A stretch of DNA of 51,295 nucleotides from Acidimicrobiia bacterium. Its GTDB lineage: Bacteria; Actinomycetota; Acidimicrobiia; Spongiisociales; JAENVV01. This document shows, one piece after another, positions 1 to 51,295 of this stretch. The stretch's first letter is position 1. Each line of letters begins with the position of its first letter. The notes below the pieces were generated by a model. That model searched no databases. It was not told the DNA's origin and was given only the letters and a program-made list of their open reading frames with translations. Where the stretch lies: assembly GCA_029881355.1 (NCBI GenBank), contig JAOUMT010000001.1, positions 1-51,295 of the forward strand, read 5' to 3'. A program made the translations under genes and the position numbers.

Positions 1-950
1 AGGAACCTTCTCCCCGGACCCTCCACCACCGCTGGGGAGACCGACACTGGCGCTCCACGCCGTTCCGCTTGGGAAACCGACCCGCACGTATCTCAAGTTG
101 GTTGCTGGTTGAGAAAACGTCCAAATCCGATGTCGTGTGACCGCCGATAAGCCCGACGTGGCCGTCTGGTGGGAACGAACCCCTCTATGGGGACTGGCCT
201 GGCCAGTCCGTCGGCAGAACCGCCCACCGTACTGCAATGTGACCGAAGGTCACGCTACCTCCGAACTACGGTCACAGGAACCTTCTCCCCGGACCCTCCA
301 CCACCGCTGGGGAGACCGACACTGGCGCTCCACGCCGTTCCGCTTGGGAAACCGACCCGCACGTATCTCAAGTTGGTTGCTGGTTGAGAAAACATCCAAA
401 TCCGATGTCGTGTGACCGCCGATAAGCCCAACGTGGCCGTCTGACGAGACCCGGCCCCTCTACGGGGACTGGCCTGGCCAGTCCGTCGGCAGAACCGCCC
501 ACCGTACTGCAATGTGACCGCAGGTCACGCTACCTCCGACCTCCGGGCACAGGAACCTTATCCCGGACCCTCCACTACGTTCCGCTGGGGAGACCGACGC
601 CGCGCCCCACTGTGTCCGGTGGGGATACCGACGAGTGTTTGTTGGTCCTTGGTCGCTGCATCGTTGAGAAAGCGTCCGAATCCTATGTGGCCTGACCCAC
701 AATCCGGGCGTGCCGGTGCTGGGAACACGAGGAGTGGCCATGCCAGTCCCCCCACAGAACGGTGCACCGTTCGGCACGGTGACGAAAGGCAACGCACGAT
801 CCTTCCCGGACCATCCACTTCGTTCCGCTGGGGAGACCGACACTGGCGTTCCACTACGCTCCGCTGGGGAAACCGGTCCAGGAACTGCATAGTTCGTTTG
901 TTGCTGAGTCGTTGAGAAAGCGTCCGAATCTCAGACCGTGACCGGCCCGA
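1..950. repeat. Tandem array of a ~275-nt non-coding unit: unit 1 = 1-275, unit 2 = 276-550, unit 3 = 551-795 (diverged, ~245 nt), unit 4 = 796-~950 (partial)
   Basis: Direct reading: 1-275 and 276-550 align without indels with 14 mismatches (first 118 nt identical). Units 3-4 keep the blocks CCGGACC(C/A)TCCAC, CCGCTGGGGAGACCGAC and GTTGAGAAARCRTCCRAATC. A 275-nt period is not a multiple of 3, and track ORFs here lie in many frames on both strands, so this is not a protein repeat. The array touches the window edge and may continue upstream. Confidence 0.9.
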
Positions 951-1099
951 TGCGAGCCTGCGAGCAGCCATTACAATTTCGCTCGTGAAAACGCGCTATC
1001 TCTTGTTTTGGTCGATCGGCCTGCTCGTAGCAATTCTCGCCGCGTCGGCGATCTGGTTCATTACGGATCCGTTCGGATTCCTCAACGCCACCTAGCCGT

Positions 1100-2713
1100 T
1101 CAGGACCGAACGACGACGGCTCCGTGGGGCTCGATCGTCCAGGAGCCGTCGGCATAGCCATCCCGCAGGTCGCTTGAGACCAGCACCTCGCCCGTGACTG
1201 TTACGGCTACTGATGAAGCTGCAAAGCTGACTGCCACAACCACTCGCTCATCGGCGGCGAGCCGCTCGTACATGAGCACCTCATCGTTGCCTGATTCGAG
1301 CTCGTGATAATCACCAACCGTGAGCGCTTCGGATGATCTGCGGACAGCCAACAGCCGCCGGTAGAGATTCAACACCGAGCCGGGATCAGCTAGCTCGGTC
1401 TCGACGTTTCGATTCTCGAGATCCGGCCCCATCGGCAGCCAGGTGTCGGTCGACGTTGAGAATCCGCCGTCTGGGGTCCATTGCATCGGTGTCCGGCAGC
1501 CATCGCGACTCACCCCTTCAAGGTTCACACCCCACGGATCGAGGCCCAGATCAACGCCCTCGAGCATACCGAGTTCGTCGCCGTAATACATCGTCACGGT
1601 CCCTCGCAGCGTGAGCAACAGGACGGCCAGGCGCCGGATCGAGTCCTCGCCATAGCGTTTGGCCAGACGCGGCTCGTCGTGATTTCCAATCACATAGTTT
1701 GGCCAGGCACCGTCCGGTAGAACGGCCTCCTGGCCGGCAATGGCTGCCCGCAAGGAAGCCGGATCGGTCGCCTGGTTGAGCAGAGCAAAATTGAAGGGCT
1801 GATGCATCTCGTCAAGGTTGGCCCCAAAGTACGAAGCCCATTCTTCAAGGTCGACGATGTGCGCCTCGCCAATCGTGTACCGATCGTCGTACTCATCAAC
1901 CACAGCCCGAAGCCGCTGGTAAAGCGGATGGATGTCTAGGTGAGCTTTCGAGTGAATGTGATTGAGCGTCTCGAACTCCCCCATCGGCTTGAAGTGATCC
2001 GATGGAGCGTCTGGATCGGCCGGAGGATTATCTCGCATCTCCGGGTCCTTGACGATGTAGTGGGCAACGTCGATTCGGAACCCGTCGACGCCCCGGTCCA
2101 ACCAGAACCGAAGCACGTCGAACATGGCAGCCTCGACATCGGGGTTGCGCCAGTTCAAATCCGGCTGTTCCTTGAGGAATGTGTGCAGGTAGTACTGGCC
2201 GGTCGGTTCGTGCCACTCCCACGCCTTGCCGCCGAAAATGCTCAGCCAGTTGTTGGGTTCACTTCCATCTGGCTTGGGGTCTCTCCAGACATACCAATCG
2301 CGTTTGTCATTGTCTCGCGAACTGGCCGACTCGAGAAACCAAGGGTGCTGATCAGACGAGTGATTCGGAACGAAGTCCACGATCACTCGAATGCCTACCG
2401 CGTGAAGATCTGCAACAAGGTGATCGAAGTCCTCGATTGTCCCGTACTCGGGGGCGACATCCACGTAGTCGGAAACGTCGTAGCCGAAGTCTTTTTGCGG
2501 AGACGGATAGAACGGTGAGAGCCAGATCGCATCGATCCCGAGTACGTCTGACAAGTACGGCAGCTTCTGGCGAATGCCCTCCAGGTCGCCGATCCCGTTG
2601 CCAGTCGAATCGGCGAACGACCGGGGATAGATCTGATAAACGACCCCGCGTTCCCACCATTTTCGATCATGCTGCATGGCCCGAAATGGTAGCGCTTCCA
2701 ACTTGAGCCGCAT
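1100..2713 (-). CDS. GH13 alpha-glucosidase / oligo-1,6-glucosidase family protein
   Basis: 537-aa ORF with GH13 conserved regions: WWERGVVYQIYPRSFADSTGNGIGDL, VDFVPNHSS, VDGFRIDVAHYI, TIGEAHI, VIGNHDEPR. The start could be 2713 or the second Met at 2677. Confidence 0.9.
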   Translation of the reverse strand: MRLKLEALPFRAMQHDRKWWERGVVYQIYPRSFADSTGNGIGDLEGIRQKLPYLSDVLGIDAIWLSPFYPSPQKDFGYDVSDYVDVAPEYGTIEDFDHLVADLHAVGIRVIVDFVPNHSSDQHPWFLESASSRDNDKRDWYVWRDPKPDGSEPNNWLSIFGGKAWEWHEPTGQYYLHTFLKEQPDLNWRNPDVEAAMFDVLRFWLDRGVDGFRIDVAHYIVKDPEMRDNPPADPDAPSDHFKPMGEFETLNHIHSKAHLDIHPLYQRLRAVVDEYDDRYTIGEAHIVDLEEWASYFGANLDEMHQPFNFALLNQATDPASLRAAIAGQEAVLPDGAWPNYVIGNHDEPRLAKRYGEDSIRRLAVLLLTLRGTVTMYYGDELGMLEGVDLGLDPWGVNLEGVSRDGCRTPMQWTPDGGFSTSTDTWLPMGPDLENRNVETELADPGSVLNLYRRLLAVRRSSEALTVGDYHELESGNDEVLMYERLAADERVVVAVSFAASSVAVTVTGEVLVSSDLRDGYADGSWTIEPHGAVVVRS

Positions 2714-2798
2714 CCGCTCGGCACTGTGGGCGCCGCAAGGCAGCTGAACACCTTGGGTGAGGCATTCGGCACTTGGGAATCCCTAGTCTGAGGGTCAT

Positions 2799-5700
2799 AT
2801 GAGCAACGACCCCAACATCCTTCGGCCGCCGCTTTGGTATAAGGATGCGGTCATCTATGAGGTTCATGTTCGAGCGTTCGCCGATTCCAACGACGACGGG
2901 ATCGGCGACTTCGGCGGCCTCACCTCTCGACTCGACTATCTGAGCCATCTCGGGGTTGACACGATATGGCTCTTACCGTTCTACCCGTCGCCGTTGCGAG
3001 ACGACGGATATGACATTGCCGAGTATTTCGATGTTCATCCGAGCTACGGGTCGCTCGATGACTTCACGACATTTCTCGGTGCCGCGCATGCCCGAAACAT
3101 GAGGGTCGTTACCGAGCTGGTCGTCAACCACACCTCTGATCAGCACCCATGGTTCCAGAGGGCTCGTCGTGCCGCGCCAGGAACGCCCGAACGCGACTTC
3201 TACGTTTGGAGCGATACGCCGGATCGATTTGAGGAAGTCCGCATCATTTTCTCGGACACCGAAACATCGAATTGGGCATGGGACCCGGTCGCCGGCGCTT
3301 ATTACTGGCACCGTTTCTTCTCCCACCAACCGGACCTCAACTACGACAACCCACTCGTGCGCGAGGCCATCATCGACGTGTTTCGATTCTGGCTCGACCT
3401 TGGGGTCGACGGTCTGCGCCTCGATGCAGTCCCCTATCTGTTTGAGCGGGATGGAACAAACGGAGAAAACCTCCCCGAAACCCACGAGGAGCTGAAACGA
3501 ATCCGGGCTTTCGTTGACGAAAACTACGAAAACCGGATGCTGCTGGCCGAGGCCAACCAATGGCCAGAGGACTCCGCCGCCTACTTCGGTGACGGCGATG
3601 AATGCCACATGGCGTTCCACTTCCCGTTGATGCCCCGCCTCTTCCTGGCGCTTCAGCTAGAGAGCCGCCTCCCCATCATTGACATCCTTGAGCAAACTCC
3701 GGAGATCCCCTACGACGCCCAGTGGGCGATCTTTCTGCGCAACCATGACGAACTAACCCTCGAGATGGTGTCTGAGGAAGAGCGGGACCTCCTGTGGAGG
3801 GCCTACTCCCCGGACCGGCGAGCACGGTTGAACCTGGGTATCAGGAGAAGACTCGCCCCTCTCCTAGAAAATGATCGTCGCCGCATCGAGCTGTTGTTCA
3901 GTCTCCTGCTTTCCCTGCCGGGCACGCCGGTTATCTATTACGGGGACGAAATCGGGATGGGCGACAACGTGTTTCTCGCCGACCGTGACGGGGTCCGGAC
4001 TCCGATGCAGTGGAGCAATGACCGCAATGCCGGCTTTTCGAGAGCCAACGCGCAGTCCCTCTACCTACCAGTCGTCGTCGATCCACAATTCCACTACGAG
4101 ACGGTGAACGTCGAGGCCCAACAGGCCAACCCGAATTCGCTGCTCTCATGGGTACGTCTCATGATCCGGCACCGCCAGCGGCACCCGGTTTTCGGGCGCG
4201 GAAGCATCGAGTTCTTGTCACCCGACAACGATCAGGTGTTGGCCTATCTGCGCGACAGCGAAGACCAGACGTTGCTCGTCGTTGCCAACCTCAGTCGCCA
4301 CTCGCAGTTCGTCGAACTCGATCTCGCCCGATTGGCCGGACAACGCCCGACGGAAATGCTCGGCCGGACCGAGTTTCCGATTATCGCCGAGACGCCCTAC
4401 CCACTTTCGGTGGGACCCTATGGGTTTTATTGGTTCACGATCGCCTCTCCTGACTCGCCGACTCAGGAGAGGCGGGACGCGCTCGAGATCACCGGACCGC
4501 TCGAAGGGGCGATGGCCGGTGAAGGAGCCCTGGCCGACGCGGTTGGCAGATTCATGTCGAACCAGTCCTGGTATCAGGGTCGACCTCCTCGACGGTCGCA
4601 GACGACTGTCGTCGACCTGGTGCCTCTCACCCCCGGCGAGCAAGACGCCGCCTTCTGGGTTGCACTGGTCGCGGTCGGCCACGACTCCGGTTCGCAGGAT
4701 CTGTACGTTCAGACCATCGGCATCTCGTTCGAACCAGATGCCCAACTCCCCGCCTCGGCCATCATCTCGGCAGTACATCGTGACGGAACCGACGGGTTCG
4801 TCTTCGATGGTTTGGCCGATCCGCGTGGACGCACGGTACTCCTCGACCTGGTGCTCGCCGGAGACACCCTGCTTGGCATCGCAGGTTCATTGTCCGGCAA
4901 CCTGGCGCCGACCGCTGCCGATGTCACTTCCGATTCCCCGGTTGATTCGACTGTCCATACCAACGATCGCGGCGAGACCTACATCGATTATGCCAATGGG
5001 CTTACGATCAAACTCTTCCATCGAATCGAACCAGGCACGAACCCGGATCTGGAACTCCGTAGATTCCTCACGGAACGGACGGCTTTTGAGGGGGTCGCCG
5101 ACACCTATGGCGCTCTCGAATACCTGTCCGGCGAAAGCCATACGGTCGGCATCCTCCAGCAATCCTTCACGCAAACTCCGAGCGCCTGGAGTGTGTTCGA
5201 GCAACACTGTCACAGCTGGCTGGCGACCGTACCTGACAGAATGCCACCTGCCGATCCGCCCCCGATATGGAGCCGCTCCGACGACGCCGCCGGATTCTCG
5301 CTCCCGAGCGTCGACCTTCTCCAACCGGCACTGGATCTGGCGACCGAACTCGGCTCGATGACCGCCCGCCTCCACCTGGCGCTCGGGTCTTTCAGCGAGG
5401 ACCCGGACCTCGGTACCGAGCCTTTCACACAGCACTACCAACACTCGTTGTATCAATCGCTGCGAGCTGGAATCCGTCGCGAGTTCCGGGCTATGCGCCG
5501 ACTGAAAACATCCGCCGGTCCGGCAATCGAGGAAGCGATTGACGACCTACTGCGGGCCGAACGTGAATGCCTCGACTGGCTCGACGCAATTAGGAAAAAG
5601 CGGATCAAGGGAGCACGCATTCGGCTTCATGGCGATTACCGACTCGACGAAGTGTTCCTCGTCGATGGGGAATTCGTCATCGAGGACCTCTCGGGCGATC

Positions 5701-6074
5701 ACTCGCGCCCGATGAGCGAGCGACGGCTGCGCGGTTCGGGGCTGGGCGACATAGCTCAGATGTTGCGATCGTTCGAATACGTGGGATCGTCGTGTGCCCT
5801 CGACAGATCGCGGGCGGACCAGGCCTGGTCGGTTTGGTGGTCGCAGCTGGTCGGAAACGCGTTCGTGACCAGATATTTGACCGATCTCGACGGCTCATTG
5901 TTGCTGCCCGACTCATCGGAGGCGATCGACGACCTTCTCAGAGCCTTCTTGATGTCGCGAGCACTTCGCGAACTTCATTGGGAGCTCCAGAATCGCCAGG
6001 AATGGGCAAGTATTCCTCTGGCAGAACTACGCCGGATGCTCGAACAGCGACCGTGGTTTGTCGATCGTGATTGA
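2799..6074 (+). CDS. treS: Trehalose synthase / maltokinase fusion protein (TreS-Mak/Pep2)
   Basis: 1091-aa ORF. The N-terminal ~550 aa carry GH13 TreS motifs (WYKDAVIYEVHVRAFADSNDDGIGDF, VVNHTSDQHPWF, GVDGLRLDAVPYL, LLAEANQWPED, FLRNHDELTLEM). The C-terminal ~480 aa are maltokinase-like (RLHGDYRLDEVFL, VIEDLSGD..RPMSERR, GDIAQMLRSFEY). Confidence 0.9.
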   Translation: MSNDPNILRPPLWYKDAVIYEVHVRAFADSNDDGIGDFGGLTSRLDYLSHLGVDTIWLLPFYPSPLRDDGYDIAEYFDVHPSYGSLDDFTTFLGAAHARNMRVVTELVVNHTSDQHPWFQRARRAAPGTPERDFYVWSDTPDRFEEVRIIFSDTETSNWAWDPVAGAYYWHRFFSHQPDLNYDNPLVREAIIDVFRFWLDLGVDGLRLDAVPYLFERDGTNGENLPETHEELKRIRAFVDENYENRMLLAEANQWPEDSAAYFGDGDECHMAFHFPLMPRLFLALQLESRLPIIDILEQTPEIPYDAQWAIFLRNHDELTLEMVSEEERDLLWRAYSPDRRARLNLGIRRRLAPLLENDRRRIELLFSLLLSLPGTPVIYYGDEIGMGDNVFLADRDGVRTPMQWSNDRNAGFSRANAQSLYLPVVVDPQFHYETVNVEAQQANPNSLLSWVRLMIRHRQRHPVFGRGSIEFLSPDNDQVLAYLRDSEDQTLLVVANLSRHSQFVELDLARLAGQRPTEMLGRTEFPIIAETPYPLSVGPYGFYWFTIASPDSPTQERRDALEITGPLEGAMAGEGALADAVGRFMSNQSWYQGRPPRRSQTTVVDLVPLTPGEQDAAFWVALVAVGHDSGSQDLYVQTIGISFEPDAQLPASAIISAVHRDGTDGFVFDGLADPRGRTVLLDLVLAGDTLLGIAGSLSGNLAPTAADVTSDSPVDSTVHTNDRGETYIDYANGLTIKLFHRIEPGTNPDLELRRFLTERTAFEGVADTYGALEYLSGESHTVGILQQSFTQTPSAWSVFEQHCHSWLATVPDRMPPADPPPIWSRSDDAAGFSLPSVDLLQPALDLATELGSMTARLHLALGSFSEDPDLGTEPFTQHYQHSLYQSLRAGIRREFRAMRRLKTSAGPAIEEAIDDLLRAERECLDWLDAIRKKRIKGARIRLHGDYRLDEVFLVDGEFVIEDLSGDHSRPMSERRLRGSGLGDIAQMLRSFEYVGSSCALDRSRADQAWSVWWSQLVGNAFVTRYLTDLDGSLLLPDSSEAIDDLLRAFLMSRALRELHWELQNRQEWASIPLAELRRMLEQRPWFVDRD

Positions 6075-6084
6075 ACCTGAGCGC

Positions 6085-6828
6085 TTATTCCCCGGTTCGT
6101 AATCGTCGCTCCGACCCGAGTATTTCAAGCGCTTCCGCAACCTGTTTTGGATCGCCCACCCGGTGGGTGGCCCGGGTACCCCCAGGGCCAACTTTCACTC
6201 CTACATCCGGCAAATCCAAGATGGCAAATACGTCCTCGTCCGTCACGTCGTCCCCGAAAAACACGACCCGCTCGAAGTCGTCCCGCTTGCGCATATGGCT
6301 GATGGCGGAACCCTTGTCACCGTGACCGACCATGATCTCGACCACCTTCTTGCCCTCAAGGACGCGAGCGTCGAACCTGGCACCAACGGTCCGGGCGGCG
6401 TCAGCCGCCTGCTCGGGCTGGGCTACGTGGCGGTAGTGGAATGCGGCTCCGAGTGGCTTGGGTTCAACCGTCGCACCCTCGAACTCGTCGGCAATCCCTT
6501 TAAGTTCCTTCGTGATCTCTCTGACGGTTCGAGATGCAACGGGATCATTACCCGACAATCGGACACCGTGATCGCCGATGAGTTCGATGTCCGCGTGCGT
6601 ACCGACAAAACCGAGCAGCGTATCGACAGATCTACCCGAAATGATCACCGATCCGACACCGGCGTATCGCGCCAGATCAGCCAGGGCATCGACAGCCGGG
6701 CCGTACGGAAACGCCGCCGCCGGATCTCCCACAATCGGCGCCAACGTACCGTCATAGTCGCAGGCCACGAGCAGCCGGGAGGCCCGGGCCGCCCCACGCA
6801 GTGCGGCGACGAGCGGAGCGTCGATCAA
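6085..6828 (-). CDS. otsB: Trehalose-6-phosphate phosphatase
   Basis: 247-aa HAD-family ORF with CDYDGTLAPIV (motif I) and FFGDDVTDEDVF (motif IV). Its start overlaps the otsA stop by 4 nt. Confidence 0.85.
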   Translation of the reverse strand: MIDAPLVAALRGAARASRLLVACDYDGTLAPIVGDPAAAFPYGPAVDALADLARYAGVGSVIISGRSVDTLLGFVGTHADIELIGDHGVRLSGNDPVASRTVREITKELKGIADEFEGATVEPKPLGAAFHYRHVAQPEQAADAARTVGARFDARVLEGKKVVEIMVGHGDKGSAISHMRKRDDFERVVFFGDDVTDEDVFAILDLPDVGVKVGPGGTRATHRVGDPKQVAEALEILGSERRLRTGE

Positions 6829-8192
6829 AGGGCGTCCAGACTGGCCAGGCAGTCACGCGCCCAGTCGAATACATCCGCTTTTCGCACGACGTTTCGGAGC
6901 TTCCTCATACGTTGACGCTGCTCGGCTTCGGGCATTTTTGTTGCATATGAGAGGGTCTCCACGACTGCGTTGACATCGTACGGATTCACAATCAAGGCGG
7001 CCCGGAGCTGCTCGGCGGCGCCGGCAAACTCACTAAGGACAAGCACGCCGTCATTGCCGGTTCGGCTGGCCGCGTATTCCTTGGCGACGAGATTCATCCC
7101 ATCGCGTAGAGGAGTCACCAACATCACATCAGCCGCCACGTAATACGCGATGACCTCTTCCAACGGGAGCGTTCGATACAGGTATGACACGGGTGCCCAG
7201 CCTGGTTCCCCATAGGCACCATTGATCCGCCCGACCGCCTGCTCGATGTCGATTCGCAACTGCTGGTAGGCCGGAACCTGTTCGCGGCTCGGAACCGCCA
7301 CCTGGACGAATGCGTACTGGCGCCGATCGGTTGGCGAGCCCTTGAGAAGGCTTTCGAAGGCCTTCAATCGCAGATCAATGCCCTTGGTGTAATCAAGCCG
7401 GTCCATCCCGAGAATGACATGGTCCGGGTCACCCAGCTCCGCGCGGATTTGGGCAGCTCGGACTTGGACGGCCGCCGACCCGGCCAGCTGTTCAAATTCG
7501 GCGGTATCGATGGCGATGGGGGCGGACTGCAAGTGCACCGACCTTCCGTTCCAAACCAAATCACGACGTCCCACTGCTTCGGCGCCGGCCAGTCGGCGCG
7601 CCGCCCGAGCGAAGTTGTCGGCACTTTGTCGAGTTTGGAAAGCGATCACATCGGCATCGAGCAAGCCCTCGATGATCTGACGCCGCCAGGGCAAACGGGC
7701 AAACACCTCGATTGGCGGAAACGGGATATGCAGATAAAAGCCGATCGTGGCGTCCGGAACAATCGCTCGAAGCATGCCCGGCACGAGCTGCAACTGATAG
7801 TCCTGTACCCAGGCGATATCACCCGGACCGACGACACTCGCGGTTGCTTCGGCGTAGCGCTGGTTCACCTCGACGTAAGACCTCCACGTGTGCCGGTGGA
7901 ATTCTGGTGCAACGATGCCGTCGTGGTAGAGCGGCCATAGCGTCCCGTTACAGAACCCGTAGTAGAAGTCGTCGACCTCCGCCTCATCGAGAGTCACCGG
8001 TGTCTGGTCGATGCCGTCGTGGTGGAATGGTGCGGGATTGAACCCGGGAATTCCCGGCCATCCAACCCAGGCACCCTGCGCATTTTGCAGGACCGGTCGA
8101 AGCGCTCGCACCAGTCCCCCAGGACTGATAGACCACTCCTCGCCATCCCAAGCCACCGGGAGCCGATTGGCGACAACAATTATCCGCTTCAG
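6825..8192 (-). CDS. otsA: Alpha,alpha-trehalose-phosphate synthase (GT20)
   Basis: GT20 motifs: IGFYLHIPFPPIEVF, LGMDRLDYTKGI, VTPLRDGMNLVAKEY. The track ORF starts at GTG 8156, but the conserved N-terminal strand (K)RIIVVANRLP is encoded in frame just upstream with no ATG/GTG/TTG. I extend to CTG 8190-8192, which has GAGGGA 5 nt upstream; the 5' end is therefore uncertain. Confidence 0.85.
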   Translation of the reverse strand: MKRIIVVANRLPVAWDGEEWSISPGGLVRALRPVLQNAQGAWVGWPGIPGFNPAPFHHDGIDQTPVTLDEAEVDDFYYGFCNGTLWPLYHDGIVAPEFHRHTWRSYVEVNQRYAEATASVVGPGDIAWVQDYQLQLVPGMLRAIVPDATIGFYLHIPFPPIEVFARLPWRRQIIEGLLDADVIAFQTRQSADNFARAARRLAGAEAVGRRDLVWNGRSVHLQSAPIAIDTAEFEQLAGSAAVQVRAAQIRAELGDPDHVILGMDRLDYTKGIDLRLKAFESLLKGSPTDRRQYAFVQVAVPSREQVPAYQQLRIDIEQAVGRINGAYGEPGWAPVSYLYRTLPLEEVIAYYVAADVMLVTPLRDGMNLVAKEYAASRTGNDGVLVLSEFAGAAEQLRAALIVNPYDVNAVVETLSYATKMPEAEQRQRMRKLRNVVRKADVFDWARDCLASLDAL

Positions 8193-8255
8193 AGGTTCCC
8201 TCTTTGTCCGACCTCGACCGAGACTAGTGCGCCTCGGCGACCCTCACGCCGTTGC

Positions 8256-9002
8256 CTACCACTCCCATGCGGGTGCTCCGTCGATCATCTCCCAGCCAGA
8301 TCGACACTCGGCGATCCGGGCTGCGTCGACCCCATGCGACCACGACCGCGGCGCCGATCGGTTCGGCCTGACCAGAGAGAATGGACTGGATGACACTTGC
8401 CCTTCTGGCTTCGGCACTCCTGCCGCCCATTCCAGCTCGAGGGATGTCCCCAGCTGGCCCAAGGCTCGTTTGGGTCGTTTGACCAGGCTCTCATACGTAA
8501 CGGTCAGCAAGCCGTCCCCCAACATCGTCCTGGCCGTGACGGCCACCGCGGCCTGATAAGCGCCATGCCATACCCAGAACGACGGGTTCGCAGCCTCGAT
8601 TCGGGCCAGCACGTCACGAGCCGGCGATTCCGGGAAACGACTCGACACGACCATCTGTGGCCCCCACACCCATCCGAGCTGAACATGGGACCGGCAAACA
8701 GCCACCGGATGACGCTCCAACAACACCACCCGGGCGTCGAGAGCAGCTCCGATCGACGCCGCCAACAACGGAGTCACTTCCTTGACGACCAGCCGACCGT
8801 CCTTTGCCGCAATCTGTTGAACAAGATCGTTAAAGGTCGGCGAGGCCACGGATTCGTGGCTGAACGGATCCAGGCCGGCAGCCAGCAGCCCTTGCGTGAT
8901 CGGTTCACGCTCGTACGTAACCCCATCAGCCATGCCGAGAACCCACCCCACCCAACTTGAACCACTCCTCGGCAAGGAAGTCAGCAGGATCGATCGTGAC
9001 AC
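8256..9002 (-). CDS. Sulfotransferase family protein (PAPS-dependent type)
   Basis: 248-aa ORF with a 5'-PSB-like loop LPRSGSSWVG near the N-terminus and a 3'-PB-like R-x7-S (RHPVAVCRS). The start abuts the arfB stop with 0-nt spacing. Substrate unknown. Confidence 0.7.
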   Translation of the reverse strand: MSRSILLTSLPRSGSSWVGWVLGMADGVTYEREPITQGLLAAGLDPFSHESVASPTFNDLVQQIAAKDGRLVVKEVTPLLAASIGAALDARVVLLERHPVAVCRSHVQLGWVWGPQMVVSSRFPESPARDVLARIEAANPSFWVWHGAYQAAVAVTARTMLGDGLLTVTYESLVKRPKRALGQLGTSLELEWAAGVPKPEGQVSSSPFSLVRPNRSAPRSWSHGVDAARIAECRSGWEMIDGAPAWEW

Positions 9003-9422
9003 CTAATCGGCCTCGGGTTTCTGACGATTCCGCTTTCGTTGCGACCTGGCACGCTTGTCGGAGAGCCGGGCTTCGTGGGCACGCCTCGGAATCCGGGTCG
9101 GTTTTCGGGTCGGACGGGGCCGGAGCGCTTCGGCGATGGCATCGGCCAACCGTTTGCGAGCCATCTGACGGTTACGCCACTGAGACCGGCTTTCGTCGAC
9201 CGTAAACGTCAAAACACCGTCATTGTGCGCCAGTTCGAGGTCGAGCGTTTGTTTCTCGGTCTCGGTGAATGCCGCGGACTCAAGAACGTCAAACGAAAGA
9301 ATCGCCCGCGTATTCGAGCGGTTGGCGTGCTGGCCACCGGGCCCCCCAGAGGGACCGAAGGTCCAGCTGAGCTCACTCTCCGGAATCACATGTTTGGGGT
9401 CCACCCGCAAGTCGTCGTTCAC
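9003..9422 (-). CDS. arfB: Alternative ribosome-rescue factor ArfB (peptidyl-tRNA hydrolase, YaeJ type)
   Basis: 139-aa ORF with the GGQ release-factor motif (SGGPGGQHANRSNT) and a basic C-terminal tail (RKPTRIPRRAHEARLSDKRARSQRKRNRQK). Confidence 0.85.
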   Translation of the reverse strand: MNDDLRVDPKHVIPESELSWTFGPSGGPGGQHANRSNTRAILSFDVLESAAFTETEKQTLDLELAHNDGVLTFTVDESRSQWRNRQMARKRLADAIAEALRPRPTRKPTRIPRRAHEARLSDKRARSQRKRNRQKPEAD

Positions 9423-10768
9423 GCGAACAAGTTTCGCACAGCCTGCCGTCGGACTTTGCCAAGCGACGTGCGGGGCAGCGACTCGACGGATCGCCAGGCC
9501 TTGGGAATCTTGTACCCGGCCAGAGTTGCGCGTAACTGATCGGATAACTCGTCGAAAGACACCTCGCCTGATAGCTCAACCGCTGCGGCGACAACTTCAC
9601 CCCACGTCACGTCCGGCAGGCCGACGACGGCGGCAGCGCGCACCAAATCAAGGGATTCGAGGGCTTCTTTGACCTCGCCGGCCATAACGTTCTCGCCGCC
9701 GCTGATAATGACGTCCGACGTGCGGCCGGTGATGCGGAAGCCACCGTCGGCATACTCTCCGAGATCGCCTGTAATGAACCAGCCGTCATCGGAGTGGGCC
9801 GGAGCGTCGAGATACGTGCCCGTAACCATCGGGCCCCGCACCTGGATCTCGTTGCCATTCACGAGACGCATACTGGCTCCCGGAATCGGCACAACCAACC
9901 GGCGCGGAGGCTCCCCGACCACCGAAGTGGCAATTTGGGAGCCCGCTTCGGTCATCCCGTAGGTGGAGAGCACCCCCAAGCCGCGGGCATACGCCCGATC
10001 AAGCAGGGATTGTCCGGCGGGTCCGCCTCCCACCAAGACCGCCCGCACGTCATAGGGTCGCTCGTCCAGGTCAAGGACGGCGGCCAGCTGGGTAGCGACG
10101 AACGACGCCAGGGTTACCTGGTCGAGTCCGGCGGCGACCTCCTCCGGTTCGAACCGGTCGTGCAGGAGGACCGCCGATCGGCGAGCGGCGCATCTGATCA
10201 GTATTGCGGCACCGCCGACATGGAACATCGGCAGTACGGCCAGCCACACGTCCTCAGAGGTGTGCCCGAGATGTCGAGCGGACGCGGCCTGGCCGGCATC
10301 GAGATTGCCCCAGCTGAGGACGACGCCTCGCCCCCGCCCGTCCGACCCCGAGGTAAAAACGATCAGGCACTCGCTGGTTGGTTCGTGTAGACGGCCTCGA
10401 TGGGGCTGGCCCGCCAATTCAGGATGGATCGAAGGCACCGACCACTCTCTCCCAAGTGGATCAACGATGAACGAAGCCGCAGACTCGGCAAGTTGATCGA
10501 CAACTTCGGGTTCGGTGAGTCGGGTATTCACGAGGACACAGGCCGCCCCGGCCCGCCAGATCGCAAAGATAGCCACGATCGTCGACAGGTCATTGTTGGC
10601 CCACAACGCAACGCGGTCTCCACCACTCACGCCGAAGTCGAGCAACCCGCCCGCCATGCGCGCCGCCCGATCATCGACCTCAGCGAACGAATACGTCGCT
10701 CCGTCGATCATAAGAAAGGTGCGATCAGGGTCGACAGCCGCTGCCGCAGATAACCAGTCCTCAATCAC
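9419..10768 (-). CDS. menE: AMP-dependent ligase, probable o-succinylbenzoate-CoA ligase
   Basis: 449-aa adenylate-forming enzyme (degenerate P-loop FTSGSDGRGRGV, YGMTE, GDLG..DGGFRITGRTSD, C-terminal GKV). The MenE assignment rests mainly on the divergent neighbour menB and the rest of the men cluster. Confidence 0.7.
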   Translation of the reverse strand: MIEDWLSAAAAVDPDRTFLMIDGATYSFAEVDDRAARMAGGLLDFGVSGGDRVALWANNDLSTIVAIFAIWRAGAACVLVNTRLTEPEVVDQLAESAASFIVDPLGREWSVPSIHPELAGQPHRGRLHEPTSECLIVFTSGSDGRGRGVVLSWGNLDAGQAASARHLGHTSEDVWLAVLPMFHVGGAAILIRCAARRSAVLLHDRFEPEEVAAGLDQVTLASFVATQLAAVLDLDERPYDVRAVLVGGGPAGQSLLDRAYARGLGVLSTYGMTEAGSQIATSVVGEPPRRLVVPIPGASMRLVNGNEIQVRGPMVTGTYLDAPAHSDDGWFITGDLGEYADGGFRITGRTSDVIISGGENVMAGEVKEALESLDLVRAAAVVGLPDVTWGEVVAAAVELSGEVSFDELSDQLRATLAGYKIPKAWRSVESLPRTSLGKVRRQAVRNLFA

Positions 10769-10806
10769 AGCCTCTACAGTATCGGCCTGACGCGAAAAGG
10801 ACGATC

Positions 10807-11697
10807 ATGGTTTCGGAGTTGTTCGACCCACAAGCATGGGACAAGGTGGACGGATTCGACTTCACCGACCTCACCTATCACCGCGCCAAGGCCCATGGAA
10901 CCGTTCGCATCGCCTTCAACCGGCCCGAAGTACGCAACGCTTTTCGCCCCCATACTGTCGACGAACTGTTTCAGGCCCTTGATCATGCGCGGATGACCAG
11001 CGATGTCGGCTGTGTCTTGTTGACCGGCAATGGGCCGTCCCCCAAGGACGGCGGGTGGGCGTTCTGCTCTGGAGGTGACCAACGCATCCGCGGCAAGGAC
11101 GGCTACAAGTACGAGGGCGACTCCGGCCCTGACCCGGCCCGGCTCGGTCGGCTCCACATTTTGGAGGTCCAGCGACTCATCCGCTTCATGCCCAAGCCGG
11201 TCATTGCCGTCGTGCCTGGTTGGGCAGCAGGGGGCGGACATTCGCTCCACGTCGTTTGCGATCTGACGATCGCCTCACGCCAGCACGCCATCTTCAAACA
11301 AACGGATGCCGACGTTGCTTCCTTTGACGCAGGCTACGGCTCGGCCCTGCTTGCCAGGCAAGTCGGCCAGAAGTTCGCCAGAGAGATCTTCTTCATCGGG
11401 CGTGACCATGACGCCGAGGAGTCGTATCGGATGGGCATGGTCAACCTGGTCGTTGACCATGAGGACCTCGAAAAAGCGGCTCTCGAATACGCTGAAGCGA
11501 TCAATGGCAAGAGCCCCACCGCGATCAGGATGCTCAAGTACGCATTCAACCTGCCAGATGAAGGTCTGGTTGGCCAGCAGTTGTTTGCCGGCGAAGCCAC
11601 TCGACTGGCCTACGGGACCGACGAAGCTCAGGAAGGTCGCGACGCGTTCCTGGAAAAGCGCGATCAGGACTACCGCCGCTTCCCCTGGCACTTCTGA
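10807..11697 (+). CDS. menB: 1,4-dihydroxy-2-naphthoyl-CoA synthase
   Basis: 296-aa crotonase-fold ORF that resembles MenB along its whole length (ITYHRAKAHGTVRIAFNRPEVRNAF, FCSGGDQ, VPGWAAGGGHSLHVVCDLTIA, YRRFPW). Confidence 0.9.
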   Translation: MVSELFDPQAWDKVDGFDFTDLTYHRAKAHGTVRIAFNRPEVRNAFRPHTVDELFQALDHARMTSDVGCVLLTGNGPSPKDGGWAFCSGGDQRIRGKDGYKYEGDSGPDPARLGRLHILEVQRLIRFMPKPVIAVVPGWAAGGGHSLHVVCDLTIASRQHAIFKQTDADVASFDAGYGSALLARQVGQKFAREIFFIGRDHDAEESYRMGMVNLVVDHEDLEKAALEYAEAINGKSPTAIRMLKYAFNLPDEGLVGQQLFAGEATRLAYGTDEAQEGRDAFLEKRDQDYRRFPWHF

Positions 11698-11698
11698 C

Positions 11699-12571
11699 GT
11701 GCATTCACCGTGGGTCCAGGCAGCCCGACCAGCCACGTTATGGGCTGCGCTGGCGCCGGTGCTGGTGGCTGGCGGACTGGCCAGCGGAGACGGGGTGTTT
11801 CGCTGGGACGCGTTTATCGCCGCGGCCCTGGGCGCGATCGCCATTCAGATTGCCACCAATTTCGCCAACGACGCCTCGGACGCCAAACGAGGTGCTGACA
11901 CCGAGGACCGAATCGGCCCGACCCGGATGGTGGCCACCGGGGTCATTACGGAGCGCCAGATGTGGACGGCTACTGCCCTGACGTTTGGGGTGGCAGCGCT
12001 GGCGGGGATCTGGCTGATCACGATCGCCGGATGGATCATCGCCATCATCGGGGTCGCTTCCATCCTGGCCGGACTTGGCTATGTGGGCGGACCACGCCCG
12101 TATGGCTATCGCGGGCTCGGCGAGTTGTTCGTCTTTGTCTTTTTTGGCGTTGTTGCGACAGTCGGTTCCCGGTTCGTGCACGATCAAACGTTCCCGCTCG
12201 ATGCCTGGCTTCTGGCGATCCCCATGGGCTTTCTCGTCACCGCCATTCTCGTGGCCAACAACATCCGTGACCTCGAGACCGACCGGTCGGTGGGGAAACG
12301 GACCCTGGCCGTCATCCTCGGCCGCCCGAAGACCGAACAGCTGTACGCCGGACTGATCTACGGCGCATTCATAGCCATCACGGTTTTCGGGACACTGCGT
12401 CTCACCCCTTTGGCCACGCTGATCGCCGTCTTCTGGCTGCCGTGGGGCGTAGGTCTGGTCAGAACGATCTACAACGAAACCTCGGGTGCCGCGCTCATCG
12501 GTGCGCTCAAGGCAACAGCCCGCCTGCAGCTACTCGTGGCGTTCTCGCTGGCGTTGGGGGCTTCGGCCTGA
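11699..12571 (+). CDS. menA: 1,4-dihydroxy-2-naphthoate polyprenyltransferase
   Basis: UbiA-family membrane protein with FANDASDAKRGAD and multiple TM segments. The track ORF (11306-12571) overlaps menB out of frame, so I start at the in-frame GTG 11699, 2 nt after the menB stop. Confidence 0.85.
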   Translation: MHSPWVQAARPATLWAALAPVLVAGGLASGDGVFRWDAFIAAALGAIAIQIATNFANDASDAKRGADTEDRIGPTRMVATGVITERQMWTATALTFGVAALAGIWLITIAGWIIAIIGVASILAGLGYVGGPRPYGYRGLGELFVFVFFGVVATVGSRFVHDQTFPLDAWLLAIPMGFLVTAILVANNIRDLETDRSVGKRTLAVILGRPKTEQLYAGLIYGAFIAITVFGTLRLTPLATLIAVFWLPWGVGLVRTIYNETSGAALIGALKATARLQLLVAFSLALGASA

Positions 12572-12580
12572 GATTCCTGG

Positions 12581-13339
12581 TCACTGATAGAGAAAACGGC
12601 TGATGCGATCGCCGAGTTCGGCAGGCGCCTCTCCCACCACGGCGTGGCCCACTCCATCGATGATCGCCAACTGTGAATCCGTGATCGCGACGTGCATCGA
12701 CTCGGCGATGGCGGCGTACTTCGGATCGGCGGCGCCAGCAACAATCAGGGTGGGCACCGCCAATTCGGACAACCGGTGACCCAGATAAGGCTGCGTTCCC
12801 TGGCCAAAATCGACCAAAGCCGACGCCAAGCCCTGAGCTGAGTTCAACAACCGAGTCTCGCGATCGACCGCCCGCCAGATCTCATGGCGTTTGCCTAGGC
12901 CGGCGAACAATGGATTGGCCAACCACGTATCGATGAACTCCTCGAGGCCCGCCCCGGTCACTGTCGACGCAAGCCGCCCGTCGCTCTGGCGGCGTTCGTC
13001 CCTCGCCGTCGGATCTTCGATGCCTGGTCCCGTCGAAATCAACACCAAACGCTCGACAGGTCGCTCTAATGCGTACCGAAGCGCCAACCTCCCGCCCATC
13101 GAGTAGCCGATTAGCACCGGGGGTTCCCCGGCTGCCAGCCACTCGATCAGCCTCGTGACCGACTCGAACGTCGTCGGCAAGTCGCTCGAAGCTCCGTGAC
13201 CCGGTAGATCGGGAGCTTCGACATGCCTAGGCAGGTAATGGGACAGTTCATCGAACATTCGACCTGCCTGGGTGAATCCGTGCAATCCGATCAGGGCGCT
13301 CACCCGACCATTGTGCCACCCCGGAGTCCGGCGTGACAT
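12581..13339 (-). CDS. menH: Alpha/beta hydrolase, probable SHCHC synthase
   Basis: 252-aa ORF with the nucleophile elbow GYSMGGR, flanked by menA and menD. Confidence 0.7.
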   Translation of the reverse strand: MSRRTPGWHNGRVSALIGLHGFTQAGRMFDELSHYLPRHVEAPDLPGHGASSDLPTTFESVTRLIEWLAAGEPPVLIGYSMGGRLALRYALERPVERLVLISTGPGIEDPTARDERRQSDGRLASTVTGAGLEEFIDTWLANPLFAGLGKRHEIWRAVDRETRLLNSAQGLASALVDFGQGTQPYLGHRLSELAVPTLIVAGAADPKYAAIAESMHVAITDSQLAIIDGVGHAVVGEAPAELGDRISRFLYQ

Positions 13340-13360
13340 ATCGCCAACTAGCCTGGCCCG

Positions 13361-15034
13361 GTGCCGAACAGAAACTACCGACTCTCCTTGCCCCTACTCG
13401 GAGCTCTTCGAGACCTCGGCCTGGACCACGTTGCCGTCAGCCCCGGTTCGCGCAACACTCCGCTGGCCATCGCCGCTGCCGAGACGGCCGGCCTCAAGAT
13501 TTCGGTACACCTCGACGAGCGCAGTGCCGCGTTCTTTGCCCTGGGTATGGCTCGCGCCACCCAACGCCCGGTTGCCTTGATCTCGACCTCGGGCACCGCC
13601 GCAACCGAGTACCTTCCGGCGGCGACAGAGGCTCGACTGTCCCACATCCCGTTGGTCATCCTCACTGCCGACCGACCTCAGGAACTGCGCGACACCGGCG
13701 CACCCCAGACCATCCACCAGGCCAACCTGTTCGGAACATCGGCCAAATGGACGCACGACGCCGCTCCGCCCGACCCAGCCGCCGATCCAGCCCGGTATGC
13801 GGTTCGCCTGGCCACTCAGGCATGGACGATCGCCCAGGAAAGCCCGGCAGGACCGGTTCACCTCAACCTGGCCTTCCGGGATCCACTTTCCCCCCAAGCG
13901 TCCGACGAGACCGCCCCCGAGGCGCCCGCCACTCCCACTGTCCATCTCGGAACGCTCACGGCCTCGGACGGCGCCGTCCTAGCCGTAGCCCGCCAGGTGA
14001 GCTCAAAGAAGACCCTGATCGTTGCGGGACCTTCCAGCGACCCGGAAACTCCCCCGGCGATAGTCGAACTTGCCAGCGCCCTGGGAGCTCCAATCCTGGC
14101 CGACCCCGTGTCCGGGTTACGAGCCGGCCATCACCCGGTCGAGCAGGTGGTCGGAATGGGCGATGCGCTCGCCAGGGCAGGACGCCTCGATTCCGACCTA
14201 CGCCCGGACGTGGTGCTCCGCTTTGGTCCGGTTCCCACTTCGAAGGCCCTATGGACCTGGCTTGCCGCCACCGACGTCCCCCAAATATGGATTGATGCGG
14301 GCGATTGGCGAGAGGCCACGTCGAGCGCATCGGTGATCGTCCGGGCGGACCCGACAGATACGGCTCGCCGACTCGCCGACCTGGTCAGAGCAGGTGAGCC
14401 ACAGTGGCGCGCCAACTGGGCCGAGGCCGAGTCGGCAGCTCTCGAAGCTCTCGGAGCCCTGCCATGGCCATCGGAACCCGCAGTGGCTGCCGCACTCGCC
14501 GAGGGGGTCGTCGACGGATCTTCGCTCGTAGTGTCATCCTCGATGCCGATTCGCGACGTTGATCTGTTTTTCGGCGTCCAGGATCGTCCGATCCGGGTAT
14601 TCGCCAATCGAGCGGCGAACGGCATCGACGGAATCATTTCCACGGCGCTCGGCGTGGCGGCCGATGGGCGCCCAACGTATCTGCTCATCGGCGACGTGGC
14701 GTTCCTGCACGACGCCACGGCCCTGGCGAGCGCTCACCGCTTGGGACTCTCGATCACCATCGTGCTCATCGACAACGACGGCGGCGGGATATTCCATTTC
14801 TTGCCGCAAGCCGATTATCCGGAACACTTCGAGGCTCTCCTCGCAACCCCCCACGGCGCGGACCTCGTATCTCTGGCGGAAGGCATGGGTGCCACCGTCG
14901 TGCAACCAGCCACAGCTGAAGACTTTATCGGCCACCTCACGGCACCAAGCGGGGTGACCGTTATCTACATCAAGACAAATCGAACCGAAAACGCGGCCGT
15001 TCACAAGGAGTTGCTCAGCCGGATCAGTCCTTGA
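13361..15034 (+). CDS. menD: SEPHCHC synthase (2-succinyl-5-enolpyruvyl-6-hydroxy-3-cyclohexene-1-carboxylate synthase)
   Basis: 557-aa ThDP enzyme: SPGSRNTPL, LISTSGTAATEY, GDVAFLHD, IDNDGGGIF. Confidence 0.9.
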   Translation: MPNRNYRLSLPLLGALRDLGLDHVAVSPGSRNTPLAIAAAETAGLKISVHLDERSAAFFALGMARATQRPVALISTSGTAATEYLPAATEARLSHIPLVILTADRPQELRDTGAPQTIHQANLFGTSAKWTHDAAPPDPAADPARYAVRLATQAWTIAQESPAGPVHLNLAFRDPLSPQASDETAPEAPATPTVHLGTLTASDGAVLAVARQVSSKKTLIVAGPSSDPETPPAIVELASALGAPILADPVSGLRAGHHPVEQVVGMGDALARAGRLDSDLRPDVVLRFGPVPTSKALWTWLAATDVPQIWIDAGDWREATSSASVIVRADPTDTARRLADLVRAGEPQWRANWAEAESAALEALGALPWPSEPAVAAALAEGVVDGSSLVVSSSMPIRDVDLFFGVQDRPIRVFANRAANGIDGIISTALGVAADGRPTYLLIGDVAFLHDATALASAHRLGLSITIVLIDNDGGGIFHFLPQADYPEHFEALLATPHGADLVSLAEGMGATVVQPATAEDFIGHLTAPSGVTVIYIKTNRTENAAVHKELLSRISP

Positions 15035-15042
15035 TCGGGGGA

Positions 15043-16410
15043 TTAGGCCTCAGCGAGAAGGCTCATCATGGTTCGGAACTTGAGGCGGGTTTCTTCCAAC
15101 TCGGCAGCCGGCACCGAATCCCCCACGATTCCAGCTCCGGCATAGAGATGCGCCGTCCGTCCCCGGATGAGCGCACACCTGAGCGATATGGCCAACTCAC
15201 CGTCACCCTGACGATTTGCCCACCCAACGGCGCCGGCGTACCAGCCCCGATCGATGACTTCCTCCTTGGCAAGGAATCGGCTGGCCTCGTCCCGGGGACT
15301 CCCTCCTACGGCCGGGGTTGGATGGAGGCGCCCGGCCAAGTCAATGACATGGGTTGGCTTCGTCAGCGTGCCGTTGACCTCCGTCGACAAATGCTGAACG
15401 TGAGCCGTCTTGCGAAGCGACGGACTCTGATCCACGTGCAAGTCGGTGGTCATGGACTCAAGCCGTGCGGTGATGTCATCAACCACGAACCGATGCTCGC
15501 GCCGGTCCTTACCTGAGGCCATCAGCAACTCGCCAAACGCCCGGTCCTCATCCTCGTTGCTCCCACGGGGCGCCGAGCCGGCTAGTGGATGAGACCGTAC
15601 CTGATCTCCGCGCCGCTCGACCAGCAGCTCTGGGGAAGCGCCGACGAAGACACTGCCCCCTTCCTGCCAACCGAACACATAGCACTCGGGATAGGTGAGG
15701 CGGAGGCGGGACACCAGGTCGAACGGCCGGTATGGTACGTCAGACGTGACGAGTACCGACCGCGCCATGACAACCTTCTCGAGGGTCTTGGCCTTGATGG
15801 AATCGACTGCATTGGCTACCGATCCTTCCCAATCGGTCGGAGCCGGGCGCGACTCAATCGACAGATCAGTTGTACGGCCGGTTGCCGGCCGGCCGGGAGC
15901 GACCAACCGCGCCAAGACATCCGCCAGCGGTGCCCACATCCGGCCTGGGGGGAGCACCACGACTAGCTCGGAGGAGTCGGGAGTGCCAATCACACTGATG
16001 ATGGGAATCACCGAGGCGGCCGGCCCGAAGCCGTCCCACTCAGATCCAAGACCCCCCTCGGGTAGATACGAGAATCCGGTGAAGGCGCGCTCATCAATCC
16101 GGCAGGATTCCAGCTGCTGCGCCAGATCGGAGAACCGGGAATTCCCATCGACCCGGTCAGATCGCCAGGCAACCCCGAGTCCGCCGGCTTCGTCGAGATC
16201 GGGACGCCCAAAATAGGCGGCAAAGGGAAACAGGTGAGCACCGGAGCGAACCAGGGAGAGCGGATCGACCGGGACGTCAGCTCGGGCCACCCGGTAACCC
16301 TCGGCGACTCCCGCCCCGAGCTGGGATCCAAGCGCATCAATAGTGGAAGGCGAAAACATGACACGCAATGTTAGGGCCTTGGCAGGTTCATAACTTCCGC
16401 ACGAATCCAT
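15043..16410 (-). CDS. menF: Isochorismate synthase
   Basis: 455-aa chorismate-utilising enzyme (LHPTPAVGGSPR, GWYAGAVGW, IRGRTAHLYAGAGIV). The alternative start at ATG 16359 would remove the overlap with the upstream gene. Confidence 0.85.
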   Translation of the reverse strand: MDSCGSYEPAKALTLRVMFSPSTIDALGSQLGAGVAEGYRVARADVPVDPLSLVRSGAHLFPFAAYFGRPDLDEAGGLGVAWRSDRVDGNSRFSDLAQQLESCRIDERAFTGFSYLPEGGLGSEWDGFGPAASVIPIISVIGTPDSSELVVVLPPGRMWAPLADVLARLVAPGRPATGRTTDLSIESRPAPTDWEGSVANAVDSIKAKTLEKVVMARSVLVTSDVPYRPFDLVSRLRLTYPECYVFGWQEGGSVFVGASPELLVERRGDQVRSHPLAGSAPRGSNEDEDRAFGELLMASGKDRREHRFVVDDITARLESMTTDLHVDQSPSLRKTAHVQHLSTEVNGTLTKPTHVIDLAGRLHPTPAVGGSPRDEASRFLAKEEVIDRGWYAGAVGWANRQGDGELAISLRCALIRGRTAHLYAGAGIVGDSVPAAELEETRLKFRTMMSLLAEA

Positions 16411-17203
16411 CCAGCGCGGTGATGATCACCGACGCCAGCGTTCCTGGCTGCTCCATAGGCGCAAAATGCCCGGCACCGGCGATGGAGGCGAGTCGCGAGT
16501 CGGCGATCCGATCCCTCAGGAGCTCCACATAGCCGGGCGGGTAGGTATCGGTATCTTCTCCGACCACAAGCCAGATCGGGACTGCCAACTCTTCGAGGCG
16601 ATCGTGAACACCGTCTGAGCCCGACCGGGAAAACACTTCCGCTTCGTGCACGGGTTCACAGGCCAACGCCCAGGTGTCAGCTTCTGGCACTAGCCCACCT
16701 TCGACGTAGGCGGCCAGCGCGTCATCAACCCATCCCGAGAACACCGCCTTATCTGCGAAGTTGCCGAGTGCGTCCGCTACCGATTCGAATTCCCGCCTCC
16801 GGCGGGAGGCACCGATCACCAGCGGATGGTCCAGGGAGTCGAACGTCAATGGGGGAAAAACAATCGGTTCTACCAGAACTTGCCCGAGATACCGCTCCGG
16901 GGCAACCAGAGCGCTTTGCAGTAGAGCGGTTGCCCCCATCGAGTGGCCCACCCCCACGACCGGTCCGCCTACCCGGGACAGGATCTCAGCTACGTCATCG
17001 CCAAAACGGGTCCAGGAGTGATCTTCCAGCTTTGGAGAATGCCCATGCGATCGGAAGTCAAAGGCCACGATTGGTCCATCGAACCCCTGGGTTCTCAGTT
17101 CCGCTACCACCGGCCGCCAAACGAGCTTGTTGAAACCTGTGGCGTGCGCAAGCACCAGGGTCACCGGGCCGGTTCCACCCCATTCGACCGTCGAAAGGGT
17201 CAT
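16388..17203 (-). CDS. Alpha/beta hydrolase fold protein
   Basis: GHSMGA nucleophile elbow. The track ORF extends to 17386 through a low-complexity S/T-rich segment that overlaps the upstream gene. ATG 17203 (MTLSTVEWGG) sits 28 nt after the upstream stop. Confidence 0.7.
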   Translation of the reverse strand: MTLSTVEWGGTGPVTLVLAHATGFNKLVWRPVVAELRTQGFDGPIVAFDFRSHGHSPKLEDHSWTRFGDDVAEILSRVGGPVVGVGHSMGATALLQSALVAPERYLGQVLVEPIVFPPLTFDSLDHPLVIGASRRRREFESVADALGNFADKAVFSGWVDDALAAYVEGGLVPEADTWALACEPVHEAEVFSRSGSDGVHDRLEELAVPIWLVVGEDTDTYPPGYVELLRDRIADSRLASIAGAGHFAPMEQPGTLASVIITALDGFVRKL

Positions 17204-17231
17204 CGCTGCGTCAGCTGAGCTAGGTGGTTTC

Positions 17232-17843
17232 CTACCGGGCGTGGTGGTCGATCCCGTGGTAGATGTCGATGAAGTCGTCGACTTCGGCGCGAACATCGTC
17301 CGTGAGATCATCGAAGTAAAAGACCCGCGACCAGGCGATCGCGGCAGCCCGATAGCTGGTGCCATCCGGATCCTGAATCGCTCCATCGTAGGGCGTCATA
17401 ACCAATGTCGGCTCCGGTCGGCCATCGACGTAGCTCGCCAGTGATCCGGACAAATCGTCGCAACCCGTAGGACAGTTGTACACGAACACCACACCGGCAT
17501 CTTCAAGATTGTGAATGTACAGCTCTGGCGGGATCGGCTCTTCGCTCACGCCCCATGGCCCTAACCCACCGAAGTGGGGGCCGGAGGATGGTGGGGCGGA
17601 GTTGTAGGGAACATGCGGTTCGGCAATGTCGGTGAGGTGGAAGTTACCCTGGCTTGGATAGGGAATCCCGGGAGGAGCCGGAGCAAACATGATCCAGGCG
17701 GTCAACCCGGCAACGGCGGCCAGAATCACTCCAACGGTGAGGAAGCTCTTCTTTCGAACCTCGGCACTCTGGTTGGCGGCTCGTTCTTCAGCCTTGCGGA
17801 TCTGCTCAAGTTCGAGCGTCCGCCCTTTTCCCTTTGACGACAT
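17232..17843 (-). CDS. DUF3105-like membrane-anchored protein
   Basis: 203-aa ORF with an N-terminal basic segment, one TM helix (FLTVGVILAAVAGLTAWIMFA) and PPSSGPHFG / NLEDAGVVFVYNCP blocks typical of DUF3105 as I recall it. Confidence 0.6.
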   Translation of the reverse strand: MSSKGKGRTLELEQIRKAEERAANQSAEVRKKSFLTVGVILAAVAGLTAWIMFAPAPPGIPYPSQGNFHLTDIAEPHVPYNSAPPSSGPHFGGLGPWGVSEEPIPPELYIHNLEDAGVVFVYNCPTGCDDLSGSLASYVDGRPEPTLVMTPYDGAIQDPDGTSYRAAAIAWSRVFYFDDLTDDVRAEVDDFIDIYHGIDHHAR

Positions 17844-17923
17844 CGGTGTTTGGCTCCTGTTGACTGGCCGATAGGTTACCGGACGGCCACAGTTTAGTCA
17901 CAGCTGGGACAAGTCCACCTGGC

Positions 17924-18556
17924 TCAGGTTCCAGCCGAGGTCCACGCAAGTTTGGAGACCACCCGCACCACCCCGTCGAGGCGCCGGGTTAGTTCTTCGA
18001 GTAGGCGTGCGTCCGCCTCTTCGGGAAGTTCGCCTTCAAGCGTCACAACCCCTTCGCTGACCGTTACCTCAATAAGGTCTGGATCGAACATAAGCACGCG
18101 ACCCAGTACGTCTTCCCTGATCTCATCCTCGATCACGTCGTCTGGTCGAGCGAATGCACGGACGATGTCGGATCGGGAAATGATGCCGACAAGATGGCCG
18201 TCTGCGTCAACAACCGGAAGCCGCTTGACGTTCTTGTTCGCCATCGTTCGACCGGCAGCAGCGACCGTCGTGTCTGCCATCACCACCAAAGGATGGCGGG
18301 TCATGGCGTCGCCGACGGATTCCCCCGGCTCCGGGACCGTGTCGTCGATAAACATCTTCAGCAATCGGGGACGGGGTCCAGGATCTCGAATCAAGAAATC
18401 CGCCTCGGTGATGATCCCGACCACCACCGAATCGTCCTCGACGACCGGAAGGCCAGAGATGCGGTTGTCGACCATCAACCGAGCCGCTTCCTTAAGGGTG
18501 TGTTCTGGCGTGACCGTAATCACATCATCCGTCATGACATCCTGGACATGCATCAT
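17924..18556 (-). CDS. CBS-pair plus BON domain protein
   Basis: 210-aa ORF with two CBS repeats (VMTDDVITV..ISGLPVV; AMTRHPLVV..VKRLPVV) and a C-terminal BON-like segment (VTVSEGVVTLEGELP...VVRVVSKL). The start overlaps the USP stop (ATGA). Confidence 0.75.
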   Translation of the reverse strand: MMHVQDVMTDDVITVTPEHTLKEAARLMVDNRISGLPVVEDDSVVVGIITEADFLIRDPGPRPRLLKMFIDDTVPEPGESVGDAMTRHPLVVMADTTVAAAGRTMANKNVKRLPVVDADGHLVGIISRSDIVRAFARPDDVIEDEIREDVLGRVLMFDPDLIEVTVSEGVVTLEGELPEEADARLLEELTRRLDGVVRVVSKLAWTSAGT

Positions 18557-18984
18557 GTCTCCTTTACGACAAGCACATCACAATGTGCAAAGTGCAACAC
18601 TCGATGCGCAGTGCTACCTAGAAAGAACGCGGCGAGTTCGGACCGGCCTCGCGACCCGACAACGGCGAGGTCACATTCCCGCTCAGCTGCGAAATCGATC
18701 AAAACATCAGGTGGGTATCCCCGCACCGAATGCTCTTCGACTCGCACCCCCCGGCTCCGGATCTTCTCGACGACCGGAGCGATCACATTCCACACTTCGT
18801 CAATCTGCGCCTGCTCAATGGCGCCGATCTGGATGGGGGCAATGCCAACCGCTTGCAGCAGGTTCGGTGACATGTGCACCGCATATACCACATGCAGTTC
18901 CTCCTCCAGGGCGTGGGCGATTTGACCGGCCCGTTCGAGCGCAGCAACCGAATACGACTGCTCATCGACCCCGACGACAATCAT
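18553..18984 (-). CDS. Universal stress protein (UspA family)
   Basis: IVVGVD...DLAVVGSRGRS..LGSTAHRVLHFAHCDVLVV. ATG 18984 overlaps the response-regulator stop (ATGA); the track start at 18999 is less likely. Confidence 0.8.
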   Translation of the reverse strand: MIVVGVDEQSYSVAALERAGQIAHALEEELHVVYAVHMSPNLLQAVGIAPIQIGAIEQAQIDEVWNVIAPVVEKIRSRGVRVEEHSVRGYPPDVLIDFAAERECDLAVVGSRGRSELAAFFLGSTAHRVLHFAHCDVLVVKET

Positions 18985-19658
18985 TCCTGTCCTTCCCATG
19001 ACTCTGGGGGGAAGGCGGCTTCTTGTCTTGCGGCCAAGCGGGCGGCATAGGCGGCGGCTTCCGATCGACGGCTCATCTCCAACTTGGCGAGAAGATTCGA
19101 CACATAGTTTTTGACTGTTTTCTCAGCGAGATACATTTCTTCGGCGATCTGGCGATTGGTCAGCCCATCGGCGATATGAAACAGGATTTTCGACTCCTGG
19201 GGCGATAGTCGGGCCAGCAAAGGGTCTGATGGACTGTCACCGCGCAGCCGGGCGAAAAGCTTGTCGGTCATCTCGGCGTCGAGCAACGACTCGCCGGTGG
19301 CGACGCGCCGGATGTTCTCGATTAGCGCCGAGCCATCGATCCGCTTGAGTACGTACCCGGATGCTCCGGCCATGATGGCCGACATCAGTGCTTCCTCGTC
19401 GGCGTAGGACGTCAGCATGAGTACCCGGACATCGGGCCACCGCGAGCGGATCTCACGGCAAGCTTCGACACCCGACCCGTCGGGTAGCCGGAGGTCAAGG
19501 ATCACCACGTCGGGGCTGTGGTATCCCGTCCGGCGAATCGCCTCGGCAACGGTTCCCGCCTCCCCGACCACGTCAAAATCGTCCTGGGACTCCAGCAATG
19601 CGCGAATCCCTCTGCGCACCAGTTCGTGATCGTCAACAAGAAGCAGCTTTACCGACAT
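18981..19658 (-). CDS. NarL/LuxR-family response regulator (DevR/DosR-like)
   Basis: REC domain (LLLVDDHELVR...VVILDLRLPDGSG) plus a LuxR HTH (LSPQESKILFHIADGLTNRQIAEEMYLAEKTVKNYVSNLLAKL). Confidence 0.9.
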   Translation of the reverse strand: MSVKLLLVDDHELVRRGIRALLESQDDFDVVGEAGTVAEAIRRTGYHSPDVVILDLRLPDGSGVEACREIRSRWPDVRVLMLTSYADEEALMSAIMAGASGYVLKRIDGSALIENIRRVATGESLLDAEMTDKLFARLRGDSPSDPLLARLSPQESKILFHIADGLTNRQIAEEMYLAEKTVKNYVSNLLAKLEMSRRSEAAAYAARLAARQEAAFPPESWEGQE

Positions 19659-19770
19659 ATCGATAAATCTACAGACAGGTCAACCGGTATGCCCAAAGGG
19701 ATGGCCTCAATCATGTAGAGCACAAAGTCCCAAAGCTTCGATCGCGAGCCTTGACGATGGGGCAAGTAGT

Positions 19771-20886
19771 GTGTCAGGGATGCTCCAACGCCCCGACCAA
19801 ATCTCGGACCTGATTGAAGCCGCTGCCAGCGTCGTCGGTCAGTCCGACCTCCGTGCGGTCCTCTACGAGACCGTCGAAGCGGCCATGCACATGACCGGAG
19901 CCCAATACGGGGCTCTCGGCGTGATCGGGCAGCATCAATCCCTCGTCGAATTCCTCCATGTGGGCCTGGCCCCTGGACAAGCTCAGCTCATTGGGCCTTT
20001 ACCGACTGGCCGGGGAGTCTTGGGGACGCTTATCCGATCGAAAGAGACCATCCGGCTCGAACGACTACAAGACCACCCCGACTCGGCTGGATTCCCTGCC
20101 AACCATCCTCCGATGGGCAACTTCCTCGGGGTCCCGGTGCGTCTCGGCTCCCATGTGTACGGCAATCTGTACCTCACCGAAAAACCGGGCGGATTCACGG
20201 CGGCAGATCAAGATCTGATCGAGTCGCTCGCCGTCGTAGCTGGAGCCGCCGTGAGCACTGCTCGGCTCCAGGATCGACTGAGACGAACCGCGGTCGTCGA
20301 AGATCGTGAGCGAATCGCCCGCGACCTGCACGACGCAATAATCCAGGATCTATTCGCGGTCGGTTTGTCTCTGCAGGGGATGAGTCTGCGCGTCGAAGAT
20401 GTAGAGCTTCGAACGATGCTGACTGAGTCCGTCGAACGCCTCGACAACGCCATCTCTGAGCTGCGGCGCTTTATCTTCGGTTTACGACCGCCAGTTTGGT
20501 CAGGCCGCAACCTGCGGACAGAACTAGCCGAATTGATCGGTCAACTCTCGGACTCCTACGAGACGACGGTCGACCTGCAGGTGCCAGCCGACCTCCGGAC
20601 CATCGATGCGGGAACAGTCGAGACTGCTGTGCAGTTGGTCCGTGAAGCCGTGTCCAACGCATTACGCCATTCAGAGTGTCAAACCGTAACCGTGTCAATC
20701 GACACGGTCGATTCAGACCTGATGATGCTCGTCGCAGATGACGGTCGCGGCTTTGACCCTGCCACGATCAACCGGGGAATGGGCTTGGACAACATGACGC
20801 AACGGTCGACCGATGCCGGCGGTTCCGTGAATATCCGAAGTCAAATAGGCGCAGGAACTACGATTTCGATCCGGTTACCTGCCTGA
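19771..20886 (+). CDS. Cytoplasmic GAF-domain sensor histidine kinase (HisKA_3 type)
   Basis: 371-aa ORF with no TM segment, a GAF-like N-terminus (FLGVPV..VYGNLYLTEK), H-box ERIARDLHDAIIQDLF and HATPase_c (VADDGRGF, GMGLDNM, GAGTTISIRLP). Divergent from the RR operon. Confidence 0.85.
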   Translation: MSGMLQRPDQISDLIEAAASVVGQSDLRAVLYETVEAAMHMTGAQYGALGVIGQHQSLVEFLHVGLAPGQAQLIGPLPTGRGVLGTLIRSKETIRLERLQDHPDSAGFPANHPPMGNFLGVPVRLGSHVYGNLYLTEKPGGFTAADQDLIESLAVVAGAAVSTARLQDRLRRTAVVEDRERIARDLHDAIIQDLFAVGLSLQGMSLRVEDVELRTMLTESVERLDNAISELRRFIFGLRPPVWSGRNLRTELAELIGQLSDSYETTVDLQVPADLRTIDAGTVETAVQLVREAVSNALRHSECQTVTVSIDTVDSDLMMLVADDGRGFDPATINRGMGLDNMTQRSTDAGGSVNIRSQIGAGTTISIRLPA

Positions 20887-21322
20887 CATCGTCCAAACGC
20901 GGCGGTTGATCCAAACCGGCGACGATCCGATCCACGAACGACTTCACGCATGCTTCGGTGAGCCGATGAAACAGCGCCGGATCCGCCCCGGTAGGTAACC
21001 GATACGAACCCCGCAAGCTGATCTGACATCGATTCGGGCCGATCGGCGCTACGACAAGATCACCTTCCAGCGCAGCAAACAAGCCAGCAGGTCCGTCGGC
21101 AATCCACTCGATAACCATCGCCGTATGATTCGACTTTTGGATCGGCTCGGTTACGTTCAGCCTCACCGACGATGCCACGAGGTCTTGACCGACCAGTCGA
21201 CTCCGCAATGATTCAGCGTTCCGATAGGCTTCGGCTGCCCATGTAGCGAGATCGAGGTCAATGAGGCGGTCCCCAATGACTTCACAAGGCCGCCTTACAT
21301 TGGCGAAGTAGTAAACGAACAT
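20858..21322 (-). CDS. Hypothetical protein
   Basis: ATG 21322 (MFVYYFANV) has GGAGG 8 nt upstream; the longer track ORF (to 21502) lacks this support. I recognise no motif. The 3' end overlaps the convergent kinase gene by 29 nt. Confidence 0.45.
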   Translation of the reverse strand: MFVYYFANVRRPCEVIGDRLIDLDLATWAAEAYRNAESLRSRLVGQDLVASSVRLNVTEPIQKSNHTAMVIEWIADGPAGLFAALEGDLVVAPIGPNRCQISLRGSYRLPTGADPALFHRLTEACVKSFVDRIVAGLDQPPRLDDVRQVTGSKS

Positions 21323-21545
21323 CGCTACAACCTCCAACCGGCGCTTGCGACAGCGTCGATTCGAAACGTTTTCATGGTGACAACGTACGGCCTCGAGCCT
21401 CATGATTCCTAGGGCACTACGGCACACCACCATGGGCTGACCGGCCGCAAACCGCTTCCCTGAATGCGGATCATCAACCATCGGCTTACGGGACCGGGCC
21501 AAACGGCCCTGCTACGCCCCTCGGCACACCTGACAGACTGGCCCA

Positions 21546-21764
21546 ATGATTGATTGGAAAGAACGTGCTGCTTGCCGGGGTATGGACCCATCCGTCTTTT
21601 TCCCACCAACCGGAGATCGTAAGGCGCTCGCCAGAGCGCGCGCCATTTGTGAGGGGTGCCAGTCCCAGGCCGATTGTTTGGTCACCGGCCTCGACCAGAC
21701 AGACGGCATCTTTGCCGGGACGACGCCCCGGCAACGCAAGTCCCTCGCACTAGTCGGCTACTGA
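21546..21764 (+). CDS. whiB: WhiB-family (Wbl) Fe-S transcriptional regulator
   Basis: 72-aa ORF with four Cys in Wbl spacing (AACRG ... CEGCQSQADC) followed by the GIFAGTTPRQR turn / basic tail. Confidence 0.9.
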   Translation: MIDWKERAACRGMDPSVFFPPTGDRKALARARAICEGCQSQADCLVTGLDQTDGIFAGTTPRQRKSLALVGY

Positions 21765-24458
21765 AGGCAGATCGGCCAGTTCCGGGGACCAACCCTGCCG
21801 GATTGGCTTGATGCGCACCCGACCATCAACCACCACAACACCCTGACCCGGCTCTCGTACGATCACCGGATTCAGGTCCATCTCGGCCAATTCCGGCACC
21901 GCCTCGATGAGCGCCGAAACCCGCAGGAGGGCTTGCTCCACGGCCGGGACGTCACCAGCCGGGTGGCCACGATAGCCGTCGAGCAGTTTGGCAGATTTGA
22001 TCCCCGTGACCATCTGCGTCGCCTCGCGATCGGTGATCGGAGCCACACGAAACACCACATCCTTGAGCAGTTCAACAAAAACGCCACCCATCCCGAAGAC
22101 AAGCAGCGGGCCAAACGATGGGTCCTCCGACATGCCGATGAGCACTTCAATGCCCTCAGGGACCATTTCCTGGATCAGGACCCCTTCGGCGTCGCCGACC
22201 AGCTTCATCATGCGGTCATACTCCTTGCCAACTGACCCAGATCCCGTCACGTTGAGAGCGACTCCCCCGATGTCGGATTTGTGCAGTGCACTCGGAGCGA
22301 CCAGCTTCATGGCGACGGGACCGCCGATGTCGCCGGCGGCCGCCACCGCGGCTTTCCGGGATATGACCACGGCCGATTGCGGCGTCTGAATACCGAACGC
22401 GCCCAGCAGACCTCGGACTTCATCGTCGCTGAGCCAGCCGCCGTCGGGACCCAACCGAGCCAGCGCCTCAGCTACGAGTTGTTTGGCCGCGTCGGGATCG
22501 ACATCGGCAAACACCGGAACTTCGCCGTAAGGCGTCCGACGCCACTCGGCATAGGACGCGGCCCTGGCCAGCGCTTTGGCTGCCGCCTCAGGAAACTCGT
22601 AGGCAGGAATCGTCATCGCCTCATTGCGCATCGAGGCCCGGCCTGAACCGGACTCCATAAGGACCGCAAGCTGAGTCTTACCGGAGGTGATTGCTGCCTC
22701 GAGGACCGGGAGACCCACGTCGGGACCATTCTCGATCGTCTGAATATGGATCGTGATGATCGCGTCAATTTCGTCGGACGCACCAAGGACCTCGGCCACG
22801 TGCCCATACTGAGAAGGCCCAGCCGAAGCGATGAGATCGACAGGGTTGGTGACCGATGCCTCGGCCGGCAGTCCCACGCGCAGCTCGGCCTGAAGGGCCT
22901 CACTGAACACCGGCAACTCAAGCCCGGCGGCCTCGAGCGCGTCAGCTGCCAGAATGCCAGGACCTCCGGCGTTGGTCACCACCCCAACCCGGCGACCGTC
23001 GGGCAGCGGCTGGTTGGCGAGAAGCGACGCAACGGCGAAGAGTTCTTCAATGGTATCGGTCCGGATCATGCCCGTCTGGGCGCTCAACGCGTCGACGGCA
23101 ACGTCGGCGCTGGCCAGGGCGCCAGTATGGGAGCTGGCCGCACGGGATCCGGCTTTCGACCTTCCGGATTTCACAGCCACGATGGGCTTTTTTCTCCCGA
23201 TTCGACGTGCTATTCGTCCAAATTTGCGCGGGTTGCCGAACGATTCCAGATACATCACGATGACGTCAGTGGCGGGATCTTCCTCCCAGCTGAGGATCAG
23301 ATCGTTACCGGAAACATCCGGTTTGTTTCCAATCGACACGAACTGCGAGATACCAATGTCGTGACGGCTCGCGTAGTCAAGGATGGCGATCCCCAAAGCC
23401 CCTGACTGGGACAACATCGCCACGTTGCCCCTTGGCGGGTACACCGGCGCGAACGTAGCGTTGAGATTCACGGCCGGGTCGGTGTTTACCAGCCCCATGC
23501 AATTTGGTCCGATCATCCGCATCCCGGCCGATCGAACCAACTGGACGAGCTCCTGCTCCAGGGCCGCCCCTTCCTCGCCGACTTCTGAGAAGCCGGCGGA
23601 AATCACCACGAGGCCGCGCACACCTTTGGCCGCACATTCCCGAACAACGTCGAGTACCGCGAAGGAAGGTACTGCGATGATGGCGAGGTCGACGCTGCCC
23701 GGAATATCAGTGACCGACGGATACGCCCGCACGGATCCAACCACTTCGGTTTGCGGGTTGACGGGGTACACGACCCCGGAGAATCCACCTTGCAACAGGT
23801 TGGCGAACAATCGCCCGCCGATCGATCCGACGGTTCGCGAAGCCCCGACTACCGCTATCGAACGCGGATAGAACATGGGCAGGATCGAAGCCGCGATGGC
23901 CCGTTGTTCGCGACGAGCATCAGCGGCTTTGGCGTCTTCGGAGGCACCGACCGGGAACTCTACGTTGTAGACACCTTCGTCCAGGCTCCTCGTCAGTGTG
24001 TACCCCGAGTTGCGGAACACCCGCATCATTGAGAGGTTGTCAGGAAGAACATACGCCTGGAACGATTTCACACCGTGCGACCGGGCATAGGTCGTAAGGA
24101 TCTGGAGTAACTGTGTGCCGATGCCTCTCGACTGTTGGTCGTCAGCCACCACAAAGGCCACCTCGGCCCTGGTCGGGTCATCACCGTCGCGGTCATAGCG
24201 GCCGACGCCCACCATCTCGTCCTCGTGGAAAACCACAACCGCCATGCGCGATTCGTAGTCCACCGTCGTGAAAAACTCGACCTCGGCGTCGGTCAAACGC
24301 TCTTTGGCTCGAAAGAACCGGTAATAGCGCGATTGTGTCCCGAGTCGCTCGAATAGCTTGACGAGCGATCCGGCATCAGTTGGCTTGATCGGTCGGAATC
24401 GACCGACCACGCCGTCGCGCAGCACAACATCTAGTTCGTATTCGGCTGGATATTCCAT
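21750..24458 (-). CDS. pat: Protein acetyltransferase Pat-type: N-terminal GNAT fused to an NDP-forming acyl-CoA synthetase-like region
   Basis: GNAT core (VADDQQSRGIGTQLL) is followed by CoA-binding and ATP-grasp parts (PRSIAVVGASR, GPNCMGL, SQSGALG, KSGRS...SHTGALA). ATG 24458 overlaps the polX stop (ATGA); the track extension to 24560 lies inside polX. Confidence 0.85.
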   Translation of the reverse strand: MEYPAEYELDVVLRDGVVGRFRPIKPTDAGSLVKLFERLGTQSRYYRFFRAKERLTDAEVEFFTTVDYESRMAVVVFHEDEMVGVGRYDRDGDDPTRAEVAFVVADDQQSRGIGTQLLQILTTYARSHGVKSFQAYVLPDNLSMMRVFRNSGYTLTRSLDEGVYNVEFPVGASEDAKAADARREQRAIAASILPMFYPRSIAVVGASRTVGSIGGRLFANLLQGGFSGVVYPVNPQTEVVGSVRAYPSVTDIPGSVDLAIIAVPSFAVLDVVRECAAKGVRGLVVISAGFSEVGEEGAALEQELVQLVRSAGMRMIGPNCMGLVNTDPAVNLNATFAPVYPPRGNVAMLSQSGALGIAILDYASRHDIGISQFVSIGNKPDVSGNDLILSWEEDPATDVIVMYLESFGNPRKFGRIARRIGRKKPIVAVKSGRSKAGSRAASSHTGALASADVAVDALSAQTGMIRTDTIEELFAVASLLANQPLPDGRRVGVVTNAGGPGILAADALEAAGLELPVFSEALQAELRVGLPAEASVTNPVDLIASAGPSQYGHVAEVLGASDEIDAIITIHIQTIENGPDVGLPVLEAAITSGKTQLAVLMESGSGRASMRNEAMTIPAYEFPEAAAKALARAASYAEWRRTPYGEVPVFADVDPDAAKQLVAEALARLGPDGGWLSDDEVRGLLGAFGIQTPQSAVVISRKAAVAAAGDIGGPVAMKLVAPSALHKSDIGGVALNVTGSGSVGKEYDRMMKLVGDAEGVLIQEMVPEGIEVLIGMSEDPSFGPLLVFGMGGVFVELLKDVVFRVAPITDREATQMVTGIKSAKLLDGYRGHPAGDVPAVEQALLRVSALIEAVPELAEMDLNPVIVREPGQGVVVVDGRVRIKPIRQGWSPELADLPSVAD

Positions 24459-26185
24459 CAGTCTTCCTTTGAGCAAAATTTGAGAAATCGGTCGAGCGAC
24501 CACGTGTTGACGCATTGTTCTGGAGCGAGCCAGCCCCGCTGGGCTTGCTGCACACCCCACCTCATGTAGTCAAGTTCACGCACCCGGTGGGCGTCCGTAT
24601 CGATCATGAACCGCACGTTCCGTCCGCGAGCTTTTCTGATGACGTCACTGGTGGCATCAAGTCTTTCCAGATGGGAGTTGATCTCAAGTGCAACGCCGGT
24701 CGTCTCGGCTCCCTCGAGGACGGCATCAACGTCAAACTCGATTCCTGGCCGGCGCCCGATCATCCTTCCTGACAAATGTCCGATCGTCCGCACCGCCCGA
24801 TTACCCATGGCAGTCAGCAACCGAAGCGTCTGACGTTCGGCTGGCAAATCAAAATGGGAGTGCACCGAGGCAACCGTGTAGTCGAAGCCCGCCAGGAAGT
24901 CTGCGTCGTAATCGACATGGCCATCGGGGTCGATATTGAGCTCGGTTCCATGGAGGAGGTGAATTGAGGGAAACCGGTCGGCGAGTTCACGCAGCTGCCC
25001 GCGCTGATCGACCATCTGCTCGCGGCTTGCCCCATTGATCGTGAGATCCTCGGCGTGGTCGGTTATCGCCATGTACGCGTAGCCGCGATCCACGCAACCT
25101 TGAATCATCTGAATCAACGAGTCTTCTCCATCGCCCGAGAGGTCCGAATGTACATGGAGATCTCCCCGGATCATGTCGAGGCTCACCACTGAGCCGACCG
25201 CCTCGGCGGGGGCTTCGATCTCTCCGGTATCTTCACGGAGCCGGGGCGAAACGTACGGGAGGTCGAGAGCCGCATAAATCTGGCTTTCTGTTTCTGCGGC
25301 TACCACGGCACCGGTTTCTGCGTCCGCCAATGCATACTCGTTCAAGGTCCACCCTTTGGTGAGCGCTCGTTGACGCAGGGCGATGTTATGAGCTTTGGAG
25401 CCGGTGAAATACATGATGGCCGCTCCGAACGACTCCGGCGCAATTACTCGGACATCGATCTGCAGGCCGGCGTGGGTGAGAAAAGCGACCTTGGTATCTC
25501 CATCGGCGATGATCTCCCCGACGACGGGCAAGTCACGAACCCGTTTGGCGACCGGCCCCGGCGTCGCGGTGGCGACCAGAATGTCAACGTCGGCGACCGT
25601 GTCCCGCAGCCGGCGAAGGCTCCCACAGATCTTGACCCCGACGACCCCATCGACGCCGGCCAGCTCGGCGGCTACCCGTTCGGCCACCGGCATTGCTTCG
25701 GCGATCGGCGTGCGCCGATCCTTGCCGAACATGCCGAGGCGACCGATCGCTTTGGCTAGTTTCTCTTCGGTTTTGGCTCCTAGGCCGGCGACATCACGCA
25801 GTTTCTCCCCGGCGATCGCCTCGGTCAGCTTCTCGACGGAGTCGACGCCCAATTCGTCACGCAACTTGGCCGCAGTTTTGGCCCCGAGTCCGGGAATCTT
25901 GACCATCTCCCGGTAATCGGTCGGGAAAGCGAGCCGAAGCCGATCGAGTTTTTCGATGCCACCCCGGTCGACGAACTCGGCGATCTTGTCAGCGGTTGAC
26001 TTGCCGATCCCCTTCAAGCCAACGAGCTCTGTTTTCGTCATCGTCGTGACGTCGGGCTGAAGCTCGCGCAAGGAACGAGAAGCAGACTCATAGGCTCTGG
26101 CGCGAAACGACTGAGGGTTTTGATCCTCAAGTTTGGTGAGCTCGGCGAGTTCGTCGAACAAGTCAGCAAGAGTGGCGTTGATCAC
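24458..26185 (-). CDS. polX: DNA polymerase X family protein with C-terminal PHP domain
   Basis: 575-aa ORF with HhH repeats (GIGKSTADKI, GLGAKTAAKL), the Pol-beta nucleotidyltransferase motif GSLRRLRDTVADVDILV and a PHP domain (GDLHVHSDLSGDG, ITDHAE, DTDAH). Confidence 0.9.
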   Translation of the reverse strand: MINATLADLFDELAELTKLEDQNPQSFRARAYESASRSLRELQPDVTTMTKTELVGLKGIGKSTADKIAEFVDRGGIEKLDRLRLAFPTDYREMVKIPGLGAKTAAKLRDELGVDSVEKLTEAIAGEKLRDVAGLGAKTEEKLAKAIGRLGMFGKDRRTPIAEAMPVAERVAAELAGVDGVVGVKICGSLRRLRDTVADVDILVATATPGPVAKRVRDLPVVGEIIADGDTKVAFLTHAGLQIDVRVIAPESFGAAIMYFTGSKAHNIALRQRALTKGWTLNEYALADAETGAVVAAETESQIYAALDLPYVSPRLREDTGEIEAPAEAVGSVVSLDMIRGDLHVHSDLSGDGEDSLIQMIQGCVDRGYAYMAITDHAEDLTINGASREQMVDQRGQLRELADRFPSIHLLHGTELNIDPDGHVDYDADFLAGFDYTVASVHSHFDLPAERQTLRLLTAMGNRAVRTIGHLSGRMIGRRPGIEFDVDAVLEGAETTGVALEINSHLERLDATSDVIRKARGRNVRFMIDTDAHRVRELDYMRWGVQQAQRGWLAPEQCVNTWSLDRFLKFCSKED

Positions 26186-26215
26186 AAAAGCAGCCTAGGT
26201 CAAGCCACGACCCGC

Positions 26216-27676
26216 TCAGTCCAGCTGAAGTGGCCGATTGGCTCCGTAGTTCGACAGATAACTCTTCAATCTGAGCTTACGAAGCGTCGACTGCGAGGTC
26301 ATATAGCGAACCTTGCCGAAAATGTCCCGTTCCGGCCCCCAAGCACGGTCAAACCGGCCAAGCACCCAGTGAATTCCCGAAACCGAGTTGGGATCGCGAC
26401 CGTCGAGGGCGTATCGATTGTTGAGTTCGAACATGACATCGTGGGCTACCACAGGATGTTCGGTCCACTCCAAGATCTTCTTTCCCCACAGCATGCGAAG
26501 ATAATTGTGAATCGTCCCGGTCTCGACCAGTTGCCGTTGGGCAGCGTTCCACACCTCGTCGTGGGTACCAGCGCTGGCGAACTCGTCGAGGGAATAGAGG
26601 TGGTCACGCGGATCGGTGGCGTGTTCTTGAAGAGTTCGCCTGGCCCATTCAGGCAACGCGTCGTACTGGTCGTAGGCGCTGTCGCGGTAGGCAGCCCGAT
26701 ATCCGATGTCGCGCCACGTAACGACCTGATCGAGAAAGCCTTCGGCTTGCTCGGACAAGCCCCACCATCCAACCCGTCCGCCCCGCGAAGATGGACTCAG
26801 TTCCGTCGGGGACCAGTCCTCCGACCGGGTGACCGCGAGAAACACGTCATGAACCGATATTTGGCCAAAATGCAGGAATGGCGACAGTCCCGACTCGGCT
26901 TGCGCGTCTGGTTGGTTCCGTTCGTCGTACCGAAGCAAACCCGAAGTGACAAACTCGGCGAGTCGAGTTTGAGCCGCACGCTCGCCTCCGATGAGCGCGG
27001 TAGCGCCAACGCCGTGGTCGATCGGCAGATCGGCGACGACGTCTCGACGCACTGGAGCGCTCGGAAAGCCAGCCATCACCGACGCGACGCCTGCGGGCAT
27101 CGTTTCGGTAAGATCGGCCAGGGGGTCAGCATCTGGCAGGTCATCAAGATGGTCAGGGAGCACCTGTTGATTGAACCGACGAAGGTCGACAGCTCGCCGG
27201 AATTCTCGGTCGGTGGCCGCCATCGGGACGAGACCATTGTGGTCCACCACTTCGAACCGGCATTGCGTTTGTCCTACGGCAGCCTGACGAGCCGCAGGAA
27301 GAAAGAAGATAGGAGCGTCGTCACCGACCATCACGGCGGCATCGCGTGTCAGTCGCTTCAGCAGGCCCTTTGAAGCCGCCGGTTCCGGCTCGACGTAAGC
27401 AACACACGCCACCCGGCCGGCGCAGCCAGCAACCACATCGGCAATTCCGTCGATCGCGAACGCGTGGATGCGATCGTTCGCCCACGGATAGTCGCTGCGC
27501 AACGCCACAAACACGACGAGCGGCAACTTGAGGTGGCGGGACCAGTCCGCTGCTCGTTGCAGAGCAAAGTTCGACCGCAGGCGTCGGTAGCCAGTCATCC
27601 AATAAAGGACGTAGTCGCCGGTGGGCGGCCGATCAACCAGCGTCGAGATCCGCTCCTCAGGAACTGTGGACTTCAA
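26216..27676 (-). CDS. phr: Class II-type CPD photolyase
   Basis: 486-aa ORF with YVLYWM..R...NFAL at the N-terminus and a C-terminus very like class II enzymes (LRMLWGKKILEWT, NNRYALDGRDPNS, GKVRYM). Confidence 0.8.
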   Translation of the reverse strand: MKSTVPEERISTLVDRPPTGDYVLYWMTGYRRLRSNFALQRAADWSRHLKLPLVVFVALRSDYPWANDRIHAFAIDGIADVVAGCAGRVACVAYVEPEPAASKGLLKRLTRDAAVMVGDDAPIFFLPAARQAAVGQTQCRFEVVDHNGLVPMAATDREFRRAVDLRRFNQQVLPDHLDDLPDADPLADLTETMPAGVASVMAGFPSAPVRRDVVADLPIDHGVGATALIGGERAAQTRLAEFVTSGLLRYDERNQPDAQAESGLSPFLHFGQISVHDVFLAVTRSEDWSPTELSPSSRGGRVGWWGLSEQAEGFLDQVVTWRDIGYRAAYRDSAYDQYDALPEWARRTLQEHATDPRDHLYSLDEFASAGTHDEVWNAAQRQLVETGTIHNYLRMLWGKKILEWTEHPVVAHDVMFELNNRYALDGRDPNSVSGIHWVLGRFDRAWGPERDIFGKVRYMTSQSTLRKLRLKSYLSNYGANRPLQLD

Positions 27677-28413
27677 GAACGATTCGGTCGCAGGAACTTC
27701 AAGATGGCCGCCGCCGTCTGGTCCTGCTGCTCCTGGCGACCAATAGCAGCAGATCCATCGCCGGCCTGCGGGCCATAGCTTCCGAACTGCGCATGATTGC
27801 CGCCTTCGATCAATACCAACTCGGCGTTTGGCGACAGGAGCTTGCCGACCTTTTCTTCCACCTCGGCGGGCGTCGCCAGGCCGTCTTCGGAGCCATAAAT
27901 CACCAGGCTCGGGAGGCTGCGGAATGCCAGATTCGACGAATCGCCCGGATAGGCCGCCAACAAGACCAGCCCCGAGATTCGTTGGTTGCGTTCGGCAAAC
28001 TCAGCAGCCATGGCTCCGCCCAGTGAATGACCGGCCATTACCCAATTGGTGATCTCGGGATGTTCGAGCAGGACATCTCCAGCCTCCGATACACCGAAGA
28101 ATGCGAAGTTGAACGGGTGCTTGACCACAACCACGAGCGCTCCCCCGTCGGCAATCTGACGGGCCAGCGGCGCGTACGCTTCGGGATCTACCCGGGCGCC
28201 GGTGTAAAACACCATGCCAACGTTGGGGGTCCGGTCCGCCGGGGCGAAGGTCAGCCGCGGCTCGGTCGTGACGCTGACCGCATCGTCCGATATGAGTAAG
28301 ACGTCCACGTCGGGGGTTGAGTGAAACGGCGAGGCGTAGTTGTCGTAGGCGTAGAACGTTCCAAGCGCCAGCGTGGCAATGAGCAGTCCCCTGATGATCC
28401 ACTTGGTGTCCAT
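27673..28413 (-). CDS. Membrane-anchored alpha/beta hydrolase
   Basis: 246-aa ORF with an N-terminal TM helix (IIRGLLIATLALGTFYAY) and the nucleophile elbow GHSLGG. It overlaps the phr start by 4 nt. Confidence 0.65.
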   Translation of the reverse strand: MDTKWIIRGLLIATLALGTFYAYDNYASPFHSTPDVDVLLISDDAVSVTTEPRLTFAPADRTPNVGMVFYTGARVDPEAYAPLARQIADGGALVVVVKHPFNFAFFGVSEAGDVLLEHPEITNWVMAGHSLGGAMAAEFAERNQRISGLVLLAAYPGDSSNLAFRSLPSLVIYGSEDGLATPAEVEEKVGKLLSPNAELVLIEGGNHAQFGSYGPQAGDGSAAIGRQEQQDQTAAAILKFLRPNRS

Positions 28414-28454
28414 GCCGGTTCATTCTCCCAGGTTTGTGGGCCCGGGCCCGGATT

Positions 28455-30200
28455 TCACCAACCTGTCCAACGCGGCCGATCCGGCAGCCGGGCGGATTCA
28501 TCGTATGGCAAGACGTGGAGTAGCTCGCCACCGGCAACGAGCCGCTGGATGTTCTGCCAGGCATCAGGAGAGAACATGTCACGATGTTCTGATAGAAACA
28601 CCTCTTTGAGCGGCGGCGACAGCCCCAGGAAACGTTCATGCTCCTCCGGGAACACGTCGGTGTCCCCGACGCTGTACCAGGCGTCAGCGGCCATCTCGTC
28701 CTCATCGCTCCGAGCGAGCGGGATCTTGCGAAAACGCATGTCGGTCAGGGGGCGTAGCTCGTCGTAGTCATAGAACACGACGCGCCCGTGACGAGTGACC
28801 CCGAAGTTCTTCAACAACAAGTCGCCAGGAAAGATATTGGTCGAGGCGAGGTCTTTGATCGACCGCCCGAAGTCCAGGACCGCCGCACCCGCCGCCCGTT
28901 CCCCTGCTTCACGGACATAAATGTCGAGCGGGATAACCCGGCGCTCCACGTAGACCTGCTTGATAACCACCACGTCGTCGCTGATCTCGACGGTATCGGC
29001 TGCGTCAGAAGCAAATTCCTCAAGCAATCCCTCAGAGAATCGTGACCGTTGGATCTCGAGATGCTGAAAGTCGTGCGCATCGACCAGGCGACCCGCCCGG
29101 TCGTGTTGGAAGACCATCCGGTACTTGTCCATGATGGCTCGACGGGTCGTGCGCTTCTGCGGGGGAAACTTGTCGCGGATGATCTTGAAGGCGTCGTCGA
29201 AACCAGGCATCGTAAAGACGATCATCACCAGCCCCTTCGTGCCCCGGGCGATCTCGAATTGCTCATCGGTGGAGGCCATATGCCTGCGGAGGTCCCGATA
29301 CAGCTCGGTCTTACCGTGTTTGTTGTACCCGATCGCGATGTAGATTTCGGCAACGCGCTTTCGGGGCATCAGGCGCTTGAGGAATCGAACCAGATCGTAC
29401 GGTCTGGCGACGTCGACCAGGAAATATGAACGGGTAAACGAAAACAGGATCGAGACTTCGTGCTCTTGAGTAAGTACGGCATCGATGGCGACGCCCGAGT
29501 CATCGTGGGTGAAGGCCATGACCAGGGGGATGGTGTGGGAGCCCGAATGTAGGCGAGCCACCAGATAGGCAGCTTGTCCCCGATAGAAGATCGACCGGAC
29601 CAGTTCCGCTCCATCGAGACTCATCAAGGCTCCGACTTGCTCAAGGCGTCCCTCGATCCTGTCGGTGACCGCCGCTAGGTCACCGGGGCGGTCGGCAAGA
29701 TCAAACGGGCATTGGTCCAGCATCGCTTCGACCATCGACGACACAGACTTCGCCCGGCCAAGGGCGACGAAGACTGGTTCCGCTGAGCGGCTGGGTGGGG
29801 TGTCGAAGTCCGTATCAACGAACTCAATGGCCTGGTCCACCCCCACCGTCGTGAAAACACGACGGGTGATCGAGTTGAAGAACGTTTCGGCGATATCCCA
29901 GTCGTCTCGGTCAGAGATGAGCGCGGAAAACACCGCTTTGATGGGAGCCCAAAGCGACTGATCTTCCGTTCGCTCGCCCAGCAGCGCCTCGATGTCCGCC
30001 AGGACCTCGTCCACCACGTCCCGATAGAGGCCGAGCCGTTCAGACGCATCAGCCTGCATCCCATGCCAATCGCGCTGCAGAAAGCGAACTTCGGCTCGGG
30101 AGGTAATCACGCGGAAGCGGGCAACGTAGTTCTCGTATCCGGCCAAAATCGTGTTCGCACCAACAAACGAGCGGCGACTATCGGTTAGCGGTGCGTCCAT
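28455..30200 (-). CDS. aceK: Isocitrate dehydrogenase kinase/phosphatase
   Basis: 581-aa ORF that resembles E. coli AceK over its length as I recall it, including the near-identical block NIFPGDLLLKNFGVTRHGRVVFYDYDEL and WYSVGDTDVFPEE. Confidence 0.85.
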   Translation of the reverse strand: MDAPLTDSRRSFVGANTILAGYENYVARFRVITSRAEVRFLQRDWHGMQADASERLGLYRDVVDEVLADIEALLGERTEDQSLWAPIKAVFSALISDRDDWDIAETFFNSITRRVFTTVGVDQAIEFVDTDFDTPPSRSAEPVFVALGRAKSVSSMVEAMLDQCPFDLADRPGDLAAVTDRIEGRLEQVGALMSLDGAELVRSIFYRGQAAYLVARLHSGSHTIPLVMAFTHDDSGVAIDAVLTQEHEVSILFSFTRSYFLVDVARPYDLVRFLKRLMPRKRVAEIYIAIGYNKHGKTELYRDLRRHMASTDEQFEIARGTKGLVMIVFTMPGFDDAFKIIRDKFPPQKRTTRRAIMDKYRMVFQHDRAGRLVDAHDFQHLEIQRSRFSEGLLEEFASDAADTVEISDDVVVIKQVYVERRVIPLDIYVREAGERAAGAAVLDFGRSIKDLASTNIFPGDLLLKNFGVTRHGRVVFYDYDELRPLTDMRFRKIPLARSDEDEMAADAWYSVGDTDVFPEEHERFLGLSPPLKEVFLSEHRDMFSPDAWQNIQRLVAGGELLHVLPYDESARLPDRPRWTGW

Positions 30201-30286
30201 GCCGTGAGCCTAATAATCGACGTCCGATCGACCTATTCGTCGAACGCTCGATCTCGTCAACAGCGACAACCCATCATGAGGGGTAG

Positions 30287-30368
30287 TACCCCGGGGGGGA
30301 CTTGAACCCCCACGCCTTGCGGCCGTGGATTTTAAGTCCACTGCGTCTGCCGATTCCGCCACCGGGGC
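30287..30368 (-). tRNA. tRNA-Leu (anticodon UAA), type II with long variable arm
   Basis: Hand-folded on the minus strand: acceptor GCCCCGG/CCGGGGU (G1-U72), D-arm GCG-GAAUCGGCAGA-CGC, anticodon stem GUGGA/UCCAC with loop CUUAAAA, variable arm GCC-GCAA-GGC, T-arm GGGGG-UUCAAGU-CCCCC, discriminator A. CCA is not encoded. Confidence 0.9.
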
Positions 30369-30374
30369 TGGCTG

Positions 30375-31283
30375 TCAACCGGACACTAATCCAACGGCCA
30401 CCCCATGCAGTAGGTCCCATTCCGATACGACCATCCCGGAGGCGCCGACGGCCCGTAACGCAGCCTCGAGAACCACCAGACCTCCCAGGATGACAGGAGC
30501 TCGCTTGGTTCCGATTGTGCCGACGGAGGCAATCTCCTCGGTGGTCAGGGTTGCCAGCCTCCCGAGGAGTTCTGTAACGGCATCGGGGCCGATCGTGGCC
30601 AAGTGGACGATCGACCGATCGTGCACGGTGAGTCCGAGCAGAGTCCCGGCGACAGTCGTGCAGGTACCGGCAACGCCGACCACGGTTTCCGAATCAGCGA
30701 CATCGATCCCGGCGAACAACCCGGCCGTGACCGACCGGGCAGCCGCAAGCTTTCTGGCCGGCACGGGGCCGCCACCAAGATAGAGGTCGGTCAGCCGTAC
30801 CGATCCAATATCGACGCTCACCGCCGTCTCGACCCCGGACCGGCCATGAACGAATTCTGTGGATCCTCCGCCGATGTCAATAACCGTGATTTGCCGGTCC
30901 GGCAACGCCCGGGAAGCTCCCTCGAACGAAAACCGCGCTTCCGCTACTCCATCAATGAGCGTCGGGCGGACGCCACAGATACGCTCGACCTGATCGAAGA
31001 AGTCCTCACGGTTCCGGGCATCTCGCGAAGCCGACGTCGCCACGATGATCGAGTTGTCTGAATCGGCAAAAGCGGTTGCGAAGGAGCCGAGGGCGTTGAC
31101 CGCTCGCTCCATGGCGTCCGGTTGTAGAAGCCCTGTGTCGTGCAATCCCCGTCCGAGCCCTACCACTTCGGTCCGCACGTCGACCTCGGTCAAACTCGAA
31201 CCTTCGACATCGGCTACCAGCAACCGCGCCGTGTTCGTTCCGATGTCCCCCACGGCAACCCGGGTCACTTCGGTTCCCGCCAA
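30375..31283 (-). CDS. ppx: Ppx/GppA-family exopolyphosphatase
   Basis: 302-aa ORF with ASKHA-fold phosphate motifs (VGDIGTNTARLLV, VIDIGGGSTEF). It sits in the conserved position after DUF501. Confidence 0.85.
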   Translation of the reverse strand: MAGTEVTRVAVGDIGTNTARLLVADVEGSSLTEVDVRTEVVGLGRGLHDTGLLQPDAMERAVNALGSFATAFADSDNSIIVATSASRDARNREDFFDQVERICGVRPTLIDGVAEARFSFEGASRALPDRQITVIDIGGGSTEFVHGRSGVETAVSVDIGSVRLTDLYLGGGPVPARKLAAARSVTAGLFAGIDVADSETVVGVAGTCTTVAGTLLGLTVHDRSIVHLATIGPDAVTELLGRLATLTTEEIASVGTIGTKRAPVILGGLVVLEAALRAVGASGMVVSEWDLLHGVAVGLVSG

Positions 31284-31811
31284 TCCGGATTCCGGGCGAC
31301 TACGCCCGCCACCTCGGTAACGCAGGGTATCTCGCAGTGCAGCGGTTCAACCCAGGGGGCGACGAGCGCACCAACGGGATTGTCATTCCCAGCCGCGTGA
31401 TCGGCGTAGTGGGCATGAAGACATTTCACTCCAACGGTCAGGCCAGCCACCCCACCGGATGGCCGATGGACGGCATCGACGGGAATCGCAGCGTCGCGCT
31501 CAGCCTCGTAGCGGCGGTGGGCATCCGCCATTTGTGCGGCCAGGTGGGGATCTTCGCCGAGAGCACTCTCCATCGCCTTGACTCCCCCGGCCCCTTCGAG
31601 TCGCCCAATCCGCTTGTTGGCCAGCGGGCAGGTGAGCCAAAACCGGGTTGGAAACGGCGTGCCGTCATCGAGAACGGGGGGGACGCGTATGACCGTAGGG
31701 AGACCGAGCGAACAACGAGCACGTGCTTCACTCGCCGCACGCAACGGACGTTCGATCTGGGCGGCTGCGATTTCACTGTCGAGCCTGGCGGTGCCGCCTG
31801 GCGGACCGTCG

Positions 31812-31825
<14 letters not shown>
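31265..31825 (-). CDS. DUF501 domain protein
   Basis: The PFPTRFWLTCP block and the KCLHAHYA motif match DUF501. The eno-ftsB-DUF501-ppx synteny matches mycobacteria. Confidence 0.75.
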
Positions 31826-33502
<1,677 letters not shown>

Positions 33503-34987
33503 TTATCCCTCGTTGTCTTTTGCCGCTTCCCACCAGCGTTCAAGGTCACTGTTGGTAGCCGCGGCGAGGTCACCGTGCGACTCCATCCACTTGAGGCGTC
33601 GCTCAAACCGTTGGGTTGCGGTCCGCAATGCCAGCTCAGGGCCGATGTTCAGGTGCCTCGCAAGGTTGACTACGGTAAACAACACGTCGCCAAGTTCGTG
33701 CAGCTTCTCTTCTGCGGTTTCGGCGCCTGCCAGCTCGGCAATCTCTTCCCGAAGCTTGGCGAATACTGGGTCGGCCCGGTCCCAGTCGAAACCGACCCCG
33801 TTCGCCCGCTCCTGGACTTTGGCGGCCTTCGTGAGCGGTTCAAGGTGCTGAGCTACGCCGTCAAACAGACTCCGACTCCCTTTCTCGGCGGCTTTGGCCC
33901 GCTCCCATACCTCCAGGACGTCTTCGGCGTTGTCGGCCAACTCATCGCCAAAGACGTGGGGATGTCGCCCCGTCAGCTTGGCTATGAGCGTCTGGGCAAC
34001 CGCGTCGGCCCGTAAAGCCCCTGACGGTTCACCGATTGCGACATGGAAGATCACCTGCAACAGGACATCGCCGAGTTCCTCCTCGACATCGGCATAAGCA
34101 CCGAAATCCGGTTCGTCACCGGCAGCCGGAAGAGCGGCGAGTGCTTCGGCCAGCTCCGCCGCTTCTTCCGTGAGGTTGGCGATGAGGGAGTGATGGGTCT
34201 GCTCGGCATCCCAGGGACATTCGCGACGCAGAGTTCGCATGATGTCGATTACCCCCAGCCAGCCCGTAGGCCGCTGGGGCTCGATCACGAGACTCGTGCG
34301 CAGGGACGCAATCGAGCTGTCGAAGTCCCTGACCGGTCGGGTTTCGATCCGGGCCTTCTCACCGCCCGCGTCCGTGACAACCGTGATGGGTGCTTCGTCC
34401 CCGAGCAGCTCAGCCAACCGGCTGAGGACGTCGACAGCGATCAGGGGCACGTCAACCTGAGCGATGATCGTCGGCACGTGCAGCGGAAAGGGATCGGGAA
34501 GATCTCGGCCGTCAAGGACCTGCAACCCGTGCTCAAGCGGGTCGATTCCCATTTCGGCGCAGACGGCGTCGATGAACGATTCCGCACCGACTACTTCCAC
34601 GGGCACCCCGCGAGCTGCGGCGAGACGACGGATTCTCGGGACGGTGAACTCCCCCACCGAAGGACTTCCCGGGACGGCGAAAATGACCGGACCCTCGTCG
34701 TAGTAGCCCATGACCCGGGCGGCGAGCCGGTCGTAGACGGACTCGAAGTCGTTCAGGGATTCGTAAAGGTCATCGCCGGAAACAACCTCCCTCGTCGCGG
34801 CCAGTTGGGCCAATCCCGGGTGGCTGGTTGTGCGGACCACCAGACAGAAGGTCGGGTCGAGCAGAAGGTCACGCGTCGAGCCGGGGAGCCGATCGAGCTC
34901 ACCCGGCCCAACGCCAACGATTACGAGTCGATGGTTCAGGGAGCCACGATGGTCGGAGGCTGCGTGGTGTCCTCGGGAAGGGTCCAC
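33503..34987 (-). CDS. mazG: MazG NTP pyrophosphohydrolase with N-terminal tetrapyrrole-methylase-like domain (YabN type)
   Basis: The N-terminal half has TP-methylase-like blocks (IVGVGPGE, VRTTSHP, FAVPGSPSVGE). The C-terminal half has tandem MazG repeats (EEAAELAEA, EELGDVLLQV; EEIAELA, ELGDVLF). The start is ambiguous: GTG 35044, GTG 34987 or CTG 34939. The first two overlap the upstream PPIase gene by 109 or 52 nt. Confidence 0.8.
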   Translation of the reverse strand: MDPSRGHHAASDHRGSLNHRLVIVGVGPGELDRLPGSTRDLLLDPTFCLVVRTTSHPGLAQLAATREVVSGDDLYESLNDFESVYDRLAARVMGYYDEGPVIFAVPGSPSVGEFTVPRIRRLAAARGVPVEVVGAESFIDAVCAEMGIDPLEHGLQVLDGRDLPDPFPLHVPTIIAQVDVPLIAVDVLSRLAELLGDEAPITVVTDAGGEKARIETRPVRDFDSSIASLRTSLVIEPQRPTGWLGVIDIMRTLRRECPWDAEQTHHSLIANLTEEAAELAEALAALPAAGDEPDFGAYADVEEELGDVLLQVIFHVAIGEPSGALRADAVAQTLIAKLTGRHPHVFGDELADNAEDVLEVWERAKAAEKGSRSLFDGVAQHLEPLTKAAKVQERANGVGFDWDRADPVFAKLREEIAELAGAETAEEKLHELGDVLFTVVNLARHLNIGPELALRTATQRFERRLKWMESHGDLAAATNSDLERWWEAAKDNEG

Positions 34988-35856
34988 GTGCCGTATGACT
35001 CTGCCACTTGAACGTCCGCGGTGCGGATTTCGTTTATGTACCACTCGGTAAGAAGGGTTGAAGCGCTGGCCGACTTGAGGTTGGCAGCGATGGTGTCGTG
35101 ATACTCGGACAGGTCAGGGAGGGTTCGTTCCGACACCACGATCACGTGGAAGCCGAACTCCGACTCGACCGGCCCAAACGGCTCATTAAGCGGCGCTTCC
35201 ATGACAGCCGCGGCGAACGGAGCAACATACCCACTCGGAGATGAGCAGCCGAGATCACCGCCTTCGGCTCCCGAGACGGTGTCGGTCGACAATTCGATCG
35301 CCATGGCTGCGAAATCCTCACCGGCCACTGCCCGATCATAGATATCCTGAGCGTCCTCTTCGGTTTCAACCAGGATGTGGCGGGCGCAGACCTCGGCGAG
35401 TTCGGCCGAACCCGCGTCGAACGTGGCCTGAATCTCCTCCTCGGTTGGCTCCGCCACCTCGCCGGCGAAGTGCTCGGTCAGCTGGGTTTGGATGCGATCC
35501 TGACGGACAATCATCGGCAGGACCGCCTCGCTAAACCCGTTCTCGCTCAGCGCTACGTCGAGGGTGACGCCCTGGCCCGCCAGCGATGCCTCAATCTCGC
35601 TGATGCCACCCTGGATATCTTCGTCAGAAACGGCAATATCGAACTGGTCCTGAGCGGCTTTCGAGACGATCTGATCGACGATGACCTGATAGAGCATGTC
35701 GTTGAAAGCAGCCTGCTCCGGCGCAGCAGGATCGGTGAGCAGATCGGCAACCTGGGCGGTTGAGATGGTCGTACCGTTTACGACGGCGGCCGACCCCGAG
35801 CTACAAGCGCTACCCACAAACGCGAGCACGGTAGCGAGAAGAATGGAACGTTTCAC
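34936..35856 (-). CDS. Parvulin-type peptidyl-prolyl isomerase lipoprotein (PrsA/SurA-like)
   Basis: Lipoprotein signal MKRSILLATVLAFVGSAC and a parvulin domain (ARHILVETEEDAQ...GGDLG...GFHVIVV). Confidence 0.8.
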   Translation of the reverse strand: MKRSILLATVLAFVGSACSSGSAAVVNGTTISTAQVADLLTDPAAPEQAAFNDMLYQVIVDQIVSKAAQDQFDIAVSDEDIQGGISEIEASLAGQGVTLDVALSENGFSEAVLPMIVRQDRIQTQLTEHFAGEVAEPTEEEIQATFDAGSAELAEVCARHILVETEEDAQDIYDRAVAGEDFAAMAIELSTDTVSGAEGGDLGCSSPSGYVAPFAAAVMEAPLNEPFGPVESEFGFHVIVVSERTLPDLSEYHDTIAANLKSASASTLLTEWYINEIRTADVQVAESYGTWTLPEDTTQPPTIVAP

Positions 35857-35941
35857 GAAGTCACCTTAAAGTTGAATTACTCGACTGCAGTCGATGTTGC
35901 CCCCTACATGGTAGGACTCGGGCGGATCCAAACGAAAACGA

Positions 35942-38900
35942 TCAAACCCACATCGCCTGGATAAAGCCAATGAGCTGGTCGACCACTTGGGCGTCTGGAG
36001 GGGCGGGTAGGAATACGGAACCTTCGCCGGCGCGCAGAACCGATTTCGGAGCCAGGCGTTTGAGACGGATCTCCTGAGAATCTGAAAGGTCGACCGGTCC
36101 GATCCGGATCTCATCGCGGAGTTTGACGATCTCGGTGAGCCCCACTCGTATGGCCTCGGTCCTGAGTCGGGCCAAACCAATGAGCGAGTGGCCACTCGGT
36201 GGCAGCTCACCGTACCGATCAGTCCACTCGACGGCGACGTCCGACACCTGGTCGGACGTCAGGGTGGCGGCGAGCCGACGATAGGCTTCAATGCGGGCAG
36301 CCTGATCGGCTATGTAGTCGTCGGGGAGATGGGCATCGACGGGCAGGTCTATCCGAACCTCAGGCGGATCGTCAGTCGCCTCGGTCTTGAAGCCCTCCAA
36401 CTCGCCGACTGCTTCTGCGACCAGATTGACATATGTATCGAACCCGACCGCCGAGATGTGACCGGATTGGACTTCCCCGAGCATCGAACCCGCTCCCCGG
36501 ATCTCCAGGTCACGCAACGCCACGTCAAAGCCGGATCCGAGGTCGGAGTGCTCACCGATCGCTTCGAGGCGCCGGTGGGCATCCTCAGACATGATCTGAT
36601 CCGTCGGGTGGAACAGATACGCGTAGGCACGTTGATGCGACCGACCTACCCGGCCGCGCAACTGGTACAGCTGAGCCAGGCCAAGCAAATCAGCTCGTTC
36701 GACAATAAGCGTGTTGACCTGGGGTAGGTCCAAACCCGACTCGATGATGGTGGTGGCGACGAGGACGTCGTATTCGCGGTTCCAGAAGTCGAGCATGACC
36801 TGCTCGAGCTGACCTTCGGACATCTGCCCGTGGGCTATCGCGTAGCGGGCGTCGGGGACGAGGCTGCGCAGCTGCGCGACTGCCCGATCTATGGACTGGA
36901 CCCGATTGTGCACATAGAAAACCTGGCCCTCCCGAAGCATCTCTCGCCGGATGGCGGCCGACACCGACATCCGATCGTACGGACCGACATAGGTAAGAAT
37001 CGGATGTCGATCAACTGGCGGCGTGCGAATATGGCTGACGTCGCGGACGCCCGTAAGGGCCATTTCGAGAGTACGCGGAATCGGTGTAGCCGTGAGCGTC
37101 AAGACATCGACGCCGACTTTCATTTCCTTCAACCGATCCTTGGCACCAACCCCAAATCTTTGTTCCTCGTCCACGACCATCAGCCCGAGATTCTTGAAGT
37201 TCACGTCCTGGGAGAGCAACCGGTGCGTCCCGATAACCACGTCGACGTCGCCGCTTTCGACTCCTGCGAGGACTTCCCGTTGCTGCGCGGCCGTTAGAAA
37301 ACGACTGAGCACCTCAACCCGGATCGGATACGGGTCAAACCGTTCGGAGAACGTTTGAAAGTGCTGTTGAGCCAGCAGGGTGGTCGGACACAACACGGCC
37401 GCCTGCTTGCCAGATACGGCCGCTTTGAACACGGCGCGGATGGCGACTTCCGTCTTGCCGAACCCAACATCGCCAAAGATCAAACGATCCATTGGCTTGC
37501 CTTCCGCCATGTCTTGCTTGACGTCACCGATTGCCGTCAGCTGATCTGGAGTCTCCTCGAAGGGAAAGGCGTTTTCGAGCTCCTGCTCCCACGGAGTGTC
37601 AGGACCAAAGGCATAACCAACCGCCGCAGCCCGGCGCCGATGGAGGTCAACAACCTTCTCGGCGATGGCCGCCACCGCCTTACGAACCTTGCCCTTGGTC
37701 TTGGCCCAATCGGCTCCGCCCATCCGAGAAACTCGCGGTGCTTCGCCTCCCGTGTACTTGCGGACCGCCGCCAGCGAGTCGGTCGGGACATAAAGCTTGT
37801 CGGCACCGGCATAGGCGATGATCAAATAGTCACGCTCGACACCGCCGATCGTCCGGGTAACGAGCCCCTCAAACCGACCGATGCCGTGACGGTGATGGAC
37901 AACGAAGTCGCCATCAGCCAGATCCCTATAGCCAGGGCCGGACCCCTGCCCGGCTCGAGCGGTCGTACGGCGGTGGGCTCGGCGCCGACCGGCGATCTGC
38001 TGCTCGCCAACCACTGCGACACCCGGTCCCGACATCACAAATCCCTGATGAATCCCGATCGACGTGATGGCCGGGGACGGCTTTTCCAGGACATCGAGTC
38101 GGGGCAGGGCAAACCCCTCTTCGCCGAGAATTCGGGCGACCCGGTCGGCGGCGGCCGTCCCATCCATCGCCACGACAGTTACGATTTGTCGGTCGGCGAG
38201 TCGCTTGAGGCCCGCCGCCACTGATTCGGCTACCCCTGGCTGAGCGTCAAGGCTGCTCACGTCGACGATGTAATCGGCGGGGCCGGTAGGCAGGGAAGGT
38301 GCCTGGACAACGGTTCCCGCAACCCGTGCCAATTCGGCACTGAGGTCAAGATACAACGCCGGATGATCGCCGGCTTCTGGGGCGCCCACACCCCAGGTGG
38401 GGGCGAGGGCTTCGGCAAGATCGCGCTCCTCGCCGACCAGTTCGGCAGCCCGGTTCATGCAGCGGACCGGGTCAAACACGTACACCCGGTCGGGCGCTTT
38501 GGTCAGCATGCTGTCCGGTTCCGCCAACCACGGCATCCATGATTCCATACCGGGAAAACTGACCCCTTCGGCGATTCGATCCCAGGCGTGGGCCGCCCAC
38601 GGTTCTTGAAAAACCAGTTCGGCAGCCCGAGCTCGGACCTCGGAGTCCGTACGGAACTCGCGCGCTCCGTGCAATGACACGTGATCGACTGCCCCCATGG
38701 AGCGCTGCGACGAGACTGCGAACTCCCGGATCGATTCCACCTCGTCGCCCCAGAACTCGATCCGCACGGGCTGAGCCGTTCCTGCGCCGAATACATCGAT
38801 GATCCCACCGCGCACCGCGAATTCTCCACGGCTCTCGACCCGGCTGACCCCTTGGTAACCACTCTCGGCCAGCCAGGCAACGAGGTCATCAAAGCCCGCC

Positions 38901-39307
38901 TCGGCCCCCTGGGCTACCAGGAACGGGCTCGGTCTAGTGGGCGACAACCGCTGGATTACCGCTCGCACCGACCCGACCACAACATCGCCTGGTTTGCCGC
39001 CGGTCAGCACAGACTCGGCGCGGGCTCTGTGGGCCATCGTGCTGACGTTCGGGCTCACGTGCTCGAATGGCAATGTTTCCCAGGCCGGCAGGTGATACGT
39101 GCGATCAGAGAAGAGCGCCAGATCGTCGGCCAATTCTTCGGCTTCGCGTTCACCGGCGACGACCACCAGCATCGGATGCTCAGCGTGAGCGGCCAGCCCG
39201 GCCAGCAGGAAGGCTCTGCCGGCGGGAACGATCGCGAACCAGTCGGGCAGCTGATTGAGTTCGTAGGCCGACCAGCGGTCGACGAGGGGCAGTAGCGGAG
39301 GACTCAT
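35942..39307 (-). CDS. mfd: Transcription-repair coupling factor
   Basis: About 1120 aa with a CarD-like segment (GDFVVHHRHGIGRF), SF2 helicase motifs (GDVGFGKTEVA, DEEQRFG) and the TRG region. ATG 39307 is chosen over the track start at 39391. Confidence 0.95.
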   Translation of the reverse strand: MSPPLLPLVDRWSAYELNQLPDWFAIVPAGRAFLLAGLAAHAEHPMLVVVAGEREAEELADDLALFSDRTYHLPAWETLPFEHVSPNVSTMAHRARAESVLTGGKPGDVVVGSVRAVIQRLSPTRPSPFLVAQGAEAGFDDLVAWLAESGYQGVSRVESRGEFAVRGGIIDVFGAGTAQPVRIEFWGDEVESIREFAVSSQRSMGAVDHVSLHGAREFRTDSEVRARAAELVFQEPWAAHAWDRIAEGVSFPGMESWMPWLAEPDSMLTKAPDRVYVFDPVRCMNRAAELVGEERDLAEALAPTWGVGAPEAGDHPALYLDLSAELARVAGTVVQAPSLPTGPADYIVDVSSLDAQPGVAESVAAGLKRLADRQIVTVVAMDGTAAADRVARILGEEGFALPRLDVLEKPSPAITSIGIHQGFVMSGPGVAVVGEQQIAGRRRAHRRTTARAGQGSGPGYRDLADGDFVVHHRHGIGRFEGLVTRTIGGVERDYLIIAYAGADKLYVPTDSLAAVRKYTGGEAPRVSRMGGADWAKTKGKVRKAVAAIAEKVVDLHRRRAAAVGYAFGPDTPWEQELENAFPFEETPDQLTAIGDVKQDMAEGKPMDRLIFGDVGFGKTEVAIRAVFKAAVSGKQAAVLCPTTLLAQQHFQTFSERFDPYPIRVEVLSRFLTAAQQREVLAGVESGDVDVVIGTHRLLSQDVNFKNLGLMVVDEEQRFGVGAKDRLKEMKVGVDVLTLTATPIPRTLEMALTGVRDVSHIRTPPVDRHPILTYVGPYDRMSVSAAIRREMLREGQVFYVHNRVQSIDRAVAQLRSLVPDARYAIAHGQMSEGQLEQVMLDFWNREYDVLVATTIIESGLDLPQVNTLIVERADLLGLAQLYQLRGRVGRSHQRAYAYLFHPTDQIMSEDAHRRLEAIGEHSDLGSGFDVALRDLEIRGAGSMLGEVQSGHISAVGFDTYVNLVAEAVGELEGFKTEATDDPPEVRIDLPVDAHLPDDYIADQAARIEAYRRLAATLTSDQVSDVAVEWTDRYGELPPSGHSLIGLARLRTEAIRVGLTEIVKLRDEIRIGPVDLSDSQEIRLKRLAPKSVLRAGEGSVFLPAPPDAQVVDQLIGFIQAMWV

Positions 39308-39338
39308 ATGCGGGAACGCATCGTAGCGGCGGCGATCG

Positions 39339-39776
39339 TCAGTCGACCCGCCGCTCCGAGCTGCTCGGCGCAACATACGTGCCGGTGGCAATCGCCACGA
39401 TCGTCTCGGTGTCGTCGCCGACCCATAAGTGGATACGCCCGACCATTCCTGCCTGCCCTGCTTTTAGGATGATGGCCGCCGCGTACAGATCGCCGCCAGC
39501 CGCCGGTCTCAAAAAGTCAATGGACATCCGAGCAGTGACCGCCATCGGCTGAATGCCCACTACGGTGAACACGGCAAACCACAGGGCGGCGTCAGCCAAA
39601 GCAAACTGAGTTGGGCCCGAGATGTATCCGCCTGGCCGGAGCTGGGCTGGATCGTATTGCCAGCGGGCGGTGGCGGTATGTGGACCGACCGCAACACACG
39701 TCGTTCCCCCCGCTGCAGCGGAAGGAAACTGCGTCGAAACGAACTCATTGACGGCCTCGGCCGTCAGGCGTTCCAC
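39339..39776 (-). CDS. PaaI/hotdog-fold thioesterase family protein
   Basis: 145-aa ORF. The length and the central GGYISGPTQFALADAAL helix-like block fit the PaaI/4HBT hotdog fold. Specificity unknown. Confidence 0.6.
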   Translation of the reverse strand: MERLTAEAVNEFVSTQFPSAAAGGTTCVAVGPHTATARWQYDPAQLRPGGYISGPTQFALADAALWFAVFTVVGIQPMAVTARMSIDFLRPAAGGDLYAAAIILKAGQAGMVGRIHLWVGDDTETIVAIATGTYVAPSSSERRVD

Positions 39777-39778
39777 GA

Positions 39779-40711
39779 TCAGCGAACCTCCCGACTGTCC
39801 GCCCAGCCAATCAGTCGCTCGAAGGTTTGCGTGGCCGTTCGATAGCTCAGCCCCAGTTGCCTAGCTGCCTCCGAGCCGTCATGGATGTGATCAACCGCCA
39901 TGGTTCGAATCATTTCGGCGCACAAATCGACACCCACCCGTCGACCGATCGGCCCGAGCAGCGGGCCCAGGTACGCCAGCGATCGCACGAGCGCGGCCGG
40001 AACGAATCGGACCGATAGCTCACGATGAGTCATCTGTTCCAATAACTCAAGAGCCTCTCTGGTTGTCACCGTGAATCCCGATACGATCAGGCGTTCCGCT
40101 CCGATACTGGCATCGGCGGCCAGTCGAATGGCGAGTGCACAATCCGCGATATCAACAATGGAGATGGCAGTATCGATCATGAACTTCACGCGGCCGGAGA
40201 CGATGTCGAGAATCAGCTTTCCAGTACCGGTGGTTCGCCCGGGTCCCTGGACCGAACTCGGGGCAATCAGCGCCAGTTCGACGTCACTGGAGGACGCCGC
40301 TCGCTGGAGGCGTTCATCAGCTGCCCACTTGGTTTCGGCATAGAACGAGGTCCGTTGGCCAACTGCGGCGACCGATGAGATGTGCACCATCCGACGGACC
40401 GACGCTTGCGCAGCGGCTTCGTACACCGCCAAGGGAGCTTCGACATTGACATCCCACATCGTGGTGCGGTCCGACACGCACAACGTGTTCACACCAGCGA
40501 TATGAAAGACAACTTCACAGCCTGCCACGAGTTGAGCGACCGAGGATGAATCTCCGAGGTGACCTTTCACTACGTCAACCGCAGCCGGAAACGCCGCTGC
40601 GGCGGTTTCGGATCGAGCGAGGGCACGCACCTGCCATCCCGATCCGAGGAGTTCCTTCACTGTTGCGGTTCCAACCGTCCCCGATCCGCCGGTTACCGCG
40701 GCGATTCGCAT
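39779..40711 (-). CDS. NAD(P)-dependent epimerase/dehydratase (extended SDR)
   Basis: Rossmann motif AAVTGGSGTVGTA at the N-terminus and a YAETK catalytic-type Y-x3-K. ATG 40711 overlaps the pgsA stop (ATGA). Confidence 0.7.
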   Translation of the reverse strand: MRIAAVTGGSGTVGTATVKELLGSGWQVRALARSETAAAAFPAAVDVVKGHLGDSSSVAQLVAGCEVVFHIAGVNTLCVSDRTTMWDVNVEAPLAVYEAAAQASVRRMVHISSVAAVGQRTSFYAETKWAADERLQRAASSSDVELALIAPSSVQGPGRTTGTGKLILDIVSGRVKFMIDTAISIVDIADCALAIRLAADASIGAERLIVSGFTVTTREALELLEQMTHRELSVRFVPAALVRSLAYLGPLLGPIGRRVGVDLCAEMIRTMAVDHIHDGSEAARQLGLSYRTATQTFERLIGWADSREVR

Positions 40712-41244
40712 CAGACCTCCGCGCGCCGGGCAAAGAAAGTCTTGATGTAATCCCAACCCGAATACAGCGTGAGCAGCACTGCGACGCCCATCAAGTATTC
40801 GTCAAGGAACCATCCGCCAATTCGATCGCCGGTTCTTATGATCGCAAACCCGAGCGCCACGAATTGGGCGTTGGCCTTGAGCTTGCCCCAGATCGATGGG
40901 GGTACGTGAACCCCTTGCAGCCCGGCCAGACTTCGCAGGGCCTGGACCGCGAACTCGCGGGTAATGATGATGCCAGCGACCCAAATCGACGCCCGATCTA
41001 CTGCGATGAGCGCCAGGAAAGTTCCGGTGACCAGCATCTTGTCCGCCGTCGAATCGAGGAAGGCTCCGAGTACGGTGAGCTGACCCATTCGTCTGGCGAG
41101 ATATCCGTCCAAAAAATCAGTGATGGCCGCAACGACAAACAAAACCGCCGCCCATGACCGAACGTCGCTGATGATGAGCGCCATGACCACGGGAACCAGG
41201 ATCATCCGCAGAATCGCTAGTTGATCGGACACGGAAACTCGCAT
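40711..41244 (-). CDS. pgsA: CDP-alcohol phosphatidyltransferase (PgsA-like)
   Basis: Signature D-x2-DG-x2-AR...G-x3-D-x3-D: ITDFLDGYLARRMGQLTVLGAFLDSTADK. Multi-TM protein. ATG 41244 (MRVSVSDQL) is chosen over 41304. Confidence 0.8.
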   Translation of the reverse strand: MRVSVSDQLAILRMILVPVVMALIISDVRSWAAVLFVVAAITDFLDGYLARRMGQLTVLGAFLDSTADKMLVTGTFLALIAVDRASIWVAGIIITREFAVQALRSLAGLQGVHVPPSIWGKLKANAQFVALGFAIIRTGDRIGGWFLDEYLMGVAVLLTLYSGWDYIKTFFARRAEV

Positions 41245-41330
41245 GATGGTCGATAGTACCGCGCTCGGTTGTGTGGCTGTTCCCCTCCGATGATTTGGAT
41301 GCAAACCAAAGCGAACTTAGCGTTCCGGGT

Positions 41331-42965
41331 ATGTCTAACTCATGGTCGCGCGCTGAGCATCTCAAAGATCTGGCCGACACCGACGAACTGGACGTCCTCG
41401 TCATCGGTGGGGGGGTTATCGGAGCTGGCTCCACGCTCGACGCGGCAACCCGAGGCTTGCGGGTCGGTTTGGTGGAGATGTCCGATTTTGCGTCCGGCAC
41501 ATCGAGTCGATCGACGAAGCTCTTCCACGGCGGCATCCGCTACCTGCCACATTTCGAGTTCGGTCTTGTGCACGAAGGTCTGGCCGAACAGAAGATTCTG
41601 GCCAGAACGGCCGACTTCCTGTACGACCCACTCGAGTTCCTCATCCCCATGTATCGCGGCCGGCGATTAGCCGACCTGCCGTCGTGGGCTTCGGCTCCCC
41701 GACTCGCCCCACTTGCGATGCGTATCGGGCTGCTCCTGTATGACACTCTGGGACGACGCCCCCGGGGATCACATCGGGCCGTTTCGCGCAACGAACTCCT
41801 CGCCTCGGTTCCGACCCTCCTTACCGATGGCCTGAATGGTGGGTTCGGATACATGGACGCCCAGACCGACGATTCGCGACTCGTGCTCACGGTCATCAAG
41901 ACGGCGGTTGAACGGTACAACGCGCTCGCCGTGAACCACCTGGTTGCCACCCGCATCGAGCGAAGAGGCGCCGGCTATCTGGTCCACGTTTCCGACCAGC
42001 TATCGGACGCCAGTTTCGCCATAAAGACTCGCAGTATTATCGCGGCAACGGGGGCTCTCAAACCTCCCCCGGCCGGAAACGCGGAGCCCGCCGACGTTCG
42101 GCTCTCGGCCGGGGCCCATCTCATCATGAACAAGGCCGAGATCGGCCTCGGCGATGAAGCGCTCCTCCTGCCAGAAACCGATGACGGTCGAGTGATGTTT
42201 GTCGTGCCCTGGCTCGACACCGCCATGGTCGGAACCACCGATACTCCCTATACCGAGAACCCCGCTCACCCTCGCGCTACCGACGACGACGTCGCCTACT
42301 TGATGAGGCATCTGAGAATGTACCTTGACATCGGTGACATCGAGCCCATCTCAGCCTTCTCGGGCCTACGGGCATTGATGGATGATGGGGGCTCGACAGC
42401 CGAAGCTTCTCGCGGCCATGAGGTAATCAACGTGAGTCCTGGTTATGTTCAGGTCGCAGGAGGCAAACTGACCACGTACCGTCGGATTGCGCAGGAAACC
42501 GTCGACGTAGTCGCCAGGTATCTCAAGGCCGACGCATCCTCGAGAACCGATGTGGAGCTTCTGATTGGCGCCGCGGTCGGCGCACACGCACAGGACATCG
42601 TGTCAGAACAACTCTCCGGCCTGGGCGTCGATTCGGCACACAGCCGCAACCTGCTCAGGCGCTATGGAGCGAGAGCCCAGGAGATTGTCTCGACCATCAA
42701 GGAAGATCGCCGGCTGGGTACCTCTTTGTCCGACGCAACAACCGTCCTCGCAGAGGTTCGGTATGCGGCCAACTTCGAAGGCGCCGCCACGATTGGTGAT
42801 TTCGCCCTCCGGCGGACCCACGCAGCCTGGTTTTCGCGCAATCACGCCAGGGATGACGCCAAACTCATCGCCGATGAACTTGCCGTAGCTTTGGGATGGT
42901 CCGACCGAGAAACAGCAAGCCAACTCGATGCCTTTGAATCCGAGTTGATCGTCGAAGGCCTTTAG
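41331..42965 (+). CDS. glpD: FAD-dependent glycerol-3-phosphate dehydrogenase
   Basis: FAD fold DVLVIGGGVIGAG, SSRSTKLFHGGIRY, GGKLTTYR. ATG 41331 (MSNSWSRAEHL) is preferred over the track start at 41271. Confidence 0.85.
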   Translation: MSNSWSRAEHLKDLADTDELDVLVIGGGVIGAGSTLDAATRGLRVGLVEMSDFASGTSSRSTKLFHGGIRYLPHFEFGLVHEGLAEQKILARTADFLYDPLEFLIPMYRGRRLADLPSWASAPRLAPLAMRIGLLLYDTLGRRPRGSHRAVSRNELLASVPTLLTDGLNGGFGYMDAQTDDSRLVLTVIKTAVERYNALAVNHLVATRIERRGAGYLVHVSDQLSDASFAIKTRSIIAATGALKPPPAGNAEPADVRLSAGAHLIMNKAEIGLGDEALLLPETDDGRVMFVVPWLDTAMVGTTDTPYTENPAHPRATDDDVAYLMRHLRMYLDIGDIEPISAFSGLRALMDDGGSTAEASRGHEVINVSPGYVQVAGGKLTTYRRIAQETVDVVARYLKADASSRTDVELLIGAAVGAHAQDIVSEQLSGLGVDSAHSRNLLRRYGARAQEIVSTIKEDRRLGTSLSDATTVLAEVRYAANFEGAATIGDFALRRTHAAWFSRNHARDDAKLIADELAVALGWSDRETASQLDAFESELIVEGL

Positions 42966-42973
42966 GTCGGCAG

Positions 42974-44464
42974 CTATACCCAGTCGAAGCTTTTGGTGAC
43001 GGCCTTCTTCCACGACGCGTATTCGGCTGCCCGGCGTTCGGAGTTCATGTTCGGTTCCCACCGCTTTGAGATCGACCACTTCGACCGAAGAGCTTCAAAA
43101 TCAGACCAGAACCCGACCGCCAGTCCGGCAGCATACGCCGCGCCAAGTGCGGTCGTCTCTGAAACGGCCGGTCGGACCACCGGGACGTCGAGCAGATCGG
43201 CCTGGAACTGCATGAGAAGTTCATTGCCGACCATACCCCCATCGACCTTCAGTGCCGCTAGTTCGACCCCGGAGTCCAGGTACATGGCGTCCAGAACCTC
43301 CTTGGTCTGGAAAGCCACCGCCTCGAGCGTTGCCCGGGCTATGTGGCCCCGGTTGGCGTAGCGAGTGAGTCCGGCAATCACTCCCCTGGCGTCATCGCGC
43401 CAATAAGGAGCAAAAAGCCCATTGAACGCGGGGACGATGTAAACACCCCCGTTGTCCTGCACCGACGCCGCGAGGGCTTCGATGGCATCGGCCGAATCAA
43501 TGATCCCGAGATTGTCTCGCAACCATTGGACCAGCGCTCCGGCTATCGCAATCGACCCTTCTAGCGCATACACCGGTGCGGCCCCGTCCAACTGGTAGGC
43601 AACGGTGGTCAGCAGGCCGGCTTCCGACGGAACCGGTTCGGCGCCGGTATTCAACAGCATGAAACAGCCCGTCCCATACGTATTCTTCGCCTCGCCTGCA
43701 GAAAAACAGGTTTGCCCGAACAGGGCCGCTTGCTGATCGCCCAGGATCCCGGCAATCGGCACCCCGGCTAGGTGTCCGGTCGCCTCCCCGTACACCTGCA
43801 CCGACGGCCGGATCTCCGGTAAAACGGCTTGCGGCACCCCCACCGCCTCAAGTAGGCCGGAATCCCACTGAAGGGTGGCGAGATCCATAAGAAGCGTACG
43901 GCTGGCGTTGGTGACGTCCGTGATGTGCAAACCCCCACGAGGGCCTCCGGTCAGATTCCAAACCACCCACGAATCCATCGTTCCGAATGCGACCTCACCG
44001 GCTTCGGCCCGGGCGCGCAAGCCGACGGTGTTGTCGAGCAGCCATGCAATCTTCGGACCGGCAAAGTACGTAGCCAGCGGGAGTCCGGTGCGGGCCCTGA
44101 ACCGGTCCTGGCCATGCTCGGCGGCGAGTTCGTTGCAGATCCCGGAGGTCCGCACGTCTTGCCAGACGATGGCGTTTCCAATCGGTTCACCCGATTCGCG
44201 ATCCCACAACATGGTGGTCTCTCGCTGATTGGTGATGCCGATCGCAGCGAGATCCTTTGGTGCAGCCGACGCTTGGGCCATGGCCTGCTCAATGACTTGA
44301 TCGACCCGATCGCGGATTTCGTTGGGGTTGTGTTCGACCCATCCGGCCTGCGGGAAGATTTGCTCGTGCTCTTTTTGGGCCGACGAGACAACCTTCCCGT
44401 CCCCGTCGAACAGCATGAAGCGGGTGGAAGTTGTGCCCTGGTCCAACGAACCGATGTACGCCAT
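42974..44464 (-). CDS. glpK: Glycerol kinase
   Basis: 496-aa ORF that resembles GlpK along its whole length ([37 protein letters not shown]). Confidence 0.95.
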
Positions 44465-44475
44465 GGTCCGCGAGA

Positions 44476-45063
44476 CTACAAGACTGAATCCGGCGGGCGC
44501 CGTACCCCGGCCATCTGGATGGCCCCCGGTTGATCTGTAAGAAAGCGTTCGACGACATCAGCGGCGTCGTGGACCAGCAGGTCGATTTCTGCGCGCTCTG
44601 CCTTGGCGAAAGGCTTGAGCACATAAGTAGCCGGATCCATTCGCCCCGGTGGCCTGCCGACTCCAATCTTGAGGCGCCAGAATTGGTTCGTCCCCAAAGC
44701 CGCCGCCACCGATTTAACGCCATTGTGCCCCCCGGCTCCGCCGGCACCAGCCAGACGAAGTTTGGCAAACGGCAGGTCAATGTCGTCGTGGCAAACCAGG
44801 AGGTCGCCGATTTCAGCCTTGAAGTACTTCAGGAGGGATACAACCGGCGGACCGGACAGATTCATGCTGGCATTGGGGAGCGCCAGAATGACCGACTCAC
44901 CACCAACCGAACCCCGGCCAACCATGGCCCGCACCCGCATCGGGCCCCGTTTGATTGGGAAGTCCCACCGGCGAGCCAATTCATCAATGACTTCGGCACC
45001 CACGTTGTGGCGGGTCCCTGCGTAGGCAGCATCCGGATTGTGGAGGCCAACGATTACCTGCAT
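44476..45063 (-). CDS. pth: Peptidyl-tRNA hydrolase
   Basis: [33 protein letters not shown]. The track ORF to 45426 is an out-of-context N-terminal extension overlapping rplY, so ATG 45063 is used. Confidence 0.9.
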
Positions 45064-45082
45064 CGCGGCCGATTGGTCCTGC

Positions 45083-45748
45083 TTATTCGCCGCTGGCTTC
45101 GGATTCGGCCTCACCGGCGTCGTCACCGGACTCGCCAGCAGCTTCCTCGTCACCCTCTTCGCCTTCGACGGCTTCCACTTCGGCAAGAACCGAAGACGGA
45201 ATGGAGACCGTAACAATGGGCGTGTCTTCGTCGTCGAGGTAGGAGACACCCTCGATCTTGGGCAGATCAGCGATCGTGAGCAAGTCATGGATCTCAAGAT
45301 GACTGATATCAACCTCGATGTGACCGGGGATGGCGGTTGGCAGAGCTTCGATTTCGACCGAGACCCGCATGGTCTCGACGATCCCGCCGTCGTTCCTGAC
45401 TCCGAGCGGTTCTCCCATGAACTCAAGACCGACTTCTACGGTCACCAACTCATCAAGCGAGATCTGGAGGAAATCGACGTGGTTGATGAACGGTTTGGTT
45501 GGGTTCTTCACGATTTCTCTGGCAAGGGTCGTAAACGTGCCATGGCCGTCGACGTCAAGCGAGATGATCGCGTTGTCGCCGGCTTCTCCTTTGAGGATGG
45601 CGGCGAATTCGCGGTGGTCTACTGAGATCGGAAGTGGTTCACTGCCGTGTCCGTAAAGGACCGCAGGCACCGACCCGGCTCGCCGCAAACGACGAGAGGC
45701 CCGGCTGCCTTGTTGACGGCCTGCTTCGGCGCGTAGGGATACTTCCAT
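45083..45748 (-). CDS. rplY: 50S ribosomal protein L25 / general stress protein Ctc
   Basis: RRLRRAGSVPAVLYGHG and the Ctc-type two-domain length with an acidic tail. ATG 45748 is preceded by AGGAG. Conserved rplY-pth pair. Confidence 0.9.
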   Translation of the reverse strand: MEVSLRAEAGRQQGSRASRRLRRAGSVPAVLYGHGSEPLPISVDHREFAAILKGEAGDNAIISLDVDGHGTFTTLAREIVKNPTKPFINHVDFLQISLDELVTVEVGLEFMGEPLGVRNDGGIVETMRVSVEIEALPTAIPGHIEVDISHLEIHDLLTIADLPKIEGVSYLDDEDTPIVTVSIPSSVLAEVEAVEGEEGDEEAAGESGDDAGEAESEASGE

Positions 45749-45844
45749 GACCAAACTCCTGGTGAGGTGTTGCGGGGAAACCACATTATGCCCAAATAAC
45801 CGCCAATCAGCAAAGTGGCACCGACCGCGACCCACTCCCGCCAG

Positions 45845-46237
45845 TTACCGTTGCGAGACGTTGGTCATCACCCACTCCGCAATGTCAGCCAACGCCGACC
45901 CGGGGGTGAAGATTTTGGCAAGACCTGCTTCAAGGAGAACGTCCACGTCGGCCGCGGGGATCACCCCACCACCGAACACCACTATGTCTTCGGCGTCGGC
46001 GTATCGCAGCTCGTCCATGACGAGCGGAAAAAGGGTGAGGTGGGCACCTGACAAGGTCGATAACCCGATGGCATCGACATCTTCTTCCAGCGCCATGGCC
46101 ACGATTTGTCCGGGAGTCCGATGCAATCCTGAATAGATGACCTCGCAGCCGGCATCGCGCAGAGCCCTGGCAATCACTTTGGCTCCCCGGTCGTGCCCGT
46201 CGAGGCCCGGCTTGGCGATGAGAATTCTGCGTGGCAT
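45845..46237 (-). CDS. Stand-alone cobalamin (B12)-binding domain protein, methylmalonyl-CoA mutase C-terminal-domain type
   Basis: RILIAKPGLDGHDRGAKVIARALRDAG carries the D-x-H-x2-G B12-binding motif; then GLSTLSGAH. ATG 46237 gives 130 aa. No mutase catalytic subunit is in the window. Confidence 0.8.
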   Translation of the reverse strand: MPRRILIAKPGLDGHDRGAKVIARALRDAGCEVIYSGLHRTPGQIVAMALEEDVDAIGLSTLSGAHLTLFPLVMDELRYADAEDIVVFGGGVIPAADVDVLLEAGLAKIFTPGSALADIAEWVMTNVSQR

Positions 46238-46275
46238 CCCGGCGAGTCTACTGACGTCACCTACGGGCTGGCCGG

Positions 46276-48516
46276 TCAGTCGGCTTTGCGGATCGGCGCC
46301 CACGCCAACAGGAGTCGCTTGACGCCCTCGCTCTCGAATCGGACGTCCGCCTCGGCGCGATCGCCGGTTCCGCGAATGTCCATGACCATCCCGGCTCCCC
46401 ACTTGTCATGGCGCACCCGGTCTCCAATGGTGATATCGGAGGCGTCGACCGTCTGGCGAGGCTTGTCGACCCGTTGCGGCATGCGACGCTCCGCCCGAAC
46501 GTACAGATGCTCGGGAATTTCTTTGAGAAACCGCGATGGCGGGTTGTAGTTCGTCTGGCCAAAGAGCATCCGGCTGACCGAATGGGTCAGGAACAGCCGA
46601 TCCATGGCCCGGGTAATCCCCACATAGGCCAGTCGTCGTTCTTCTTCGAGTTCGGCCGGGTCGCCAAGACTGCGAATGTGTGGGAAGACCCCGTCTTCCA
46701 TCCCTGCCACGAACACCACCGGAAATTCGAGGCCTTTGGCGTTGTGGAGGGTCATCAGGGTCACGGCGCCCGACCCGTCTTCAAGGTCGTCAACGTCGGC
46801 GACGAGTGACACCGCTTCCAGATAGGACTGCAATTGGGCAAGTCCGTCCATGTCGTCCCACTCGACATCGTCGACCAACGAACCCTCCATTCCGGCGACG
46901 AAATCCTGAATGCCCGACTGGAGTTCTCTGAGGTTTTCGGCCCGCCCGAGGGCTTCGACGGTGCGTTCGGCTTCAATTTCGTCGAGATATCCGGAATCGA
47001 CCAGGACCGAGTCGAGTGCCGCCTGAGGCCCACCACTCGATGCCTTGGCCACGATTGCGTCGTAGAGCAGCAGGAAATCCTTGATTCGTCCGAGCGCCCG
47101 GGCATTGAGTTGCGAAACGTCATCGACCCGTCTGAGCGCTTCATAGAAGCTGATTCCGTTGGCCTGGGCGTACCGATCAACGTGCCCGACCGACGTAGTG
47201 CCGATCGACCGCTTCGGGACATTGATGATCCGCTTGAACGCCACCTGGTCGTCCGGATTGACGAGCACCCGCAAGTAGGCCAGCGCATCTTTGACCTCGC
47301 GCCGCTCATAGAACTTCAGCCCGCCCACCACGTTGTACGGAATCCCGTATCGGACGAAGACGTCCTCGATAACGCGCGATTGGGCATTCGTTCGATAGAA
47401 CACGGCGATGTCGTCGAGCGATCTGCCGGCTTCTTCGAAAGCGGAGATCTGATCAGCGATGAATGAACTCTCGCCGTGTTCGTCATCGCCTTGGAAGTAC
47501 GTGATCTTTTCGCCAGGACCGCGATCGGTCCACAGATGCTTCGGTTTGCGCTGCGGATTGTTGGCTATCACCGCGTTGGCGGCGTCAAGGACCGTTTCCG
47601 TTGACCGGTAGTTCTGCTCGAGAACGACCACCCTGGCGTCGGGATAGTCCTGCTCAAAGTCAAGAATATTGCGCAGGTCGGCCCCCCGGAATCGGTACAC
47701 GCTCTGATCTGCGTCTCCCACGACGCAGATGTTGCGGTGGTAGCCAGAAAGCTGCGTTACCAGCCGATACTGAGCAAGGTTCGTGTCCTGATATTCGTCA
47801 ACCAGGATATAGGCGAAACGTTTCTGGTACTCCTCGAGCACTTCTGGAAACGCCCCGAACAACTCGACCGTGAGCATGAGCAGATCATCGAAGTCCATCG
47901 CCGATGCTTCCAAAAGCCGCTGCTGATAGAGCCGATAGATATCCGAGATCGTTTCGTGATAGAACCCGGAGTCCTGGGACTGGAAGGTCTCGTAGTCGAT
48001 CAGTTCGTTCTTGGCGTTCGAAATCACTGCCCTGATATTGCGGGCGGGAAACCGTTTCGAGTCAAGATCAAGATCCGAAATGCACATCTGGATGAGTCGA
48101 AGCGAGTCGGCCGAGTCATAGATGGAGAACTGAGATCGATAGCCAAATCGGTGAGCTTCCCGGCGCAGAATCCGTACGCAGGCCGAATGGAATGTTGAGA
48201 CCCACATGGCCCGGACAGCTCCCCCAACGAGGTGCTCCACCCGCTCTTTCATCTCGTTGGCGGCCTTGTTCGTGAACGTGATCGCCAGAATTCCGGAAGG
48301 AGCCACCCCGAGGTCACGCACAAGATGGGCAATCCGATAAGTCAGCACCCGGGTTTTGCCCGATCCGGCTCCGGCCACGACGAGGACGGGCCCATCGACA
48401 GCGGCCACAGCCTCCCTTTGCACCGGGTTGAGGTCCTCGAATAGATCAGATTCAGCTGGATTGGAAAGGTCAGAAAACAACACGTGACCAACGATGGTAA
48501 CCGGTCTGGAGGACAC
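46276..48516 (-). CDS. pcrA: ATP-dependent DNA helicase PcrA/UvrD
   Basis: 746-aa SF1 helicase: AGAGSGKT, ILVDEYQDTN, GDADQSVYRFRGA, TLHNAKGLEF, YVGITRA. Confidence 0.9.
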   Translation of the reverse strand: MSSRPVTIVGHVLFSDLSNPAESDLFEDLNPVQREAVAAVDGPVLVVAGAGSGKTRVLTYRIAHLVRDLGVAPSGILAITFTNKAANEMKERVEHLVGGAVRAMWVSTFHSACVRILRREAHRFGYRSQFSIYDSADSLRLIQMCISDLDLDSKRFPARNIRAVISNAKNELIDYETFQSQDSGFYHETISDIYRLYQQRLLEASAMDFDDLLMLTVELFGAFPEVLEEYQKRFAYILVDEYQDTNLAQYRLVTQLSGYHRNICVVGDADQSVYRFRGADLRNILDFEQDYPDARVVVLEQNYRSTETVLDAANAVIANNPQRKPKHLWTDRGPGEKITYFQGDDEHGESSFIADQISAFEEAGRSLDDIAVFYRTNAQSRVIEDVFVRYGIPYNVVGGLKFYERREVKDALAYLRVLVNPDDQVAFKRIINVPKRSIGTTSVGHVDRYAQANGISFYEALRRVDDVSQLNARALGRIKDFLLLYDAIVAKASSGGPQAALDSVLVDSGYLDEIEAERTVEALGRAENLRELQSGIQDFVAGMEGSLVDDVEWDDMDGLAQLQSYLEAVSLVADVDDLEDGSGAVTLMTLHNAKGLEFPVVFVAGMEDGVFPHIRSLGDPAELEEERRLAYVGITRAMDRLFLTHSVSRMLFGQTNYNPPSRFLKEIPEHLYVRAERRMPQRVDKPRQTVDASDITIGDRVRHDKWGAGMVMDIRGTGDRAEADVRFESEGVKRLLLAWAPIRKAD

Positions 48517-48534
48517 TAATCACATGTCGGTGAT

Positions 48535-49395
48535 TTACACCCTGACCGGTAGCGCAACCCGCTCGTCGGCCGAGGTAGTTCTCAGTGTGAAACAGAAACG
48601 GGCACCCACCGGAAAGCGCGGCTCGTACCAAACGTCGCCACCCATCGCCCTGGCCAGGTTCCGAGCAATTGGTAGCCCCAGGCCGATCCCCTGGTTGGCC
48701 CGACTATCGCCCTTTGATACCTGCTCGAAATGACGAAAGATGATTTCGCGTTCGTGCTCTTTGACGCCTTGACCATTGTCCGAGACGACGACCATGAATA
48801 GCTCACCGACGTGCGCTCCTTCGATCAGGACCTGATCGCCGCCATACTTGCGGGCGTTTTCGAGAAGATTCCGGAGCACTTGGCCAACCCGTCGGCGGTC
48901 GGCGAACACCATCGCTCCGCCAGGAATGGTGGTCTGCGCCTCAGCATCCGAATCTCGGAACGTGAGGGCAGCCAGCTCATGGGCCAGAACCGAAATGTCG
49001 AGCAGCTCAGGTTCGAGGCGAAGCCGACCCGCCTCCAACCTCGGGATAACCAATACATCTTCTACGAGTTCTTCGAGATGTTTTGCCTGGGACACGACGA
49101 TGTTGAGGAACTCATTGACTTCGTCGACGCCAAGGTCTTGCCAACCCTCGGCCAATAGTGAGCCGAAGCCGGAGATCGAGGTCAACGGCGTCCGCAGCTC
49201 GTGGCTCACCATCGAGACAAAGTCGTTCTTCATGCGGGCGGCCCGCTCAGCCGCCAGGACGGCCGCTCGTTCGCGGCGCCGTGCGAGTAAGACCGCCACG
49301 AGACCAACCCCACCCACGAGGATGGACAGCACAGCGAAGAACGCTGATTGGAGATCCATAGTGATCATCCTTGTTGCGCAACCTACCGGTCGCAC
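48535..49395 (-). CDS. Small membrane-anchored sensor histidine kinase (HisKA/HATPase_c)
   Basis: One TM helix (FFAVLSILVGGVGLVAVLLA), H-box FVSMVSHELRTPLTSI, N-box LRNLLENARKYG, G-boxes SDNGQGV / GIGLGLPIAR. There is essentially no sensor domain. Confidence 0.85.
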   Translation of the reverse strand: MRPVGCATRMITMDLQSAFFAVLSILVGGVGLVAVLLARRRERAAVLAAERAARMKNDFVSMVSHELRTPLTSISGFGSLLAEGWQDLGVDEVNEFLNIVVSQAKHLEELVEDVLVIPRLEAGRLRLEPELLDISVLAHELAALTFRDSDAEAQTTIPGGAMVFADRRRVGQVLRNLLENARKYGGDQVLIEGAHVGELFMVVVSDNGQGVKEHEREIIFRHFEQVSKGDSRANQGIGLGLPIARNLARAMGGDVWYEPRFPVGARFCFTLRTTSADERVALPVRV

Positions 49396-49412
49396 GTCTC
49401 GGTTAGTTTTTG

Positions 49413-50402
49413 TTAGTTCTCATAGAGGCTCGACAAGCTGTGGCGTGCCTCTTCCTCGATCAGTTTGGCGTGGTGGATCGACGAGTCGATCACCGTTGCC
49501 ATCGGGGAGCTGATGGCGCGCAGCGTCTTGGCAACCCCGGGAGCAAATGCGTTCGGCGTTGTCGCCCCGAGCAACAACAACCCGATCACATCTCCACGCA
49601 TCTTCAACTCTACGGCAAACGTCGACTCCAGTTTCTCACTATCGGCCTCAAGCATCTCAATGGTGTCGGAACGCCACACCTGCATTGCCGAAGGTTCATA
49701 GTTGAGGTCTGCCCTGGTGTGTAACTCCAGGCCGGCCCGATCCACGAACGATTCGAATTCATCAATATCAAGCGCCCGGTCGACATGCACCGAAATGGCT
49801 TTTTCGTCAACCAAAGCGAGCGCCGCCACCTCGAAGGACACGAACCTGCGAACGATAAACATCAACTCGACCAGGGTGGTCTTCAGGTCGAGGGGGCGGG
49901 TGGACAGCGTGACGATGTCGTTGACAACGGTCATTTCGAACAACTTGCGGTCAAGCATGGACGTAACCCGCTCTAGAACGTCCATCTGGTCGAGATCAAT
50001 CGGGTCGGCCTGTTGTGCGCCGCTCAACTCCGACAATGCCCGCGACGCAGACACGGATTTCACCGCAGCCGCAAGATCATCACCGAGTGCTTCTTTTGTC
50101 AAGTAACCATCGGCGCCCGACTTGGCAGCCCAATAGCGATCCTCGGTGGAATCGTGAGCGGTGAGAATGAGCACCGGGATGTGCGCAACCGTCCAGTCCT
50201 CTTTGAGAAGGCGACAGGCCATGTAGCCGGTCATCCTGGGCATCTGGATATCGAGAACGATGAGGTCTGGCATCTCGCGGTATACCGCCTGAATGGTGCC
50301 AATTCCGTCTTCGGCGGTCACTATCTCATGACCGTCCGCGCTCAGCACGACCGAGACGGCCGTCCGGATCACCGGCGAGTCGTCAGCGACAAGAATCTTC
50401 AT
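49413..50402 (-). CDS. Response regulator: REC domain plus C-terminal GAF-like domain, no DNA-binding domain
   Basis: REC (KILVADDSPVIR...LIVLDIQMPRMTG...ILTAHD..GADGYLTKE) followed by ~200 aa with GAF-like features (LERVTSML..., ...GDVIGLLLLG). ATG 50402 overlaps the upstream stop (ATGA). Confidence 0.7.
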   Translation of the reverse strand: MKILVADDSPVIRTAVSVVLSADGHEIVTAEDGIGTIQAVYREMPDLIVLDIQMPRMTGYMACRLLKEDWTVAHIPVLILTAHDSTEDRYWAAKSGADGYLTKEALGDDLAAAVKSVSASRALSELSGAQQADPIDLDQMDVLERVTSMLDRKLFEMTVVNDIVTLSTRPLDLKTTLVELMFIVRRFVSFEVAALALVDEKAISVHVDRALDIDEFESFVDRAGLELHTRADLNYEPSAMQVWRSDTIEMLEADSEKLESTFAVELKMRGDVIGLLLLGATTPNAFAPGVAKTLRAISSPMATVIDSSIHHAKLIEEEARHSLSSLYEN

Positions 50403-51295
50403 CGGCCGGCCTCCGCGACCGATTGGCCAAGCAACGACCACAGCGTGGTGGCGAGGGCACCCTGACGAAAGTCCGCCTTGTCGATATATGCATCGACTCC
50501 TTCGGCAAACGCTCGCCGTTGGTCGCCCGCCGCCGCAACCCCCGAGACCATCACGATGGGCAAGGCACGTCGCACCGAACGAACCTGTCGAACAAGTTCG
50601 ATCCCGTTTTGGCCAGGCATCTGAAAATCAACCACAAGGGCATCAACGGGAGAATCCACCAGCATCTTGAGCGCTTCTTCAGCATTCGGGGCGACGGTGG
50701 TTTCGAAGCCGTGCACCCCCAACGTTGCTGAGATGAGCTGGCGCACCCCGAGACTGTCATCAACAATCAAGACCTTCGGCCGATACGGCTTGGAGTCATC
50801 GGGCACCCTGGCATCGACCACGATCTGGCGGGGATCGATGACAACGACAACTTCCTCGCCGCCAAGATGGGCCGCGGCGGCCACCTGCGGGGAACCATCC
50901 AGGATCGGGCCAAGACTCTTGACGGCGACCTGGCGCCGGCCGACGATTGCCGAGACCAGCAAACCGATCTGTCCTTCGGGACTCGCAACAACCAACACCT
51001 GATCGGGTTGGGTGGTTGGAGTCGCCCCGACTATCGATGCAAGACTGCGCAGGGCGAGCGGCGATCCGCGGAAACTCATCACGCCGTCGTGGACATTCGT
51101 GGCAGCTAACGCCGTAATGACCGACGCCTCGGGGATGCCCCATTCCTGACCTTCGGCCTCCACGATCCACAGGTCCTGGAGGATCAACGAACGAGGAACC
51201 ACCAGCGAAACGACCGTGCCGTGGTTGTCCGAGGCGATACGGATGTCTCCGTTGAGCACCCGGGCGGCTTCGTAGGCGGAGGCCAGACCGGCTCC
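50399..51295 (-). CDS. CheA-like hybrid histidine kinase, C-terminal part only (end of HATPase_c + CheW-like domain + REC); 5' end outside the window
   Basis: The reading frame is open to the window edge. Visible parts: tail of the ATPase domain (GDIRIASDNHGTVVSLVVP), a CheW-like domain (WGIPEASV...FRGSPLALRSLASIVG...GLLVSAIVGRRQVAVKSLGPIL) and REC (KVLIVDDSLGVR...ALVVDFQMPGQNG...DAYIDK). Confidence 0.75.
   Translation of the reverse strand, partial: GAGLASAYEAARVLNGDIRIASDNHGTVVSLVVPRSLILQDLWIVEAEGQEWGIPEASVITALAATNVHDGVMSFRGSPLALRSLASIVGATPTTQPDQVLVVASPEGQIGLLVSAIVGRRQVAVKSLGPILDGSPQVAAAAHLGGEEVVVVIDPRQIVVDARVPDDSKPYRPKVLIVDDSLGVRQLISATLGVHGFETTVAPNAEEALKMLVDSPVDALVVDFQMPGQNGIELVRQVRSVRRALPIVMVSGVAAAGDQRRAFAEGVDAYIDKADFRQGALATTLWSLLGQSVAEAGR

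Follow-up and report, generated by a model that had tools for sequence, protein, structure and literature searches.

What is the block of tandemly repeated DNA at the left end of a contig from an Acidimicrobiia bacterium (JAOUMT010000001.1; the window is the whole stretch analyzed, positions 1 to 51,295, 51,295 nt)? The original prediction saw a non-coding tandem array there and named an RNA array, a protein-binding array, and a satellite as candidates. Within the window, the array comprises 3.6 head-to-tail units in positions 1 to 958:

Positions 1 to 275, no strand assigned: unit U1, with modules H, H', and E, a variable segment, module I, and a tail; the array continues past the left edge of the window (Tandem Repeats Finder, alignment, and module map).
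Positions 276 to 550, no strand assigned: unit U2, with 95% identity to U1.
Positions 551 to 795, no strand assigned: unit U3, an older, diverged copy with H, H', E, and I (alignment and module map).
Positions 796 to 958, no strand assigned: unit U4, truncated after E (H, H', and E only), the distal end of the array (alignment and module map).

For positions 1 to 598, Tandem Repeats Finder reported a period of 275 nt, 2.2 copies, 93% matches, and a score of 1041. Direct comparison of U1 with U2 gave 14 mismatches and no indels (∼95% identity); the first mismatch is at position 119, so the initial 118 nt are identical. The comparison confirms what had been claimed for this pair. Half of the differences (7/14) cluster in columns equivalent to positions 169 to 179; diversification of this patch by a DGR-like process was rejected because the changes are not adenine-specific and no reverse transcriptase gene was seen. 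U3 and U4 are diverged and keep discrete blocks, and the alignment upholds the view that young copies (U1 and U2, 95%) are mixed with old, block-conserved ones. A 20-mer and a 21-mer block each occur four times in the array and never in dinucleotide shuffles of the window. The further claim that this is the sole long non-coding stretch in the window holds roughly, in that other gaps of the crude ORF map contain ordinary ORFs.

Short-read contigs all break within the array, which is the one sign of an assembly artefact. Against it, three independent assemblies, from ENA (L001), Logan (L002), and JGI (L003), yielded the same array ungapped at 99.3 to 99.9% identity, and a long-read metagenome-assembled genome (MAG; L011) spans a complete homologous array. 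A repeat-protein gene fares no better. The periods are 275, 245, and 184 nt, and the lengths of the indels that separate copies are not divisible by 3 (1- and 4-nt indels among them), so that they shift the frame. Translation of the minus-strand ORF in the array had no homologue, and the plus-strand translation had three weak matches, all to long multi-stretch proteins, among 1.84 billion. The protein-coding reading was rejected on these spurious-ORF translations without convincing homologues, as had been anticipated. An ARAGORN search of the array for tRNA and tmRNA genes was negative. The array is non-coding, and we regard an artefact or a repeat-protein gene as extremely improbable.

Where the original prediction went astray is in positing one ∼275-nt unit. 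Each unit is instead a mosaic of four modules, H/H', E, I, and T, which are recombined differently elsewhere (periods of 186 to 275 nt) and also occur singly, as T-H copies at two loci (L009 and L013). Across arrays, the unit periods are 275, 245, 186, and 184 nt. T is a short joint; the others map in the window as follows:

Positions 1 to 45, 276 to 320, 552 to 598, and 800 to 841, plus strand: module H, AGGAACCTTCTCCCCGGAC.CTCCAC..CCGCTGGGGAGACCGAC (nhmmer E values of 1e-11 to 1e-14; 88 to 100% identity between genomes).
Positions 51 to 81, 326 to 356, 606 to 632, and 847 to 875, plus strand: module H', a 36-nt sub-repeat with the 3' half of H only, CTCCAC-N4-6-TCCGCTGGGGAnACCGAC.
Positions 97 to 161, 372 to 436, 649 to 715, and 896 to 958, plus strand: module E, GTTGCTG(CATC)GTTGAGAA.GCGTCCGAATCCGATGTCGTGTGACC...GGACGTGCCG.
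Positions 190 to 255, 465 to 530, and 731 to 795, plus strand: module I, consecutive hairpins GGACTGGC/GCCAGTCC, GCAGAACGGC/GCCGTTCTGC, and GTGACC/GGTCAC.

The core shared by H and H' is 18 nt long (TCCGCTGGGGAGACCGAC) and recurs at a spacing of 36 nt. Module E carries GCTGCATCGTTGAGAAGGCGTCCGAATCC, and an E module at the flank ends every related array, as it does here. Module I consists of three palindromes with stems of 6 to 10 bp, the loops variable and the stems constant; 91% of cells in these hairpins are paired, versus 24 to 40% when the partner columns are slid. The copy census behind these descriptions is small (∼14 E, 13 H, and 8 I). To the right, the array gives way to unique sequence and ordinary genes:

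Positions 959 to 984, plus strand: unique junction with a putative -10 box, TACAAT, at 972 to 977, 7 nt ahead of the GTG of the small ORF (read from the sequence).
Positions 985 to 1095, plus strand: small conserved ORF encoding a hydrophobic product of 36 aa, VKTRYLLFWSIGLLVAILAASAIWFITDPFGFLNAT; the right boundary of the inserted block, outside the array.
Positions 1100 to 2713, minus strand: GH13 alpha-glucosidase gene, which reads toward the array and is co-oriented with the DUF222-HNH gene that probably lies past the left edge.

The spacing from TACAAT to the small ORF is the same in four related contigs (L015, L018, L020, and L025).

What lies on the other side had to be read from relatives, since the window ends inside the array and a tblastn search found no DUF222 gene within the window. 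Five loci carry the modules. At three of these, the modules lie immediately upstream of a DUF222+HNH gene, invariably in one orientation; one of the three (L027) came from searching for DUF222, which biases the count. In five sister contigs (L011, L008, L020, L024, and L027), the ORF beside the repeat encodes a protein with the domains PF02720 and PF01844. At both the PNPOx locus (L011 and L008) and the GH13 locus (L020), the array has one orientation and borders on the same spacer and DUF222 5' end. Upstream of a 49% identical paralogue at the leuB locus (L027), I, an H-like stretch, and E follow in the same order and orientation. At the window locus itself, relatives have an empty site (L015 to L017 and L018/L019), a DUF222 gene with no array (L025), or both array and gene (L020); its far side, DUF222-GNAT-lpdA, is found on L024, which shares a sample with L005.

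From the sister strain L020 (83% nucleotide identity) and from L024, we infer that a DUF222-HNH gene of the REP13E12 family lies just past the left edge of the window. The minus-strand order would then be GH13, the small ORF (antisense), the array, a ∼150-nt spacer, a RecA-NDp-like promoter, DUF222-HNH, GNAT (antisense), and lpdA. Thus, the earlier remark that no transposase, integrase, or reverse transcriptase gene is adjacent is true inside the window but misleading, since a DUF222-HNH gene adjoins the array in sister contigs and is predicted beyond the edge here.

DUF222-HNH ("13E12 repeat") genes occur widely among Actinobacteria (Mycobacterium tuberculosis has 19 DUF222 proteins) and are induced by DNA damage; we know of no function or partner assigned to them. 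In our samples, there are several DUF222 paralogues per sample, and most close homologues are on contigs of 1.5 to 4 kb. The structure model of the DUF222-HNH protein (pLDDT of 88) has PDB neighbours for the HNH domain only, of the McrA type; a PDB sequence search with the protein came back empty, and a PADLOC scan gave only a weak REase_II match on the HNH region. The DUF222 genes appear to carry their own leaderless promoter between array and gene. We call it RecA-NDp-like on a consensus that we take to be that of Gamulin 2004 and the PafBC papers. Each of the four distinct sites has an upstream gene (GH13, PNPOx, leuB, or patatin) that is read in the same direction as DUF222. The association is not strict: the leuB-locus orthologue in another genome (L030) has no unit, and no DUF222 gene was found in the sequence examined next to the single T-H copy of L009. 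E-like motifs also occur upstream of more distant DUF222 genes (L021, L023, and L027). The array has neither similarity nor complementarity to Acidimicrobiia DUF222 genes and their downstream flanks, and derivation of the modules from either was rejected for want of similarity.

How far do the modules extend? A first pattern that required both H and E had no match in 185,579 species genomes. Over all pattern scans of this set, one MAG, from an uncultured Acidimicrobiia bacterium, was matched; it holds three H-core matches at two loci, a count from a pattern that misses divergent copies. In the metagenome collection, only L008 and L009 were matched. Viral, phage, and plasmid sequences had no module match by blastn or pattern, and an origin from them was rejected. 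Chance pattern matches in unrelated, mostly coding high-GC DNA (L006, L007, L010, L012, and L014) were set aside. The modules are therefore restricted to one narrow group within the uncultured Acidimicrobiia. No further copy is present elsewhere in the 51-kb window, and the copy number per genome appears to be low. Unit number and content vary between strains, both at the window locus (the window versus L005 and L020) and at the PNPOx locus (L008 versus L011), and with its head-to-tail, strain-variable units, the array is a VNTR, or minisatellite.

These observations invite the view that the array is a functionless satellite of a decayed, non-autonomous mobile element (MITE- or REP-like) that came to lie near DUF222 by chance. 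Units turn over rapidly, with gain and loss between strains, the array is dispensable, copies are scattered at the unrelated loci L009 and L013, and hairpin mismatches go uncompensated. Conservation argues otherwise. Between genomes, H is 88 to 100% identical, while coding DNA of the same genomes is 83 to 87% identical, in line with the earlier suggestion of selection on parts of the unit: the conservation of the blocks exceeds what neutrality would predict. One-arm changes in the H hairpin are uncompensated, suggesting that its sequence is conserved and its structure is not. In addition, module order and orientation are the same upstream of two DUF222 clades. A search for terminal inverted repeats around the DUF222 block yielded only 9- to 24-nt matches at chance level, and the pair GGCGCCTTCTCAA/TTGAGAAGGGGCC was dropped (E = 0.37); no target duplication was noticed when the junctions of an empty site (L015) and an occupied one (L025) were compared by eye. 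The low apparent copy number, with nothing else in the 51-kb window and three H-core matches at two loci in one MAG, also sits poorly with a mobile element. We consider a purely neutral by-product unlikely.

The same units could instead specify RNA. Under this alternative, each would give rise to a small plus-strand RNA, starting near E and ending at the I hairpins, that regulates, neutralizes, or guides DUF222-HNH. The array keeps one orientation and is always upstream of the HNH nuclease gene, its conserved blocks are interspersed with segments that vary more, and module I could form three stable hairpins (the 91% of paired cells). One pair of the E helix, ACGUCC/GGACGU, runs U-A, U·G, and C-G, where G·U pairs would work on the plus strand only; this series hints at a constraint at the RNA level. 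Weak, variable hexamers resembling a -10 box (CATAGT, CATGTT, and CACTCT) can be read ∼15 to 20 nt before E, and the layout may be likened to that of ToxI arrays upstream of ToxN or of HEARO/omega-RNA upstream of IscB.

Most tests for RNA went the other way. Whole-unit folding z-scores on both strands are near 0 (+0.02, -0.62, -0.10, and +0.20). Alifold and pair counts on E to I, on I, and on the E helix gave no significant covariation. Scores do not exceed those of shuffles for the I hairpins (0.030 versus 0.027) or the E helix (0.258 versus 0.207; 52 of 500 shuffles scored at least as high), and the covariation terms from alifold are penalties; the set is small and closely related, which makes this weak negative evidence against a structured RNA. 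A cmscan against Rfam at E ≤ 10 gave only Sphinx_2 at 15 bits (gathering score, 34) for positions 1 to 1300 of the window and only RAGATH-32 at 20 bits (gathering score, 41.8) for five related loci, as expected from the earlier statement that no Rfam family was recognizable; HEARO was among the families covered. A scan of the array for sigma-70-like promoter and terminator consensus found no sites, whereas the small ORF and the DUF222 genes have clear TANNNT boxes. Block E was tried as a sigma-70, ECF (GGAAC-N17-CGTT), or RecA-NDp-like promoter and rejected, its matches being degenerate and lacking the invariant -10 T.

The nuclease side of an RNA partnership is no more favorable. The array is not complementary to DUF222 genes or their downstream flanks, the nuclease has its own promoter between array and gene, and its DUF222 N-terminal domain is unlike known RNA-guided proteins, with only the McrA-type HNH matching. 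Intact DUF222 genes also exist without units (L025 and L030), so an antitoxin or guide is not essential. An RNA partner thus seems improbable. Of the three candidates named at the outset, the RNA array finds little support (z-scores near 0 and no covariation), and a binding array or satellite fits best.

If not RNA genes, could the units shield the nuclease gene? GC-rich hairpin clusters might stop read-through from a housekeeping gene into a potentially toxic, damage-inducible one. This would suit the co-orientation at all four sites, the position of the units exactly between the upstream gene and the DUF222 gene, the three strong hairpins of I, and the leaderless promoter that each DUF222 gene seems to possess. 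But a U-tract follows none of the hairpins, whichever way they are read, the orthologues in L025 and L030 do without units, and neither the sequence conservation of H/H' and E nor the single copies at L009 and L013 would be explained. We therefore think it quite unlikely that the array is an insulator or terminator block.

We favor a reading, with a probability of roughly 55%, in which the array is a composite, lineage-specific minisatellite that occupies the 5' flanking region of a nuclease gene of the REP13E12 type and is probably a set of protein-recognition sites and palindromes, expanded and spread by recombination. The H/H' cores (TCCGCTGGGGAGACCGAC in 36-nt phasing) and the three perfect palindromes would act as DNA, recognized or bound by a sequence-specific protein. 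The simplest candidate for this protein is the adjacent DUF222-HNH nuclease; alternatively, a host factor may bind and insulate the damage-inducible nuclease gene from the co-oriented gene upstream. Breaks and recombination would expand and contract the array through out-of-register repair, and the same processes would carry the flank from one DUF222 paralogue to another. A difficulty for this reading is that concerted evolution inside one genome is not enough to account for conservation of H between species, for which selection or recent transfer is needed. The nuclease gene can do without the array, which is neither an independent RNA gene nor a protein gene.

A bolder version, which we hold to be a long shot, makes the modules a dedicated cis or RNA partner of DUF222-HNH: candidate DNA sites that the nuclease recognizes and nicks, or RNAs of unit length by which it is held back or steered. 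If true, this Acidimicrobiia clade would reveal, in amplified form, a second component so far missing from REP13E12, a family that has gone without an assigned function since 1999. If the array is a mere by-product, it still illustrates cleanly how minisatellites arise in streamlined genomes from selfish loci prone to recombination. The H core and the three palindromes are testable candidate recognition sequences. In practical terms, the array also accounts for the break that all short-read assemblies of this organism have at this point, so the lpdA-sucB-lipoate operon should be looked for on whichever contig carries on past the nuclease gene.

Among known systems, CRISPR arrays and plasmid iterons share with this array direct repeats with partly variable intervening sequence. 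CRISPR repeats, however, are 23 to 55 nt long with unique spacers, whereas here ∼130 nt are conserved and the "spacers" of different units are homologous to one another; no Cas Pfam family was found among the called genes of the fetched loci. Iterons are far shorter than these units, and no rep genes were seen at the loci examined. HEARO/omega-RNA-IscB systems likewise have a conserved non-coding sequence upstream of an HNH ORF. Here, the HNH domain is the sole part with a match to IscB (24.9 bits versus a cutoff of 175), there is no RuvC, the element is tandem, and Rfam gives no match. In the ToxI systems, as here, a direct-repeat array stands immediately upstream of a nuclease gene, co-oriented in locus terms, and the 36-nt sub-period recalls the ToxI repeat. 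Repeats of such type III toxin-antitoxin arrays, though, are short (∼36 to 45 nt) and cotranscribed with an endoRNase of the ToxN/AbiQ fold, ToxI being 36 nt × 5.5 with an enzyme of the ToxN fold; in our loci, the HNH is of a DNA type with a putative promoter of its own in between, the units are 5 to 7 times longer, and the array is dispensable.

Intergenic tandem or modular repeats with strain-variable copy number and content are also known as MIRU-VNTRs in mycobacteria and BOX elements in pneumococci. MIRU units are 40 to 100 bp long and lie inside operons with small overlapping ORFs, and BOX elements have the form boxA-boxB(n)-boxC and are highly dispersed; the units described here are 185 to 275 nt long with nested 36-nt sub-repeats and have no sequence similarity to either. 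REP/BIME clusters and REPtrons also combine short palindromes with other motifs in variable intergenic mosaics that flank a nuclease-type gene. Like REPs, the modules occur as single copies elsewhere in the genome, and module I is a set of short palindromes. Unlike in REPtrons, no RAYT/HUH gene was seen, and the flanked gene encodes DUF222+HNH; no transposase Pfam family is present among the called genes of the fetched loci. Unlike BIMEs, the units appear to be limited to a few loci rather than hundreds, are direct rather than alternately inverted, and have a much longer period.

The likeness to REP13E12 lies in the sister-contig neighbour, with its PF02720 and PF01844 domains, its multiple copies, and its putative promoter of a DNA damage type (RecA-NDp-like). 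To our knowledge, REP13E12 has been described as a ∼1.4-kb repeat including the ORF, with no mosaic units of 185 to 275 nt arrayed in tandem upstream. The lineage here is different (Acidimicrobiia), and the modules have no similarity to their own DUF222 genes. In M. tuberculosis, REP13E12 loci have no defined function and are among the most frequent hotspots of gene conversion and inversion (PMC13061034; PMC13157036). On balance, we see the array as a new and rapidly changing companion to a selfish gene family that was already known, rather than as a stand-alone RNA gene.

The array at the left edge of the window is a real tandem repeat. Tandem Repeats Finder returned a 275-nt period over positions 1-598 (2.2 copies, 93% matches, score 1041), and a base-by-base comparison of units U1 (1-275) and U2 (276-550) gave 14 mismatches and no indels, with the earliest mismatch at 119, bearing out the original prediction of a tandem array whose first two units open with 118 identical nt. 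Units U3 (551-795) and U4 (796-~958) are, as predicted, far more diverged and retain discrete blocks (alignment A1). The conserved 20-mers and 21-mers, each present four times in the array, were found neither in shuffles nor in the rest of the 51-kb window. The concern that the array might be an assembly artefact can be set aside: three other assemblies of the same organism (ENA, Logan, and JGI) reproduce it gap-free at 99.3 to 99.9% identity. Given this agreement, and ORF translations without clear protein homologues, it is extremely improbable that the array is an artefact or a coding sequence. All five contigs with the same GH13 gene terminate within or shortly before the array, which accounts for the window beginning inside it.

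The 275-nt unit has a mosaic structure built from modules, of which nhmmer profiles found no further copies in the 51-kb window outside the array. An 18-nt core of module H occurs eight times in the array, every time on the + strand.

Modules of the array and features at its right boundary
Module H: ~49 nt, AGGAACCTTCTCCCCGGAC.CTCCAC..TTCCGCTGGGGAGACCGAC
Module H': one or two sub-repeats, 36 nt downstream of H, with the 3' half of H only
Module E: ~65 nt, GTTGCTGCATCGTTGAGAAGGCGTCCGAATCCGATGTCGTGTGACC...GGACGTGCCG
Variable stretch of the unit: filled in other arrays by joint T, GGGAACGAGCCCCTCTACCTCCGACC...
Module I: ~66 nt, three perfect hairpins in series, GGACTGGC/GCCAGTCC, GCAGAACGGC/GCCGTTCTGC, and GTGACC/GGTCAC
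1-45, 51-81, 97-161, 190-255: modules of U1, with equivalent places in U2 to U4 (nhmmer profiles)
~958: right end of the array, which closes with module E
Directly after the array: unique 26-nt junction, with TACAAT at 972-977
985-1095, + strand: hydrophobic 36-aa ORF, right of the junction
1100-2713, - strand: convergent GH13 (alpha-glucosidase) gene

The small ORF (window 972-1095, + strand; hydrophobic 36-aa product, VKTRYLLFWSIGLLVAILAASAIWFITDPFGFLNAT) matches no NCBIfam family, is kept in every relative of the locus (L015, L018, L020, and L025), and has a TACAAT or TACCAT box exactly 7 nt 5' of its GTG in each; it looks like a real leaderless gene for a small membrane protein. Beside GH13 (window 2799-10768; also L001 and L015) lie trehalose genes and others, in the order TreS-maltokinase fusion (1,091 aa), OtsB, OtsA, sulfotransferase-like gene, RF-1 domain protein, and AMP-binding ligase; L018 is without the TreS/OtsAB block.

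A strict H+E pattern had no match in 185,579 species genomes. The relaxed H-core pattern had true matches in one genome, the long-read MAG "uncultured Acidimicrobiia bacterium MFD03551.bin.2.103" (L011 and L013), the other two matches being due to chance, and a metagenome scan gave two true relatives (L008 and L009) and three chance matches. With so few true matches, we regard the repeat family as rare and lineage-specific. The array in L011 is complete, with four units at a 186-nt period, two of them 98% alike, and a nested 34-nt sub-array. L008, from a San Francisco Bay-type sample, represents this same locus but differs in its unit composition. L009 and L013 lie at unrelated loci; each has one T-H copy, and related short sub-repeats come after it. 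These two or three additional sub-repeats (L013 7700-7880, L009 1980-2045), GCTGGGG(A)GACCGACCTCCGT.ATC.CAACCCCC, are a partner module unlike those in arrays, and L009 has a duplicated GGCTTGC.T.CTCG.AGAGGAGAAC motif ahead of T.

In related contigs, DUF222-HNH genes have the array in their 5' flank, with its orientation fixed. At L011 and L008 it is bounded by a conserved ~150-nt spacer and then the start of a gene for a ~365-aa protein with DUF222 (PF02720) and HNH (PF01844) domains, the "13E12 repeat" architecture. In L011, from a long-read MAG, the DUF222 ORF changes frame at ~7779, after ~193 codons, reflecting either a nanopore indel or a pseudogene. Orthologous loci were collected via the GH13 protein and via DUF222 homologues, and together they show the window's locus in several states.

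Gene order at the GH13 locus in relatives (aa identities are those of GH13)
L018/L019, most distant relative (73% aa), empty: GH13, small ORF, lpdA; 237 nt between genes
L015-17 (85% aa), empty site: GH13, small ORF, 25 nt, GNAT, lpdA
L025, nuclease gene without array: GH13, small ORF, ~160 nt, DUF222-HNH, 53 nt, GNAT, lpdA
L020 (90% aa; 83% nt over 5 kb), array and nuclease gene: GH13, small ORF, four-unit array, spacer, DUF222 start, contig end
L024 (sample shared with the L005 strain variant), far side: DUF222, GNAT, lpdA

Because the window itself holds no DUF222 sequence, we infer its minus-strand order, which would be GH13, array, DUF222-HNH, GNAT (antisense), and lpdA-sucB-lipoate genes. 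In some relatives, the GNAT acetyltransferase gene (131 aa; L015-L017 11690-12130, L024 1296-1691, L025 2672-3067) separates the small ORF from lpdA, whereas L018/L019 lack it; at the empty site, its stop codon is 25 nt from the small-ORF GTG. Decayed I- and T-like remnants downstream of the GH13-locus DUF222 gene (L026 930-1310) are oriented as in the upstream arrays, so the nuclease gene may be embedded in a repeat tract that continues on either side of it.

The association extends to a second DUF222 paralogue, P0132, only 49% identical, at the leuB locus (L027) in the same samples as the window organism: upstream of it are I (60 bits), an H-like stretch, and E, in unchanged order and orientation. 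E-like motifs (TCGCTGCAT..TTGAGAA) stand upstream of more distant DUF222 genes, three in L021 and one in L023; those in L021 are ~130-235 nt apart, in a region that also holds a (GTG)8 microsatellite (1415-1439). In L030, the leuB-locus orthologue of another genome, the upstream region is only 78 nt, with no units. Per-locus divergence is about equal in pace for DUF222 genes (73-77%) and their flanks (76-80%). The genes are therefore long-term residents, and the repeat modules are a later, lineage-specific, dispensable addition to DUF222 5' flanks. At all four distinct sites (GH13, PNPOx, leuB, and patatin), the nuclease gene runs in the same direction as the gene upstream of it, an arrangement that would suit a read-through insulator. 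Neither a sigma-70-type promoter consensus nor an intrinsic-terminator consensus was found in the array, and that it serves as such an insulator seems quite improbable to us.

Every DUF222 gene seen carries TGTCAC(N2)-N8-TAT(N2)T 6-7 nt before its ATG (L011 7160-7200; L020, L021, L022, L023, L025, L027, and L030), a motif that matches the mycobacterial RecA-NDp/PafBC DNA-damage promoter. The RecA-NDp consensus is reportedly tTGTCRgtg-N8-TAnnnT (Gamulin, 2004). The motif and its regulator have been described (PMC6789036, PMC8223512). The match suggests that Acidimicrobiia share this DNA-damage regulon feature of 13E12 genes.

Could the array be an RNA partner of the nuclease? Permissive-threshold Rfam searches of the array region and related loci found no match, in line with the earlier reading, which recognised no Rfam family in the unit, and the array contains no tRNA. 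Whole-unit folds on both strands were no better than shuffles (z of -0.62 to +0.20), and for the consensus fold of six E-to-I segments the covariation term was positive, a penalty, on either strand. The three I hairpins had 91% of cells paired versus 24-40% with partners slid; their stems are invariant, with a covariation score equal to the shuffled mean. One-arm changes in the H hairpin (U3, U4, and L008 unit 1) are uncompensated; its primary sequence is conserved and its structure is not. The sole helix with some variation, ACGUCC/GGACGU inside E, gives a hint of constraint on RNA, having a U-A/U.G/C-G series at one pair and possible G.U pairs on the + strand only. However, its covariation score was reached by 52 of 500 shuffles and the units fold at shuffle level, making such a partner unlikely. 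Nor does the array show the features tested for CRISPR, ToxI-type arrays, repeat proteins, or Rfam families (HEARO among them); phages and plasmids showed no similarity to it, and viral contigs no pattern match. As to a MITE or insertion sequence, the DUF222 block has no convincing inverted repeats around it, and among the genes called at the related loci none belongs to a transposase Pfam family.

The DUF222-HNH AlphaFold model (113 homologues) is confident (pLDDT 88, pTM 0.81). Its PDB neighbors, which are McrA-type enzymes (ScoMcrA, EcoKMcrA), cover the C-terminal HNH domain only; the helical DUF222 domain has no structural match in the PDB, and a PDB sequence search with the whole protein found none. 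The NCBIfam IscB model hits the HNH motif only, at 24.9 bits against a cutoff of 175. Since matches are confined to HNH, there is no hint of an RNA-guided architecture, and a DNA-binding role for the DUF222 domain would be compatible with them.

Across genomes, copies of H are 88-100% identical, those of I 69-91%, and those of E 66-97%. H exceeds coding DNA (83% for the window versus L020, 87% for L008 versus L011), and the unique junction beside the array has diverged too far to be aligned by eye between the window and L020; thus, H is either constrained or recently spread. The arrays themselves turn over quickly: unit identity reaches 95% for U1/U2 and 98% for L011 units 1 and 2, the L005 strain has a final unit without E, and the unit order of L020 does not correspond one to one with that of the window. 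Seven of the 14 U1/U2 differences fall within 11 nt (169-179 versus 444-454) and are not adenine specific; this patch resembles a short gene-conversion tract whose donor would be a unit not seen here. REP13E12 loci rank among the commonest gene-conversion and inversion hotspots of Mycobacterium tuberculosis and "lack defined biological function" (PMC13061034, PMC13157036). The fast turnover would suit a wholly neutral satellite built from MITE or REP fragments, but the conservation of H speaks against it, and we doubt that the array is one.

What we describe is a non-coding, lineage-specific, modular tandem array, strain variable and dispensable, with one module conserved in sequence. The H/H' cores and palindromes would be candidate recognition sites at the DNA level, read most economically by the adjacent nuclease or by a factor insulating it; at recombination-prone loci, the flank would expand, contract, and be copied between DUF222 paralogues. 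We give this explanation as a whole, description and mechanism jointly, a probability of roughly 0.55, the description being much firmer than the mechanism. The array is probably a by-product or a cis-element, and we hold out little prospect that its modules are a dedicated DNA or RNA partner of the nuclease. They offer concrete candidate recognition sequences for DUF222-HNH, an enigmatic and medically relevant gene family. This is a new repeat family whose hallmark is its repeated, oriented association with DUF222-HNH genes. Its closest analogues include MIRU and BOX-type modular VNTRs, the REP13E12 loci themselves, and REP/BIME mosaics and REPtrons, which likewise have palindromic modules clustered beside a nuclease-type gene.
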